Assembly (NCBI GenBank): GCA_958009085.1 | Contig: OY253674.1 | Span: forward strand, 310,001-374,000 | From: Protoeuglena noctilucae | Lineage: Eukaryota | Length of the DNA: 64,000 nt | Direction: 5' to 3' | Shown here: one piece after another, positions 1-64,000 of the stretch | Numbering within the stretch: position 1 is the first letter of the stretch | Layout of the letters: each line of letters opens with the position of its first letter | Position numbers and translations under genes: made by a program | The notes under the pieces: model-generated | Database searches by the model: none | The model's input: only the letters and a program-made list of their open reading frames with translations | Told to the model about the DNA's origin: nothing

Positions 1-1593
1 CGCCGATGCAGCGTGGCTGGGCCCCTCCAGCACCGTCTCTAGGTTCCCCTGGGACGACGCGCGCAGGCGCCGCATGCTGGGGACCTGTGGGCACGCAACC
101 TGGCTGAGCTTCACACGTCGCGCCGCTCTGCAACGGCGGCTGGCGGCTGCCCGTCAGCGCAGAGCGGCGCGCTGTTCCCGCCGATTCGGTGCTCACCTGG
201 GGCAGAGTCGGGCGTGCCTCGCCGAGGAGTCGTTCGAGCAGGCACACGCCCACGCGGCTGTCTCCCATTGCCTCGAGAGCCATGTCCGCCAGCTCCGGCC
301 ACGGAGGCGATCGCAGGCGGCCCGCCAAGTCCATGAACCCATCCACCATGGCCGTCACGTGGGCGGACGTCGACGCGTTGCCGAGCTCGCCCCCCGGCGC
401 TGCAGTGCATGGCGCAGGGCCCTGCCGTCCAACGGTCTGCTCTCATGGGCTACGCGGGGCGCAAGCGCATCGAGCTCCTCACCAAAGCACCCAAAGCACA
501 GGCGCAGGCTCTCGAGCGCCTCCTCGCGGCGCTGGCGGTCGGCCTGGGACGGCGACGACGGCAGAGCGAGGGACCCCGGCCTCAGGTCCTGCCCGTGCGA
601 CCACGATGCCGGGAGCGGCCCGCACGGGTCCTGCCCGCTGGCCACGCCCACCATCATGCGGAAATGCACGGCGGCGGCGTCCCGGTAGTGCCGCTGGTCC
701 GCCAGGCACCTGGCGAACATCCTGCGTCCCAACGCGGCGTCGCACGAGGTTGTTACGACCGTCCGCAAGCCAAGCGAGGCCCTCCTGAACGGGCGGGGGC
801 GCAGCTCTCACCTGAGGGCGATGGCGTCGTACTCGGAGCTCCCGTGGCTGATCAGGTAAGACTGCATCTCCGGGCTGAGGCCGCGCACTGCGATGTCCGT
901 GGCAAAGACGAGCCGGGCGGCGCGGCGGAGGTAGGCCACGGGCGCGGGGCACGACGGCTCGCATGACAGGGCCACGCACTGGACGCAGGGTTGAGGGGCC
1001 GGCCTTGGGCGTGGGGCGGAGCCAGCAGTGGTTGTGCGCAAGGCACTGGCATGGCGCAGACCGCCACCCCTGCTATGGAGCTGCGCCCAAGCTCCCCGCG
1101 ATGCTCCGCAAGGTCGGCACGTACCTTGCTGGCCGTCGTGCGGCGGTACGTCTCAGCTGCGGCCTTGTCGTCGTAGCTCGTCGTCAAGTCGGCCTCGGTC
1201 ATGGGCATGCGCGTGATGGGGTCGCCGTTGTTCCCCTGGCGCAGCCACCTTACGATCGCCTCGCGCTCGTACTTGCGACCGGACCGCCCGATCACCGGCT
1301 CGCGGAAGAGCTCGGAGGAGAGCGGGCAGACGAGGTGCGAAGGGTCCTCAAACAGCGCATGGTGCTCCGGCGGGACCTCGGCGGGCTCATCCATGTCCGA
1401 TGTGTCAATGCTCTCTGGAGGGCTCGGGCGCCTGCGGATGCCCGCGCAAAGGGTGCTTCCGACGGGCTGGGCGGGTTGGTGCCGCAGGGAGTGGGAGGGC
1501 GTGGGAGTCCCACCTGGTCCGGTGCGATTTGGCATGCGAGGGCGGTGCACTCGGCGGCGTCCGGAAGTAGTCCATGTGCTGCTGCGTCGCCAT
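1..1593 (-). CDS. U-box domain protein (putative E3 ubiquitin ligase), spliced, 3' end runs off the window
   Basis: U-box signature DPSHLVCPLSSELFREPVIGRSGRKYEREAIVRWLRQGNNGDPITRMPMTEADL. ATG at 1593 (MATQQHMDYF) joins it through a GT-AG intron. Further spliceable exons continue to position 1. Confidence 0.85.
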
Positions 1594-1951
1594 GTCCGGG
1601 CGAGGCGTCGACAGGCCGCCAGGCTCCAACCAGTCAGCCACCCACGGAGCCTGCTGTTGCCGCCTAAAGGTTGCACCTCAGGGGCCCCGTGACCCCGTGC
1701 CGCCTTGTGCGCCGGGAACAATTTCCGTCCGCGCGCTCCCGCCCCCTGGCGCGCGAGCGGATGCGCAGCTTGGGGAGATCTGCACTGGAGATGTGTTCTG
1801 GCTCGCGCTGGCGGTGCCGAGGGTCGCTTTGACTCTGCCTGGAAGATATGGTTGTCAAGAACTCACCCAAGAACCTGTTGCGCCCAGGGCGACGGGGGCG
1901 GCCCGGTACGACGCGGCTCTTGCGAAAGGGTTTCCCCTGTTGTGTGCTCAG

Positions 1952-2442
1952 GACGCCCTGGAGACGGCGAGGGACAACCTGGACTCGTTCGAGGGCATCG
2001 AGGCGGCAGTGGAGCTTGTCGAGAGCGATGTGGCCCAAGCACCCAAGTTCCTTTCCTGCTATCACCACCGGGCGCAGACCGTCATCAGCAACCCGCCGTT
2101 CGGCACGCGCTGCAAGGGCGCCGACGTCGCCTTCATCGAGGCCGCCTTCCGGCTGGCACCCGGCGGGGTCCTGTACTCCCTCCACAAGGCGAGGATTGGA
2201 TTAAACATCCGCAGCATGTCCTGCATGCAACCTGGTCACGCTACTCTGCCACGCGCGCCCGGCCCATGCAGACCAGCACCCGGGAGCACTTGGCCAAGGT
2301 GGGGGCGCGCCTGGGCTCGAACGGGTGTGGCGCCATCGCGCAAATGAAGTTTGACGTGCCCGCCCTGTACAAATTCCACCGGGAGGCCAGCAAGGACATC
2401 GATGTGGACCTGTGGCGCTTCCCCATCCCTGAGCGTGCTTGA
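1952..2442 (+). CDS. METTL5: METTL5-like rRNA N6-adenosine methyltransferase, C-terminal half only
   Basis: Exons DALETARDN...TVISNPPFGTRCKGADVAFIEAAF...VLYSLHK | TSTREHL...MKFDVPALYKFHREASKDIDVDLWRF match METTL5 hallmarks (NPPFGT, YSLHK-STR, YKFH). Intron 2189-2271 is GC-AG. No N-terminal exon found in the window. Confidence 0.85.
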
Positions 2443-2447
2443 CTGAG

Positions 2448-3490
2448 TCATGCGGACGGCGTGACGGCGAGGAGCGAGATGTCGAACACGAGCGTGCGGT
2501 TGAAGGGGCTCCGGTCGAACATCCTGCGATGGGCGAATGCACTTCAGTCTCGTCACGCATCCGGCGTCGCATGAGCCCTGCCTGCAAAGGCAGATCGCAG
2601 ACAGCGCATTGCGCACTTGTTGTCGAGGACAAAGTCCAGGGAGCGCGAGCCGCCCAGGTCCTTGGGTTGCGGTCCAATCGCGTACGTCAGCGAGCCCGGC
2701 ACGAAACGCCGCTCTCGGCTCAGAGGGTAGGCCAATTGCTGCGGGCAGGAGCCGGCGCAGGCCGTCAGTGCCGCATCCCAGGGGATATGCGGACAGGGCG
2801 CGTCTGCCGTTGCTTAACAGCCCCCCGCGCACCTCCATCAACTCCCCGGGCACCTCGATGCGGCACAGCCCTCCCTTTTTCATGCGCATCACGGCCTCCT
2901 CGAACGCCTTGATCGTCGTGCCGTCCCCAATCACGAACGAGTACGGCTCATCGCGCACAGACGTGTTGTCAATCCGATGCTGTCGGTAGCCCGCTGTGAA
3001 CCCGGCCCAGTGGACCGAGACGCGGTCCCCACGCTGTGGCACGGGGCCGCTGCCATCGCGAATGTCCAGCACGCGAAGACCCGATGGCAGCGTCTGGAAG
3101 GAGCTGCTCGCTGACCCCCCGCGTTCTTCTGCCGCATCAGCCGGGCTGGCCACGCCTGCTGCCACCACTGCGGCAGCTAGCATGGCCAGCTCTCTCCTCC
3201 TGCAAGCGGCGAAAGAGGAGCGTTTGAGCAAGGGCGCCATCGACCCATCGACGCGCTGGTCAGGCCACGGGTTGCCATGCATGAGCCACTCACGTGCACG
3301 AAGTCCTCACGGCCCTGACTTCGTCGGTGACATCGCGATGGCAGCTTGAGCAGATGGTAAACGCTCTCTTGCGTTCGTCAACGCGATACGCCGGCGCAAG
3401 GACGCGCCACGGTCGCAACGGTCGCAACGCTCGGGTCGCCGGGTGCACCCACCCCGACGACAGCCCGGCTCGCAGCGCACAGCCCTCCAT
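2448..3490 (-). CDS. Thylakoid-lumen FKBP-type peptidyl-prolyl isomerase (FKBP19-like)
   Basis: Twin-Arg signal RRRELAMLAAAVV...ADA, then FQTLPSGLRVLDIRDGSG...GDRVSVHWAG, KAFEEAV, GPQPKDLGGSRSLDFVLDN and RTLVFDISLL. Start is approximate. Confidence 0.85.
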
Positions 3491-3782
3491 CTCTAGCTGA
3501 CTCGCGACGCCGCAAGTATCAGAGCGCGGAGCTGCTGCTCAGCGCCTTGGAGAGACGGCTGGAGACGCAAGAGTGCGTTTCTGGCTGCCATTGCCACGAT
3601 TCGGCGTGTCCTGCCGAGAGCGGGAGGTACTCTGTTGGCGTCGATTTCCACAAGCGCGGTGGGGACCTCCCGACTGCCACAGACGGCCCCTTTTGTCGTG
3701 AGGAGGGAGAAACGTGGCAGGAGACTGCAGGGGGCGCAGGCATTCACAGATGACCGCGCGCTAGGGTTGGGTGGTTCGCGCC

Positions 3783-6700
3783 ATGCGGCGTGGGGTTGTC
3801 CGCCTGAGCGGCGGCCTGGTGGGGCTCTGGAGCGGTGAGTTGATTCACTTACTCTCCAGCCCAGAGGCCCTATCATGCAATCGCTGCGCTCTTCCCGATA
3901 AGTGGCATCGATCGCGAGGATCCACATACCCTGCCCGCCCCCGCACTCTCTCCATTCTCTGGACATCGCAGGGCGATCGTCAGCGACTGGTCGGTTGCAT
4001 CCGCACGTGGACGGCGCCGCTCGGCGCGCGATGGGAAACGTGCACAGCGTTCCATTCGTGCCTAAGGAGAGGGAGGATGCGCGGCTCGTCCGGGCCCTGG
4101 CTGCATCCGTGCTGTGCCGGGCGGGCTTCTGCATCGGCGTCGTTCTCCACGCGCGCTACCGGTCCGCCGCCGCCGTGCCCGAGACCACATTGCTACGCGT
4201 GACATACCGGCCGCCGAAGGACGCCCCACTGCGTCCTCCCGCTGCCAGCTGGCCCCAGCAACAGGCGTCGGCCCCGGCTGTCCAGACCTCGCAGCCCGCG
4301 CCAACGCGTGCCGCTGCCGGGGCGACTCGGGCGACGGAAAGTAGAGCGCCGGACGTCGACGTGCCGGCCACGTCGCGTGGGCCCCTCCCAGGTCGACAGG
4401 GCAGGCAGGCCCAACAGGGCAGGCAGGCAGGCGCCGCTGAGGCTGCCCTGCACGCAGCCCCTCGCCCCGCGGTCGCCGCGTCCGAGACCGGGTCTTCGAG
4501 CAGCCATCTGCCTGGGCCCCGTCCTAGCCTGTCCAGCCCCGCTCAGGTGGCCCGCCGGGTCCCCGGGATGCGTCGTCGGTTGACGGAGGAGGAGCTGGAG
4601 CGCCGGCGGGCGCGCCTGACGCCAGAGGAGCGCATGCGCCGCCGCAAGTACGATCGATACAACCCCGAGAGGCACCGCGTTCAGGACTCGTTCGGACGGG
4701 GCTACCTCCGGCAGCTTCCCTCGTTGAGGTGCGGTGCCGCTCGCCCTTTACGTGAATGCGACCGCGATGCGAATGCTGGGCGTGTAGAAGCTGATATAAC
4801 TGATCGAATGCGCGGGGACGCAGCCTGCAGCATCTCTTGTGTGGCTGCAGCGATGGGCCCGTGGCGGAGGAGGTGGTGGTGCGGCTGCGGGAGGTGTCTG
4901 CGGACCCGAGCCGCGTGGATAAGCTGGCGATGGTGATGCACCGCATGACGAAAGCCATGAAGCATGGGAAACTCAAGGTGAGGGGAGTTCTTGCTGGCGC
5001 TAGAAGCTTCATTGGTCACGCCTACCAGGCCGTGAGTACTGACGTGTGCTTTCTTGGACGTGCAGGGCATGCCTCCTGACGTGATCGACAACCTGGCCGA
5101 TAGTTTCGTGCGCAACGCGGAGTTCGCGTCCCCCAAGGCCTCCTCACTCATGCTGCATTCCATGCTCAAGCTGCGCGCCAGACCGTCCGCCATGCTCCAG
5201 GACGCAGGCAAGGGGCAGGGGAACAGGGGCGGCGTCATGCATTGCACCGCATCTGCTTTGCCTCGCTATGCCGCGGCGCGCGCTCTCCTGGGCTGGGCAC
5301 CTGTCCATTGGTTGTGAGCGATGACTGGCCTGGCATGGCCACCCACACTGCGCCTGACGCCAGTCCATCACTTGCCACTTCTCCGCAGCTCTGCGCAACG
5401 TCCTTCGCGGCTTGGAGTTGGGCCGGGCCGCGCCGATGGATGCGCTCATGACGCTGCACAGCCTCGCGCTGGTCGCCAAGGAGGGCTGGGGCATCCCCCA
5501 GTCTGAGCCCCTCGAGCGTATGGCAAAGGCGATCTTGCTCGCCGACGGGGAGCTGCCGGGAATCGATCCTCGCGAGACGGCGACGCTGCTGTGGTCGGCC
5601 GGCACGCTGCGCGTGACGGTGGGGGCGGCCCAGGCGTGCGCGCTCGTCACCGCGCGTGCGGCGGGCATGGACTCGACGTCTTGCTCCGTGGCGATGACGG
5701 GCCTCCGGGACCTGGCGGCGGCCAGCGGTTTTGACGTGGCCCGGCGGGCGTCACAAGACATCGCGGGCGGGGCCGACGGCGATGGGCGCGCCAGCACCCG
5801 CCAGGCGGACGACGCGCAAGGGTCGATTGCACCGAGTGCATGGAGCGCGGCTGCGTCTGCGCTCCTGGCTCGACTGACGGAGCTCACGGGTGGGATGGCC
5901 CCAGGGCAGGGTCGTGCCGCGCAGGGCCTGGAGCCCAGTCAGGGGAAGCCAGTCGCTTCGGTATCTGACAGAGACGTCAACGGAGTTTTGGCGGGCCACG
6001 GGCGCGGGGGAGTGTCAACTCGGGCCCCATGGGACGGCGACGGGAGGGCGGAGGCTGTGGGGGCAGACAGTGCACGAAGCAGCAGCGCATCAGGAGCGTC
6101 CTCCCGCTCCTCGCTGCTGACGCCGGCGCAGTGGGAGACGGCGATGGCGGGGGCGTTCGCTCTGCGGGCGCATGTTCCGCCCGGTAGAGCGGACGCACTG
6201 TCGGGGGCATTGGCGCACACGCTTGGTCGTCGGGGCCTCCTATACTTCATGGACAGGCCCTGGTCCCTGGCTTCCCTGGTCCGTCATTTAGGCGGAGTTG
6301 GCGTGCGCATCGAGGGCCAGCTTCTCTCTGTGCTGCACGCGTGGCTCGATGGCTTCGGCTCAGGCATGCACGCCTGGGGCCCTGCCGAGGTCCTGCCGGT
6401 TCTCAGGTGCGCATTATCCTGTGCGCACTGTCCTGTGCCGTCCCAAGTACCAACACCAGGGATGTCCTTGTTTGATCTCGACATGGGCTGGGAGCATGGC
6501 GCCCACCTTGTTGCGCATTTGCCTCACCCACTGGCACTCTGGGTAGCAGCGCTAGCAATATGGCAAGTGCATCCCTACACCTGAGGTTCCTAACAACCTT
6601 GAGTACTCCTCGATGCTCGCAGGGGCCTGGGTGACTCACTGCGTGCCGGGCCCTTGGCAGATGGAGAAGGAGAGGTTCTGGCGGGGGTTTTCAAGGGGCT

Positions 6701-7823
6701 GATGGACATCCAGGTCGCGTCCATATGCGGGGAGGCGTCTGGGGGCAGGGGGCGCGACGGCGGAGGGGCCGGGCCGTCGCAGGGCACCGCGCCGTCGCCG
6801 GAGGTGGTGGCGCGGGCGTGCCGTGCGGTGTTTGAGTGGGGCGCGTTGGCGAGGACCCAAGGGGTGTCCCCCGATCTTTCCGGCATAGAGCGCCTCTTCG
6901 GCGTCGTCGTGGCCGGCGCGCGGAACTCGGGGTGCGACCCCTTGCTCGTGCGGGACGCGCTGGTGGCGGCGCGGTGGATCTACCGCGGTTGCGGGTCCCG
7001 GCCCCTCCTCGACGCCGTGACTGCGCTCGAGTCCGCGTGCATCGACGCGGGGGTGTGGAAAGAGCGGCCGCGGCGGCGCAGTCGGGGCGGTGCCTCTGCG
7101 GGGCCACCGATGGGCAAGGAGGGTGAGGGCGCGGCCAAGCAGCTGAGGGGGCCGCGGCAGGCGACGGAAGCGCAAAGCTTTGGGCACAGGGCGGGCACGT
7201 GGAGGGCGCGTGCCAAGGAGCCATCACGGGACGACGACGGCGATCCCAGCGCGGGTTTGGAGGCCGCACGGCAGGGCTCTGACATCAGCACGACCGCCCC
7301 ACAGCGCGACGGTCTTGTGTCGGCTCTCTTGGTCAACTCCCTGGGCTTCTTTGGTGAGAGCCCGAGTGAGGTGACACGGTCTTCGAGCCGCCGCCGGAGA
7401 TCGGGGAGCAGGGCCGCCTTGGATGAGGGGCAGGCAGCAAGCTCCCGGTGCTTTGGGGAGGGTACGGTGGCTAAGTCTTCTGAGGCGGCGGCAGGGATGG
7501 GTACGGCACCGGGAGTCCAACCCAGCACTTTGGGACTCGAAGCTGGCGGGGCGGGGCTCGAGGCGGGTGTCTCAGATGCGGGCGACGGTGGGAAGGGTGG
7601 CGTGGGGGTGCCACGTGTTGGGGACGATTCTACACAGTCTGGGGGCCGCTGGTCTCTCTGGATCAGCGGCGACCTGCTTGCGTCGGGCGTCAGCGGCTTG
7701 CGCACGAGCGCAGGGACTCGCTTCGTGCGCGACAAGTTGCACGTGGCGGAGCACAAGTGGATCGACCGGCCCTTACAGGGACCGGAGGCGGGGCCGCGCC
7801 GCACGCGGATCGCGCGCGGCTGA
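3783..7823 (+). CDS. Large hypothetical protein with OPR/FAST-like helical repeat segments, probably organelle-targeted
   Basis: Exon 1 MRRGVVRLSGGLVGLWS splices in frame (3835-3971) to long exons. DPRETATLLWSAGTL and SPKASSLMLHSMLKL resemble OPR-type repeats. Stop at 7823. Confidence 0.55.
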
Positions 7824-8005
7824 GAATCCGTGCCATTGACTGATATTAGTTGTTAAACGAATCATAGGTGTGCGCTAGTTCAACGATAAAGACCTCTGTG
7901 ACACGGTGACGTCCGCGTCGTGCTCCGCCCTTCCAACACTCTCTGCATCCAGTCACCCTCCCTGGCGGGCCAACCCCTGCTACGTCCGGCGCATCCATCG
8001 ACATG

Positions 8006-10152
8006 TCAATCGCTCTGCTTCTTCAGCTTCTCAAACCGCTTCATCAGGTCGTCCACGTCGGCTTTGGGCGGAGCGCCCGGGGCAGCGTTGGAGGACGACG
8101 TGCGACGCACACCAAAGGAGTCGGGCAGGTCCATCTTCCCGCCCCCGCCGTTCATCGGCGGCGGGCCGGACAGATCCGGGAAGTCCACCCCGCCGCCCTT
8201 GTCGTTCATGGCTGCGAGCTCTGCGGGCGACACCACGCGTCCCACGGGGACGTCCCCCAGCCGCCCGTCCTTGGACCCCGGACTGAAGATCGGGTGGACC
8301 CCGCTCGCCGCCTTCTCCTCCGGTGATGCCTTGCCGTCCACTCGGTACTCTGGCAGGGGCCACCGGTCGGCACCGTCACCGTGGGCGTTCAATGTCCCCG
8401 CCTCCGGGACCTCGAATGCCGCGGACGTCGTCATGTCCTCGTAGCGACGACGCAGGGACTCGTAGCGAGACGCGGCGTCCGCGGCGGCCCGGGCGGCGTC
8501 CGCGGCTTGCTGCGCTGTGGCGCGCGCCTCTTGGGCAGCTTGCTGGAGCTCGCTCCTGCGGACGGCACGAGACCCACCGGCGCTCGCCAAGGCACAGGAC
8601 GCGGCCGCAGTCCACGACTCTAGCACGCTCATGACTGCTGCGCCATAGCGCATGGTACCAACCACTGTGCTCCCAATCACAGAGGGGCAGTGGCACCCCG
8701 TCCTCGCACTTACCGAAGGGCAACGAGAGACTTCGGGTCCGTCCCCGGTGCCAGTCCCACGGCGTTTCCCTCTCCGTAAAGGTCCGCGAGGGCCTCTGGG
8801 CTCGCCCTGCAGTCAAGCCAGGGCCGCAGATCCCCACGTGCACCGGGAGAGAGGGCGTCCAGCCCAGCATGGCACACTGCCGCGACTAACAAAGAGTCGA
8901 GATATTACCCACTCTGCCAAGGTCCCTGTCCTCACCCGCTGTGCGTCCCAGCGCCCTTGCTCCCGGCCGCAGCGCCCTTGGCACCGTTGGCGCTGGTGCC
9001 CATGTCGAGGAGGGGTGGCAGATCCTTGGCCAGGAACGTCGAGAGCTCCCCGGTCGCCTTCTGCTCGTCTATCGTGATGTTGTATTCCGTGGCGATCGAC
9101 CGAAGTTGTGCCATCTTGGTCTCTTGCGCGGGCGGAGCCACGCTCAGCCCCGCCACCTGCAAGCGCCCGGTGCGTCGCTTTGGGTAAAGCATGCGTGGTG
9201 CCAGAGGTGCAGGTGCGTGCGGGACGCGGCCCGTGCACTCACCAGCTGCCGGGACACCCAGCTGCGGGGATTCTCCGGATGCTTCTCCCTCACATCCTTC
9301 GGGAGGTCCTCCGCTCGCTCGCACGAGCAAGCGCGAACAAAGTCCCGGCCGAACTTGCCCCCGAGGCCCTGGGCCACCTGCGTGAGTTCCGGGACGTCCA
9401 TCAGGCGCGACGAGGCGTAGATGACGGACGCCACGGCCTCGCGCATGTCGTCCGGAAGGCCGGAAGTCTGCTCCAGGTGGCTGCGGGCACCGCCGACGGG
9501 CCAAGCTTGTGAGAGTTGTGCTGAAAGCTTGCGCTAGCTGTGGCATTCTTGACAGGACAAACCAACTGCGCACCGGACGCGGGCGGCGATGAGCTCGAGA
9601 AAGATCTCCAGGTGCTCGAGCGCGATGATGAGGCCCTTCTCGCGCAGGATGTTCTCCACCCGAATGCGGGCAGTGTCGTATCGATCGTCCTCCATCTGCT
9701 GTGACACATCCCGGCGCATGTTTTGCACCTGCGTGCGCAGGCTAGAGTAGAGCACGATGCGAGGGGCCGCGAGGTGCCGCGACACGAAGCTAGGCTCAGC
9801 CATGCATGCACAGGTTCCGGCAGCGACAGTTGCGAGGGTCCTGACTGCCGCCCAGTGCCGCTCAGTACGCCCGGAGGGGCGCGAGAGGTGCGGAGACACG
9901 AGACACGGGCCTGGGGCGCCCTCGCGCCACGGTGGGGTCGCTGGCGCTGCCGTGAGAACCGCCACCCTTTCTACCACGTGATATCAACACGCCAGACACC
10001 ATGGCATGCCATGGCGTGAACGGCGCACAGCCCTAGGGCAGAAGACTCACGATGGCGCGCTTCTTGTTTGTCACAAGCCGCACGCGGCCCAGACACAGCT
10101 TGAGCGCGATGCTCGTCTTGCTGGCGTTGAAGGAGGACCCAAACCACCCCAT
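8006..10152 (-). CDS. IST1: IST1-like regulator of Vps4 (ESCRT-III associated)
   Basis: MGWFGSSFNASKTSIALKLCLGRVRL, DTARIRVENILRE, EAVASVIYASSRLMDVPEL and a C-terminal MIM motif DVDDLMKRFEKLKK. Confidence 0.9.
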
Positions 10153-10401
10153 CTTTCACGCGGTCCCTGAGCGTGCGAGGACACCCGCGGTGCTTTGCAA
10201 AGAGCGGGCGCAGAGCGGGGACGTGGAGGGGCTGGGGGGGGATCTGGGTCTGAGGGGAACACGTCGCACGCGCGCTTCTTGCCCACGCGGGCCCCGCGGC
10301 TTGCCAGGGGTGCCTGAAACCTCGGTGTCGACTGGCAGGCCGTTTGTCGACCCCGCCTGCGCGCGCCCCCGGCCAGTTGCGCACGAAGGCGAGGTGACAC
10401 A

Positions 10402-13088
10402 ATGGCTTGCGTCGCGGCCGCCATCCCGGCCTGCCCGGCCCTCAGGACCTCGGCTTTCGGTCGGAGGGCCGTTGTTGCCCGCCTCCCCCTCCGCCAGCAG
10501 GTGGGTTCTCATCTCTGGCTCACTTTTTGGCCTGATGGATGCAGCGTCGCGACGTCTGCGCCCCCCGTAGGCGCGCTGGGCGATCCAATGTGCTGGTTCG
10601 GACATCAAAAGCGCTGTCGGGCCCGATGTCGCCGGGGGGGGCGATGCGCGGTTCCCGTATGCCCCAAATGTTCCCGATGTGCGGTATCTAGCCGTTTCTG
10701 CTCCCGCGCGGGCTCCTGCCGGACCCACCGGCCGAGATGCCGGGATTGGGGGTGGGCTGCCGCCCAGGAGGGTGGGTGGTCGCCCCACGGGGCCGCCCAT
10801 GCGTTCCACGCGTGGAGTTTAGTTGGGTGGGGCTATCGCGCGCGTCTGAGGCGCAGCTCGGCTCCCCGATCCGCTCCCCCCCATGCTCGCACGGCAAGGC
10901 GGCCTGGCATGCCCGGGCCCCGCGACATATCCCCGCTATTTGGTCGACATATGGCCATTTTCATCCCCCTCCATGGGCAGGCGTCGCCTGCGACGCTCCT
11001 CGGGGTTTCGCTCAGACGCGCTGGCACGCGCTAGCTGTCGCCGCGCTCGCACGGTCGCCTCGGTCGGGGCCCGTCGGCGGGCACGGGCCCCGGTTTTGCG
11101 GCGTAAAATCATCGTTTCACGCCAGTTTTCGAACGAGCCGTTCATTCAGGCCGCGAGTTGCTCTCCCCTTGCGCCCCTGCAGCCCCATGTGACGGGCCTG
11201 GTGGCCGCCCGCCCCGCGGGGATCCCCGCCCCGCGCGCCCCGTCCGTGGTCTGCGCGACGCCGACGCCCGTCGCGGTGGGCGAGGATCCGCTGGACAAGG
11301 CGGCGATCAAGGTATTCGGGGAGAAGGCGGGCCCGGCCCTCGTGACGGGTGGCTTCATCGCCCTGTGGTACGCCCTGAACGTGGCCTTCAACCTCCAGGT
11401 GACGACCCCTGCGTCCCGGCCGCGCTCTCGCTGCGCCGCTCCCCCCCGCCGACGTGGCTCGCGCACAGCACGTATCACCCGCCCCTGCGCGCCCCGTCCC
11501 CACAGAACAAGACCATCTTCAACTACTTCCCCTACCCCTGGACGGTGTCGGCGGTGCACGTGGTGATCGGCACCATCTACTGCGCCATCACGTACGTGCT
11601 GGGCGCCAAGAAGGCGTCCTTCGGGCGGCCCATCACCAAGTCCGAGTTCAGCACCATCTTTGGCCCCGCGTCCATGCACGCCATCGGCCACATCGCCGCC
11701 AACCTCTCCTTCGCGGCCGTCGCCATCTCCCTCACGCACACGGGTGAGACATACGCGTGCCACTTATCCAATCCACGCACTCCACCAAGCCGTGCTGATG
11801 ATGTTGCTTAGATAGTAGATCCCGAGATCGGGCGCGTTCGCCCGCTCGCTGATTACAACATGGCGGCATATGCCGCCCTGAGGCACGATGGCTCCCCTGG
11901 GACCCAACGTAGCGTGTTTTGACCACCCGATGCGTGCCGGCATGCGTTACCACCGCAACCGCCCCCGCCCGCGCCGCAGTGAAGACCCTGGAGCCGGCTT
12001 TCAACGTGGTCCTGTCCCAGCTGATCCTGGGCCAGTCCACGCCCGCCCCCGTGGCCCTCTCGCTGGTGCCCATCATGTTGGGTGTCGCGCTCGCCTCCGC
12101 CTCCGAGCTGTCGTTCAACTGGCTCGGGTTCCTCACCGCCATGGCCAGCAACCTCACCTTCGGCTTCCGTGCCGTCTGGGGCAAGCGCGCGATGACGTCG
12201 ATCAAGAACCTCGACTCCACCGCCAACTACGCGTGGACCACGCTCATCTCGGCCCTCATCTGCGTCCCCATGGCCCTCATCTTCGAGGGGCCCACCCTCC
12301 AGAAGGGCATGTCCGCCGCCATCGCCAAGGTACGCTTTGCGGGAGGGCATGTGCGCGAACGCACTGGGCAGGCATTGTGTGGCCGACTGGGCATCACCGA
12401 TGCCGCTGACGTAATCAGGATTTCAGCTTTTTGGTTTGCACAGCGCGCTGAGTAGCTGGGGACCCACGCATGCACGACTTGCACAGCGAAGTGCAGCAAC
12501 ATAGCGTGACACGAGAGCAGGCTGAGCCTCTTTCCAAAGGCCCCGCCCGGCTTTCCTCGCTCCGCAGGTGGGCGCTCAGAAGTTCTACGCCTCCCTCGTC
12601 TCCGTGGGTCTCCTGTACCACCTCTACAACCAGTTCGCCTACAACACGCTCGGCCGCGTGAACCCCGTGTCCCACGGCGTGTGCAACGTCGTCAAGCGCA
12701 TCGTCATCATCTTCACGTCCGTCCTCTTCTTCGGGAATGTCCTCACGCCCAAGACCCAGGTGCGGGCGTGGGGAGCATCGGGAGTGACCGCCACGCATCG
12801 CTGTGCCTGTTCGCGCTAAGCGACTTGTGGCGGCGGATGTTCTAGTCGTAACTGCAAGTGTTCTGCACGAATGACATGGGTCGGGAACAAGCCGATGCGC
12901 ATCCGCAGGCATAGCGTCGCAAGCTTGCCGAGCCCCATGCACAGCACAGCGCAGTAACCTTGCACGTATCGTCCTCGCCTCTGCAGCTCGGCACTGCGGT
13001 CGCCCTGGCGGGCACGGCTCTCTACACCTACCTCTCCGATCAGGAAAAGCAGAAGAAGGCCGCCGCCGCCGCCCCCAAGGCCGCGTAA
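10402..13088 (+). CDS. TPT: Plastid triose-phosphate/phosphate translocator
   Basis: Transit peptide, then WYALNVAFNLQNKTIFNYFPYPW, SFAAVAISLTHTVKTLEPAF, GLLYHLYNQFAYNTL and HGVCNVVKRIVII. Six exons, TAA at 13086-13088. Confidence 0.95.
11791..11887 (+). ncRNA. Intronic C/D box snoRNA candidate in TPT intron 3
   Basis: Terminal stem CGTGCT/GGCACG, box C (TGATGA/ATGATG ~11796-11803), D' CCGA 11822-11825, C'-like TGATTA 11850-11855, box D CTGA 11878-11881. The 12-nt element TAGATAGTAGAT is antisense to the conserved LSU rRNA segment AUCUACUAUCUA. Confidence 0.75.
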
Positions 13089-13684
13089 GGCGCTCGTGGG
13101 TGTTGGCACTCGCACCCGCGTGACGGGGGCGATTGCCGATGCGATGGGTGGGTACCAGGGTGCCAGCCCTCTCTGCGGGCGCTAAAGGGGTTGGGCAGCT
13201 GCCCAAGTGGGACTGCTCAGCGCACCGCGACGAGGGACTGAGCGACAGGGGTGACGATGTGGGTTTGGGACGGGCAGCGGGGTAAGCACGCCTAGTGAAG
13301 AGCGAGGCGTCGCTGACATATGGAGTCCTGGCCCTTACATGGCGAGGGTGCCAGGTGGTTCGCCGTGCAGCTGCGTTTATGGGGCCTCCGGCGTCCGATT
13401 GCGTGATGGTTGTGGTATCAATGCGGTCATAGCAGTCGCGGCTGGGCACGCACCCCGACTGCCTGCGAGCAGTAGCCGTGCTGCGAGCCACACTCTCTTC
13501 AGAGACTCTTGAAACGATCATGCGTGTCCCTAGCATTTCACTCGACCCTACGCGACTACGAATGAGAGATGTCCCGAAGCCGTGCCGAACCAAGCGACTC
13601 GCGACGTACGACTCTGCGAGACACACTCAAGCCCCGCCAGGCGCAGAGGGGCGCACCGCGTCACAGCAGAGCGCGCGCAGCTCG

Positions 13685-16600
13685 TCACTGCGAGAACCAC
13701 GACTCCTGCACCATCCACCGACCCCGCAGGCTCTCGACGCTCAGTGTGCTCTTGGACCGACGTTTGGGTGACGCCTTAGCGCGCCCACTTGAGCCCTCTG
13801 CCGCGTCGCTAGCCCTCGCTCCGTCCGCCGCGTCGCACTTCGTCCCCTCCTCTTCCTTGCCCTCACCCCCCACGGCCTTACCACCCTCCCCTGTTCCCTT
13901 TCCCGCAGCGACGCTCTCCACACCCTCCGCCTTGCCAGCAGGCCCCTTCTTGCCCTTCGCCCCACCCTTCGCCTCAACCCCATCCGTTGCGCCACCCTCA
14001 GCCCCACCCTCGGCCCCGCCACGCTGCTCCTTCGCACCAGTCGCCCCCTCTGACACCCCATTCCCATCAGAGCCGCCTCCACTGTCACTGGCGCCCTTCT
14101 TAGCTCCCTTCCGCTTCCTCTTAGACCCACCGCTTGGCTTAGCAGCCGCCTCCACTACTGCCTGTGTTGGCGCCCCTTCGCTCGACTCAACTGACTTGCC
14201 ACCGCTTGGCTCGACAGACTTGCCACCGCTTGGCTCGACAGACTTGTCACTGCTTGGCCTGGCAGGCTCCTCAAGCCCTGCCTTGGGAGGCACCGTGGGG
14301 CCCGACGCAGGACCCACCCCGTCTGCCGCCCCCGGCCCGTGATGCCGCAGCACCACATTGCCCTTCTTCCGGACCCCCACCACCGCAATCGCGTGCCCCA
14401 CGTCCACGCCCTCGTCGACGGCCTGGGACCCTGTTGATGAGGGCGGCCTGCGCAGAAGGCAAATCGTTGAACGTATACTCATGCATTGGCACGCAGGCGC
14501 AATGAATGCAGCAGCAGTCATATACGCAACCGGACTGATTGGTAGGCGTCGAAGAATGGCTGCAGCATTCCACAGGCCGCTCTCACTACCCGCACCCCGA
14601 CACGCCCCTTCCATCTCACCACTCCCACCCCAGTGCTCTCAGCCACTCACCGGCTGGGGAAACTCGGAATGAGCGTGACGCCCACTCGACTGACGCCCTC
14701 CACGTGCACAAAGACCCCGCGCCTCCCCACCCGAGCCACCCGAGCCGTGTACACCCTGCCCTCCTCAAACAGCCCAGGCGCTGCGGGTGGCGCTGAGCCC
14801 GCTCCGCTCCCCGCACCCTCACTCCCCGGCCCCAGGCCCGCCACAGGAGCCCCCTCCTGCGCCACGCCCGCAGCGCCCCGGTTCAACCCAGGATCATCGG
14901 CCGGACCGGTACCGAGCGCCGCACCATGCATGGCGGCATCGGAAGGCGCCGCAGCCTCTCCTGCGCTGCGCTGCTCTTCATCGTTTGCAGTCCTGGCAGG
15001 CTCGGGCCGCCCCTGGGCCCCTCGGCTGACCGTCCAGGTGCCATCGAGGGTCGTTTGGGCGGGCCACGCGCGAAAGCCGGAGAGCAATCGACCCTCGTCC
15101 GCGGTGTCTGGCGAGTCCTCACGCACCCACACCTTCACCGACGGCCGAAGATCTTCGCCATTCGGACGCTCCACACCCCCGCCATCGCCCGAGCCGCGCC
15201 CCGCCCCCGCCCCGGCCCGCGCCACGCCCTTCTTGCCACCCGCCCTGCCCCTCTTGCCACCCGCAACCTCGCTTTTGCCACCAGCCGCACCCTTCTCCGC
15301 ATCGCCAGCCGCCGCTTTGCCACCGCCTGCCTTGCGCTTCCTGCCACCCGCTGCCTCCCTCGCATCGCCACCCCTCGCGGCCTTTGACACTCCGGCTGTG
15401 ACCGTGGCACCGTTCCCGCCCACCGCATCACGGCTCGCTGCCAGGCCCATCCTTTCCCACCCCTCAGCGGCTGGCACGCCCCACCCGGTCCGCCACTCCG
15501 CCGCCCGGCCTCCCTCCCCCCCCCTGTCACCCCACGCACCCTCCCTCTCGCCCACCTCGCCCCTCTCGCCACCCGCCTCCGCACGCGCCCGCCTGACTGA
15601 CGACATATCCACCAGCGATAGGAGCTTCCGCTGAGCTTCCTCGTTCGGCGCGTACACGACCCAACTCTTCTGCCCCGATGGCATCACCAGGCACCCCGTC
15701 TTAGCCTCTACCTCGTCCCAAGGCGACCCCCGACCCCGCCGCTCCGGCACCGCACCCTTGCCCTCGCCGTCGGGCCCGGGGGCCGGGCGCGTCCCCTGGG
15801 GCAGCGTAAACACCCTCCCACGCGATGCGCTCGCCTCGATGTGAGGACTGCCCTCGCCTTCAGCCAAGATGGCCTGGCCCAAGTCAGCGGCAGCGACGCC
15901 AGCCTCGCTCCTGCTCGCAGCCTTGCCCCGACTGTCGGGGTCGCCCTTGCTCTTGGCTTTGCCAGCAATCCCGACCTCGCTTGCGCTCTCGGCAAGGATG
16001 GCTTTGCTCTGCAGGGATGCGACCCGCGCCTGCTCGCTGCGTGCGCGCCACCGTGCATCGGTCACGGCTGTGCGGAGCAGCGGCTCGAGGACGTCAGCGG
16101 GCACGGCCGGGGCGCCGGCACGCGGCACGACCACGCGCGCGGCGGTAATGGCCCATTGGAGCTCTGGGGGCACATCGTCACTGTTTGCCTCGACGGCTGC
16201 CGTGGCGATGGCGTCCGCGTGACTCAGCTCCAAGCCCGACGGGTCCCGAATCAGCGCGTGCGGGCCTGCGGGAACGGAACGGTGGCATTGTTGTCGATCG
16301 ATAGCGCGGTGGGGAGATGGGGTGGGCATCTCAAAGTGAGACGTTTAGCAGGCTTGGCTGCCACCCACGTCTGCCCAAGAACGCCTTTGGAGTGATGGCA
16401 ATGAGCTGCTATCACTTGCTGTTGCAACAACAAGCTGTCCTCACCGTAGCCCACAGCGTCGCTCACGCCCCCTCGGGATCGCCGGTCTCGAGAGCCCCCG
16501 CGCCCCTCAGATAGGTTTGCCCGGCTATCTGCCTGACTGTCGACCTGGTCGCCTGCACGACCGTCTCTCTGGCTGCCTGTGTGGTCGACTGCTTGGTCGA

Positions 16601-19600
16601 CTGCCTGCATGTCTGCCTGGTCAGTCGATCTCTTGGAGAGAGGGTGACGAAGCACCCAGTCCAAGCCTCCCACCGGCAACGAGACGCCGCTGCTGGCGGG
16701 GACCGGCTGTATGTCGACCTGAGGGAAGCGGGCAGAAGAATGTAACCCTCAGTGACACAGCCCTTTGACAGCAACACTTAACAAATGGACGCGTCGATAG
16801 CAACAAGTGACAACTGGGCTCGTCACTGTGCGGCAAGTCCCTGCACCATCGCCCATCACCTCGGTGGGCCCCAACGGGGAGGCAGCCGTGAAGACCGCAG
16901 CGCAGCCCCCGCCCACGTGCGCTGACGTCATGCCAGCGTCGGCGAGTGCCACGGATGCTGCACTGACTGCAGCAGCCACCACGCTCTGGGCGCCGCCCGT
17001 GAGTGCCTCGAGCTGCACCCTTGCGGAGAAGACGGCCAGAGGACGGGAGGGCGCTCCTGGCTGGGACTGACCGGCATCGCCGTTCGCTTCGGCACCACTT
17101 GCTTTGGCAGCGCCGGTCGACAGGGCGTGCGCCAGGGCATTGCGCACGAACAGCCCCGTGAGAATCTCCATGTCGCCGACGCCGGAAGAGCCGAACGTGT
17201 CGCCGGTGGCGAATCCGGGCACACGGAGGAGGCACATGAGGTTGGGGGCCGCGACGGCAGCTACGGGGAAGTTCTCTGCGGCGATACCGGAAAAGCAAGA
17301 GCGTCGCTACGAGCGATGGAGATGGCGATGGAGACGCTGCGGGCACAGATGGTGCATGTCGCTGCGTCGCAGTCACGTTTGGCGCACTGCAGATGATCAA
17401 AGCGTCCTTTGCGCTTGGCTGCTAGCTGAGCCAAGCCCTCGCTCGGGTCTCACCGGGCAAGACCGTGTCCGGCTCCCACTCGAACCGCTCCTTGGAGACG
17501 GTCGCCATGGCGCTCACGCGGCCCGCGGGCGTCTTGACAACAGCGTAACCGTGAGGGTTGGACCCGGATTGCTGGACTGCGGAGAGGGCAGGTTAGGGTT
17601 ACCATCGGTTTCGGAAGCCGAATGGCGGCGCAGGGCACGGCACAGCCCCACGACGTGCTGTGCTATCGTTGGCCCAAGCCACCGAACCCACCTCCCGTTG
17701 CGGCGTGCTTGGAGAAGCTGTCCAGTCTGACTCCGCCCGGCCTCATCCCGAGCTGCAGCATCCCGCGCAACACCTGCTCCCGCACGGTAGCCGCCACGCC
17801 GTGACTGAGGAGACCGAGGGCCGGAGGGACTGTCGTTTTGCGACGCGACAGCCTGGCTCTGCCGGCATCGACCCGGCGGCAAGCCCCCTTGCAAGCAGCG
17901 GGGCAGTTGACAGCACGTCAAAGGTCGCAATGCCAGGTCCGCAACCCCACCTGACGTCAGTGGGGCTCACGCCTCCGCTGCCTGGGATGCGCCCCATCGC
18001 AGCACGCATCCGCCCTAAGATGCGCAGTCGGTCCATGATGCTGACCTCCAAAGCCTGCAGGACCCGCCGAATGCGCCGGCCGTCCTCCAGCGCCGCGAGG
18101 CCACCCCCACGGCCGGCAGGCTCAGGCTCTTTGGCCGTCGTGCCCGCGCCCCCGCTGCCCTGCTCCCCGGCAGACTCGACCGCCCCCGCGGCTTTCGCTG
18201 CGTCCTTCCACACCGACCCGGGCATGCGCGTGGAGGGCCCAAGCAACTTGTCTGAGATGGATTCCCCATGCTCCATGAAAGCCGGCTGCAAGGCAAAGAG
18301 ATGGGCAACACGTAATCACCAGCAGTATACATCAACAGATGGGCATGGCAACCTGTGAACATTGGTGACCACAGCAACCCTAGCGGCACCCCAAAACTCT
18401 CGAAAAGCGGAGCATGCGCTGTCGCAGCGCCACGCCTGGGGTTCTAGTCGCGCACCTGGGTCACGGCGTGGTACACCTCGCTCCGCCGCTGAGCATCGAA
18501 AACGCTGAAGTTCTTCATGGACACATCACGGAACGTTTCGGGGGGCAGTGGGAGGCCCAGCATGCGGTTTATGGTCGGCCAGGCCAGCGCGCGCACCACA
18601 CCGGCTGCCGTGGCATCTGCACCGTACAACCTGCATGGGCATGCAAGTCCCGAGCGTTTGAAAATGACTTGCCGAATGCTCTTGTGCGAAGTGGCAGCAA
18701 GGAGATCCGAGGGACGCGTTGAGCTGACACCACGCACGTAGTCGTGCCAAGTTGCCATGCTAGAAACAACGCAAGTGAGCTCACCACATGGACCTCCGCG
18801 TGATGGACGTTTTCCCGGCCAGCTCCGCGATACTCGCCGCCAAGCTCGCTGCCTCTCCCTGCGCCACCTCTGCAGCCTTGGCCAAGTGCGGGGTCTTCAT
18901 GCCCCAGCCCGTCACGTCCGCATAGAGGCACCCGTCCGCCGTCCCGAAGTACAGCATGCTCTGCGGACCGGAGACGACATGCGGGGACCCTTCGTGACCA
19001 CTCAGGGCCCTATTCTCACCAACACGATGTCACCGTATGCTCCACAGCCACATTGCAAATGTGCAAGTGGGGCATTGGTGCACCCGCGAGCCGCACAGTG
19101 TCCGCCCGTCACTGCACAGCGAGACGAGCTTGACCAGCAAACGCACCAGCTTGGCTTTCTCCAGTTGCCCAACGTCCGGGCACACGCTCCAAGCGGACCC
19201 CTCCAGCTTGGCCACCCGCACGGCCGCAGCGGGGGCGATGACCGGGACGTCGCTCGCGAAAAGCGCCGCGGCCGCCGCATTTATCATGAGCACCTCCAGG
19301 TCGCACTCCGGGGCCACTGGGGGAAGAAAGGGTGTGGCGGAGCGTGGCGTGAAGAGAAGACAGGGCCGGTGCATGTGAGGGCGACGTCATGTGCCATCAT
19401 GCTGTCATAAGCAGCGCATGGGCAGGCTCGGCATCAGTTGGAAAACAAGACACCGCACGCCCGCACAGACTATGTCTTAATCAGAAACTCTGATTGACTG
19501 GCACCTGCGATGGGTTGGACTGACACCGTGACTGGGAACAAGAGCCCAGCCGGGAGCAGGGGGAGGAGCGCCTGGCGAAGGAGACCACGGGCTGCGTAGC

Positions 19601-20538
19601 TCTGCAAAGAGCCTTGCCGAATATCGAGGGAGTTGGTCCTCATGAAACCCTTGCCAAAGGCTCCGGCCCTCAGGCGAAGCTCAATCGACAGCGGGGGGGT
19701 GGAGCTGAACGGGACGGGACGCAGGCCCATGACAACGGCGCCGAGGCAGCTGCGGGCGGGCGGAGGGACGCGGGACGGTCAATTACGGAACCGCAAGGGG
19801 GCTGGGTAGGTCCCAGGGAGGCGGCCCCACGTCGACCGTCCTGCCCCGTCAGCCACTGCACAGACCTGGAACCGGTGGCGTCGGTGACGATGCACGAGCC
19901 GTCCGCGTAGTCCGCCACGCGCCCCGCCTCCAGGGTGAAGACTTGCGTGCGTCGCCGGGCGCCCCTCGGCCCGACCTCCTTGCCAATCGCTGCCCGCACC
20001 CGCGCAGGCCGAGCCGGCGGTCCGAAATGCCCCCACTGCGCAAGTGAAGGCAATGTGTATTTCAGGGGCCTCAATGTGCGACTCTGCGAGGTATAGAAGG
20101 CCCAACGTCGGCCGAGGCTGCATCCCTGTCCGTGCTCACCTCCGATGCGAGCGAGCTCGACGGCGCCAGGTCCTCCTCATCGCTGAAGAGATCCGTTGCG
20201 GGTGCCGGGTCCTCATCGGGCTCGGTTGAGAAGCCCCGCAGCGCTGGGCTTAGGCGAGCGAGTCCGGCTGCAGCAACCGGCGCTCGCGACAGGCGCAACA
20301 GAGAGCCGGAGGTCGACGCACGATGGATCGATGGCGTCAGTGACTGCGCACGAGTCGCTAGTTGGCGACCATCGGAGGACCGGGGGCCAGTCCAGGGCTC
20401 GCGGACAAAGGTTAAGGCGGCTGCCGTGGGTCTCTGGGTGGAACTGCCCCCGTCACGGAGGGGCCAGTGGAACCATGCTCCTGAACAGCTCCCGGAGCAG
20501 GAGAGGACGCGGTCCCACGCGTCCTTCCTCGCGCGCAT
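13685..20538 (-). CDS. Divergent polyribonucleotide nucleotidyltransferase (PNPase)-like protein (PH1, PH2, KH, S1), probably catalytically inactive
   Basis: FTLEAGRVADYADGSCIV and VLMINAAAAALFASDVPVIAPAAAVRV (PH1). VSAASVALADAGM and LIRDPSGLELSHAD (PH2). KTGCLVMPSGQKSWVVYAPNEEAQRK (KH-like). EEGRVYTARVARVGRRGVFVHV (S1). Internal exon structure only partly resolved. Confidence 0.8.
14190..14262. repeat. 24-bp coding tandem repeat, about 3 copies (encodes SVEPSGGK units in the PNPase-like tail)
   Basis: GACTTGCCACCGCTTGGCTCGACA occurs twice perfectly, plus a degenerate copy. Confidence 0.85.
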
Positions 20539-20872
20539 CACTCCTGCAACTCAGGCATGCTGGCGCAGACGGCTGCACGAGCCCACTCGCCCAGCTACGA
20601 CCACTTGTGCAAGATGAAAGAGGAATAGTGTCGCCCCCTGTGCGTTCGCCAGCCTCAACTGTGCGCGATTCACCAAACAGGGAACGACCCGACTGGCATG
20701 GCGCCGACTGGCACGGCGCACCGCGAGCATTCGTGAATCAACGGGTACCGCCAGGACCACCAGATCTGCAGGAAGCACAGCTGAGTCAGCTGGACCCCCG
20801 CGCCTTCGCGCCAACGCTACATTGCTGCTCAAGAGCCGTCCGACGGCAGCACGCGCTGCGCAGGGGGCGCCG

Positions 20873-23001
20873 ATGCAGGGACGGCACGCATGGACGCAGA
20901 GGGGACCTTGTCATGACGACCATCCCTCGTGCAGCAGGACGCCCCGCGCCCCCGTGATGGGCCCAGGCGGCGGCAGGCGGAGGCCGCGCCAGTGGCGGGT
21001 GAGTCTGCTCCACCGACGGCGCGCCGCACCCGCCACATTCGATCGTGCGCGATGCTCGTTTGTCAGTAAATCCGTTGGCAATGCCGTGCGTTGCCGTGAA
21101 GTCTCACCCATTGCGCCTGGCCTTTGGAACTGGTGCGGGGCCACACGCGCAAAGTGCCGCTGCTGCAGGCGGCTGTGGGAGGCGTGGAGGGCGCAGCACC
21201 AGGCCAGAAGATCACCAGCGAGGTCAACCGAGTGGTGGTGCTGCCGGGTGGCCCGCGCGCGGAAACGTCCCCCTCGGTTTGGGAAGACCTCCTCCCAGAC
21301 GCGCCCGTAAAGCGCGCCCAGTCCGCGTCGGACGCCGGAATGCTCAAGGTACGTTATTGCTTCGCGCGGGCTGGTTCATACTTCAGCTACCATCTTCGCC
21401 TGCCCGGAAAGCCCAGCGACATTCCCACGCGCAGCGCAAGGGCCGGCTGAAGGAGCAGGACTTGCTTATCGAGTTCCTGTTGAGCATGAACTCGACGCAC
21501 ACGCCGGTGGAAATCGCCCAGAAGATGGACCGGTGGATTCAGGAGCACCGCAAGGACCCATCGCGGTCGCAGCTCCGACGGCTGTGCCCGAAAGTGGGCC
21601 GGTTCCACACGCCCCTGAACCTCGTGGAGGCTCTCAACGAGTACGACGAGTTCTTCGCGCTCACGTGAGCCGCGCGAAGCCGAGCGCCCAGGCACGTGTT
21701 GGGTCGCATGCCTCATGTCGCTCAATGTCTCTGGCCATCGTTTCGTCCGCAGCCGCCGCCGTTACGTGCCCCCGAACTTCGCCGAATGGCGCCACGTCCT
21801 GGACATCGCTCAGGTGCGCCCAGCGCATGCATTCCGCAATGGCACGTCCTCCTGCCGACGCTCAATGGGCTGCGACCGCACATGCATGCGCCACCTCTGC
21901 AGGTGCACGGCATCGCCCCGTCCGTCCGTCTCGTGACCCTTGACGCGGACGGGACGCTGTACGCGGATGGACAGCACATCGAGCAGGACAACGCCATGAT
22001 TGGGCAGATCATCTCGCTGATGATCAGCGGCGTCCACGTGGCCATCGTCACGGCCGCGGGCTACCCCGGCGACGCCGGTCGCTTTGAGATGCGCGTCAAG
22101 GGCCTCCTCGATGCGTTCCGGTCCCTGCGCCTCGACAGCGAAGTGCTCGGCCGCTTCCACATCATCGGCGGGGAGTGCAACTACCTGCTGCGGTGCAGGG
22201 ACGACTACCGCCTGGCGTTTGTCCCCGACGACAGCTGGAAGTCACCCGCGATGCTGCAGTGGTCCGAGAGCGACATCAAGCAGCTGCTTGACGAGGCGCA
22301 GAGCATCCTCGAAGACACGGCGGTCAAGCTCAAGCTGCCCGTGGAGGCGAGATTCCGTCAGAATCTGGCGCTGACCGCCGCCTGTGCACATGTGACATCC
22401 ACACCTACACCCGTGGGGAGCTGTCGTGCGTGCCTCGCGACGCCCGTGTTTTTTGCTTGCGTCTGCAGGTGCTTCGGAAGGAGCGAGCCGTGGGCGTCAT
22501 CCCTCAGCACCCGACCGTGTATGAGGTACTGGAGGAGCTCACCATCACGCTGCAGATCCAGCTGGGGGACCAGAGGCCCGTGCCCTTCTGCGCTTTCAAC
22601 GGGGGCAACGATGTCTTTTGCGACGTGGGGACCAAGGCCCACGGCCTGGAGGCCCTGATGAGCTACGTGGGCTGCAGGTGCGTGGCCGCACCGGGCTGCT
22701 GACTGAGGATGGGGAGCTTACAGGGCTGACAAAAGCAGTGGATCCAGGAGGACAGCGTCGCTGTGCTATTGCGAGCCACTGCTGCGCAATGTCATCACAA
22801 TGCGACTGTTCCCCCTTCGCCCCGCCCTCAGTTCGGGGGAGACGCTGCACATCGGGGACCGTTTCACGCTGAGCGGGAACGACACGGCCACGCGGGACGT
22901 CTGCGCCATCCTCTGGGTCGCGTGTCCAGAGGAGACCGCCTTCTTCGTGCGGCTGCTCCTGGACGACATCCGCAAGGGTCGGAGGGAGATGTACATCGAG
23001 T
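20873..23001 (+). CDS. ISN1: IMP-specific 5'-nucleotidase (HAD family)
   Basis: RRRYVPPNFAEWRHVLDIAQ, LVTLDADGTLYADG, IVTAAGYPG, GGECNYL, FCAFNGGNDVFCDVG and ETLHIGDRF. Start is 20873 or 20957. Confidence 0.92.
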
Positions 23002-23099
23002 GAGCACGATTCAATCCACGCATAGTATGTGTCACTGCGCACGCACCGCTTGGTCTGTTCGCTGGAGACGTGAGGGGTGTTTGAAACGTGGCTATGCTA

Positions 23100-24236
23100 T
23101 CAAAGGACGCGCGTGTCGGCCGCACGCCCTGGCCTGGGTTTGGGAGCCTTGTCTCCCGCCCCTCCCAGCTGGGTCCACCGGAACTCCCTCAGCTCCTCGA
23201 TCCCCATCCGCCCGATCTCCATCTCCAAGACCTCGCGGGTCGAAGCCAGCGGGTCGTCCACCACGAGGACCATTGGCTTGGCTTGGGGCACGACCCCGGC
23301 CTCCACCGACCGCAGGTCGATCGATTGCGGGGTGGACGGGGTCGGGGGCGGCCGGAAGAAGGCCCACCCGGACGAGGCCGCCGACGCCGCTCCCAGAGAT
23401 CGGGCCGATGCGGCAGAGGCGGGCCGATTCTGAGGCCGGTTCTGAGGCGCACGCTCGGCAGTGCGGGACCCAGGACCCCCCGAGTGGCCGCGAGTGACCG
23501 GGGTTTGCGCCCCTGCCTTTGTGCTCCCTGCGTTGTCTCTCCTTGTGGATGAGGCCACTGCTTTGGGCGGGGCGCGAGGTGGCCGTCCTAGCTCATGGGA
23601 TGCGGAGGGCTGGGCCGTGTCTGCCGTCGCATCTCCCCTGGCGCCATCCTCGGGCGGACCCTTCTCCCCAGCAGGCTCCGCGCTGGGCCTGCATCGGGAA
23701 GGGGGCAAGGTGGGCTCTGGAGGGGCAACGCCATGCTCGTCGTGGTCGAGGGGTGCGGCATTCAGAGCCTGACGCGGCTCAGTGTGGCAACCCTGACCTG
23801 GTGGCGCTGGTGGCGGGTTGGACGAACGTGTCGCGATACGAGGAGCTGAGGACCTTCGGAGACGAGCCAACGAATAGCTGAACGCTTGACTCAAGATGCC
23901 TTTTCGACGACGACGTGCTCGCGAGCGCCTTCTGGGCCTCCGCTTGTGCCGGCCGATTGTCGTCCGGAACGTCCGATGCTCCCCTCACGACCGGGACCCC
24001 CAGGGTGGACAGCGCCGTGCTCGGTCTGCACAGTGGAGGGTAATGTGAACGTGGATGGCGGCGACAGGCGGCGGGCGATCGACATGGGGCCCCTGCCGTG
24101 GCCCACATGGCGCCATGGTGTGCCCCACCTCATCGGCCAGAGTCTCCCGTTAGTCGTTGGGATGCCAGTCCCGGGGAGGCACGTCAATGCACTGGCAGCG
24201 CGCGGATCCACGGGCGCGCTCGGTCAGCCTGGCCAT
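23100..24236 (-). CDS. Hypothetical spliced protein
   Basis: Coding-like terminal exon (PMVLVVDDPLASTREVLEMEIGRMGIEELREFRWTQL) with upstream ORFs that fill the gap between ISN1 and PP2A-A. The 5' end is uncertain. Confidence 0.4.
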
Positions 24237-24415
24237 TCTGACGAACGCGAAACGCCGTCGAACGCGAAGTGCTCGCCAGCGCCCGCCCCTACGACCCAGC
24301 AGTTCCTGTGCTGTTGCTCCCTGCACCCTGGTCGGATCCGCGGTGGTTCTGCAGCCTGTAACGCCGGGAGGCACGCGTAAACGCTGCAGCGCCCAGGCGG
24401 GGCGCGGAAGGAAGG

Positions 24416-26871
24416 ATGGACGGGGCCGGTGCGGACTCGCTGTACCCCATAGCGGTTCTGATCGACGAGCTGAAGAATGAGGACATCACGCTGCGGCTGA
24501 ACAGCATTCGGAAGCTGAGCACCATCGCCCTGGCGCTCGGGGAGGATCGGACGGTGCGGGAGCTCATCCCGTTCCTGAAAGACTCGACGGATGATGAGGA
24601 TGAGGTCCTCCTCGCGATGGCGGACGAGCTGGGCAACTTCGTCCAGGTGGGCCGCTGCCGGGAAGGCCGACTCCTCCAGCCCAGGCGCCCCAACCTCGGG
24701 GACGGGCCCGTCGCCATTGTGATCTGGAGATTGCGCGACGGCATGCGGCTCGGCGGGCGTCGTCGCGCCGGGAGCGCGCAGAGCGGGTCCGACCTTTGAC
24801 TGGGGTCTTTTCCTTGAATGCCTCGAGCGCATGGGGGCTTGTGGGACGCTTGCGTCCCTCCCATCGGAGCCTCTTGGATTCAATCTGCTGGCCGCCGCTT
24901 TTGGAAGTCGCGCAGAAGCGGAAGGGGCCCAGCAGGCTGGTGCAGCGAGTGGGGCTGCCGACTGCCGCGCCGGGGCGACCTGCGGGACCCATCCCCGCCG
25001 CTCTTGCGCGCAGTACGTGGGCGGGTCTCGAAATGCCTTCTGTCTGCTGGATCCGCTGGAGCAGCTGGCCATGGTGGAGGAGACGGTCGTGCGGGACAAG
25101 GCGGTCGAGTCCATCAACAAAGTCAATGACCAGATCTCCGACGCCCACATCGCGCAGTACAGCGTCCCGATGCTCAAGCGCCTCGTATCCGCCGAGCTCT
25201 TCCCCGCCCGCGTCTCCTCCTGCTCCATGTTTGTCCCCATCTACAAGCGCTGCCCCTCGCACCTGCGTGTGGAGCTCCGGCAGAGCTTCGCCAGGTGCGC
25301 CCGCCGGCCCTCTCACGCTCGTGTCGTTTGTGGCCATGGAAGGCCCGGAAACGAAGCTGCACTTCCACCTGCAGGCTGTGTCGGGACGACACCCCGATGG
25401 TGCGGCGCGCGGCGGCCAGCAACCTGGCCAAGTTCGCGCACGCCGTGGAGGCCGAGGCGGTGGCCCACGAGCTCCTGCCGCTGCTCATCGAGCTCACGAA
25501 CGACGACCAGGACTCGGTGCGGCTCCTGGCGGTCGAGGGGTGCGGGGGCATGGCGCGCCTCCTGCCCAAGGCGGACCTGATCAACTCCATCCTCCCCGTC
25601 GTCAAGACGTACGCCGGCGACAAGTCCTGGCGCGTGCGCTACAACGTCGCGCAGCAGCTGGTCAACATGTGCGAGGCTTTCGGCGTCGACACGGCCACCA
25701 AGGTGCCGCTGCTCAGGCCGCCGCGCCCCGCGCCGCCTGCGCCGCGCAGGCCCGGGGCCGTTCCCGCGACCGCTCCGCGTTCCCGGTCCGCAGGAGCTCA
25801 CGTCCCTGTATGCGCGACTCCTGGGCGATAACGAGGCCGAGGTCCGGGTGGCGGCGTCGTCCAAGCTCGCCGACGTCTCGCGCCTCCTGCAGCCGTCCGC
25901 CGTGACGCAGCAGATCCTACCGTGCGTCAAGACGCTCGCGCAGGACTCGAGCCAGTACGTGCGGTCGGCGGTGGCCGGCTCCGTGATGGAGCTGGCGCCC
26001 ATTGTCGGCAAGGACATGACTGTCACGCACCTCCTGCCCCTCTTCCTCGACCTCCTGAAGGACGACATCCCCGAGGTCCGCCTCAACATCATCTCCAAGC
26101 TCGACCACGCCTCCAAGGTAATCGGCATCGACCTCCTCTCGCAGTCCCTGCTCCCTGCCATCCAGGAGCTGTCCGAGGACCAGCACTGGCGTGTGCGCTT
26201 AGCCATCATCGAGCACGTGCCCCTCCTCGCGCGGCAGCTGGGGCAGTCCTTCTTCCAGGCGAGCCCCGCCCAGCCCGTGCCTGGCGCCACGGTGCCCGCG
26301 GCCCCGCGTCACGTGCGGCCCCTCCCGCCCCGCAGGACAAGCTGGGGGCGCAGTGCATGAAGTGGCTGGAGGACAAGGTGTACTCGATCCGGGAGGCGGC
26401 GACCAAGATCCTCGCGCAACTGGCCAAGGAGTTCGGGGAGGGCTGGGTCCGCGACATCATTCCCAAGGTCGTCGACATGTCCCGCAACCCCCACTACCTG
26501 TACCGCCTCAGCATCCTCTGGACGCTCCACAAGCTGGCCGCCGAGGTCAGCCGTGACACGCTCTGCACCGCCGTGCTCCCGGTCGTCATGGAGCGCGCCA
26601 AGGACCGGGTCGCCAATGTAAAGTTCAACGTGGCCAAGGTCCTGCAGGGCGTGGTGCCCCTGGTGGACAGGTGCGGGAGCGCCGGGGCCGCGCTAGAGAC
26701 ATGGCGCGTTGTCTGTGGGGATCCTCGACGCCAGGGTGCCTCGGCCGGCGCAGGGCGTACCTCGAGGGGACCGTCAAGCCGTGCCTCAAGGAGCTGCTCG
26801 CGGATCCCGACTTCGACGTCAAGTACCACGCGTTCCTGGCGCTGGAGGCCTGCAACTCCGCCATGGCTTGA
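24416..26871 (+). CDS. PPP2R1A: Protein phosphatase 2A scaffold (A/PR65) subunit
   Basis: [79 protein letters not shown] and [16 protein letters not shown] repeats. Confidence 0.97.
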
Positions 26872-27816
26872 GGCAGGCGGCCAGGCTGGCCGCGCGTCGC
26901 AAAGGGACGCACCAGTGTGTTTGAACATCTCTCTGCTGTTTTAGAAGTGTCAGCCAAGCTCCGCTGCAAAGCCATGGACGAGATTGTGTCCACGAGCATG
27001 CGCGGGGTGAAGGGGACCGAGCTCGGGCTGAGAGCGATGGCTGCACCCGCCAGTTCTGACTGGCGACGTGATTGCTCCACCTGAAGGCTGGCGCGAGGGT
27101 CGAGGCGTGGCCAGAACAGTGCGTAAATCGTGTGCTTCTCTGCCTGCCATGTCGCCCGGTGCTCTAAGGAGCGGCTTTGCGGGTGGAGTGGCCGCGAGCA
27201 ATGCCGCCTCTGGGGTCGTGGCAGCATGGCGCGCCCAACCAGGTGACGGCCTTCCCGAGCTGCTCGGGGGGTGCCCCGCCCTCGATAGCCCGTCGGGGAG
27301 CGGCCGCGCGGAGGCCGGTCCATTTTACCAGCCCTCCTCGCGCTCGCCCCTCGACCGCTCCGGGCGATGGCGTCCCGAGCAGCCGCGCGACTCACGTGCG
27401 TTGTTTGCCGAGCGAAGGCGCCCCGACCTGCGGCGTGCGGCGCGCCCGGACATCGGGGTCCTGTGCTCCCGGGCACGCCTCGCTCGGGGGCCGACGTCCA
27501 TCTCGGGCTCTCGGCCACACCATTTTCTCCCCACGGCATCGTCCGCTATCCCCGCGGCGCAGCCCCCGGGCGCAGTGCCGATGCATAGGGCCTCGCGTCC
27601 TGCGATTGCATCGCCGGGGGTGCCGTGCCTCCGCTCGCCGCACGGAGCGCTAGTGCCGGGCTCGCCCTGTCCCGGTCGGGTGGTCCGGGACGCGCGGGGA
27701 TGGCACTGCGCGCGGGGCCGTGACCACTCGGCCCCCAGTCGATTGCTCGCGACCCTGGGGCCCCGCGAGCGCCGAGGCCGCGGGCGAACGCGTCCCTTCC
27801 CTTGTTTTGAGCGCAG

Positions 27817-30623
27817 GGAAGAGGCCGAGGCCATGGAAAAGTCCTGGCGCAGGCCGGCCGAGGGAGGCGGAGCTTGGAAAATCACCTGCATGAGCCACAC
27901 GTCGCGCACCACGAGGTGAGCGGTGCCTTTGTTTGGGTGACATCGGCTGGCGGGTCTTGGAGGGCCTCGGCGCCCCGCCGCGCTCGGAGCGGTCGGCTCG
28001 ACAGCCAGCCCACCTCGGTCCGCGAATGTGGGGAGCGGAGGTCGCCGGGGGGCCCCCGGACTTGCCCTCCCACTGCGGATGCCGTCTACGCGCGCAGGTG
28101 GAGGCTTTTGGGCCGGAGGAGCCCCGCACCTGCCCGCTGTGCATCGAGAACTTGGACGAGACGGAGCTGGACTTCTACCCCTGCCGGTGCGGCTACCAGG
28201 TCTGCCTCTTCTGCTACGATCGGCTAAAGAAGGAGTACGGGGCGCAGTGTCCCAAGTGCCGGACCGAGTACGGCGACCCGGTGGACCCCTCGGAAGTGAT
28301 TGCCAAGGACGCAGTGGAGGTGGCGCACAAGCCGGCCCTGACCTCCCGGCCGAGGCCGGCGCCGCCCGCGAGGCCCATCAAGGTCGCGTCCGTCGCCACG
28401 GTGGGGCCCCGGCCCGCGCCCTCCCGGGCGACCAACGTGCCGCAGCGCAACTCGATGGACCCCTCCGCCCGCATCCTCGGGAGCGCGTCGTGGGCCTCCC
28501 CGGGCTCCTCCTTCCCGCAGCCGTCCTCCCAGCCGGGGAGCGGCAGCCCCCGCCTCGACGCAGGGCCGCCCCTGCACGGGCCGGCCAATGGGCACGCACC
28601 GCCGCCCCCGCCCGTGCCTGCGCCCCCGCCCGGGCCTCCTCCCGCGCCCGCGGCGCAGGTTTCGGGACCCGCCGAGTCGCACCCGCCGGCCGTGGACTCC
28701 CCATGGCCCGTTCTCGGCAGTGCTCACGCCACGCAGACCCAGGGGCCCCAGCGGACGGCGAAGGACGCCCTGACCCGGCCCAAGAAGGACGACTCGGCGG
28801 CGCACAAGGGGCCGGCGATTGGGACCATGGTGCGCGCGCGCGGGACTTGCATGCGGAGACGCTCTCGCCGCAGCTGGTTTGGATGTCCCAGGACAGCCTT
28901 GGCCTCTTGACCCCCGCAGATGTCGCTGGGCTCGATCGCGCGCACCGCCACGCCCACGCCCACGTCGCAGCACGAGATGGCCGGCAGCGGGGTGGTGTCC
29001 CTCGGGCGCGTGACCACCCCTCGTGCAGCTACGGGGGCGGCCGCCGGGGCGGGACGGGGCTTTGGGAGGATCGGGGATGCGGGGGCGGCAGGGGCGCCGG
29101 GGACTGCGGCAAGGGTGTCGGGGGCGGCGGCGAAGGCCGCTGCAGGGGCGGCACCCAAGGCTTCACAGCAGGACGCCTCGGGTCGGGTCTCGGACAGGGC
29201 GGTTGGCGCGGGGGCGGCTGATGGGGATGTCGCCCGCAGCGCCTTGGGCGGGCGCCCCAAGCCGGCTGTCCCGCCTGGCATGCCCATCCCGGCCAGCCTG
29301 CGCGGCGAGGGCGCGGGTGGTTTGGGGGCGGGCGTGGGCACGGGCGCTGCGTCTGGGGCTTTCCTGGGAGGGGGTCTGGCCGGGGCCGCGAGTCCCTCCG
29401 ACGGGGACGCGGAGGGCGCGGGGACCGAGTGCATCGGGCTGGGTGCCCAGGTCAAGCGTGGCAGCACGCCCTCCCTCGCCGCAATGGCACAGCACGCCGC
29501 GGAGCGTGGCTATGGGGTGCGTACGCGGGGATTGCAGGGCTGGGCGTCGCCGAGTTGGTGTCTGCTTGAGTTTTGTCCGATTAGCGATCCTGTTAGCCTG
29601 CAGGACGCATTTGGCAATGAGGTTTTGGACGGCAAGCCATCGACGTCGCATGGCGGGCTCCTGGGGGCCCATGGGGTGGGGCCGGACAGGCGTGCCCCCG
29701 GCACAGGGCCCGCGGGGGATATGGGCCGCGGCGCGCCGGCCGCACGGGACGAGAACGGCACCCACGGTCTGGCGCTGTCCGGGGGATTACAGGGCGGCAT
29801 GCTGGGGGGCCCCGTGGAGCCCATTCCCGGTGCCCAGGCGCTCCAATCGCAGGTGGAGAGCGCGATCGGGCGTGGGGAGATTAGCACGCAGGTGAGGCGG
29901 GGTAGCAGAGGCGCAGTGCACGATAGGGGTGGCGCGGACGACGGGTACAGAGGGAAACGTGCGACGGGTTTGCCCGTGCAGGAGGCCGCGAAGAGGCTTT
30001 TGGCGCTGCTGCAGTGGGGGCACCAGAAGGGTCCGGGGGCGCCTGGTGTGGCACAGTCGGGGCCTCCGCCAGGGATGGTGGCCCTCGGGCCCAGGAGTGG
30101 TGCCCTGCCCGGGGGCCCAGGGTCGCAGGGGTGGGGGCCGCATCCGGGGTATCGGGTTGGGGATGGCGCGGGGTGGCAAGCGTCCGGGGGGTTCGGGGAA
30201 ATGGCGGCAGGGGCGGCCAACAGCGGTCGTGGGCACGGGGGAGCAGAAGGGCGGGGCGGCTCCGGGGCCGAGATGGGGCCTCTGCCGGGCCCGAAGCGGC
30301 CGCCGCCGGGGTTCGGGACGGGGCCCATGGGCGGCGTCGGGGCTGGGCCGGTGGGAGGTGGGGTGGGGGTCGGGGTGGACTCCGTGGGCATGGCGCCCCG
30401 GTTCGACATGTGGGGAGGCCTGGGCGCGCTCGGGCACGGGGTCGGGGCCGAGGGTCCGCGGGGTTTTGACGGTTTGTGGGGGGGTGCGCAGCCTGGGGGC
30501 TTCGGGGCGGGCTTCTGGGGGTCGGGTCCACCTCGGCCTGAAGTGAACGCGAGCGGGCCGGCACCGGGCGCGGGGAGTAGCAAGCCGGGTGGGGTGCACA
30601 AGCCACTTTATGCACGCCGATAG
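27817..30623 (+). CDS. NOT4/CNOT4-type C4C4 RING protein with a long Pro/Gly-rich tail; start codon further upstream and unresolved
   Basis: CPLCIENLDETELDFYPCRCGYQVCLFCYDRL...CPKCRTEY, with a C-terminal RPPPGF motif. Confidence 0.8.
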
Positions 30624-30838
30624 TGCGGGCGACGCGCGACGGGGGGCGCGCGATGCTTGAAAGTGTGGTGTGTCTGACGCACCTGGGGCGGCCCCCACCC
30701 CGCGGCCTTTGACCGGAAACGGCCGCTGCTGCAGTGAAAGGCTACTATTCACGAGTGCGATTGAGAGGTGGCGGGGCAGGGAATGCAGCGCACACTCGGT
30801 GGCAATGCGTTGAAGTGACGGGGAGTGACGAGTCAAAG

Positions 30839-32378
30839 ATGGAGGCCGGAGAACGCGCATACTATAGCGACACCGATCGCGTGCTCCGCCCGCGCCGGCG
30901 CGGCTGGGATGTGGGGCACCACGCTGCGGAGGGAGAGAGATGCGGGGCGCGGGCACTGTTGCATGACTTCGGGCGCGACGAGGAGGAGCGCGTCGCGGAA
31001 GGGGCCAAGAGTGTGTCTGCGCGGGACACAGAAAACTTGTTTGTCAACGCCGCGACGCCGGAGCCCAGGCTAAAGGGGTGAGTTCTCGTCACACTCGCGA
31101 GGCTCGAGTTGAGGCGCGCTTTCCTCGCCTGAAGTCATCCTAGCGATCGCCGGTTTCCATCTGCAGGCCTTTGAGTCCAACCGGTGCTATTTGCGACGCC
31201 AGCAGTTGGATGTCCTCCCCGATGGCGACCGTGCAGGACGGCGCATGGCGCCCCGCGCCCCGCACGGCGCCCCCTCGCGGCTCCCGGTCGACGCGGACGA
31301 GGTCGCGCACGGTGCAGGCTGCCGGGCCCACAGGTGCGCATGCGTCGGTGGCGTTGCGCGTCATGCTCGCTCGCGCAGAGTGTGGGTCACACGCAGACTA
31401 CCTGCCGCACCTGCAGCGAGGCGAGCGAGGGCGCCGGTCCTCTCCCGGACGCCAGCGCCTGCAGCCGACATGCCCGCGGTTCCCAAGGACGTGCGGGCCG
31501 CGCTGGCCACGCTGGATGGGTGGCTGGCCTCGTGCGTCCGACAGGCGGACGTTGGCTCAACGGGGGCGATCGCGGCAGTGTCGTGCAGGCGCGCCGAGTC
31601 GTCTCGCGAGGCGCAGAGGCTCCTGAGGGAGGTGGCGGAAGCGTCCAAGGTGCTGAAGGTGGCTGGGGTCGTGGCGGAGGCTGAGGCGCTGGCGTCACGA
31701 GGGCAGGTGGCGGCGGCGGTGGGGGCGCTGATTAAAGCGGACGCGGAGCTGCAGCGGGAGACGCGGACGGACGGGCGCGAGGAGAGGTGGGGACCAGGGC
31801 CCGCCGACGGAGCGGCCGCGGTGGGCGGGGTGCCAGACGCGTGGTGTGCACGTACTCGCGGGCACGAAGCCTTGCTGGTCGAGGCGCGGGCGGAGGCGCG
31901 CACAAGGGTGCAGGGGTGCCTGCTCGCGTTGGTGCGGGCCATCGGTGGGAGCCCGGCAGCACCGGCGCCTGCGGTTGAGTGCTGGGGGGCTGGAGACCCC
32001 TTGGGCAGCTACGAGAGGGCCGAGGGGGGCCTCCCTGTGGTGCCCGAGGAGCCTGGGGCGGCTGCGGGGTGCGGGTACGCGAGGGGCAACGGGGAAGCGA
32101 CAGCATGGATGGGACTGGCAGAGTCCTTGCCCCCCAAGGCCGCTCTGCAGTGCCTGGGGATGATCCAGGTCAGTGAGGCATATGTGTGAGTTTTACCAAC
32201 GTTTCATGCTGGCTCACCGCAGCTGCAATAAGCGCAACGTAGTTCTCGCACCCAGGCGCATTTGGAAGGCGTGGGTGCCGCCCAAGGAGGACCCGAGTGC
32301 CAGGAAGGGCTGGACTGCCTGAAACGGGCCGTCAGGGACTCCGTCATCGCGGCTGCTGAGCGCATTGCCAGAAGCTGA
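30839..32378 (+). CDS. Hypothetical spliced protein
   Basis: MEAGERAYYSDTDRVLRP exon with a GTGAGT donor, a long helical exon (VPKDVRAALATLDGWLASC...) and a terminal exon ending AERIARS*. No recognisable domain. Confidence 0.5.
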
Positions 32379-32554
32379 CTTTTCGTTGAAGAGCTTGCAT
32401 CGGCGGTTTGAGAAAGGAACGGTTTGGCTGGTTGAAAAGGCCCCGTGACATGTTTGTTGGTGTGGCTGCTAACGTGCAGAGAGCCTGCTATCGACCTCGC
32501 CCTTCCCGGAGACCTCTCTGTGCTCGACTTGTCGCTGCCGCGTGGAGACCAGTC

Positions 32555-35500
32555 ATGGATGGCTCCTCCCAGGCCAACGCGACCGAGGCGGTCGTGCGCC
32601 ACCTTCGCATGGATCTAGACGTCCTATTCCAATCGAAGACCATCGTCGGCTTGGTCCGTGCGTCCGTTGAGGTTCTCGGGGAAGCCCAGACGGTGGCCTT
32701 GGACACGGTACGGCGCTGACGGAGTTGCAGAGCAACTATTTCTTTGCCCTGGGTTCTTGAGCCTCTCAAACGCTGTACCTGCCTTCTGCAGCGCGATCTG
32801 GACATACAAAGCGCCTGGATCAATGGCGAGCCTGCGCAGTTCACGCTGCACGGCCCGCATCCGGTCCTGGGCGCAAAACTGGACGTACGCATCCCACCAG
32901 CGCCCCGAGGCTCGCGCGTCGACGTCGACGTGCTGTTCCAGACCTCCCCGTCGAGCTCTGCACTCCAGTTCTTGACGCCGGAGCAGACGGCGGGCGGCAA
33001 GCACCCGTACCTCTTCAGCCAATGCCAGGCCATTCACGCGAGGTCGTTCGTGCCTTGCCAAGACACGCCGGGGGCCAAGATAACGTACGAAGGTGACATG
33101 TGATTGCGTCTGCGGGGGTCACGCGCGTGAGCTGCACACCTCTCAGTCCTCTCGGTCCTTCGTGCTGAGAGCACGAGGGACCTTGTTTCCGTGCCCTGTG
33201 TGCCGCAGCCTCCGTCCGCTGCCCCGCTCCCCTGCGTGCGGTCATGAGCGCGGTCCCCGTGGATGGCCAAGGGCGGACCTTCTTGCCGTACAGCCCTCTC
33301 AAGTGAGAACGGCACCCGCACTCGCCCATGCATGCCTCTATGCACACCTCTCAGTGCCCTCATCACGACGCCCCGACACCCGCAGCACACCTCGTGACGC
33401 GAGCGAGGTCTTCCACTTCCACCAAGCCGTCTCCATCCCTTCCTACCTGCTCGCCATTGCCGTGGGCAACCTCGGTGACGGGCCGCCTCCTCCTTCGGCA
33501 TTCCCACAACACGCATGCAGCATGCAGCAATGCCACGGCACGCAAGCACGCACTATGGGCAACGCCTCCCACCCTCCCACCCTTACACCCTCACTCTCCC
33601 TCCTCGCAGTCTCCCGCGACATCGGCCCACGCAGCGCCGTCTGGTCGGAGCCAGAGACGGTCAACAGCGGGGCGTACAAGTTCGCCGACACGGAGCGGAT
33701 CCTGTCCACGGCCGAGGCACTCGCGGGGCCTTACGTGTGGGGCAGGTACGACCTCCTCTTGCTGCCGCCGTCGTTCCCTTACGGCGGCATGGAGAACCCG
33801 TGCCTTACGTTCGTCACGCCCACGCTGCTGGCCGGGGACCGCTCCCTGGTCAACGTGGTGGCCCACGAGATCGCGCACAGCTGGACGGGTGCGTAATGGT
33901 ATGGTTGAGGTTGGTGGAACGTGGGGTGCAGGACATGGGTGGCCCACAGGGACTCTGTTGCGGGGCAGGCCATGCGCGGGCATGCCCTGGCAAGGATGGC
34001 GCTGACACGGTGGATGGGTGACGCGGTGTTTGCCGCAGGTAACCTGGTGACGAATGCGAGGTGGGAGGACTTCTGGCTCAACGAGGGCTGGACAGTGTTT
34101 CTGGAGCGCAAGATCATTGGGCGCATCGACGGCGAGCAGGCCCGGCAGTTCCACGCCAGTCAGGTGACGCGAACCGTCGCAGCGCACGTCCAATTGCTGT
34201 CAACGCGTCTCTCGCCCCACCAGTGTATCAGTTCGTGACTGTGTCATGGCCATGGAGCCGCTCAATGCAAGTCGGGAACACAAGCCTGGACTCCTTGGAC
34301 CCCCCTCCAGGGTTACCTGGCCCTCCAGCAGACCGTCGAGCAGATCGGCGCAGAGCACAACTTCACGCGGCTCGTGCCTGACCTGGGCGGGGGCGTGGAC
34401 CCAGACGAGGCGTTTTCGAAAGTGCCGTACGAGAAAGGGAGCTACTTCCTCATGTATCTCGAGTCGCTCGTGGGCGGGCCGAGGTGAGGTGGCGCCAGCA
34501 GCGTTTGACTGCACTCGCAGTGCGTGACTCGTGAGCAGCGGATCGTGCTCTGGGGCGCCTGCGCTAGGCAGGGACGCAGTCGCAAGGCGCGTGTCCTACT
34601 GCTTGCAGCGTTTTCGAGCGCTTCCTGCGCGCCTATTTGGACCGTTTTGCATGGAAGACGGTCACCACCGAAGAGTTCAGGCGATTTTTCACGGAATATT
34701 TCCAGGCCAAGTGCCCGGAGGCATTGGACCGCATCGACTGGGACACGTGGCTGTTTGCACCGGGGATGCCCCCGCAGGTGCGGCAATGCCGGGCGCTGCG
34801 GGCCGGGCTTTGGATCCTGTAAAGCTGCCAAGGATGTGGTGGAGATGTGGTGCAGACTGCAGCCATTGGCATGGCTGGGTGGAGTCGCTTACTGTCGCCC
34901 ACTCTGGCACGTGGGTGCAGGTCCAGAAATTCGATGAGACGCTGAGTCAGGCGGCGACGAGGCTGGCTGAGCGGTGGCACACGGCAGATTTGATGGGTGT
35001 GGGAGTGAAAGACCTGCAGCAGGCGAGGGCGGGGTGCCGCAGGGTCGTGGTGTGCATCGGGGCTGCCTGACGGCTTTTTTGTGGCGTGGGCATCAAGTGA
35101 TGTGAGCGTTGGTGTGCGAGGGGCTGGTATAAGGGACCATGCCATGCTGAGGTTGTTACGGAAAGGAAATCATCGAGAGCGCGGCACATCACAGGCGGGG
35201 CCTGCACGGTCCCCTGCAAGTGTGACCGTGCCGTGCCCGTCGGCGCCCGCAGTTCTCGCCGACGGACGTGGAGGGGTGGAGCGCGGAGCAGACGGTGGCG
35301 TTCCTGGAGCGACTGCTGCGTCTGCGGCGCGGGAAGGGCGTTCACTGCTCGACGACGCGGGCGCTGGGAGACGTGTACGGCCTCAGCGGGACGCGCAACG
35401 CGGAGATCCGCTTCTCCTTCCTAAAGCTCAGGTGGGCTTCACAGTGTTGCAAAGCAGAGTCTCCCTGTCACCTCCGCCCCTCCACCCCTCCCTCTCACCT

Positions 35501-35763
35501 CCTCCTCCACCCCTCCCTGTCACCTCCACCCCTCCACCACTCCCTCTCACCGCCCCAGGATTGCGTCTGAGGACGACGCAGCACTCCCGGACGTCTCAGC
35601 TTTCCTCAAGGAACAGGGACGCATGAAATACGTCCGGCCGCTGTTCCGGGCCCTCAAGGCATCCAAAATGGGGGCGTCACTCGCGCCCGAGCTGTTTTCG
35701 AGCGCGAGGGGGCTCTACCACCCCGTATGCGCCAAGATGGTCGCGCACGACCTGGGCGTGTGA
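32555..35763 (+). CDS. LTA4H: Leukotriene A4 hydrolase-like M1 aminopeptidase
   Basis: [63 protein letters not shown] and [10 protein letters not shown]. Confidence 0.96.
35461..35556. repeat. C/T-rich degenerate tandem repeat in the last LTA4H intron
   Basis: Repeated CCTCCACCCCTCCCT(C/G)TCA-like units. Confidence 0.7.
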
Positions 35764-36874
35764 TGGCGGGATGACTTTGAGCGGGAGGCTTTCCTTGTTG
35801 GAAGCTTGATGTCCCGATGTCAGTGCATGTTTGGGCGCCTAGGCATGATGAGCGTGGCACCAGCAAGCAGGATATTCAAACCAAGCCGCCCTAGATTGTT
35901 GAGCTAGATTACGAGGTCAAATCACGGCTACATCGGCAGCACGCTAGCGCCCAGCGCCTGCGGCTGCTGAAGGCCGCGTGAAGCACCCTGTGCCAACTCT
36001 GGGGGCCCGTGAGGGAGCCCACCAGAGCGGCGGAGCTGGGCCAACAATGGCCTTTGATAAGCGGCACAACGAACGCCTGCTTTGGCAGGCTGAAGTCGAC
36101 GGGTGGGGGAGGGGAAAGGGCTGCCCGCGGGTGGCGGGGCCGGCAAAGCGTGGCATACGGCGTAGAAACTGGCGCCGTGGGGGCCGTTCTGGAGACACAA
36201 GTTGCAGTGAGTGGCGCGGGGCGGAACGAATCATCAGTTCGAGGCCAGCTGCTGGGCGCCCCGACCCGCAACCGACGCGCTGTGGCGAGGCTGCCATCGG
36301 CGCGCATCGTGCAAGGCGGCGTGCGCCGACCCGGCTGGCCTGGAGCGCCGCCGGAATTGCGCGCCAGCGAAGACGGCATCAAAGGCCGGAGCTGCTCTCG
36401 CGGGCGGTGCAGCGGAGTGCACAGGCCAGCACACGCTATGGCAGGGGTGGCCAGGAAAGCGCGGACCAGGAAAGCGGGCAAGGAAGGAGGGTCCGCGCAA
36501 AGGGGGACAATGGGGGGTAAAGCGGTAGGATTACGCAGGCTAAGACTACGCTGGTCGAAAACGCCGACGCCCAGCCTGCTGCCGGGGCCGCGAGGGTTGC
36601 CTGATGCAGGGCCATGCTAACCCCACACCGGGAACTGGGTGGCATGCAGGCGTGAGCGTCGGCGCGGCAAGTGCAGAGGTGCCCGCCACGCTGGCCGGGC
36701 ATGGCGAGAGGAGGGAGAAAGGGACACGCGGGCACGGGCGCGCCGTCCTGGCCAAAACACGAGAAACATGAGACGAGAGCCTCGCACCCGCCGCCGCCGC
36801 CGACGCACAGGTGCTTTGCGAAAACATAGTTGGGAACCACCACCGCCGCTGTCGTCCCCGTCTTGTCGTCACGG

Positions 36875-39460
36875 TCACGGTAGCCCGGGCACCACCACAG
36901 CCCCGCCCCGGGCCGTCGGGAACCGGAAACAGAACAGCATGCGCCACACGCTGCGGCGTGGGGGCGCAGGCGAGGGGTGCGCGGTGATGTCGACGGCCCT
37001 GCTGCCCTCCTCGTCCCCGTTTTCTGCCTTGTTCCCCCAGCTCGACTTGTCACGAGCCACCGGAGCGATGACTGCAGACAGAGAGACGAAGCTCGGTCTT
37101 ACCGAAAGCCATACAGCCCAAACCAGCCGGTCCCTTCGCGCTCGCGCCTCAGCGCGCCGCCAGTGCCGAGCCCGGCGCGGCTCGCCCTGCTCGCTTACCT
37201 TTGGTCTCTGCGCCCGTTGTGCTCCCCAGGTCCCCAGGCCTGTCGTCCTCATTCACGGCCTTCTCTTTCGACGCACGGTCTTTCGAACCACGGTTGTGGT
37301 CAGATTGTGACAAGGGCTGCAGGGGAACAAGGGCCAGGGCGGTGGGCAAGGCGGCACGCAAAACTTACATGATGAGCAGCAATGTGGAAGCCACTCACGT
37401 CGTCCCGCGGGCGTATTGTCAGTGGCCGCACGCCCGTCCCCTCGCTCGAGTACCCCTGCTGCGCCATCCGCGTCCGGCTGGAGTTGCGGTGCGTGAACGC
37501 CTGGCGCCCCGACCTGCTCTCCGCGCAAGACCCGGACAGACCCACCGACGCGTGCTGCGGGAACCGCGGCACACGGATGGCTCAGTATCACTCGCAGAAA
37601 GCATCCCAACATGCGTCTGGCACAAACGCATGTCGGAGGCTTGCCCGGCTGCAACGGCGAGCCCAGCGCCTCTGCCTCACCCGCTGGACGATCCGGAAGG
37701 CGTTGCCTGTCTGGCTGCCCCGCGCGACAGAGTAGTTGTTGGCCATGGCGCGAGCGCGCCCGGGCCCGAGCCCCGTGCCCCCCGCCACGAAGCTGAAGGT
37801 GGAGAGGTTGGACTCCATGTTGCCACCCCCCTCCTCCGTGCCCGCCGGGTGCAAGCGATTCCAATCCGACGGGTCCGCGTGCTGCACGATGAGCGGGTGA
37901 CCATAGAGGTCCTCAACTGCGGGCGGGGACAGGGGCGGGGGTGCCTGGCGTGTCGCGAGGGGCGGGCGTGGCTTGAGGGTCGCGGCGGTGCCCAGAGGGT
38001 CACTCACTCGAAGAGCGCTCGTCCGGGTACCACCGCAGACATCGGTTGAGGAAGTCCTGCGCCTCGGCCGTCAGCGCGATGAACTCGGGCCGCTGGGCGT
38101 GCCCTGCCAGAATGTTGCGGACCACATCCTCCTCGTTGTGGCCGTTGAAGGGCACGGTGCCCGTCACCAGCTCCCAGAACATGACGCCGAGCGCCCACAC
38201 GTCCGCGCCCTCCCTATAACTCGGCCGGCGGTCCCTGCGGGGCGAAGGAGGCGCGGCATGGGACGGTCAGCAACAGCACGGGGCCGACAGGTGTGGGAGC
38301 TCTAACCTCCGGCGCAGCTTCCTCGCAAACGCTCGCCGCGCGACTCACCGGGGGACTTGGGAGCGCGTGGGCCCTTTGGGGTCGCTGAGGTCGCCCAAGA
38401 TGACCTCGGGAGCCATGCTCTGCAGTGTGCCGAGCTGCGTCATGGCGCGCTTGCGGCGCAGGGAGAGCGCGAACCCGAAGTCGGCGAGCTGCGTGTGACC
38501 TTGCCGGTCGAGCAGAATGTTCTCCAGCTTGATGTCCCGGTGGAGGACGCCGATGCGGTGCAGGTACCCCAGCGCGCTGAGGACCGGCATGAGGACGTAC
38601 TTGGCCACGGAGCGCTCGTCGTGCTTGATTTCCTTGAACCGCGAGTACAGGTCGCCGTTGGTGGCCAGCGGCATGATGACGCAGAGGAAGTCGCCGTCAC
38701 GGAAGGCCGCCCAGAGTTGCGCGATGTGCGGGTGGTCTGCGCGGGTCGCGCCAGCCGCGTCAGGCACCGCGCGCTGCTCACGTACGAACGGCGCGGTGCT
38801 CCACGCGGGCGGCGCTCACCGAGCTTGGAGTGGATGGCGATCTCGCCCATGATGGTCTGGAGGACCACGCTCGAAACCTCCGCCAAATTGTACGCCTTGA
38901 GTGCGACGTCCATATTTGTCTCCAAGTCGACGGCGCTGTACACCCGCGAGGCCATGCCGTCCCCGATCCTGCAAGCCCGTGCGAAGGGCTCTCACACGGA
39001 GTTTGCCCCCGCACCTCCGCCAGGGCTACGCCGCGCGCGGCGGCCCCAGAAGGCTCCCAGATCCTCGGATGGGAAATTTATGTGGGAGCGCGGAGCAGCA
39101 GCGGGCGCGAACCGCCCCGGATTCGGCGCGGCGCGCCGTTACAATGAAACATGGTGGGCCAAGCAAGTCCCACACCCGAGTGAGCCACGGCACGCAGACG
39201 CCGGGAACGTGGCACCCACCACCCATCCACTAAACGCCATGGTTGGTCGAAGGAACGGCTGAGCGCCACGCGTCAGGGGGACCTTCCTCCCGGAAGCGTC
39301 TCGGTGGGGCAAGCGCTCACCTGTCCACGCGCTTGAATCGCTTGAGTTCCCATGAATCCACAGCGGCGACCGCTTCCGGGCAGCGGCATCCCAGCATGAC
39401 GAGCCCCTCCCCCAATTCCAACTCGCCCTCCTGAAGGGACGACGTGTCGCGCGAACGCAT
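36875..39460 (-). CDS. Ser/Thr protein kinase (Aurora-like/CAMK group) with a C-terminal extension
   Basis: IGDGMASRVY, VALKAY, EIAIHSKLDHPHIAQL, HRDIKLEN, ADFGFA, GTLQSMAPE and DVWALGV. Confidence 0.92.
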
Positions 39461-39839
39461 GGTCAATCCAGTTACCCGAGCAAGCAACTAAGTAGGGCCA
39501 CGGAACGCGGCAATTCGGGCAGTCACACCATTGCCGAGCGCAGAGCTCGAGACACGCCCGGAGCTCTCGCGTGCGGCAGCGGGACGGCTCGGAGTATGCT
39601 GGGCGGTGGCGTGGCGGGCCTCAAAATGCGTGTGCTCCGAACGCCCAGCTCTGCCAGAGTCTGGCGGTGTCGATCAGGGGCTACCCGAAAGGCCGCTGCT
39701 CCGCTCACCTCACTGTCTCGCTTTTGTGCTAACAGCGTGTGCGAATCCGTGCGCTTTAGCTTTGCTCCCCTCCCCAGGACTCCCCCCCGCGTCCTCCCTG
39801 CGCTTCTGGGGCAAAGCAGGGATTTACTAGCAAGTTCTC

Positions 39840-41644
39840 ATGAACTGGGCCTCGGATGACGCCAAGCTGCAGCTGGCGGAGCTCGTCTCGGCCTTTCCAC
39901 AGGTGCGTCGCACGTTCTCACGAACTTTGCGGACTCCTCAGCTGACTAGTCGTCAGCCGTCGCTGGCGTCGTCTTGCTCGTGCCCTGGATCGCATATGGA
40001 GACACTGTGTCGGCACTCTCGCCCTTTCCACGGCACACGCTTCGCCTACCCCTCTGGTCATCCCTCTCCCCGTTGCAGGCCGAGCGCATGCGCGAGGATT
40101 TCTCCTTGTACGACATCCCGTGCGTCACTCCGGAGGGCGAGCGCGTGAAACTGCGCGTGGCGCTGCCCATGGCGTTCCCGCGCGTCAAGCCCGTCCTGAC
40201 CGGTGGGGCGCGGGGCGTGCCGCGCTCCCTGCATGCGTCCAAACAGCGCTCTCCTTGCGTGTTGGGTGACGTCCACGCATAGGTCCCCCATCCACCCCCT
40301 CCCCAGTGACGGGCAGCGTGGGCAGGCATGCCAACGTCGACGCTGCGGGGCGAATGTCCTTTGCGTCCCTGGAACGGTGGTCTTTCCCCCAATCCCGCCT
40401 GGTCGAGGTCGCCGCGGAGGCAGTCACGCTGCTCACGGGGCGAGACCCCCTGCTCCCGCAGAGTGGCGCCCAGCAGGTGAGGCCGTTGCCGCGCACACCC
40501 CATGTGGGCCATGCGTGGTCGGAGCGACAACTCGCACCGGTTACCGCCTATGTGTTCCTAACGCCCGCAGGGCGCGTGGGCCGGCGCGAGACCTGGGGCG
40601 GCGCCGTCCCCGTCACGCCCGCCGCCGCCGCCCATCTTTGGCGACTGCAAGCCGGTGCCAGCCCAGGCGTCGCAGGCACCGGCGCCGGCGCCGAGTCGAC
40701 CCCCCATGCCGTTTTATGGACTGGACGGGGAGGTTAGCGCGGGGGATGTGCACGTGGACAGCGGACCACACGCCGACGCCATTCGGCCGGGCGGGCCGGC
40801 GACGGGGATGGCACCCGCCGTGCCCCGATCCGACGTGCGGCCCCCGCCGCCCGCACCCTTGGGCCAGCTGCCCCCCGTCCCCACGGAGTTCCCCGAGCTG
40901 GCCGGCAAGACTCACCAGGAGCTGATGGAGTTGCTGCGTGACCCTGAGAAGCTCGCGAGGTGAGAGACGGTCGCACTGCCATGCGCTGGCCCCCGTGGAT
41001 GCAAGGGTGGCGACAGCGCACTTAGCCGTTTCCCACGCTCTTTGCAGCCTCACCAGTGTCGTCGTGGAGCGCATGGACTTGGACAGGGCCGTGCGCGAGG
41101 TGGAGGCGCGGAACCGGGCGCTGGCGGAGGACATTATGGTCAAGCAAGGTGAGCGTGGCAGCAACGTTCCCAAAGGTTGTAAACTCGCATCCCAGCCCCG
41201 GTTCAGCGGGGCTGCAGCTCCCACACGCACCCCTTGCTCGCAGAAGCCGCGAAGGGCGCCGCCGTGCACATCAACATCGTGCGTGCGAACGACTTTGCTG
41301 CGGCCCGGGCGGAGCTCGAGTCGCTGGCAGCACGGCAGGCCGCTGTCTGGGACAGGGTGGACCCCGAGAAGCATTTGCGGGAGCTGGGCGACAGGCGAAA
41401 GGCTTTGGACGAGCAGGTGCGTGGCTGCCGGGTGAGCCAGGGGCTTTGGCGTGCTAGAGGCGGCTTCGCTGAGGGTTGCGACTGACGTGCGCGGCCGCAG
41501 GCCCGGGGCATGGCGTCTGCCGTGGAGTCGGGCGCAGCGCCAGTGACGGACGAGTGGCTTCGGGACTACATCGCGCTGCGGGTGGAGAGCCACTCTGCAG
41601 AGCTCATCACCCAGTTAGCCATGCGACCATCGCGGGGCCGGTAG
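39840..41644 (+). CDS. VPS37: VPS37-like ESCRT-I subunit (UEV-like N-terminus plus Mod(r) C-terminus)
   Basis: LRVALPMAFPRVKPVLT...HANVDAAG (UEV-like), PVPTEFPELAGKTHQELMELL, and DEWLRDYIALRVESH. Confidence 0.75.
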
Positions 41645-41797
41645 GGTGGCCGTGTCGGGCCACAGGCTGATGCCGTTTGAAATGGTGCATGGAAGACAAG
41701 ACACGCATCCGCTGGGTCGCTAGTAGAATCCAGCGAATCTTATTTGGACCCATGGTCCCCCTAAGTCCACTCTTGCAACGGGACGGACTGCGACGTC

Positions 41798-42870
41798 TCA
41801 CGAGTAGAGCTGGGCGCCGTAGATGAGCTGGAAGGAGTCCACCACGGTCTGCAGCTTGTCCTTCATCTTGTTCCACCTCTTCTCGTTCGCGCCGGTGACC
41901 AGGGTGTAGAACTTGCCGTCCGCCACCGTCACGCTTGCCAGGGCGTGCCGCGTGTAGTTGGAGGCCTTGGACGTGAATTCGAACTGGTAGTACGTCTTGC
42001 CCTCCTTGGCCACCGTTTGCGTCCTCAGCACCTTGACCTCCTGGCTGCAGCCACGGAAATGACCATGTCAAGTTCAGCGCCACGGTCGTACCACGCAACA
42101 CCTGCCAACCCTACTCATGCTCCCTTTACATTCGGAAGCAGCAGTGGCAGCAGCAATGACCATGACGTCACTCACTTCGGGCTCGTGAGGACGCGCGTGG
42201 CGAGCGTCTCAGCCACCTCCTCCGCCGTCCCGAACTCGTTGAGCGTCTTCTTGTCGGTCGGGACCAGAGTCACCGACACGCTCTCCAGGGGCTCAATGAT
42301 GTCCTTGTAGACCACGTCCGCGCCGTCCACCGTCACCTCCTGCGGAAGCGGCCTGAGTTGCCTGGCCTCGGCTGCCAGCGTTTGGGCACTGCACAGGAGA
42401 CACACAGCGGCACGAAGTCCCACCTGCCAGCCGAAGGGGTAGGCAAAGAGGTACTTGTCTCCGGTGTCCTTGACGACGTTGAAACCCTTCAGCTGCGGGG
42501 ACAGATGGGGAAGTGCGTCGTTAAGGACGGGTTGGCGGCGAAATCGGCACTGCATTGCACAGCAAAGCCCCACCTTTGCGGCGTGAGACGGCTCGGCGAT
42601 GGCCCCGGAGAGCGCGATGGCTCCAACTGCGGAAAGTAAAGCCCTCCTTGACGGCTGAGACGTGGACGAAGACTGCAAGCGAGGAACGGGGAGTGTGTCG
42701 GGTGTCGGGATCGCGACGGAGGTTCCAAAGCAATCCTGAGCGGAAGCCGCGTAGCAGCACCTGGGTAGACGCGTTGGGAGACGGCGGAAGCGCCTGCAGC
42801 CTCGTCGAACTCCTGCGAAGGCCGTGAGTCCGGGGCTCGAGCGCCCGGGGCCACGGAAATCCATCAGCAT
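41798..42870 (-). CDS. PPL1: PsbP-like protein 1, thylakoid lumen
   Basis: SRRALL signal, DKYLFAYPFGWQEVTVDGADVVYKDIIEPLESVSV, YTRHALASVTV and GANEKRWNKMKDKLQTVVDSF. Confidence 0.93.
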
Positions 42871-43432
42871 GTCGCGCCCAGCGCTGGCCTCGCGAGCCGA
42901 TGTCATGCCCGGGCAACGCAGTCCACATCTCTGCCAAAGATTTCAGGATTGCAAGGGCCGCATTTGGGCGAGCTCACCGCACAGCACCCGTGGCCCGGCG
43001 CTGGTGCGCCCGCACAGGCTGGGCGAGGGGTGCGCGCGCCTGGGACGCCATCGCTTCCACCGTGCACTCAGCGGCTACGTGTCTGCGCAGCAAGGCAAGC
43101 ACACTCTTCCTTCGGGCATCACTTGGGTTCGTGGCCACGGCTCCGCGATCTTCCCATCCGACCACGGACAGCAACGATGCCGGCGTCTGTTTAAACATCG
43201 CGACCATCGTCGTCCCTCTCACCGTGGCAATTCCTGGTGAGGCGTGCGGATGAAAGCGAGCTGCCAAGCCGACGTCCCGGGCTCACAAACGAACGGTCCG
43301 CTGGTCGCGATGCACGGGACTGACTTCAAAGCGGCGATGTACGGATTGCTGGGCCGGAGGTGGCCGATTTGACGGCGCCAGAACCCGTGGCGACGCCAAT
43401 AGTTGGTAGGCCAATGGCCAATGGCGCTCACA

Positions 43433-46400
43433 TTAGGTGTCCATGCGATCTGTGCGGCCCGCGTCAGAGCCGGGTCGACCCGCCTTGACACCGTGCGCCC
43501 CTCCCGCCGCGTGCCCTGCGTGCATGCAACGGCAGCACGTTCCCAAACAGTCAGCCCTTGGTCCCTCGCCTCAAAACCCCCGCGCCTCGCTCACCGTTCA
43601 TTTCCGATGACGAAAGCCCTCCACTCCGCGCCAGCACCGTCAGCGTCGCCTGGAGCGTGCGGCCCTGCATCGTCTTGACCGGCCCCTTCAGCAGGCGCAG
43701 CGCTGCAGTCAATCCCTGGGGCGCCAACCCGCCCTGCAAGCAAGCCACAGAGGCAGTGTCGAAAGCGACATCCGCTGGGCTCGCGCGGGCGGACTCTAGC
43801 GCCGCCGGCCCCCCTGCGCTGCTGCACTTGCCTGGTGCATGGCCCGCACGAGTGCATCTGCGCTCCATTCAGCGCGCCCCGCGTCCACCAGTGACGCGTT
43901 CGCCTGCCCCTCGCTCCTCAGCGCATCGTCGGCGGCATGGCGCCATCGGTCAAACGCCTGCGACCCCTCATGCAGGGGCCCCACCTCGCCTTCCAGCTGC
44001 AGCTCCGGAAGAGACACGTCCCCCAGGCCGCAGCGGAGATTCCTGCGCGCGAAACGACGCGGAGAATCTGCAGCTGCTGCAGCTGGCAACGTTTCAAGAG
44101 ACCTGTGCGGCTTTCAGGCTCCCCAAGTTCTCACCGGATGGCCCCTGCTGCCGATGCCTTCACGGCCAAAGATGCCTTCCCAGCCAGAGATGCCAGCCCG
44201 TCCAGAATGCGATCGGAGACGTACTGCGCGCTCAGCGAGGACATCTGCCTCCCTCCTGCGGGGTGGGCGAGTGGCGCAGGTGTGGGTCAGCGACGGAAAA
44301 CACTCAGCACGCATATAGCGCAAGAAACGCCCTGATGGGCCATCGGCCCTTGGCTGGCCTGTGCCGCGCGCGGGGCGCAGCTACGACGCACCTGCAACGG
44401 CACGCAGCGCCCCGGCCGCCCATGCAAACTGCACAAGGCTCTCTGTGGGCGCCTTGCGCATGCACGCGAGGAGCGCCTTGGCCGCCCACAGAGCCACCGG
44501 TGCCCCCCCGGCGGGCCCGCGAAGCGCCAGCTTATCTAAGACGCGCTGCATGCCCTTCTGCACCCGCTGCATGTGCACGTTGCCTGGGCCGGCCTCTGGC
44601 GCGGGCATCCAAATCTCGACCATCGCGTGGCACACGTCCTGGCAGTCAATGGCGCTGCGGGCGCGATCGAGAAGCGAGCGACGTGGCAGCGGCAGCGACA
44701 GGAAGCGCGGCGACGTCATCCACACAGCCCCAGACAGTGTAGCCGCCCGGACACGTGACTGCCCTACGCTCACCTGAGCTTGCCATCCATGTAGCCCACC
44801 GCGTCGCAGAGGAGCCGCAGCGCGGCCACGCGTGCGGCGTCGTCCCAGCGAACCCCACCCGGGACGACGACGGACAGGATGGCGCGGAGCAGGGGCGGGG
44901 AGAGGGACCGGCTGCGGTGAGGCCGCTTTGCCATCGCCTCCTCGAGACCCGGCAAGAGGCCCACCGAGTGCGCCGCCGACAGCACGGGTGCCATCAGACG
45001 CGTCAGCGCCGCCTGCAGCACGCTGGGCTCCCCCGGCACAGGCCTCTCGAGCACTTGCGCCATGGAGTCCAACGCATACACGGCTGAGGAGAGAAGGAGA
45101 TGATAACATGACATATGATGGCGACGGAACAGACATAGCGCTACGCTCGGAGCACTGAGCACTAAACTTGGCATGATTCGACCCTGGGGTTCGTGCCCGC
45201 GTGGCGCACTCACCGACAGCCTGGTCGTTGTGCGGCAGCTGCTGGGCGGCGGCCCCGAGGGAGTCGAGGAGGGGCAGGACGGTGGTGGACTGACGCGCGA
45301 CGACGGCGATGATCCCGAGCACCTGCGCATGCTGCGGGCCTCCGTAGGGGAGGTGCATGACGGCGCGGGAGAGCACCACGAGGGACTTCACGAGGGCCGG
45401 CACCGCAGCTGCAGGTGACAAGGGAGAGGGATGATGATAGTCCGACGCAGCGGCATGGGGCCACGACGCATGGTGACGCATGGCCACCCATCGCATCTCT
45501 TGCAGCGGCCTGCAGCCTCGCCTGCCGCCCCCAGCTTCCCAGCCTCCACCATCGTCCGATTCAAAAGGCTGGACGGGACGCTCCCGCGGCACGCACACTG
45601 CGCGACGTAGCTGGCCAGCGCGGCGAAGAGCATTGGACCCTGCCCGGCCTCCGCCAGCCCCCGTCGCATGGAGCCCAGGACCACCTCCCTGCATGCACAG
45701 CACACGTGGTACGTGAGCATCTCCCTGACAGCTCATAGCACGTTTGCCACGCCAGCTGCGTTACCATCAATCATACGCACATATTCAGCCACTGCCGTGG
45801 CCTTCACCTCAGCCCGGTTTTCTCCGCATCACCGTCTTCCCAGCAGCCCAGAGACCCCAGGCACCGCAGGGCGGCATCCAGGGTGAGGCCGGCGGCCGTT
45901 GGCGACATGCTGCACATGCTCGACAGGATGGATGTGGCCCGGACCGCGCAGTCTTGCCCCTCCGCCACCGTCTGGCCCCCGCCGCGCACGTTCGGGTGGT
46001 CCTGGCAGGCCTGCACCGTCGCCTCCACCAGCGCCGGCCACCCTGCAGAGCACACAACGCAGCAGAACCTCACGAGTCAACCAAGCTTCACTGCCGGACC
46101 CTGTCTCATCGGCGCGCCCCACGCTGACGAGCCCTCGCCTGTCGGCAGGTGTGCGTCGCGCACGAGGATGTCTAAGACACGGGCGACGACCTGCAGGGCC
46201 GTTCGTCGGCGGCTTTCAGGCCCGTCCATCTTCTGCATCAGGTACCCCAGCGACGGAATGAAGAGGTCCAGTTGGTCCGACCACCACCGCGATCCCTGGG
46301 TCTGCGAACGCGACCGCGGAGAGACTTCCATCAGACATGGCCACCTCCACCGTCTTCCCTTCGTACTCATGACACAGTCAGCCGTCCTCACGGCCGGTGT

Positions 46401-47212
46401 GCTTGCTCGCCTGCAGCGCCACGAACTCCTCCAGCAGCTGAAGGGCGAGGGTGTCGAGGAGCTCGACCTTGCGCTGCAGGAGGGCCCGGACGAGCGCAAC
46501 CACCTGCTGGCCCGTGAGCGGCGCCGCCTTGGTGTGGCACTGCAGGAGCTTGCTGTGTGCCACGACGGCCACCCTGCGACGGGCGCGAGAGCTGGGCGGT
46601 GGCCGAGCTCTCGGAGAGCCGGGTGAGCACTCGCGATGCCTGGCCGGGTCGCACAAAGAATCTCTCACCTCACGTATCCGAAACGCCCAGCCCGCAAGTC
46701 CCGCATGGCTCTCCTGTGCGGGGAAAGCACCAGCTCGCATCGTGCGGGCCTCCTCCAGCATCATGCACATCACCTCCGAGCGTCCTAGCAACGGACTTCG
46801 TCGCACCTGAATATTTTGCGGGATATCTTGGGGAAGCGGTCCGGGTTCACCTCGGCATACTCCGTCAGCTTCTCGATCGCGCGCACCACCTGTGGGAGAG
46901 ACAAGGACGTAGTTCGGACGCTCATCTTGCGAGACGGCCTGAGGGATCGGCAGATTCGCCGTCTTGAATGACTCGCTCGCACCGCGCGAGTCAGAGGAGC
47001 CCCGCAGGCGCCGAGATCCTCGACAGCGACGCGACTGCGCATAGTGCGACACGCAAGGTTCGTGCCAGCCTGCCCATCACCTTCGGCTCGAGGGCGCCCT
47101 CCACGGATGGTTCCTCGGGCGGAAAGAGTTGCGGGACCAGCTTGCGGTACCGCTTCGCCCGGCGGACGGAGGCCGGCTCCAAGCTAGTGCAGAGGAGACC
47201 AAAGCAGGGCAT
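43433..47212 (-). CDS. EFR3-like ARM-repeat protein (PI4K complex anchor family)
   Basis: Cys-containing N-terminus MPCFGLLCTSL, then AKRYRKLVPQLFP and IEKLTEYAEVNPDRFPKI. Many helical exons. The last exon (DRMDT*) is inferred. Confidence 0.8.
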
Positions 47213-47598
47213 GGCCACGGGCAGCTCGATCACGTGCGCCGCATCGGCGAGGGACGGGACGGGGCTCACGCTGCGCCCTTCCGTGGACAGAGGGCGGCTG
47301 ATTGCGAGAGGACAGCGCGAGCTGGCGGCAGTCGATCCACCCAGCGCATCGCCACCGACAGGCCCATTAACAGGGCCATAGATGCCGCGGACTGGCGAAG
47401 ATGCCAGACGTGGACGCGCCAGTGCCTGTCGCGACGGGGATACGTGGCCTGCGCGCAGTGCCTGCGCGGCCTGATGCGTGCACTCGCCAGGCTCTCTGCG
47501 GCAAGGGCGACGGGGACACCGCAGAGGGTTGCGTATCCTGCGCTTGCCGTTCGGGGGTAGCGAGTCCCTGCGGGGCGGCTTGGCGGAGCGGGGAGGTC

Positions 47599-48606
47599 AT
47601 GCAGGCGCTGAACAGCATCCGGATGGGGGCGAGGCGCCTGGCCACGCTGGTGGACGTCAAGGCGGTGAGCAAAGGGGCCACGGGCACCCCGCTCCGCCCG
47701 GTGATGATCGTCGACGTTCGCGATGCTTTCGGCTGAAGCTCAACGCGCTTCCTGCCGCGATTGCGCGCCGAATGTCGCGCTGGTCGGCCTTTTGATGAGG
47801 TGTCTCGGTCCCGCGCCCCCATTCCGACGCGCACGGACGCATGGCGTCTTTTTGTAGCTCCGGATTTCGCATGCACTGCGCGAGGGCCCCGCGAGTGCCC
47901 CGGCGAAGCGGCATGCAAGTGATGGGTCCCTGTGCCTTGCTGACGGCCCCATCCGGGGCCCCGCTTGGAGGGTGCAATCCTTCCATCTCCGTCGAGCCAT
48001 GGCGGCAGCGGGAGTCGCGGGACCGCCCCCCACGAAGGCGCCAGGGCCTTTTTCGCAGGGTGGCGTCACGGCGGACGCTCTGAAGGAGCTTGAGGCGGTG
48101 GCTGCCAAGGAGGGGTACTACGCGGCCATCAGGAACATCCCGGTCGACTCCTGGCCGAGCTTGCCGAAGCCCTTCCTCGAGAAGGCTTTGACGGACCTCC
48201 GGTCCTTCGCCAAGGTGCGTGCCGGCGATGGCAGGGCCAGTGCCCAGGTGGAGCTCCTGCCTCGCGATCCCTGAGGTGCTGCCGATAGTTTCAGCCTCTT
48301 CCCGTCGCTGAGACCCACGCAGGCGAACCACATCAACCGCAACGGCGTCACGCCGCACGAGGGCTTCGAGTACCTCCACTCCGCCAAGATGTACGACCTG
48401 GACAACTGGCCCGGCAAGAAGACCTTCGTCGCCAGCGTCGTCTTTGGCATCACGGCCGGGTGAGCGCGGGGAGGTGGTGCATCGGGGCTTGGACCAGGCT
48501 GCGTGCCTGCCAGGACACCGCCACCGCCCTCTCTCCTCCCAGGGGCCTGTTCATCGTCCCGGGTATCCTCTACGGCGTGTCCATGGCGCGTGTGAAGTCC
48601 GCCTAA
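47599..48606 (+). CDS. Small mitochondrial single-TM protein, possibly an accessory cytochrome c oxidase subunit
   Basis: Presequence-like MQALNSIRMGARRLAT. Four exons with strong codon bias. C-terminal YLHSAKMYDL followed by hydrophobic FVASVVFGITAGGLFIVPGILYGV. Confidence 0.6.
47696..47832 (+). ncRNA. Intronic C/D box snoRNA candidate
   Basis: Box C GTGATGA 47701-47707, D' CTGA 47733-47736, C' TGATGA 47793-47798 and D CCGA 47824-47827, in correct order inside intron 47665-48058. The terminal stem is imperfect. Confidence 0.5.
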
Positions 48607-48869
48607 GAAGGAGGGCCCCTTAGGACTTCCCCTGCACGAGACAGCTGTTGAAATCTTGCTGAGTAAAGCTGCTGGCTAGGCATGCCGACAGCCCACACTA
48701 ACCTTATGGTTGTTATCTCGACGGGTGGCACTTCGGAGGTTGCACTGCGTGCGAGGCCAGCAACTGGCAGCGAAGCGGCCCCTCAAGAGGCCCCACTTTG
48801 CATGGAGGTCTCCAATCCCCTTTGCCGTGCATGGAATGGGGATGGGTCCCGGTTCAACTCCGGGACAAG

Positions 48870-51800
48870 ATGGGGCTGGGAGACTCGGCACTATCAACGC
48901 GGCTGATTCGGCCAACCACAGCGGACGACGCGGCGCTCCAGTTGGGCCGCATCGAGGATGACATTCGCAGATTGACGGACAAGCACGGTGCGGGCCTAGT
49001 TGGAGCAAAATGAGCTTACTTGCTTCCCCGGAGGGACACACATGCACGCTCGTGCTCCCCTGCACTCCGAGCGAGTCATACGGCGCATCCGCCGCGCTTC
49101 GCTTGCTCCAGATACAGATACGGCGGCGGAGGATGCTGGGACGAGCGGCGGGGACGAGATGCACGTCCCGGGGCAAGGTCTCGTCGCCCGCAGCGCTGTC
49201 ACGGCCGAGGACCGGCAGGTCGCCGCCCTGATGGCGGACGAGCATCCGGCCCAAGTGTATGGAGTTCCCCACGACCTGCCAGGCGTCGTCGGAGAGCGAT
49301 TGATCGCTGGGTTTCGCGGAGGTGCGCCTGTGCAGCTGCGGTGGCGTCTTTCTCGCACCGTGGCCGCGGTATCGCGCCGCGCCGGTCGCTGTCGCATGCT
49401 ATTGTTCAACACAACCAGTTGCTGTGCCCTTTTCCCTACTTAGAAGGGACTCCGCACGGCTCGGGGCTGTCCTGCTCGACTCTCCGCTGTTGCCTGCCCT
49501 CGCAGGGAACTCCCCGCGCAAAGAGCAAAACGCTCACTTGCACGGCTTTCTCGGCATCGGACTGGGCCTTCCTGCCGAGACAGCCCAGCCCATGCAAGTT
49601 CTCGCGGCTGCACCAAGCGACGACCACCACACCGACCCCCAGCAGGTGAGCGGGGGCGCGGGAGAGTGTCACACGCTTCCCGTGGATGTCGAACTGCGTG
49701 CGTCAACAGGTGAAGCTTCTTGCTTCTGCCGGTGCCTTGGCTTACCAGCGTCCTTTTCAGCAGAGTTGGTGTTGTTGGCAACAGCTGGCCCGTGGTTGCG
49801 ACAGTTCAATGCCTGGCCCGGTGCCGCCCCCGCAGCTGCGTATGCTGCGCGAGCTCGTGGCTCAGCTGCAAGGCGAGGTCCGCCGACTGCACGCACGCCT
49901 GTCGGAGGTGGAGCCCGAGCGTCGGAACGCAGAGCAGCGCCTCCGGAATGCGGCCAAGCTGCAGCGGCAGACCATGCAGGAGGAGATCGACACGCTGAAG
50001 GGCAAGCTGACGCGTGCGAAGGCCGAGGCGATTGCCTTCCCGAAACGCATCGAGGAGCTCAGCAAGGCGAGCGCAGAGCTCCGCAGCATGCATCCTCAGG
50101 CGCCAAGGGTCTTCGGCAGTCACGCAAGATGCCCTGGGCGTTTTCCGCGCAGGCTTTGGCCAAGGCGCACGAGGACCTGGAGCTGGAGAAGGCCGGGCTG
50201 CTGGCCGTGATGCGCCGCGTGCACACGCAGGAACGGGAGCTGGGGTGGTTCCGCAGCACCCAGGGCCGGGCCACGGAGGAGCTAAAGCGATCGCAGGCGC
50301 GGGAGTCTGCGCTCCGGAAGCGTCTGCAGGTGAGAGAGCCGCTCAGCGCTGCGGCTGAGCTCGACTCGTGGCTTTGCGCACTGCTACAGGTTTGGGCATC
50401 ATCGGCGGCCCTCCCGACGGCCGCAGACGATCGAGAGCGCGAATGCGCCGTTGCGGGACCAGCAGATGCACATGGCGTACCTGCTGACGCACAAGATGGC
50501 CGAGGTGCGGGCTCTGGAGAGCCTGGCGGAGGAGCGGGCCTCTGAGGTGCAGTCCTTGGAACAGCAGCGGCAACAACGGGAGGCCCAGCACCGGGGAGCC
50601 GAGGTCGCGGCGGACTCACTCGCGCGCGAGGTGTCCAAGCAGACAGACGCCCTCAGCGCGCAGCTGTTGGCCGGCAAGGAGCTGCAGCGGAGGCTAGATG
50701 AGGAGACCACGGCAAGGCGGCAGGCGGAGCGGGACCTCGAGGACGCGCGGCAGTCCCTGAAGATGCACGTTACGAGCCAGGTGAGAGGGACTGCTCGGGC
50801 CGGGCAGCTCGCATGCACGTGGGACACCAAGCTGTCGTGCCTGGGCTACGCGTGCCAATGCTGATGGTCTCCGCGTCCGCAGGCCCCCCTGCGTGCGTCG
50901 CTGCTGGAGGAGCAGCACCTGCGGCAGGAGTCGCAGCGGCGGCTGCGGGAGATGGAGGGTGCGATGGAGGAGGCGCGGGAGGAGCACCGGCGGCTGGCTG
51001 GGGAGCGCGACGCGGCTTTGGCGGAGAGGGACCGGTTGCGCGGCTTCGTCAAGGGTTACGAGGGCGAGCTGGAGGACCTGCTCGCGCAGTGGAGCGCCGT
51101 GGAGCACGACGAGCGCCTGACAGTGACGCACCGCCTGCGGCTGCTGGAGGCCAAGCGCAGCCGCGACCGGGACCTCCTGATGGACTTCCTGGAGTGGCGG
51201 GTCGTGCGGGCGCGAGAGAGCAAGGCCAAGGCGGCCGCGGGCAGTGAGCGCCCTGGCACTGCCTCGTCGGTCCTGACCAACGCCGCCGGGGCCTGGGGAT
51301 GCCCTGTGTGTGGGGCGAGGCTCTTCGGGTCTCTGTCACGGGGCCTAAAGCCCAACACGCCGTCCACGCGGCCGCACACCGGCGTGGGAGACAGCCCAGA
51401 CGTCGTGCGGCGGTCCTCCAGCCCAGGGCGCGTGGCGGGGCGGGGCAGCACGCCGCTTGCGCCCGTGATGGAGGATGAGAGCACGAGGGACGTGAGGCTG
51501 CAGGGGCCGGGCCAGCCGCGGTCTCTGAGCGCGCGGCAGCGCCCGCTGGCGGGGCGGGCGGGGCCCGGGGGCAAGGCGCCTCCCAGCAGCCGGCCGGGCA
51601 CCGCGCCGACGGGCGTGAGGCGGGGTGTCAGTCAGACGCTGCGAGATGCGCTGCGGGCGGGGATGCACGACGACGGGCGCGGAGAGGAGATTGCCGACGG
51701 GTGGGAGCGGGGGAGGGATTTGCGATTGGAAGCTGCTCCCGAAACTGCTGGGGCACAGCGGGCACGCGCGCGGGTGTCGAAACCTGCCGGAGACGCGACG

Positions 51801-52870
51801 GGGAAGGCGGTGCCTGATCGGACTTGGGAGGAGGAGCTCGAGCGCCTCGGTGCGTGTCACTGGAGTGCGGGATGCGCCGTGGTTCAATGCCGCTGTTGTT
51901 GCGCTGAGTGGCTCGTCAGCCACTGTTATCGTCCGTTGCTCTTGTCCCTTGCCTGGGCGGAGGACCAATGCCAACAAGGATGGGTGCTTGCAGGGAGGAT
52001 CAACGACATTGCGCACCAGCACGCCGAGGCGTTGACTCTCGTGCCCGGTATGGCGCTCGCGGGTTCCCGATCACCCGAGCGGCCCCTGTCTCACCGGTCG
52101 AGGACGGGGCTCGAGGCAGCACGGGAGGCGAGGGCGTCTGGTACCACGACGGAGGTGAGGGCTTGGAAGAAGACTGGTGGTGAAAGCACATAACTGTGCT
52201 GGGGCGTTGCAGGGCTGTCGTTCGCGACGTGTCCGCACCTTTTGCCGCAGTCCATCATGTTGGGTCGGAGGGTGTCGCGGTCGCGCAGCCCCAGTCCGTT
52301 CGCGGAGGAGCGATCGCCGGGGGCCACGGGTCCATCACGCCCCAGGACTGCCCAGGCCTCCCTGCGGCGCCCGGCGACCGCCGCGCCCCTCAGCACGAGC
52401 TCTCGCCTGCCCACGGGCGTCGCGGCGCGGCAACTCGCCGCAAAGGTGCCCGTGGGGCGGGCCAGCTGGGTCGGGGGTGTTGGGACTAGCTGGACAAGGC
52501 AGCAATTGAGCGACTGCTACGCGTTTCGACTGCAGGTGGCACGCAAGGTTCTCAAGAGCGCCCACGACCGCCCGAGCCGCAGCTTCCGTGTGACGCACGC
52601 ATCAGGGTAAGTGCCCGCAGGGATGCCGTCGCTGGTAGGCACAAGCCCATGCCCCAGGCAGTGTCATTTCTCACTACTGCCATCCGTCTGCTCTGCAGGG
52701 GAGACACGGGCGTGCTGGAGACTTTGGCGGATCATGCGCCGGAGTCGGAGCTCATTGCACCCGACCAGCAGCGCCTGGCCCTGCGGGTCATCGGCGCGGA
52801 CGTCGCCACCGCGACCGCCGTCTCGAGCCAGCGCGGGGACATGCAGTACGAGTCGGGGGTGATATGCTAG
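48870..52870 (+). CDS. Long coiled-coil protein with a low-complexity C-terminus
   Basis: Consecutive spliceable heptad-rich exons (LRELVAQLQGEVRRL, LEQQRQQREAQ, EEAREEHRRLAGERDAALAERDRL). Start is approximate. Confidence 0.7.
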
Positions 52871-53028
52871 GCACGGACCTGCACCGTCGCCGTCGTGATA
52901 TCGGATCAAAACTGCTAGTAGCGCGAGAAGCGCTTAGCTCTCCTGGGAACATCACAACACCTGCCGCGCGCCAGTAGGTAGCACTAGAAATACGCTCCAG
53001 CCGACAATAGAGTGGCTGGCGTTGCCAG

Positions 53029-55721
53029 TCAGGCGGGAGTGCCCTGAACGATGACACGGCCGATGAAGAGCAGGACGAGGCAGCACGCAGCGCCGAAGGC
53101 CAGGAGCGCGCGCGTTGAAAGGCTCCGCTCGGATCGCATGTCCCGGAAGATGGCCGAGAAGGAGTCCCGGGAGTGCAGGAGGCGCCAGATCCCGGGCGGG
53201 GGCACCAGGAAGGGCGCCAGTCGCGAAACCGCCAGCATCATCGCCGCCTCGACCGGGACGAGCCTCTCGATGTGCCGCTCCTTGGCACTGAAGCCAGGGC
53301 GAGCCGATGAAGTTAGCCAAGGCGCAGGGAGGGCGGAAGCATGCACGGCATGCACGGCGCAGCGGGCTAGGGGTCGCTGTGCCCTGCCACGTGCTGCCCA
53401 GCAACGCTCTTTCGCTAAACGCATGGCGCCCAGTCACCGGAATCGCTGCGGGATGCGGGACCGTGGCCGGGGGTCCTCGAAGATTTGCTCGGAGACCTCT
53501 GCCGCGCTGAAGGCGTCGTGAAGCCACGCCCGAGAGTACTGGGGCAGCAAGCTCGCGGCCTTCTGCGCAACGAGGGCGCAGAACGAGGCTTGTCCGCTGT
53601 ATCAAGCCTTGCTCGCCACCCGAGGTTGCCTCGCAGACGCACGCATGATCGCCGTCACCATGAGGCGTCGCTGCTACGCGCATCTCGCAGATGCACCCTC
53701 ACCTCGGCGTCCGCGCCAACTTCGGCCAGCACCCGGGCGAGCTGCACGACGCCCAGGACGGACGCCGAGGACGCGAGCCACAGGGAGGGCACCATGGCGT
53801 GCGCCGCGTCGCCCACCAGCGCCTCGCGCGGGCCGTGGTAACGCGTGCCGCGCGTGGTCAGGCCCTGGGACGCCGCGACCTTGGGCGTCGTGGTCAGCAT
53901 GGCGTCCGCGAGTGCGCTGGCCCACGCCCTGGGCATGCCCGGCAGCGCCCCGGCCACCAGCCCCGCCAACCGCTCCCCCGTCTCTCCTCGCTTCCGGCAA
54001 GCCTCCAGGAAGCGCGGTGCCACGGCTGCCGCGAGGTAGGTGCCGCGCGGCCCTGGCAGCGACGACACGTGCATCGTCGTCGGCGGTGGCGACCCAGGCA
54101 CACGGATGGGCCCCGCCCACACCCCGCACGTGCTGTTGAGCAGCGAGGCGAGGGCGTGGTCCCCAGATGCCGGCGGCGCCTGGCAGAAGAAGTGGTGGCG
54201 AGCCCTGCGCAGCGGCAGAGGGAACGAGAAGCATCGTGCGGGGAGCGGACATGCTACTCGAAGCACGCAGGGCCAGGCCATGGCCGCCGCCGGATGCGTC
54301 GAGGGCGGCCGTGCGTCGTCGCCACGGCTATCGCCTCAACTGGTCTGTGGCTTGCTCGAACGCCATCCCCTCCACTTGGTCTTCCAGGCACCGGCGAACT
54401 GTGGATGACCGTCCGTCCGCGCCGATCAGCATTTTGTACTCCACGTTCACGATCTGTCTTGGCTCGCCCGGGGTGCCCATCGGCGAGACCTGCAAGCGAC
54501 CAAGCGTCGAGCTTTGCCAGGGGTGCAGCCAGGTGGCCTTGCGACGCCACGCATGCCCATGCATAGTTAGACGTAGCATACGCACCACGGCCAGCCTCCG
54601 GGACGAGTTGACGATCTCCACGCGCGTGCCCCAGTGGAATGTCACAGGCAGGGACTCAGAGGAGATGCGTTTCAGGATGCCTGAGGCGCAGAGCGAGGTG
54701 CGGGTCGCTGCACCGTCGCGATGTCGCGTCGTGCACTCCGGCCTCTTGAGCAAAGCTCGCGTAGGAAGTGGGCAGCCGGTGGCATAAAAAAACTAGGATA
54801 GGGCACGTGCCTTTGATGAGGGCGGTGGTGGACACGCTGAGCGACTCCTCCCCGTGCGCAGCGAGGAGAGAGCGGTGCGTCTTGGCGGAGTGGATGGCCA
54901 CGCCCTTGAGCGCCACAAAGTCCTCCTCCGGCCTCAACATTTTCCTGCGAATGACGGGCGCCCGTCGGCGTCAGCGTGAGGGTGCTCGTCAGCACCAGCA
55001 CCCAGGTAGGGCGCCGCCACTGCGTGTGGATTACCAAGGACGCACATGCACGTGCGTGCACCGACCTGAGGTCGATGCCCACGGCGTCTAGCTCCTCAAG
55101 AGCCAGCGGAGTGAGCAGAATCTCATGGTCTGATGTGTAGGCATCGATGGCCGCCGCCGACACATCAAACGGCGACAGCAGCTTCTCGTACACATGCACC
55201 TGCGGGCGCGTGGGGGTTGCCAGGGTGATGGATGTCAGACAGCTGAAGAGTGGCTGGACATGACTGCGTCACAAGTGTGTTTGCAGCGCAGGTGTGTGGG
55301 GCGGGGCTGACCTTCATGCCCTGCCGGCCGAGGAGCAGGGCAGCGAGGAGGCCCGACAGGCCGCCGCCGACGACCAGCACGTCTTGCTCTGCGGGCGGTG
55401 GGAAAACATCGGGAAGAACTCGCTCGCTTGCGTCACGGTTGAACAGGAGGCGATGCGGAGAAAGGGGTCGCGCAGCTCACCGATTGGCACATCCTGGCCT
55501 TCGACGTACGGAAACTCTTGCTTGGCGCGTAGGGAGGAGGCGGGTTGCGGCCGCGTGGAAGTGGCACGGTTTGATGGGAACAAGGTCGCACTGCCCCACG
55601 AGTTGTGCGGGAAGCTCCTCGCAAAAGCGCATGCACCCCGCATGGCGAGCAAGGGAGTCCGATGCGCACACGAGACCGCGAGCCGGGGCCCGGCGCCCGC
55701 AGGGCACGCCCGCGATGCCAT
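53029..55721 (-). CDS. FAD-dependent monooxygenase (kynurenine 3-monooxygenase-like)
   Basis: VLVVGGGLSGLLAALLLG...VHVYEK, MLIGADGRSSTVR, LVGDAAHAMVP and a C-terminal hydrophobic anchor. Confidence 0.85.
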
Positions 55722-56153
55722 CGGGCGAGGCCCGCTCTCTTCGCCCTGGGGCCCAGGGGTGCCGCGATGGGACGTACGCGTATCGCTGAGCTCAATTGGG
55801 GAAGCAAAGGCGGGGTATATGCGGCGATGCGGCGTCTGGAGGGCGGGGTTAGACAGTTGGGCAGGGCTGTGGCGGGCCAATGTGGCTGGCCAATGAAGCT
55901 GCGACACAGTCAGCGTGGACAAGGCAAGCTGAAGGATGTAGAAGTAGGCCCCGCGCTTTCACCAGGCTCGCTCAGTCGCTGGCACCCGACAGCTTGCGTG
56001 TTGCCGCTTTGCTGGAACGAAAGCCTCGTCATTCAACCGGCCTGTGACGCATCCCAGGCGATGATGCCGTAGCTGCGCGTCAACCGCTCCCCGGGCGACC
56101 TTGGTAGCGCCTCTTGAGCCTCGCGCGTCACTCAGACTTGGCATGCGGGGGCT

Positions 56154-56755
56154 ATGCCGCGGCGCTGGATTAAGATACTCAGCTCCGACGGCTTTGAATT
56201 CTATGTGGACTACGAGGCCGCGTGCGTGAGCAATGTTATCAAGGCGTCCCTGAGCTCGGCAGGTGCGTTCGTTGCATCGCGGGGCCGTGGGCGCGGTGCG
56301 CCGCCTGAGGCTGCATAGCATGCCCCGCAAAGTGCGCTGTTTCGTGTCCCGAATTTGGCGCCCGTCTGCACCCGCGCTCGTGGACGCCAGGCGCTCGGGG
56401 ATCGTCCTCGCAGGCACCTTCACAGAGACGGAGGAAGGGACGTTCCCGGCGGGCGACATCCCTGGCGAAATCCTCGAGCGCGTGTGCCAGTACATGTACT
56501 ACAAGCTGAAGTACCGAAACACCCCGCCGGACCAGATCCCGGAGTTCCACATCCCCCACCGCCATGGTGCGTGTCACGCCGCGCCCTCCAGTGTGACTGG
56601 CGGCCCGCATCTAAGAGCGAACGGCTTGCGAAAGAGTGATGGAGCTGCGGGGCATGTCGTAGCAGTGCGTCGCATCTTGGGCCGGGCGAGCTCTACTCTT
56701 TTCTATGCATGCAGCCCTTCCACTTCTGATGGCCGCCAACTATCTCGACATCTAG
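56154..56755 (+). CDS. ELOC: Elongin C
   Basis: WIKILSSDGFEFYVD...ACVSNVIK, ILERVCQYMYYKLKY, IPEFHI and LLMAANYLD. Three exons. Confidence 0.93.
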
Positions 56756-56942
56756 ACAGCCCGACACTGCTCCCGTGTCGCCAAGAGGCCATGGCAGCGT
56801 ACAGCAGCCCGCGGCGTCCGCGGTTGGCGCCGGCTGGGGATTAGCCACGTCAGGACGTGCCTCACCTGCGCTCTGGATCACCCCGGCTGCCGGCATCGGC
56901 TGCAGTTGCCTGTGTTCGCGGCGCGTCGTCCATTGAATATCC

Positions 56943-57269
56943 ATGTCACATTTCGTTCGGCCCCACAGCTCTTTTGCTTTCCTGCGGCCGGCGTTCGAAG
57001 TCGTGGTGGCCAAAAAAGGCAGCAACAAGTCGAAGGCGCCGGCCAAAGGGGACCTCCCTACGAAAGTGTGCGCGGTGTGCGGGCGGACCTTCACTTGGCG
57101 CAAGGCGTGGGCCAAGGTGCGAGTTGCAGCGTGTGCGAGGTCCCCAGCATCGCTCCGCGAGAGACTCAGGTGCTCGCTTGGCTCGGCAATGCAGGTTTGG
57201 GACGAGGTGAAGTACTGCAGCGAGCGCTGTCGTAATCGGCGCAACCAAGCCGCCGGGGAGCGGGCGTGA
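56943..57269 (+). CDS. DUF2256-family small Cys-rich protein
   Basis: KGDLPTKVCAVCGRTFTWRKAWAK|VWDEVKYCSERCR, with intron 57117-57194. Confidence 0.9.
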   Translation: MSHFVRPHSSFAFLRPAFEVVVAKKGSNKSKAPAKGDLPTKVCAVCGRTFTWRKAWAKVRVAACARSPASLRERLRCSLGSAMQVWDEVKYCSERCRNRRNQAAGERA

Positions 57270-57304
57270 ACCGGCGACGCCAGAGGCTGAGGGCTGGGTT
57301 TGCC

Positions 57305-58749
57305 ATGAGCTTCGACGAGCTCAAGCTGAAGGAGAAATTCATGGTCCTTAGGCCCCACATGGTGAGCCGTCGACGGATTGCAGCGCGGACGGCGCAGGTT
57401 CTTGATTCGAGGTCTGCATGGTCTCCCTCCGTCTCCGTCTGGGCCCCGCAGGGCCTGCGTCCGTCGCAAGAGTCGGTCGAGATCGTTTCCAAGTACTGCC
57501 TGTTCCTGCGCACCCAAGCGAAGGACGTCGCGCGCGTCTGGGAGCAGGCAGTCACGGCGGTGCGGCAGGGGTGCCGCCAGCCGCCCCGCCCGGCCCCGCC
57601 CGCCCCGACTGATGGCTTGCGACAGCAGCCTCGCCTCCCTCTCTTCCGCAGAGCGCACCGCCGCAGCAGCTGCTGCTCGCCTACCTGGCCAACGACATCT
57701 TGCACAAGGGCCGCCGCCGCGGTGTCGAATTCCTGGATGCCTTCTACCCCGTCCTGCTGCGCACCTTGCCCAAGATGCTGGCGGCGGCGAACCCCGCCGT
57801 GCGGCAGGAGCTCGTGCGCATCGTGCAGATCTGGATTGAGGTCAAGCACTTCGGCAACACGGGAACCAAGGCCCTGCAGGACATTTTGACGGCAGGGGGC
57901 TTGAACGGCCAGAGCGCTGGTGCCGAGGCGCGAGGGGGGACCGCCGCACCTGCGCCCGCACCCGCCCCTGCCTCCGTGCCGGCCCCGCGGGACCCCCGAG
58001 AACCCCGGGGCGACGCTTGGGACGACACCCTGGCTGTGGTGGCAGAGAGGACGGCGGAGGCACGGAAAGCATCGGGGCACGCCCGGCAGAGGTGCGGCTT
58101 TGCTGCGAGCGAGTCGGAGCATGGCTGTGTCGTGCGGCTGGGTGGGTCAACGCGTGTTTGTCCGGCGTGGCCCCCCAGGTTGTTACGGGCGGAGGGCGCT
58201 GACGCCGCCAGGTTGCGTCCAGAGTTGGAGGAGGCGGCGGCTGCATCCGCCGCGGAGGTGGCGGCTTGGGAGTCACTCGGGGAGGTGGTGCGAGAACTGG
58301 CGCAGATGCAATCGCAGGCGCTTGCAAGGGTGAGGCTCGTGGCCTGGTGCGGGCGGAGGCGCATGTTCCCTTTGCTCTACGGCATCGTTGCTGAGCCGCT
58401 ACCAGCAGCATGATGCTTGAGCCTCGCCTCGTCGACTTTGCCATCGCAGGCTCGGAGCGTGCGAGACGAACTGCGACGGAAGATTGCAGCCGCCGAGGCG
58501 ACCGCTGGGGCTCATGGGGTGGATGGGCATGTGGGGGAGTCGCGTTCAGGGGAGGGTGTGAGCCCTGCGGCAGAGGGAGCTGCGGCGGAGGTGGGTGCGG
58601 CACAAGCAGGGGTGGCGGAGGCGGCCGATGGGGAGTACAGTCCGGATGAGCCGGTGCTGAGGTCAGAGCACGCTGGGGAAGCAGAGGCGAACGATGTGCG
58701 GGATGCAACGGACGATGGGCCCAGCGAGAAGAGGCAAAGGACGGAATGA
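57305..58749 (+). CDS. CID (RNA Pol II CTD-interacting) domain protein, RPRD1/Rtt103-like
   Basis: MSFDELKLKEKF...ESVEIVSKYC...VARVW, LLLAYLANDILHKGRR and ELVRIVQIWIE, followed by a coiled coil. Confidence 0.85.
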
Positions 58750-59015
58750 CGCGGCTGGCAGGGATATTGTTAAGAGCGCTTAACAACAGCATAGTGCGTT
58801 GACTGAGAGTGTCTTCACGACCGCGCGCTGCGTCTATGTCCATCAATCGCCGGCTTGCATTCGGCAGTGCATCGCATGCCGGCGGCAGGGAGCGAGCAGG
58901 AGGTGCTATCAGGCATGTGAAGATATTCGTGCGATTTGCGAGGCCGAAAGTGACCCGGTCAACGCTTTTTGCGGACCAGTTGTGGCATTCGAGCGCCATG
59001 CACGCCCTGGTGACC

Positions 59016-62000
59016 TCAACTCTCCGCACGAATCATCTCCACCAGCTCCTCTAGCGTCAGATCGCTCGTATCCTCCAGCCGCAACGCCAGCCGCTGCTGC
59101 ACAGCCCTGCTGACGACGCCAGAACGCAGCACGGGTCAGCGACGCGAACCACCAGACGCAAGCTGCCTCGTCGCGTGCCCTTCACCCTTGCGGTCCGCAT
59201 GCTCGAGCACACGTCGCGACTGCACAGACCCGTGCAAGACTTGGGCGGCTTGTCAAAGTGCGACCCTCACCTGGGCACGGGGGCTCCCTGGAATCGGTGG
59301 AAGGCCACGTGAAGGTCCTTAACCATGCTTTTGAAATAGCGGAGCTCCGCGGGGTACTGCAGGAGGGTGCAGGAGGTCGGAACGTGATGAAAAGAGCGTC
59401 GTGTTGGACAGGACACACGAGCTGTGAACCGAACCCGTACAGTGAGGTGCCCTGGCCGTCTCAGCCCCGGCTCACCAGGGCGAGCTGCTCTCGGATGTCG
59501 TCGGCGCGCTGCAGGGCCTGCTGGTGCTCGGGCGAGAGGTAGGTGACGTCGCCGTCCATCATCTGCAGCTCCTTCAGGGCCTCGACGATGCGTGCCCGGG
59601 TCTCGAGCCCTCGCAGGTACTCCAGGCGGGGCCAGGTCATCTGGCACAGGTGCTGCGCGGCGTCGGGATGCATCGACACCGAGATGCGCACTTGCTGGCG
59701 GGCCGCCGTGGCCAGGCGGGCAAGCACCTCGCGGATGACCGCCAGCGCCGCGAGGTTGTCGGACCGGATGACGCAGATGCCCTGCTTGTAGGTGCACACC
59801 ATGAAGCTCCTGCGGAAGGGGCGGGCCACATCTGGCATTGCTAAAGAGAGACTGGGAACGCAGCAGGTAGCATGGGGCACACGGAAGTATGTGGGTCGGG
59901 GCGACGGGAGACCTGAGCGAGGTTGGTGCAAGCGCGGGGAGTTTACTCATAGCACAGCTTCGCCCACCTGACGAGGCAGGAGCGGAGCGCGAGAGTGGCC
60001 TCCGCTGTGCCCGAGGGCGCCCGCGGCACCCCCTCCACGGCCTGCCCGATCCAGGCGTGCATGTCGAGAATGCTGAAGTTGCCCTGCATCCGGAGCTCGC
60101 TGAAGGGCCGGGACTGGTCGACCTCCTCCACGCTCGCGGGGACGTGGAGGCTGCGCGGAGGACGCAAAGGCGCGGTCGAGGCTCAGGCTGGCACAGGTCC
60201 AAAATGCGTAAAAGCTGACATCATGTTGCACAGCCCAGCGTTGGCTCTCACCAGAGGGGCTTGATGGGCATGCTAAAGGTCTGGGTGACTTTGTTGTCCA
60301 CGCCTGCGACGACGAACACCTGCAGCCGCCCGCTGCGGCCCTCGATGGCCCGGATCCGGAGGTGGGCCCTCGTGGCGTTGCCCTTGCACCGCAGCGTGGC
60401 GAAGCTGGCCATGTCCTCGCCCCCACTCTTCCCGCACGAGAGGATGCCATCGTCCGCCCCCGGGTCCTGGATCTCGATCTGGCACGTGCAGTGCAGCACG
60501 ACCACGGCGACCCCGTCAGGTGACTCCACTACCAGGTTGAAGGCCCCCTCGGACTCATCCAGCGTCAGCGACGCCTCGCTGCGGGAGGCACGGCGCATCG
60601 CGGACCTCAGGCATTGGCGGGGATCGCAGATGCTGCCGGTTGTGACCAGAGCCGCATCACGTGCGACGCGGACGGCAGGCCAACGGGGCTGCCATGGGCT
60701 TGCCACGGGCCGGCACTGCACATGGACGCTTTGTGAGACAAAGGAAGGTAAGCCAACACCCGCAGGCAGGCGTTTTGGCACTCTGCACCACCCCAGCCAC
60801 GCACCTATACGAGACAGACGAGACGACCACGCCCGGGGTGCTCTTGAGGACGGCCAGCACCGCCGTGGCGTGCTGGACGCGCTGCTCCAGGCCAGCGACC
60901 TCCATGGACAGCGCCCTGTGGCAGGGTGAGATGTATGGATGTGTGTCGGATATCAGATGTCACCATGAAATGGGTCAGCCCATGTTGTCAGAAACAGCCT
61001 CACTTGATGCGGTTCTCTTGCTCGTTGATGTCCGTGGTGTCCGCGTCCTCCTCGTCCTCTCCCTCCTTGGCATCTCCAGACTCGTCGCCCGGCTTCATCG
61101 ACTTTGTGGACATGAGCTTCTTCACCATGCTCAGGCCCTTGAGCGCGTTCATGCCCTTGCGGCCCGCGTCCCTGCGAGGCACGAAACGAGGTCCACCGTC
61201 GGCATACAAAGGTGTCATTAAGTTCGACTCCTGCATCGCTCTGCTGTCAGAGCCTCTGCAGATGCGAACGGCGCCTCACCGGAACTTCTTGGAATGTGCG
61301 ACGTCCACCACGCTCTCCGTGCCCACCACAAGCACGCGCCCCCGCACGGTGTGGACGCACAGCTCGTCGCTGGTGCTCCCGCCGGTGATACAGCCGGAGT
61401 CGACGCTCCCGGCGCTCTCCCTGCAACGAGCGCGGATGCCTCACGATGCGCTATTCGCGCACAGCCCAGCGTTGCTCCCAGTTAGCGGGGCGACGTGCGA
61501 AGCAACGAGCTAGCGGGCCGGCACAGATGCGCCGGCGACGCTGGCCACTGCTGTCGCTCACCCCATAGCGTGTTTCGCAATACGCTCCATCTGCCCCATG
61601 TCGTCACGCGCGTACACCTCCAAGTCGCCCCCTTCCCGCGCAATCACCACCTCCTTCATCCCGTCACGCGTTAGGTCCGCCTGAGTGTGGATCTGCAGGA
61701 AGAGGCACCCGCCACGCATTCCGACCCGCAGGCAGGGCACGGAGCGCACGAGCAGGTCATTACATGCAACAAACGTGCCCCCCGCGGAGTGCAGCCCCTG
61801 GCTCCGTCATCGCACATCGGCATCTCAGGCATCCGCAACCATCCGCACTCACCTGCGTGACGGGTGCTGGCTTGAGCCCCTTCCCCGCGATGACCCATCC
61901 GCGCCGCGCTGCCTGCTCATCCAAGAACATCTGCGCCACGACGCCCGTCTGCGTGCCGTACACGACCTCCTGCCGCCCGGCGTGCTTGTTGCCCGGCAGC

Positions 62001-62867
62001 GTCTCGATGCCCTCCCGGTTGTGCACGAGGGCGGTCACCGCGCCCTCGACTTGTGCGGAGTAGTACACGTCACCGTCCTTGAGAACCTGAATCTTGCCGT
62101 CTGCGCACCCCAGCATGGGCCAGTACGGCTGGCCCTTCCCGGCCACGGGCGCCACGTCAAAGGCCGAGATGCGGGTCAGCGACAGTTTCGGCGGGTGGAC
62201 GTCGTTGCCGTTGTTAACGAGCTGCACCGACTGCTTGCCGCACACGTGCACGAAGGTGTCGTGCACCCGCGCGGACACCACGTCCTCGTCCATCCTGCAG
62301 GGAGCGAAGCGCGGGTGCAGCTGAGATTTCAAGGGTCGCATGGACCTCAAGGCAGCTGACGACACAGGCGACGTGGCTCACTTGGGAAACCGGATGCGGA
62401 AGAACTCCTTGCCCTTCTTGGTAACCCCGCGGACCTGCCTGCCCTCCGCGACGAATATCTTCGTGTCCTGCTCCTCGCCAAGGCCCTGCAAAGGGCGGAG
62501 CAAGGCATCGCGACCTTGGATGCGCGGATGCAGACGCGGCGGAGGGTTGCAGCCCCGCGACCTGAGCGGCCAGTCACCAGACTGATGTTTGTGACGGGCG
62601 CGTTGGTAGGGAGGCTCTTAAAAGACGTGTCGAGTGCCATTTTCTTCACGCTGAAGCAGTGGACCGTGCCCGAGACGTCGCCCACCACCACCTGCGGGCA
62701 GCCAGGTACGCGTATGGGCACAGAGCGCGGCGCAGCGTCGTCAGATCGGCGGCGGAGGCGCGGGTCGCCTTTTGCGTCTTGTTCTTCCCCGGTGGGAGGA
62801 CGCGCATGCAACCCGGGCCCGCGACATTGGACGAAAGGATCTCCTGCTGATGCAGGTTGATCTCCAT
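59016..62867 (-). CDS. BBS7: Bardet-Biedl syndrome 7 protein (BBSome subunit)
   Basis: QK|VVVGDVSGTVHCF, KIFVAEGRQVRGVTKKGKEFF, LRIRAIEG, IKPL, LQGNFS-like MQGNFSILDMHAWI and SDNLAALAVIREVL. Confidence 0.93.
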
Positions 62868-63809
62868 CGTACGCCTCCTCCCACTTCGCCGTCGCGGGGG
62901 CCTCCCTTAGCGCCGCAAGGGGCGGCCCCGGGGCCCGACCGGGCCGGTTGCAGAGCTCCGGCGCTGCCGGAAGCGAGGCGATAGAGGCGGGACAGCAGAG
63001 GCCTCCTTTCAAATAATCTCCTGTGGCAGCAAGCGGAAAGGTCAGATTCCAGCCCCCGCATCCGCAGGGGACCGCATGCGGGGGCAACAGAGGGCGGTCT
63101 CTCGCCCGCATAGCTCCGATTCGCCGGCGAGCATATGACAGACAGACTCTCGTAACAGCATCACGTGCACTGAGGGGCACATCGCGTCGGCAAGGGGCGG
63201 ACGCAGAGGGCGAGCTCGCGTTGGCTTGGGAGCGCAGCACTGACTCACCGCTCGTGCAGCAGGCGGAGAGCCTTTGCACCAGTGTCGTCAAGCAGACCAG
63301 CCAGATATCAGCTTTGACTTACCCACGCCCGCTGATGCACTCAGGCAACCATTCAGCACTAAGCTCAACGAGTCCGCTGCCAGGGGCCCCGTCAGCCCGT
63401 TCCTGATCGAATGATGGCGCAAGTGCATGACGAGGACGGGTTGTTACCAGCTCCTGGCGCTCGGGCAAGGGCACTGGCACATCCAGCGCTAGGTTCCTGC
63501 CACTCAGGCTGCACTTGATCTTACGCCTTCCTGCCCTTTGGGACCGAGGATTGAGTATCACTCAGCCAGCGTCGTTCCTGTCTCGGACATCGCGGGAGCC
63601 TACAGCTGTGGGCTTTGCAGGGTCAAGTGCAGAGAACCAGCCCACATTCCCACTTAATCGTGCCGAAGGGGCATCAACCTGATCGGTCCAAAGCCGTTGC
63701 ATCTGCCTACTGTGCCGAGCCGTCAGCTGCGCCGGGAGCGCGAGAGGGGGCGCCGCAGTCGGCTGGCTGCGGCCAGCCAGGGCCTGGGGAGAGCGGGGGA
63801 CGCGGCACC

Positions 63810-64000
63810 ATGTCCGCGGGGAGGAGACAAAAGCTCCTAGAGATTGCAAAGGCAAGTGGGGATCGTAGAGGGTTCTTGTGTGCCCGCCCGTGACCGCATG
63901 CGTCATGCTGCTTTGTGCTGGCCCCCGCAGCGGCTGCCGGAGCTCGTCAAGCCTCAGACGATCACGACGACGGAGGGGCGGACGGTCATCAAAGGGCCGG
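63810..64000 (+). CDS. Start of an unidentified gene (partial)
   Basis: MSAGRRQKLLEIAK, then a GC-AG intron 63852-63930, then RLPELVKPQTITTTEGRTVIKG. Confidence 0.55.

What the first reader, a model, noticed from the sequence alone, without database searches (positions are those of the whole stretch)
56943..58749. Candidate bicistronic mRNA: DUF2256 upstream of a CID protein, with a leaky-scanning signature
Seen in sequence: only 35 nt separate the DUF2256 stop (57269) from the CID ATG (57305), leaving no room for a terminator plus promoter. After removing intron 57117-57194 there is no ATG in any frame between the two start codons. The first ATG has a weak context (TCCATGT) and the second a stronger one (GCCATGA). 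Established: polycistronic nuclear mRNAs with short upstream ORFs occur in green algae. Inference: both proteins are made from one mRNA by leaky scanning, coupling an uncharacterised Cys-rich protein to a Pol II CTD factor.
Basis: partly seen in the sequence, partly recalled or inferred. Interest (0 to 1): 0.75.

Follow-up and report, generated by a model that had tools for sequence, protein, structure and literature searches.

The report
Probable two-protein algal messenger RNA
In a marine green alga, a small zinc-finger gene sits 35 bases in front of a gene for an RNA polymerase II partner, and both proteins are probably made from one messenger RNA, a new example of an arrangement already known in green algae.

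Summary
The coordinates are right. An 82-aa DUF2256 ORF (56943-57269, one intron) ends 35 nt before a 351-aa RPRD1/Rtt103-type CID ORF (57305-58749). No ATG lies in the 281 spliced nt between the starts (chance 0.025-0.084). RNA contigs confirm all five introns. One contig runs through both ORFs, but it also runs through both neighbours, so it does not prove one mRNA. The host is a green alga whose 3' flanks are enriched in TTGAA, not TGTAA. One TTGAA lies just before DUF2256, in the 3' flank of the upstream Elongin C gene, and none follows the DUF2256 stop for 632 nt. The Kozak contrast points the right way but is weak. A related alga keeps the CID start but has no DUF2256 upstream, so functional coupling is unsupported. 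The same genome holds a tricistron-like locus (83-aa membrane ORF, LYR, ZIP). Verdict: probable bicistron read by leaky scanning (0.65). It is a new member of the known green-algal class, and I did not find it in two published lists. Long reads are still needed.

The parts
56154..56755 (+). Elongin C gene (100 aa; exons 56154-56262, 56414-56566, 56715-56755); upstream neighbour, read as a separate mRNA
   Evidence: introns joined in 4 of 4 RNA runs; exon 2 matches Elongin C chains in PDB, E 2.5e-5; Skp1_POZ E 0.00095, under the cut-off; model
56791..56844 (+). 17-codon ATG-started ORF in the Elongin C 3' flank; one of six ATGs between the Elongin C start and the DUF2256 start
   Evidence: sequence; context 80th percentile, 40th with the self-trained matrix
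56933..56937 (+). TTGAA, candidate poly(A) signal of Elongin C, 10 nt before the DUF2256 ATG
   Evidence: motif statistics on 664 kb; function inferred, not shown
56943..57116 (+). DUF2256 exon 1: ATG, about 24-aa S/F/R/A/V-rich N-terminal extension (possible organelle presequence), first CxxC
57117..57194 (+). 78-nt in-frame intron holding the only ATG (57189) between the two starts
   Evidence: spliced in 4 of 4 RNA runs; donor 72nd, acceptor 22nd percentile
57195..57269 (+). DUF2256 exon 2 with YCSERC and the TGA stop
57270..57304 (+). 35-nt inter-ORF spacer: no ATG, no TTGAA, not a multiple of 3, no credible splice acceptor
   Evidence: covered by RNA contigs
57305..58749 (+). RPRD1/Rtt103-type CID protein, 351 aa; exons 57305-57361, 57452-57559, 57652-58091, 58179-58329, 58450-58749
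   Evidence: introns joined in 3, 4, 4 and 4 of 4 runs; open frame; CID E 3.4e-11; start and intron 1 conserved in the relative; orthologue matches RPRD1A E 1.8e-13, RPRD1B, Rtt103
57901..57905 (+). first TTGAA downstream of the DUF2256 stop, inside CID exon 3; possible alternative end
   Evidence: RNA contigs of 4 of 4 runs pass through it
59016..62640 (-). convergent BBS7 gene; internal control showing that contigs fuse separate transcripts
   Evidence: Pfam BBS7 domains; model; contigs across both stops in 4 of 4 runs

Best explanation
One Pol II transcript starts shortly before 56943, in the 3' flank of Elongin C. It is spliced at five introns and ends beyond 58749. Scanning ribosomes meet the DUF2256 AUG first. 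Its context is poor (U at -3 and +4), so some pass it. They find no other AUG for 281 nt and start at the CID AUG (G at -3). The mRNA thus gives an 82-aa treble-clef zinc-finger protein, probably sent to an organelle, and, at a lower rate, the nuclear RPRD1/Rtt103-type CTD-binding protein. ORF1 acts as a large uORF that sets the CID dose; the two proteins need not work together. Shown: both ORFs, all introns, the ATG-free path, RNA cover across the spacer, protein families. Inferred: a single molecule, the position of the start, TTGAA as poly(A) signal, leaky scanning, localisation.
For: Green alga: nuclear RbcS at two loci, 21 LHC matches, LHCII-type best hits. ORF1 249 nt, spacer 35 nt, ORF2 1056 nt against medians of 291, 40 and 1185 nt for A. 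protothecoides bicistrons (PMC11291117). ATG-free path: 18 of 43 rows of the A. protothecoides list and 6 of 35 of the C. reinhardtii list have none (hand tally, summed), against 0.025-0.084 by chance here; likelihood ratio about 2-17. A spliced contig bridges both ORFs in X1 (shown) and, by back-calculation from binned depths, in X4 (about 57230 onward); X3 covers 56919-57330, only 26 letters into CID. TTGAA is the top 5-mer in 202 3' flanks (z 5.1), 49 sense vs 193 antisense in CDS, 55 vs 25 in tandem spacers; none lies between the DUF2256 ATG and 57901. The same genome has a second tight locus: 83-aa ORF, 12 nt, LYR, 13 nt, ZIP, with one TTGAA after the last stop.
Against: Contigs show no molecule, strand, start or end, and they fuse CID with convergent BBS7 in 4 of 4 runs; all four runs are one study, three samples. 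97 of 203 genes lack TTGAA within 400 nt of the stop, CID among them, so its absence after ORF1 is weak. The Kozak matrix comes from my own de novo starts and is noisy; Elongin C scores as low as DUF2256 (7th vs 13th; 3rd vs 3rd percentile self-trained). An ATG-free ORF of 50 aa or more ending within 60 nt of a start occurs at 8 of 201 genes, most looking random. DUF2256 scores below non-coding under the codon model (LLR -6.3). X2 has unexplained cover in the two bins spanning the intron and spacer, which could be retained intron or RNA starting inside DUF2256. The pair is not kept in the one relative.
Confidence: 0.65

Rival explanations
1. Two overlapping monocistronic (or partly polycistronic) units: CID has its own start inside the DUF2256 intron or exon 2, and the DUF2256 3' UTR runs into CID.
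For: The genome is compact (one gene per 2.8 kb). The TTGAA 10 nt before the DUF2256 ATG implies that the Elongin C 3' end overlaps DUF2256, so tandem overlap probably occurs at this very locus. X2 has unexplained cover over the intron and spacer bins. Partly polycistronic loci are as many as fully polycistronic ones in C. reinhardtii (PMC7896298). A TTGAA lies at 57901.
Against: Gives no reason for the ATG-free 281 nt. Spacers of 40 nt or less are rare (4 of 84). No TTGAA within 632 nt of the stop. Contigs of 4 of 4 runs pass 57901.
Confidence: 0.2
2. One mRNA, but CID is made mainly by reinitiation after the DUF2256 stop.
For: The spacer is only 35 nt; PMC11892635 says some reinitiation cannot be discounted (passages).
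Against: The same paper notes that reinitiation is best after uORFs of a few codons and found in reporters that stronger ORF1 context lowers ORF2; ORF1 here is 82 codons.
Confidence: 0.08
3. A tricistron Elongin C - DUF2256 - CID from the start near 56075.
For: One X1 contig runs from 56075 through all three ORFs; only 187 nt separate Elongin C from DUF2256; a tricistron-like locus exists in this genome.
Against: Six ATGs lie between the Elongin C start and the DUF2256 start in spliced RNA (positions), one in a fair context at 56791; TTGAA at 56933 follows Elongin C; the same contig also fuses BBS7.
Confidence: 0.04
4. Alternative splicing joins DUF2256 exon 1 to the AG before 57284, in frame with CID, giving a fusion protein.
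For: The AG at 57282-57283 is 21 nt before the CID ATG with no stop between.
Against: Acceptor score -6.3, below essentially all predicted acceptors; no such joint in 4 runs, though contigs drop rare forms.
Confidence: 0.03

Closest known systems
Nuclear bicistronic loci of green algae read by leaky scanning (Gallaher et al. 2021, PMC7896298; Duenas et al. 2025, PMC11892635 / preprint PMC11291117)
   Same: Short conserved ORF1, very short spacer, longer ORF2, no AUG before ORF2, weaker ORF1 context, no poly(A) signal after ORF1, unrelated partners.
   Different: This pair was not found in either paper's supplements. The host does not use UGUAA (9 of 240 3' flanks). No long-read, ribosome or proteome evidence here. 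The pair is not kept in the one relative seen.
DUF2256 (PF10013), TRASH clan zinc fingers
   Same: All four Cys and the W-R, W-D-x-V-K-Y-C-S core are invariant across 10 sequences; weak fold matches to the FCS finger (Z 3.9, rmsd 3.9, 40 aligned) and YacG (Z 3.8, rmsd 2.7, 39 aligned); clan per PMC4047054.
   Different: Nuclear, intron-split, with an N-terminal extension that the shortest bacterial forms lack; function unknown for the family.
RPRD1A/B, Rtt103 (CID plus coiled coil)
   Same: N-terminal CID with the YLAND motif; the orthologue P0011 matches RPRD1A, RPRD1B and Rtt103 structures; two of its homologues carry CID plus a sub-threshold CREPT match.
   Different: CTD binding not tested; encoded as a probable second ORF.

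Membership tests
Green-algal exclusively polycistronic loci | Host is a green alga | tested here: met
Green-algal exclusively polycistronic loci | Single full-length transcripts span both ORFs (Iso-Seq) | tested here: inconclusive
   short-read contigs bridge in X1 and by back-calculation X4, but also fuse BBS7; no long reads offered
Green-algal exclusively polycistronic loci | Promoter mark at ORF1 only (H3K4me3 or TSS) | not testable with these tools
   no ChIP or CAGE data; contig ends are a lead only
Green-algal exclusively polycistronic loci | No poly(A) signal after ORF1, signal after ORF2 | tested here: inconclusive
   no TTGAA after ORF1 until 57901, but none in the CID 3' flank either; 97 of 203 genes lack it
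Green-algal exclusively polycistronic loci | Both ORFs translated (proteomics, Ribo-seq) | not testable with these tools
   both are conserved, spliced and have one Pfam-matching locus each; translation not shown
Leaky-scanning bicistrons | AUG depletion before ORF2 | tested here: met
   0 ATG in 281 nt; chance 0.025-0.084
Leaky-scanning bicistrons | ORF1 context weaker than ORF2 | tested here: inconclusive
   13th vs 35th and 3rd vs 42nd percentile, but noisy matrix and Elongin C equally low
Leaky-scanning bicistrons | Short ORF1 and short spacer | tested here: met
   249 nt and 35 nt vs medians
Leaky-scanning bicistrons | Pair conserved in other algae (common, not universal) | tested here: not met
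   one relative, three contigs with upstream DNA, no DUF2256 before CID
DUF2256 (PF10013) | Score over the curated cut-off, four Cys | tested here: met
   77.9 bits vs 25
RPRD1/Rtt103 CID proteins | N-terminal CID nearest to RPRD1/Rtt103 | tested here: met
   for the window; for the orthologue P0011
RPRD1/Rtt103 CID proteins | Binds the phosphorylated Pol II CTD | not testable with these tools
   inferred from family

The most novel reading that the evidence does not exclude
The conserved thing is the second position, not the partner. The RPRD1/Rtt103 gene stays behind an AUG-free upstream ORF while that ORF is swapped: DUF2256 here, an unrelated ORF in the relative (ATG at L004:492, 348 nt without another ATG, 36 nt or after splicing 12 nt before the CID start, 4 of 6 strain differences synonymous). 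A transcription-termination factor would then be dosed by leaky scanning, in a green-algal lineage that uses UUGAA instead of UGUAA and also builds tricistrons.
Probability: 0.15. Interest if true: 0.65.

Novelty: new member of a known kind. Interest (0 to 1): 0.4.

Why it matters
It would extend nuclear bicistrons to a green-algal lineage with a different 3'-end signal and add a pair missing from the published lists. It warns that gene finders drop such first ORFs: my own predictor missed DUF2256. The mechanism itself is published, and the two proteins show no conserved link, so the locus is an example, not a new principle.

Tried and rejected
Contig ends as a map of RNA ends: back-calculated DUF2256 contigs begin at about 56919 (X3, X4) and 56922 (X2); Elongin C contigs stop at 56859 (X2, X4) and 56943 (X3), with no listed cover at 56860-56918 in X2 and X4; at the DUF2256/CID border the ends scatter (57222, 57257, 57330; starts 57230, 57300). 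This fits a start about 24 nt before the ATG and no separate CID start. But it is one study, 62 rows of the table were not shown, no DNA run was laid, and sequence variants could break contigs in the same way, so it is a lead and is not counted as evidence. TGTAA as poly(A) signal: rejected (9 of 240 flanks). Stop read-through fusion: the frames differ. Longer DUF2256 N-terminus spliced from 56791: no joint. Viral DUF2256 loci: none of 16 candidate stretches. TFB5 as positive control in the genome: nothing rang, controls included. The search for SDHAF3 returned another LYR gene, so the TOM22-SDHAF3 pair was not tested. The relative's upstream ORF: no Pfam, no match in this genome, no usable Atlas hit and pLDDT 0.27, so it is unconfirmed as a protein. 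DUF2256 homologues P0004 and P0007 lie on contigs of 2.4-2.5 kb whose DNA I could not read. Lineage below 'green alga' was not fixed: the LHC homologue search timed out. Papers: DUF2256 appears in 3 papers, 2 listed, neither on algal bicistrons; searches for polycistronic plus Pedinophyceae, bicistronic/RPRD1/uORF and UUGAA plus polyadenylation listed nothing on this pair or motif, by listings only. No complex prediction was run, as no binding is claimed.

Full report
Observation. DUF2256 runs 56943-57116 and 57195-57269 (82 aa). A 35-nt spacer follows, then the CID ORF 57305-58749 in five exons (351 aa). The only ATG between the starts is in the intron; the 281 spliced nt have none. Contigs of four marine metatranscriptome runs (4 of 4 RNA holders among 12 runs listed; three samples, one study) match without differences. 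They show the DUF2256 intron in 4 of 4 runs and the CID introns in 3, 4, 4 and 4 of 4.

How unusual. I built a simple gene finder and ran it on 664 kb of contig C7 (240 genes). It reproduced the Elongin C, CID and BBS7 introns seen in RNA but missed DUF2256, and its starts are unverified. Same-strand spacers have a median of 478 nt; 4 of 84 are 40 nt or less. An ATG-free first 281 nt occurs in 5 of 203 genes, and ATG-free tiles in 53 of 1135; a recoding null gives 0.084. Published bicistrons are ATG-free in 18 of 43 rows (A. protothecoides, two loci listed twice) and 6 of 35 (C. reinhardtii), by hand tally. That is a likelihood ratio of about 2-17. Against this, ATG-free ORFs of 50 aa or more end within 60 nt of 8 of 201 predicted starts, and DUF2256 is the only one I recognised. 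The start contexts differ in the expected direction (13th vs 35th percentile; 3rd vs 42nd self-trained), but Elongin C scores 7th and 3rd.

Host and proteins. Nuclear RbcS at two loci, 21 LHC matches and LHCII-type best hits make the host a green alga; I could not place it more finely. ORF1 is DUF2256, one locus in the genome, in the TRASH clan per PMC4047054 (one passage). Its model (pLDDT 69.7) matches FCS finger and YacG weakly (Z 3.9 and 3.8). Its N-terminal extension suggests an organelle presequence; that is inference, as no predictor was available. ORF2 has the only CID match in the genome, and its orthologue is nearest RPRD1A/B and Rtt103.

RNA across the spacer. One X1 contig of 4810 nt runs from 56075 through Elongin C, DUF2256, CID and on into the convergent BBS7 gene. 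By back-calculation from binned depth, an X4 contig starts near 57230 and crosses the spacer into CID, and an X3 contig covers 56919-57330; X2 is unresolved. So the spacer is in spliced RNA. Contigs cross the CID/BBS7 junction in 4 of 4 runs, so continuity does not show one molecule. Contig ends hint at a start near 56920 but are a lead only (see Tried and rejected).

3'-end signal. TGTAA, the signal of most chlorophytes (PMC1868727 and PMC6413133, passages), is in only 9 of 240 3' flanks. TTGAA is the top 5-mer in 202 flanks, reaches 1.77 and 1.47 per kb on the two strands of convergent spacers against 0.14 in sense CDS, and is strand-biased in CDS (49 vs 193) and tandem spacers (55 vs 25). 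It follows 106 of 203 stops within 400 nt, against about 10% expected from the intron rate. One copy sits at 56933, after Elongin C and 10 nt before the DUF2256 ATG. None follows DUF2256 until 57901. With six ATGs between the Elongin C and DUF2256 starts, this argues that Elongin C is a separate mRNA. It also implies that its 3' end overlaps DUF2256, which weakens the 'no room' argument. CID has no TTGAA in its own 3' flank, so absence is weak evidence.

Relative. A metagenome scan with the CID homologue P0011 gave 4 loci of one species, three with upstream DNA. The start (MSFDE) and intron 1 position match the window, which confirms ATG 57305. Upstream is a divergent TFIIB-type gene and no DUF2256. 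Between them lie a 14-codon ORF and an ORF from L004:492 with no further ATG before the CID start. Of 6 differences between L003 and L004 there, I read 4 as synonymous (alignment). It has no family or fold support. So the DUF2256-CID pairing is not conserved in the one test available.

A second locus. A search for a LYR family landed on G000:C6 near 665 kb: an 83-aa membrane-type ORF whose spliced product is on record (P0166), 12 nt, an 84-aa LYR ORF, 13 nt, a 367-aa ZIP transporter. The 529 spliced nt between the first and third start hold only the LYR ATG, and the only TTGAA on that strand of the 3.2-kb locus lies 10 nt past the ZIP stop. Its contexts are not weak-to-strong (77th, 13th, 42nd). 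It suggests the architecture is native to this genome; it was not tested on RNA.

Comparison with what is known. The class is published: PMC7896298 (passages; supplements searched) and PMC11892635 / PMC11291117 (abstract, first part of Results, passages, first parts of four supplements). DUF2256, CID and related terms gave no hit in 7 of 7 supplements of either paper or in the annotation tables. Many ORFs there are unannotated and long cells are cut, so an unnamed match is not excluded. The InterPro numbers were recalled. PMC11529991 (passages) does not mention UUGAA for algae. Earlier scan notes list similar pairs in other genomes and none for this one.

Verdict. Probable bicistron read by leaky scanning (0.65); overlapping or partly separate transcripts 0.2; reinitiation 0.08; tricistron 0.04; fusion splice 0.03. 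New member of a known kind; interest 0.4.

Noticed in passing
G000:C6 about 664,080-665,960, minus strand (L027:2074-193): Tricistron-like locus: 83-aa membrane-type ORF without Pfam match (its intron holds its only internal ATG), 12 nt, LYR protein, 13 nt, ZIP transporter, with a single TTGAA after the last stop.
   Followed up: partly
genome-wide, 664 kb of C7 sampled: TTGAA, not TGTAA, behaves like the poly(A) signal in this green alga; a paper search listed no such report.
   Followed up: partly
L004:448-842 (also L003, L006): In the relative, the CID start is preceded by a 14-codon ORF and a 104-codon ATG-free ORF, or a spliced short ORF ending 12 nt before the start; strain differences cluster there and are mostly synonymous.
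   Followed up: partly
window 56143-56232: An out-of-frame ATG 11 nt before the Elongin C start opens an overlapping ORF of about 29 codons; Elongin C's own context is weak and exon 1 holds a TTGAA at 56194.
   Followed up: no
window 57117-57194: The DUF2256 intron is in frame and stop-free; retention would give a 108-aa form with the domain interrupted (P0001 on record), and its ATG 57189 is in frame with exon 2. X2 has unexplained cover here.
   Followed up: partly
window 58750-59015: CID and BBS7 are convergent, 266 nt apart, with RNA cover across the whole gap in 4 of 4 runs, so their 3' UTRs probably overlap.
   Followed up: no
G000:C7 353,433-357,212 (window 43433-47212), 673,933-674,952 and 385,720-387,241: Other predicted same-strand pairs 46, 31 and 14 nt apart; may be split models or further bicistrons.
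   Followed up: no
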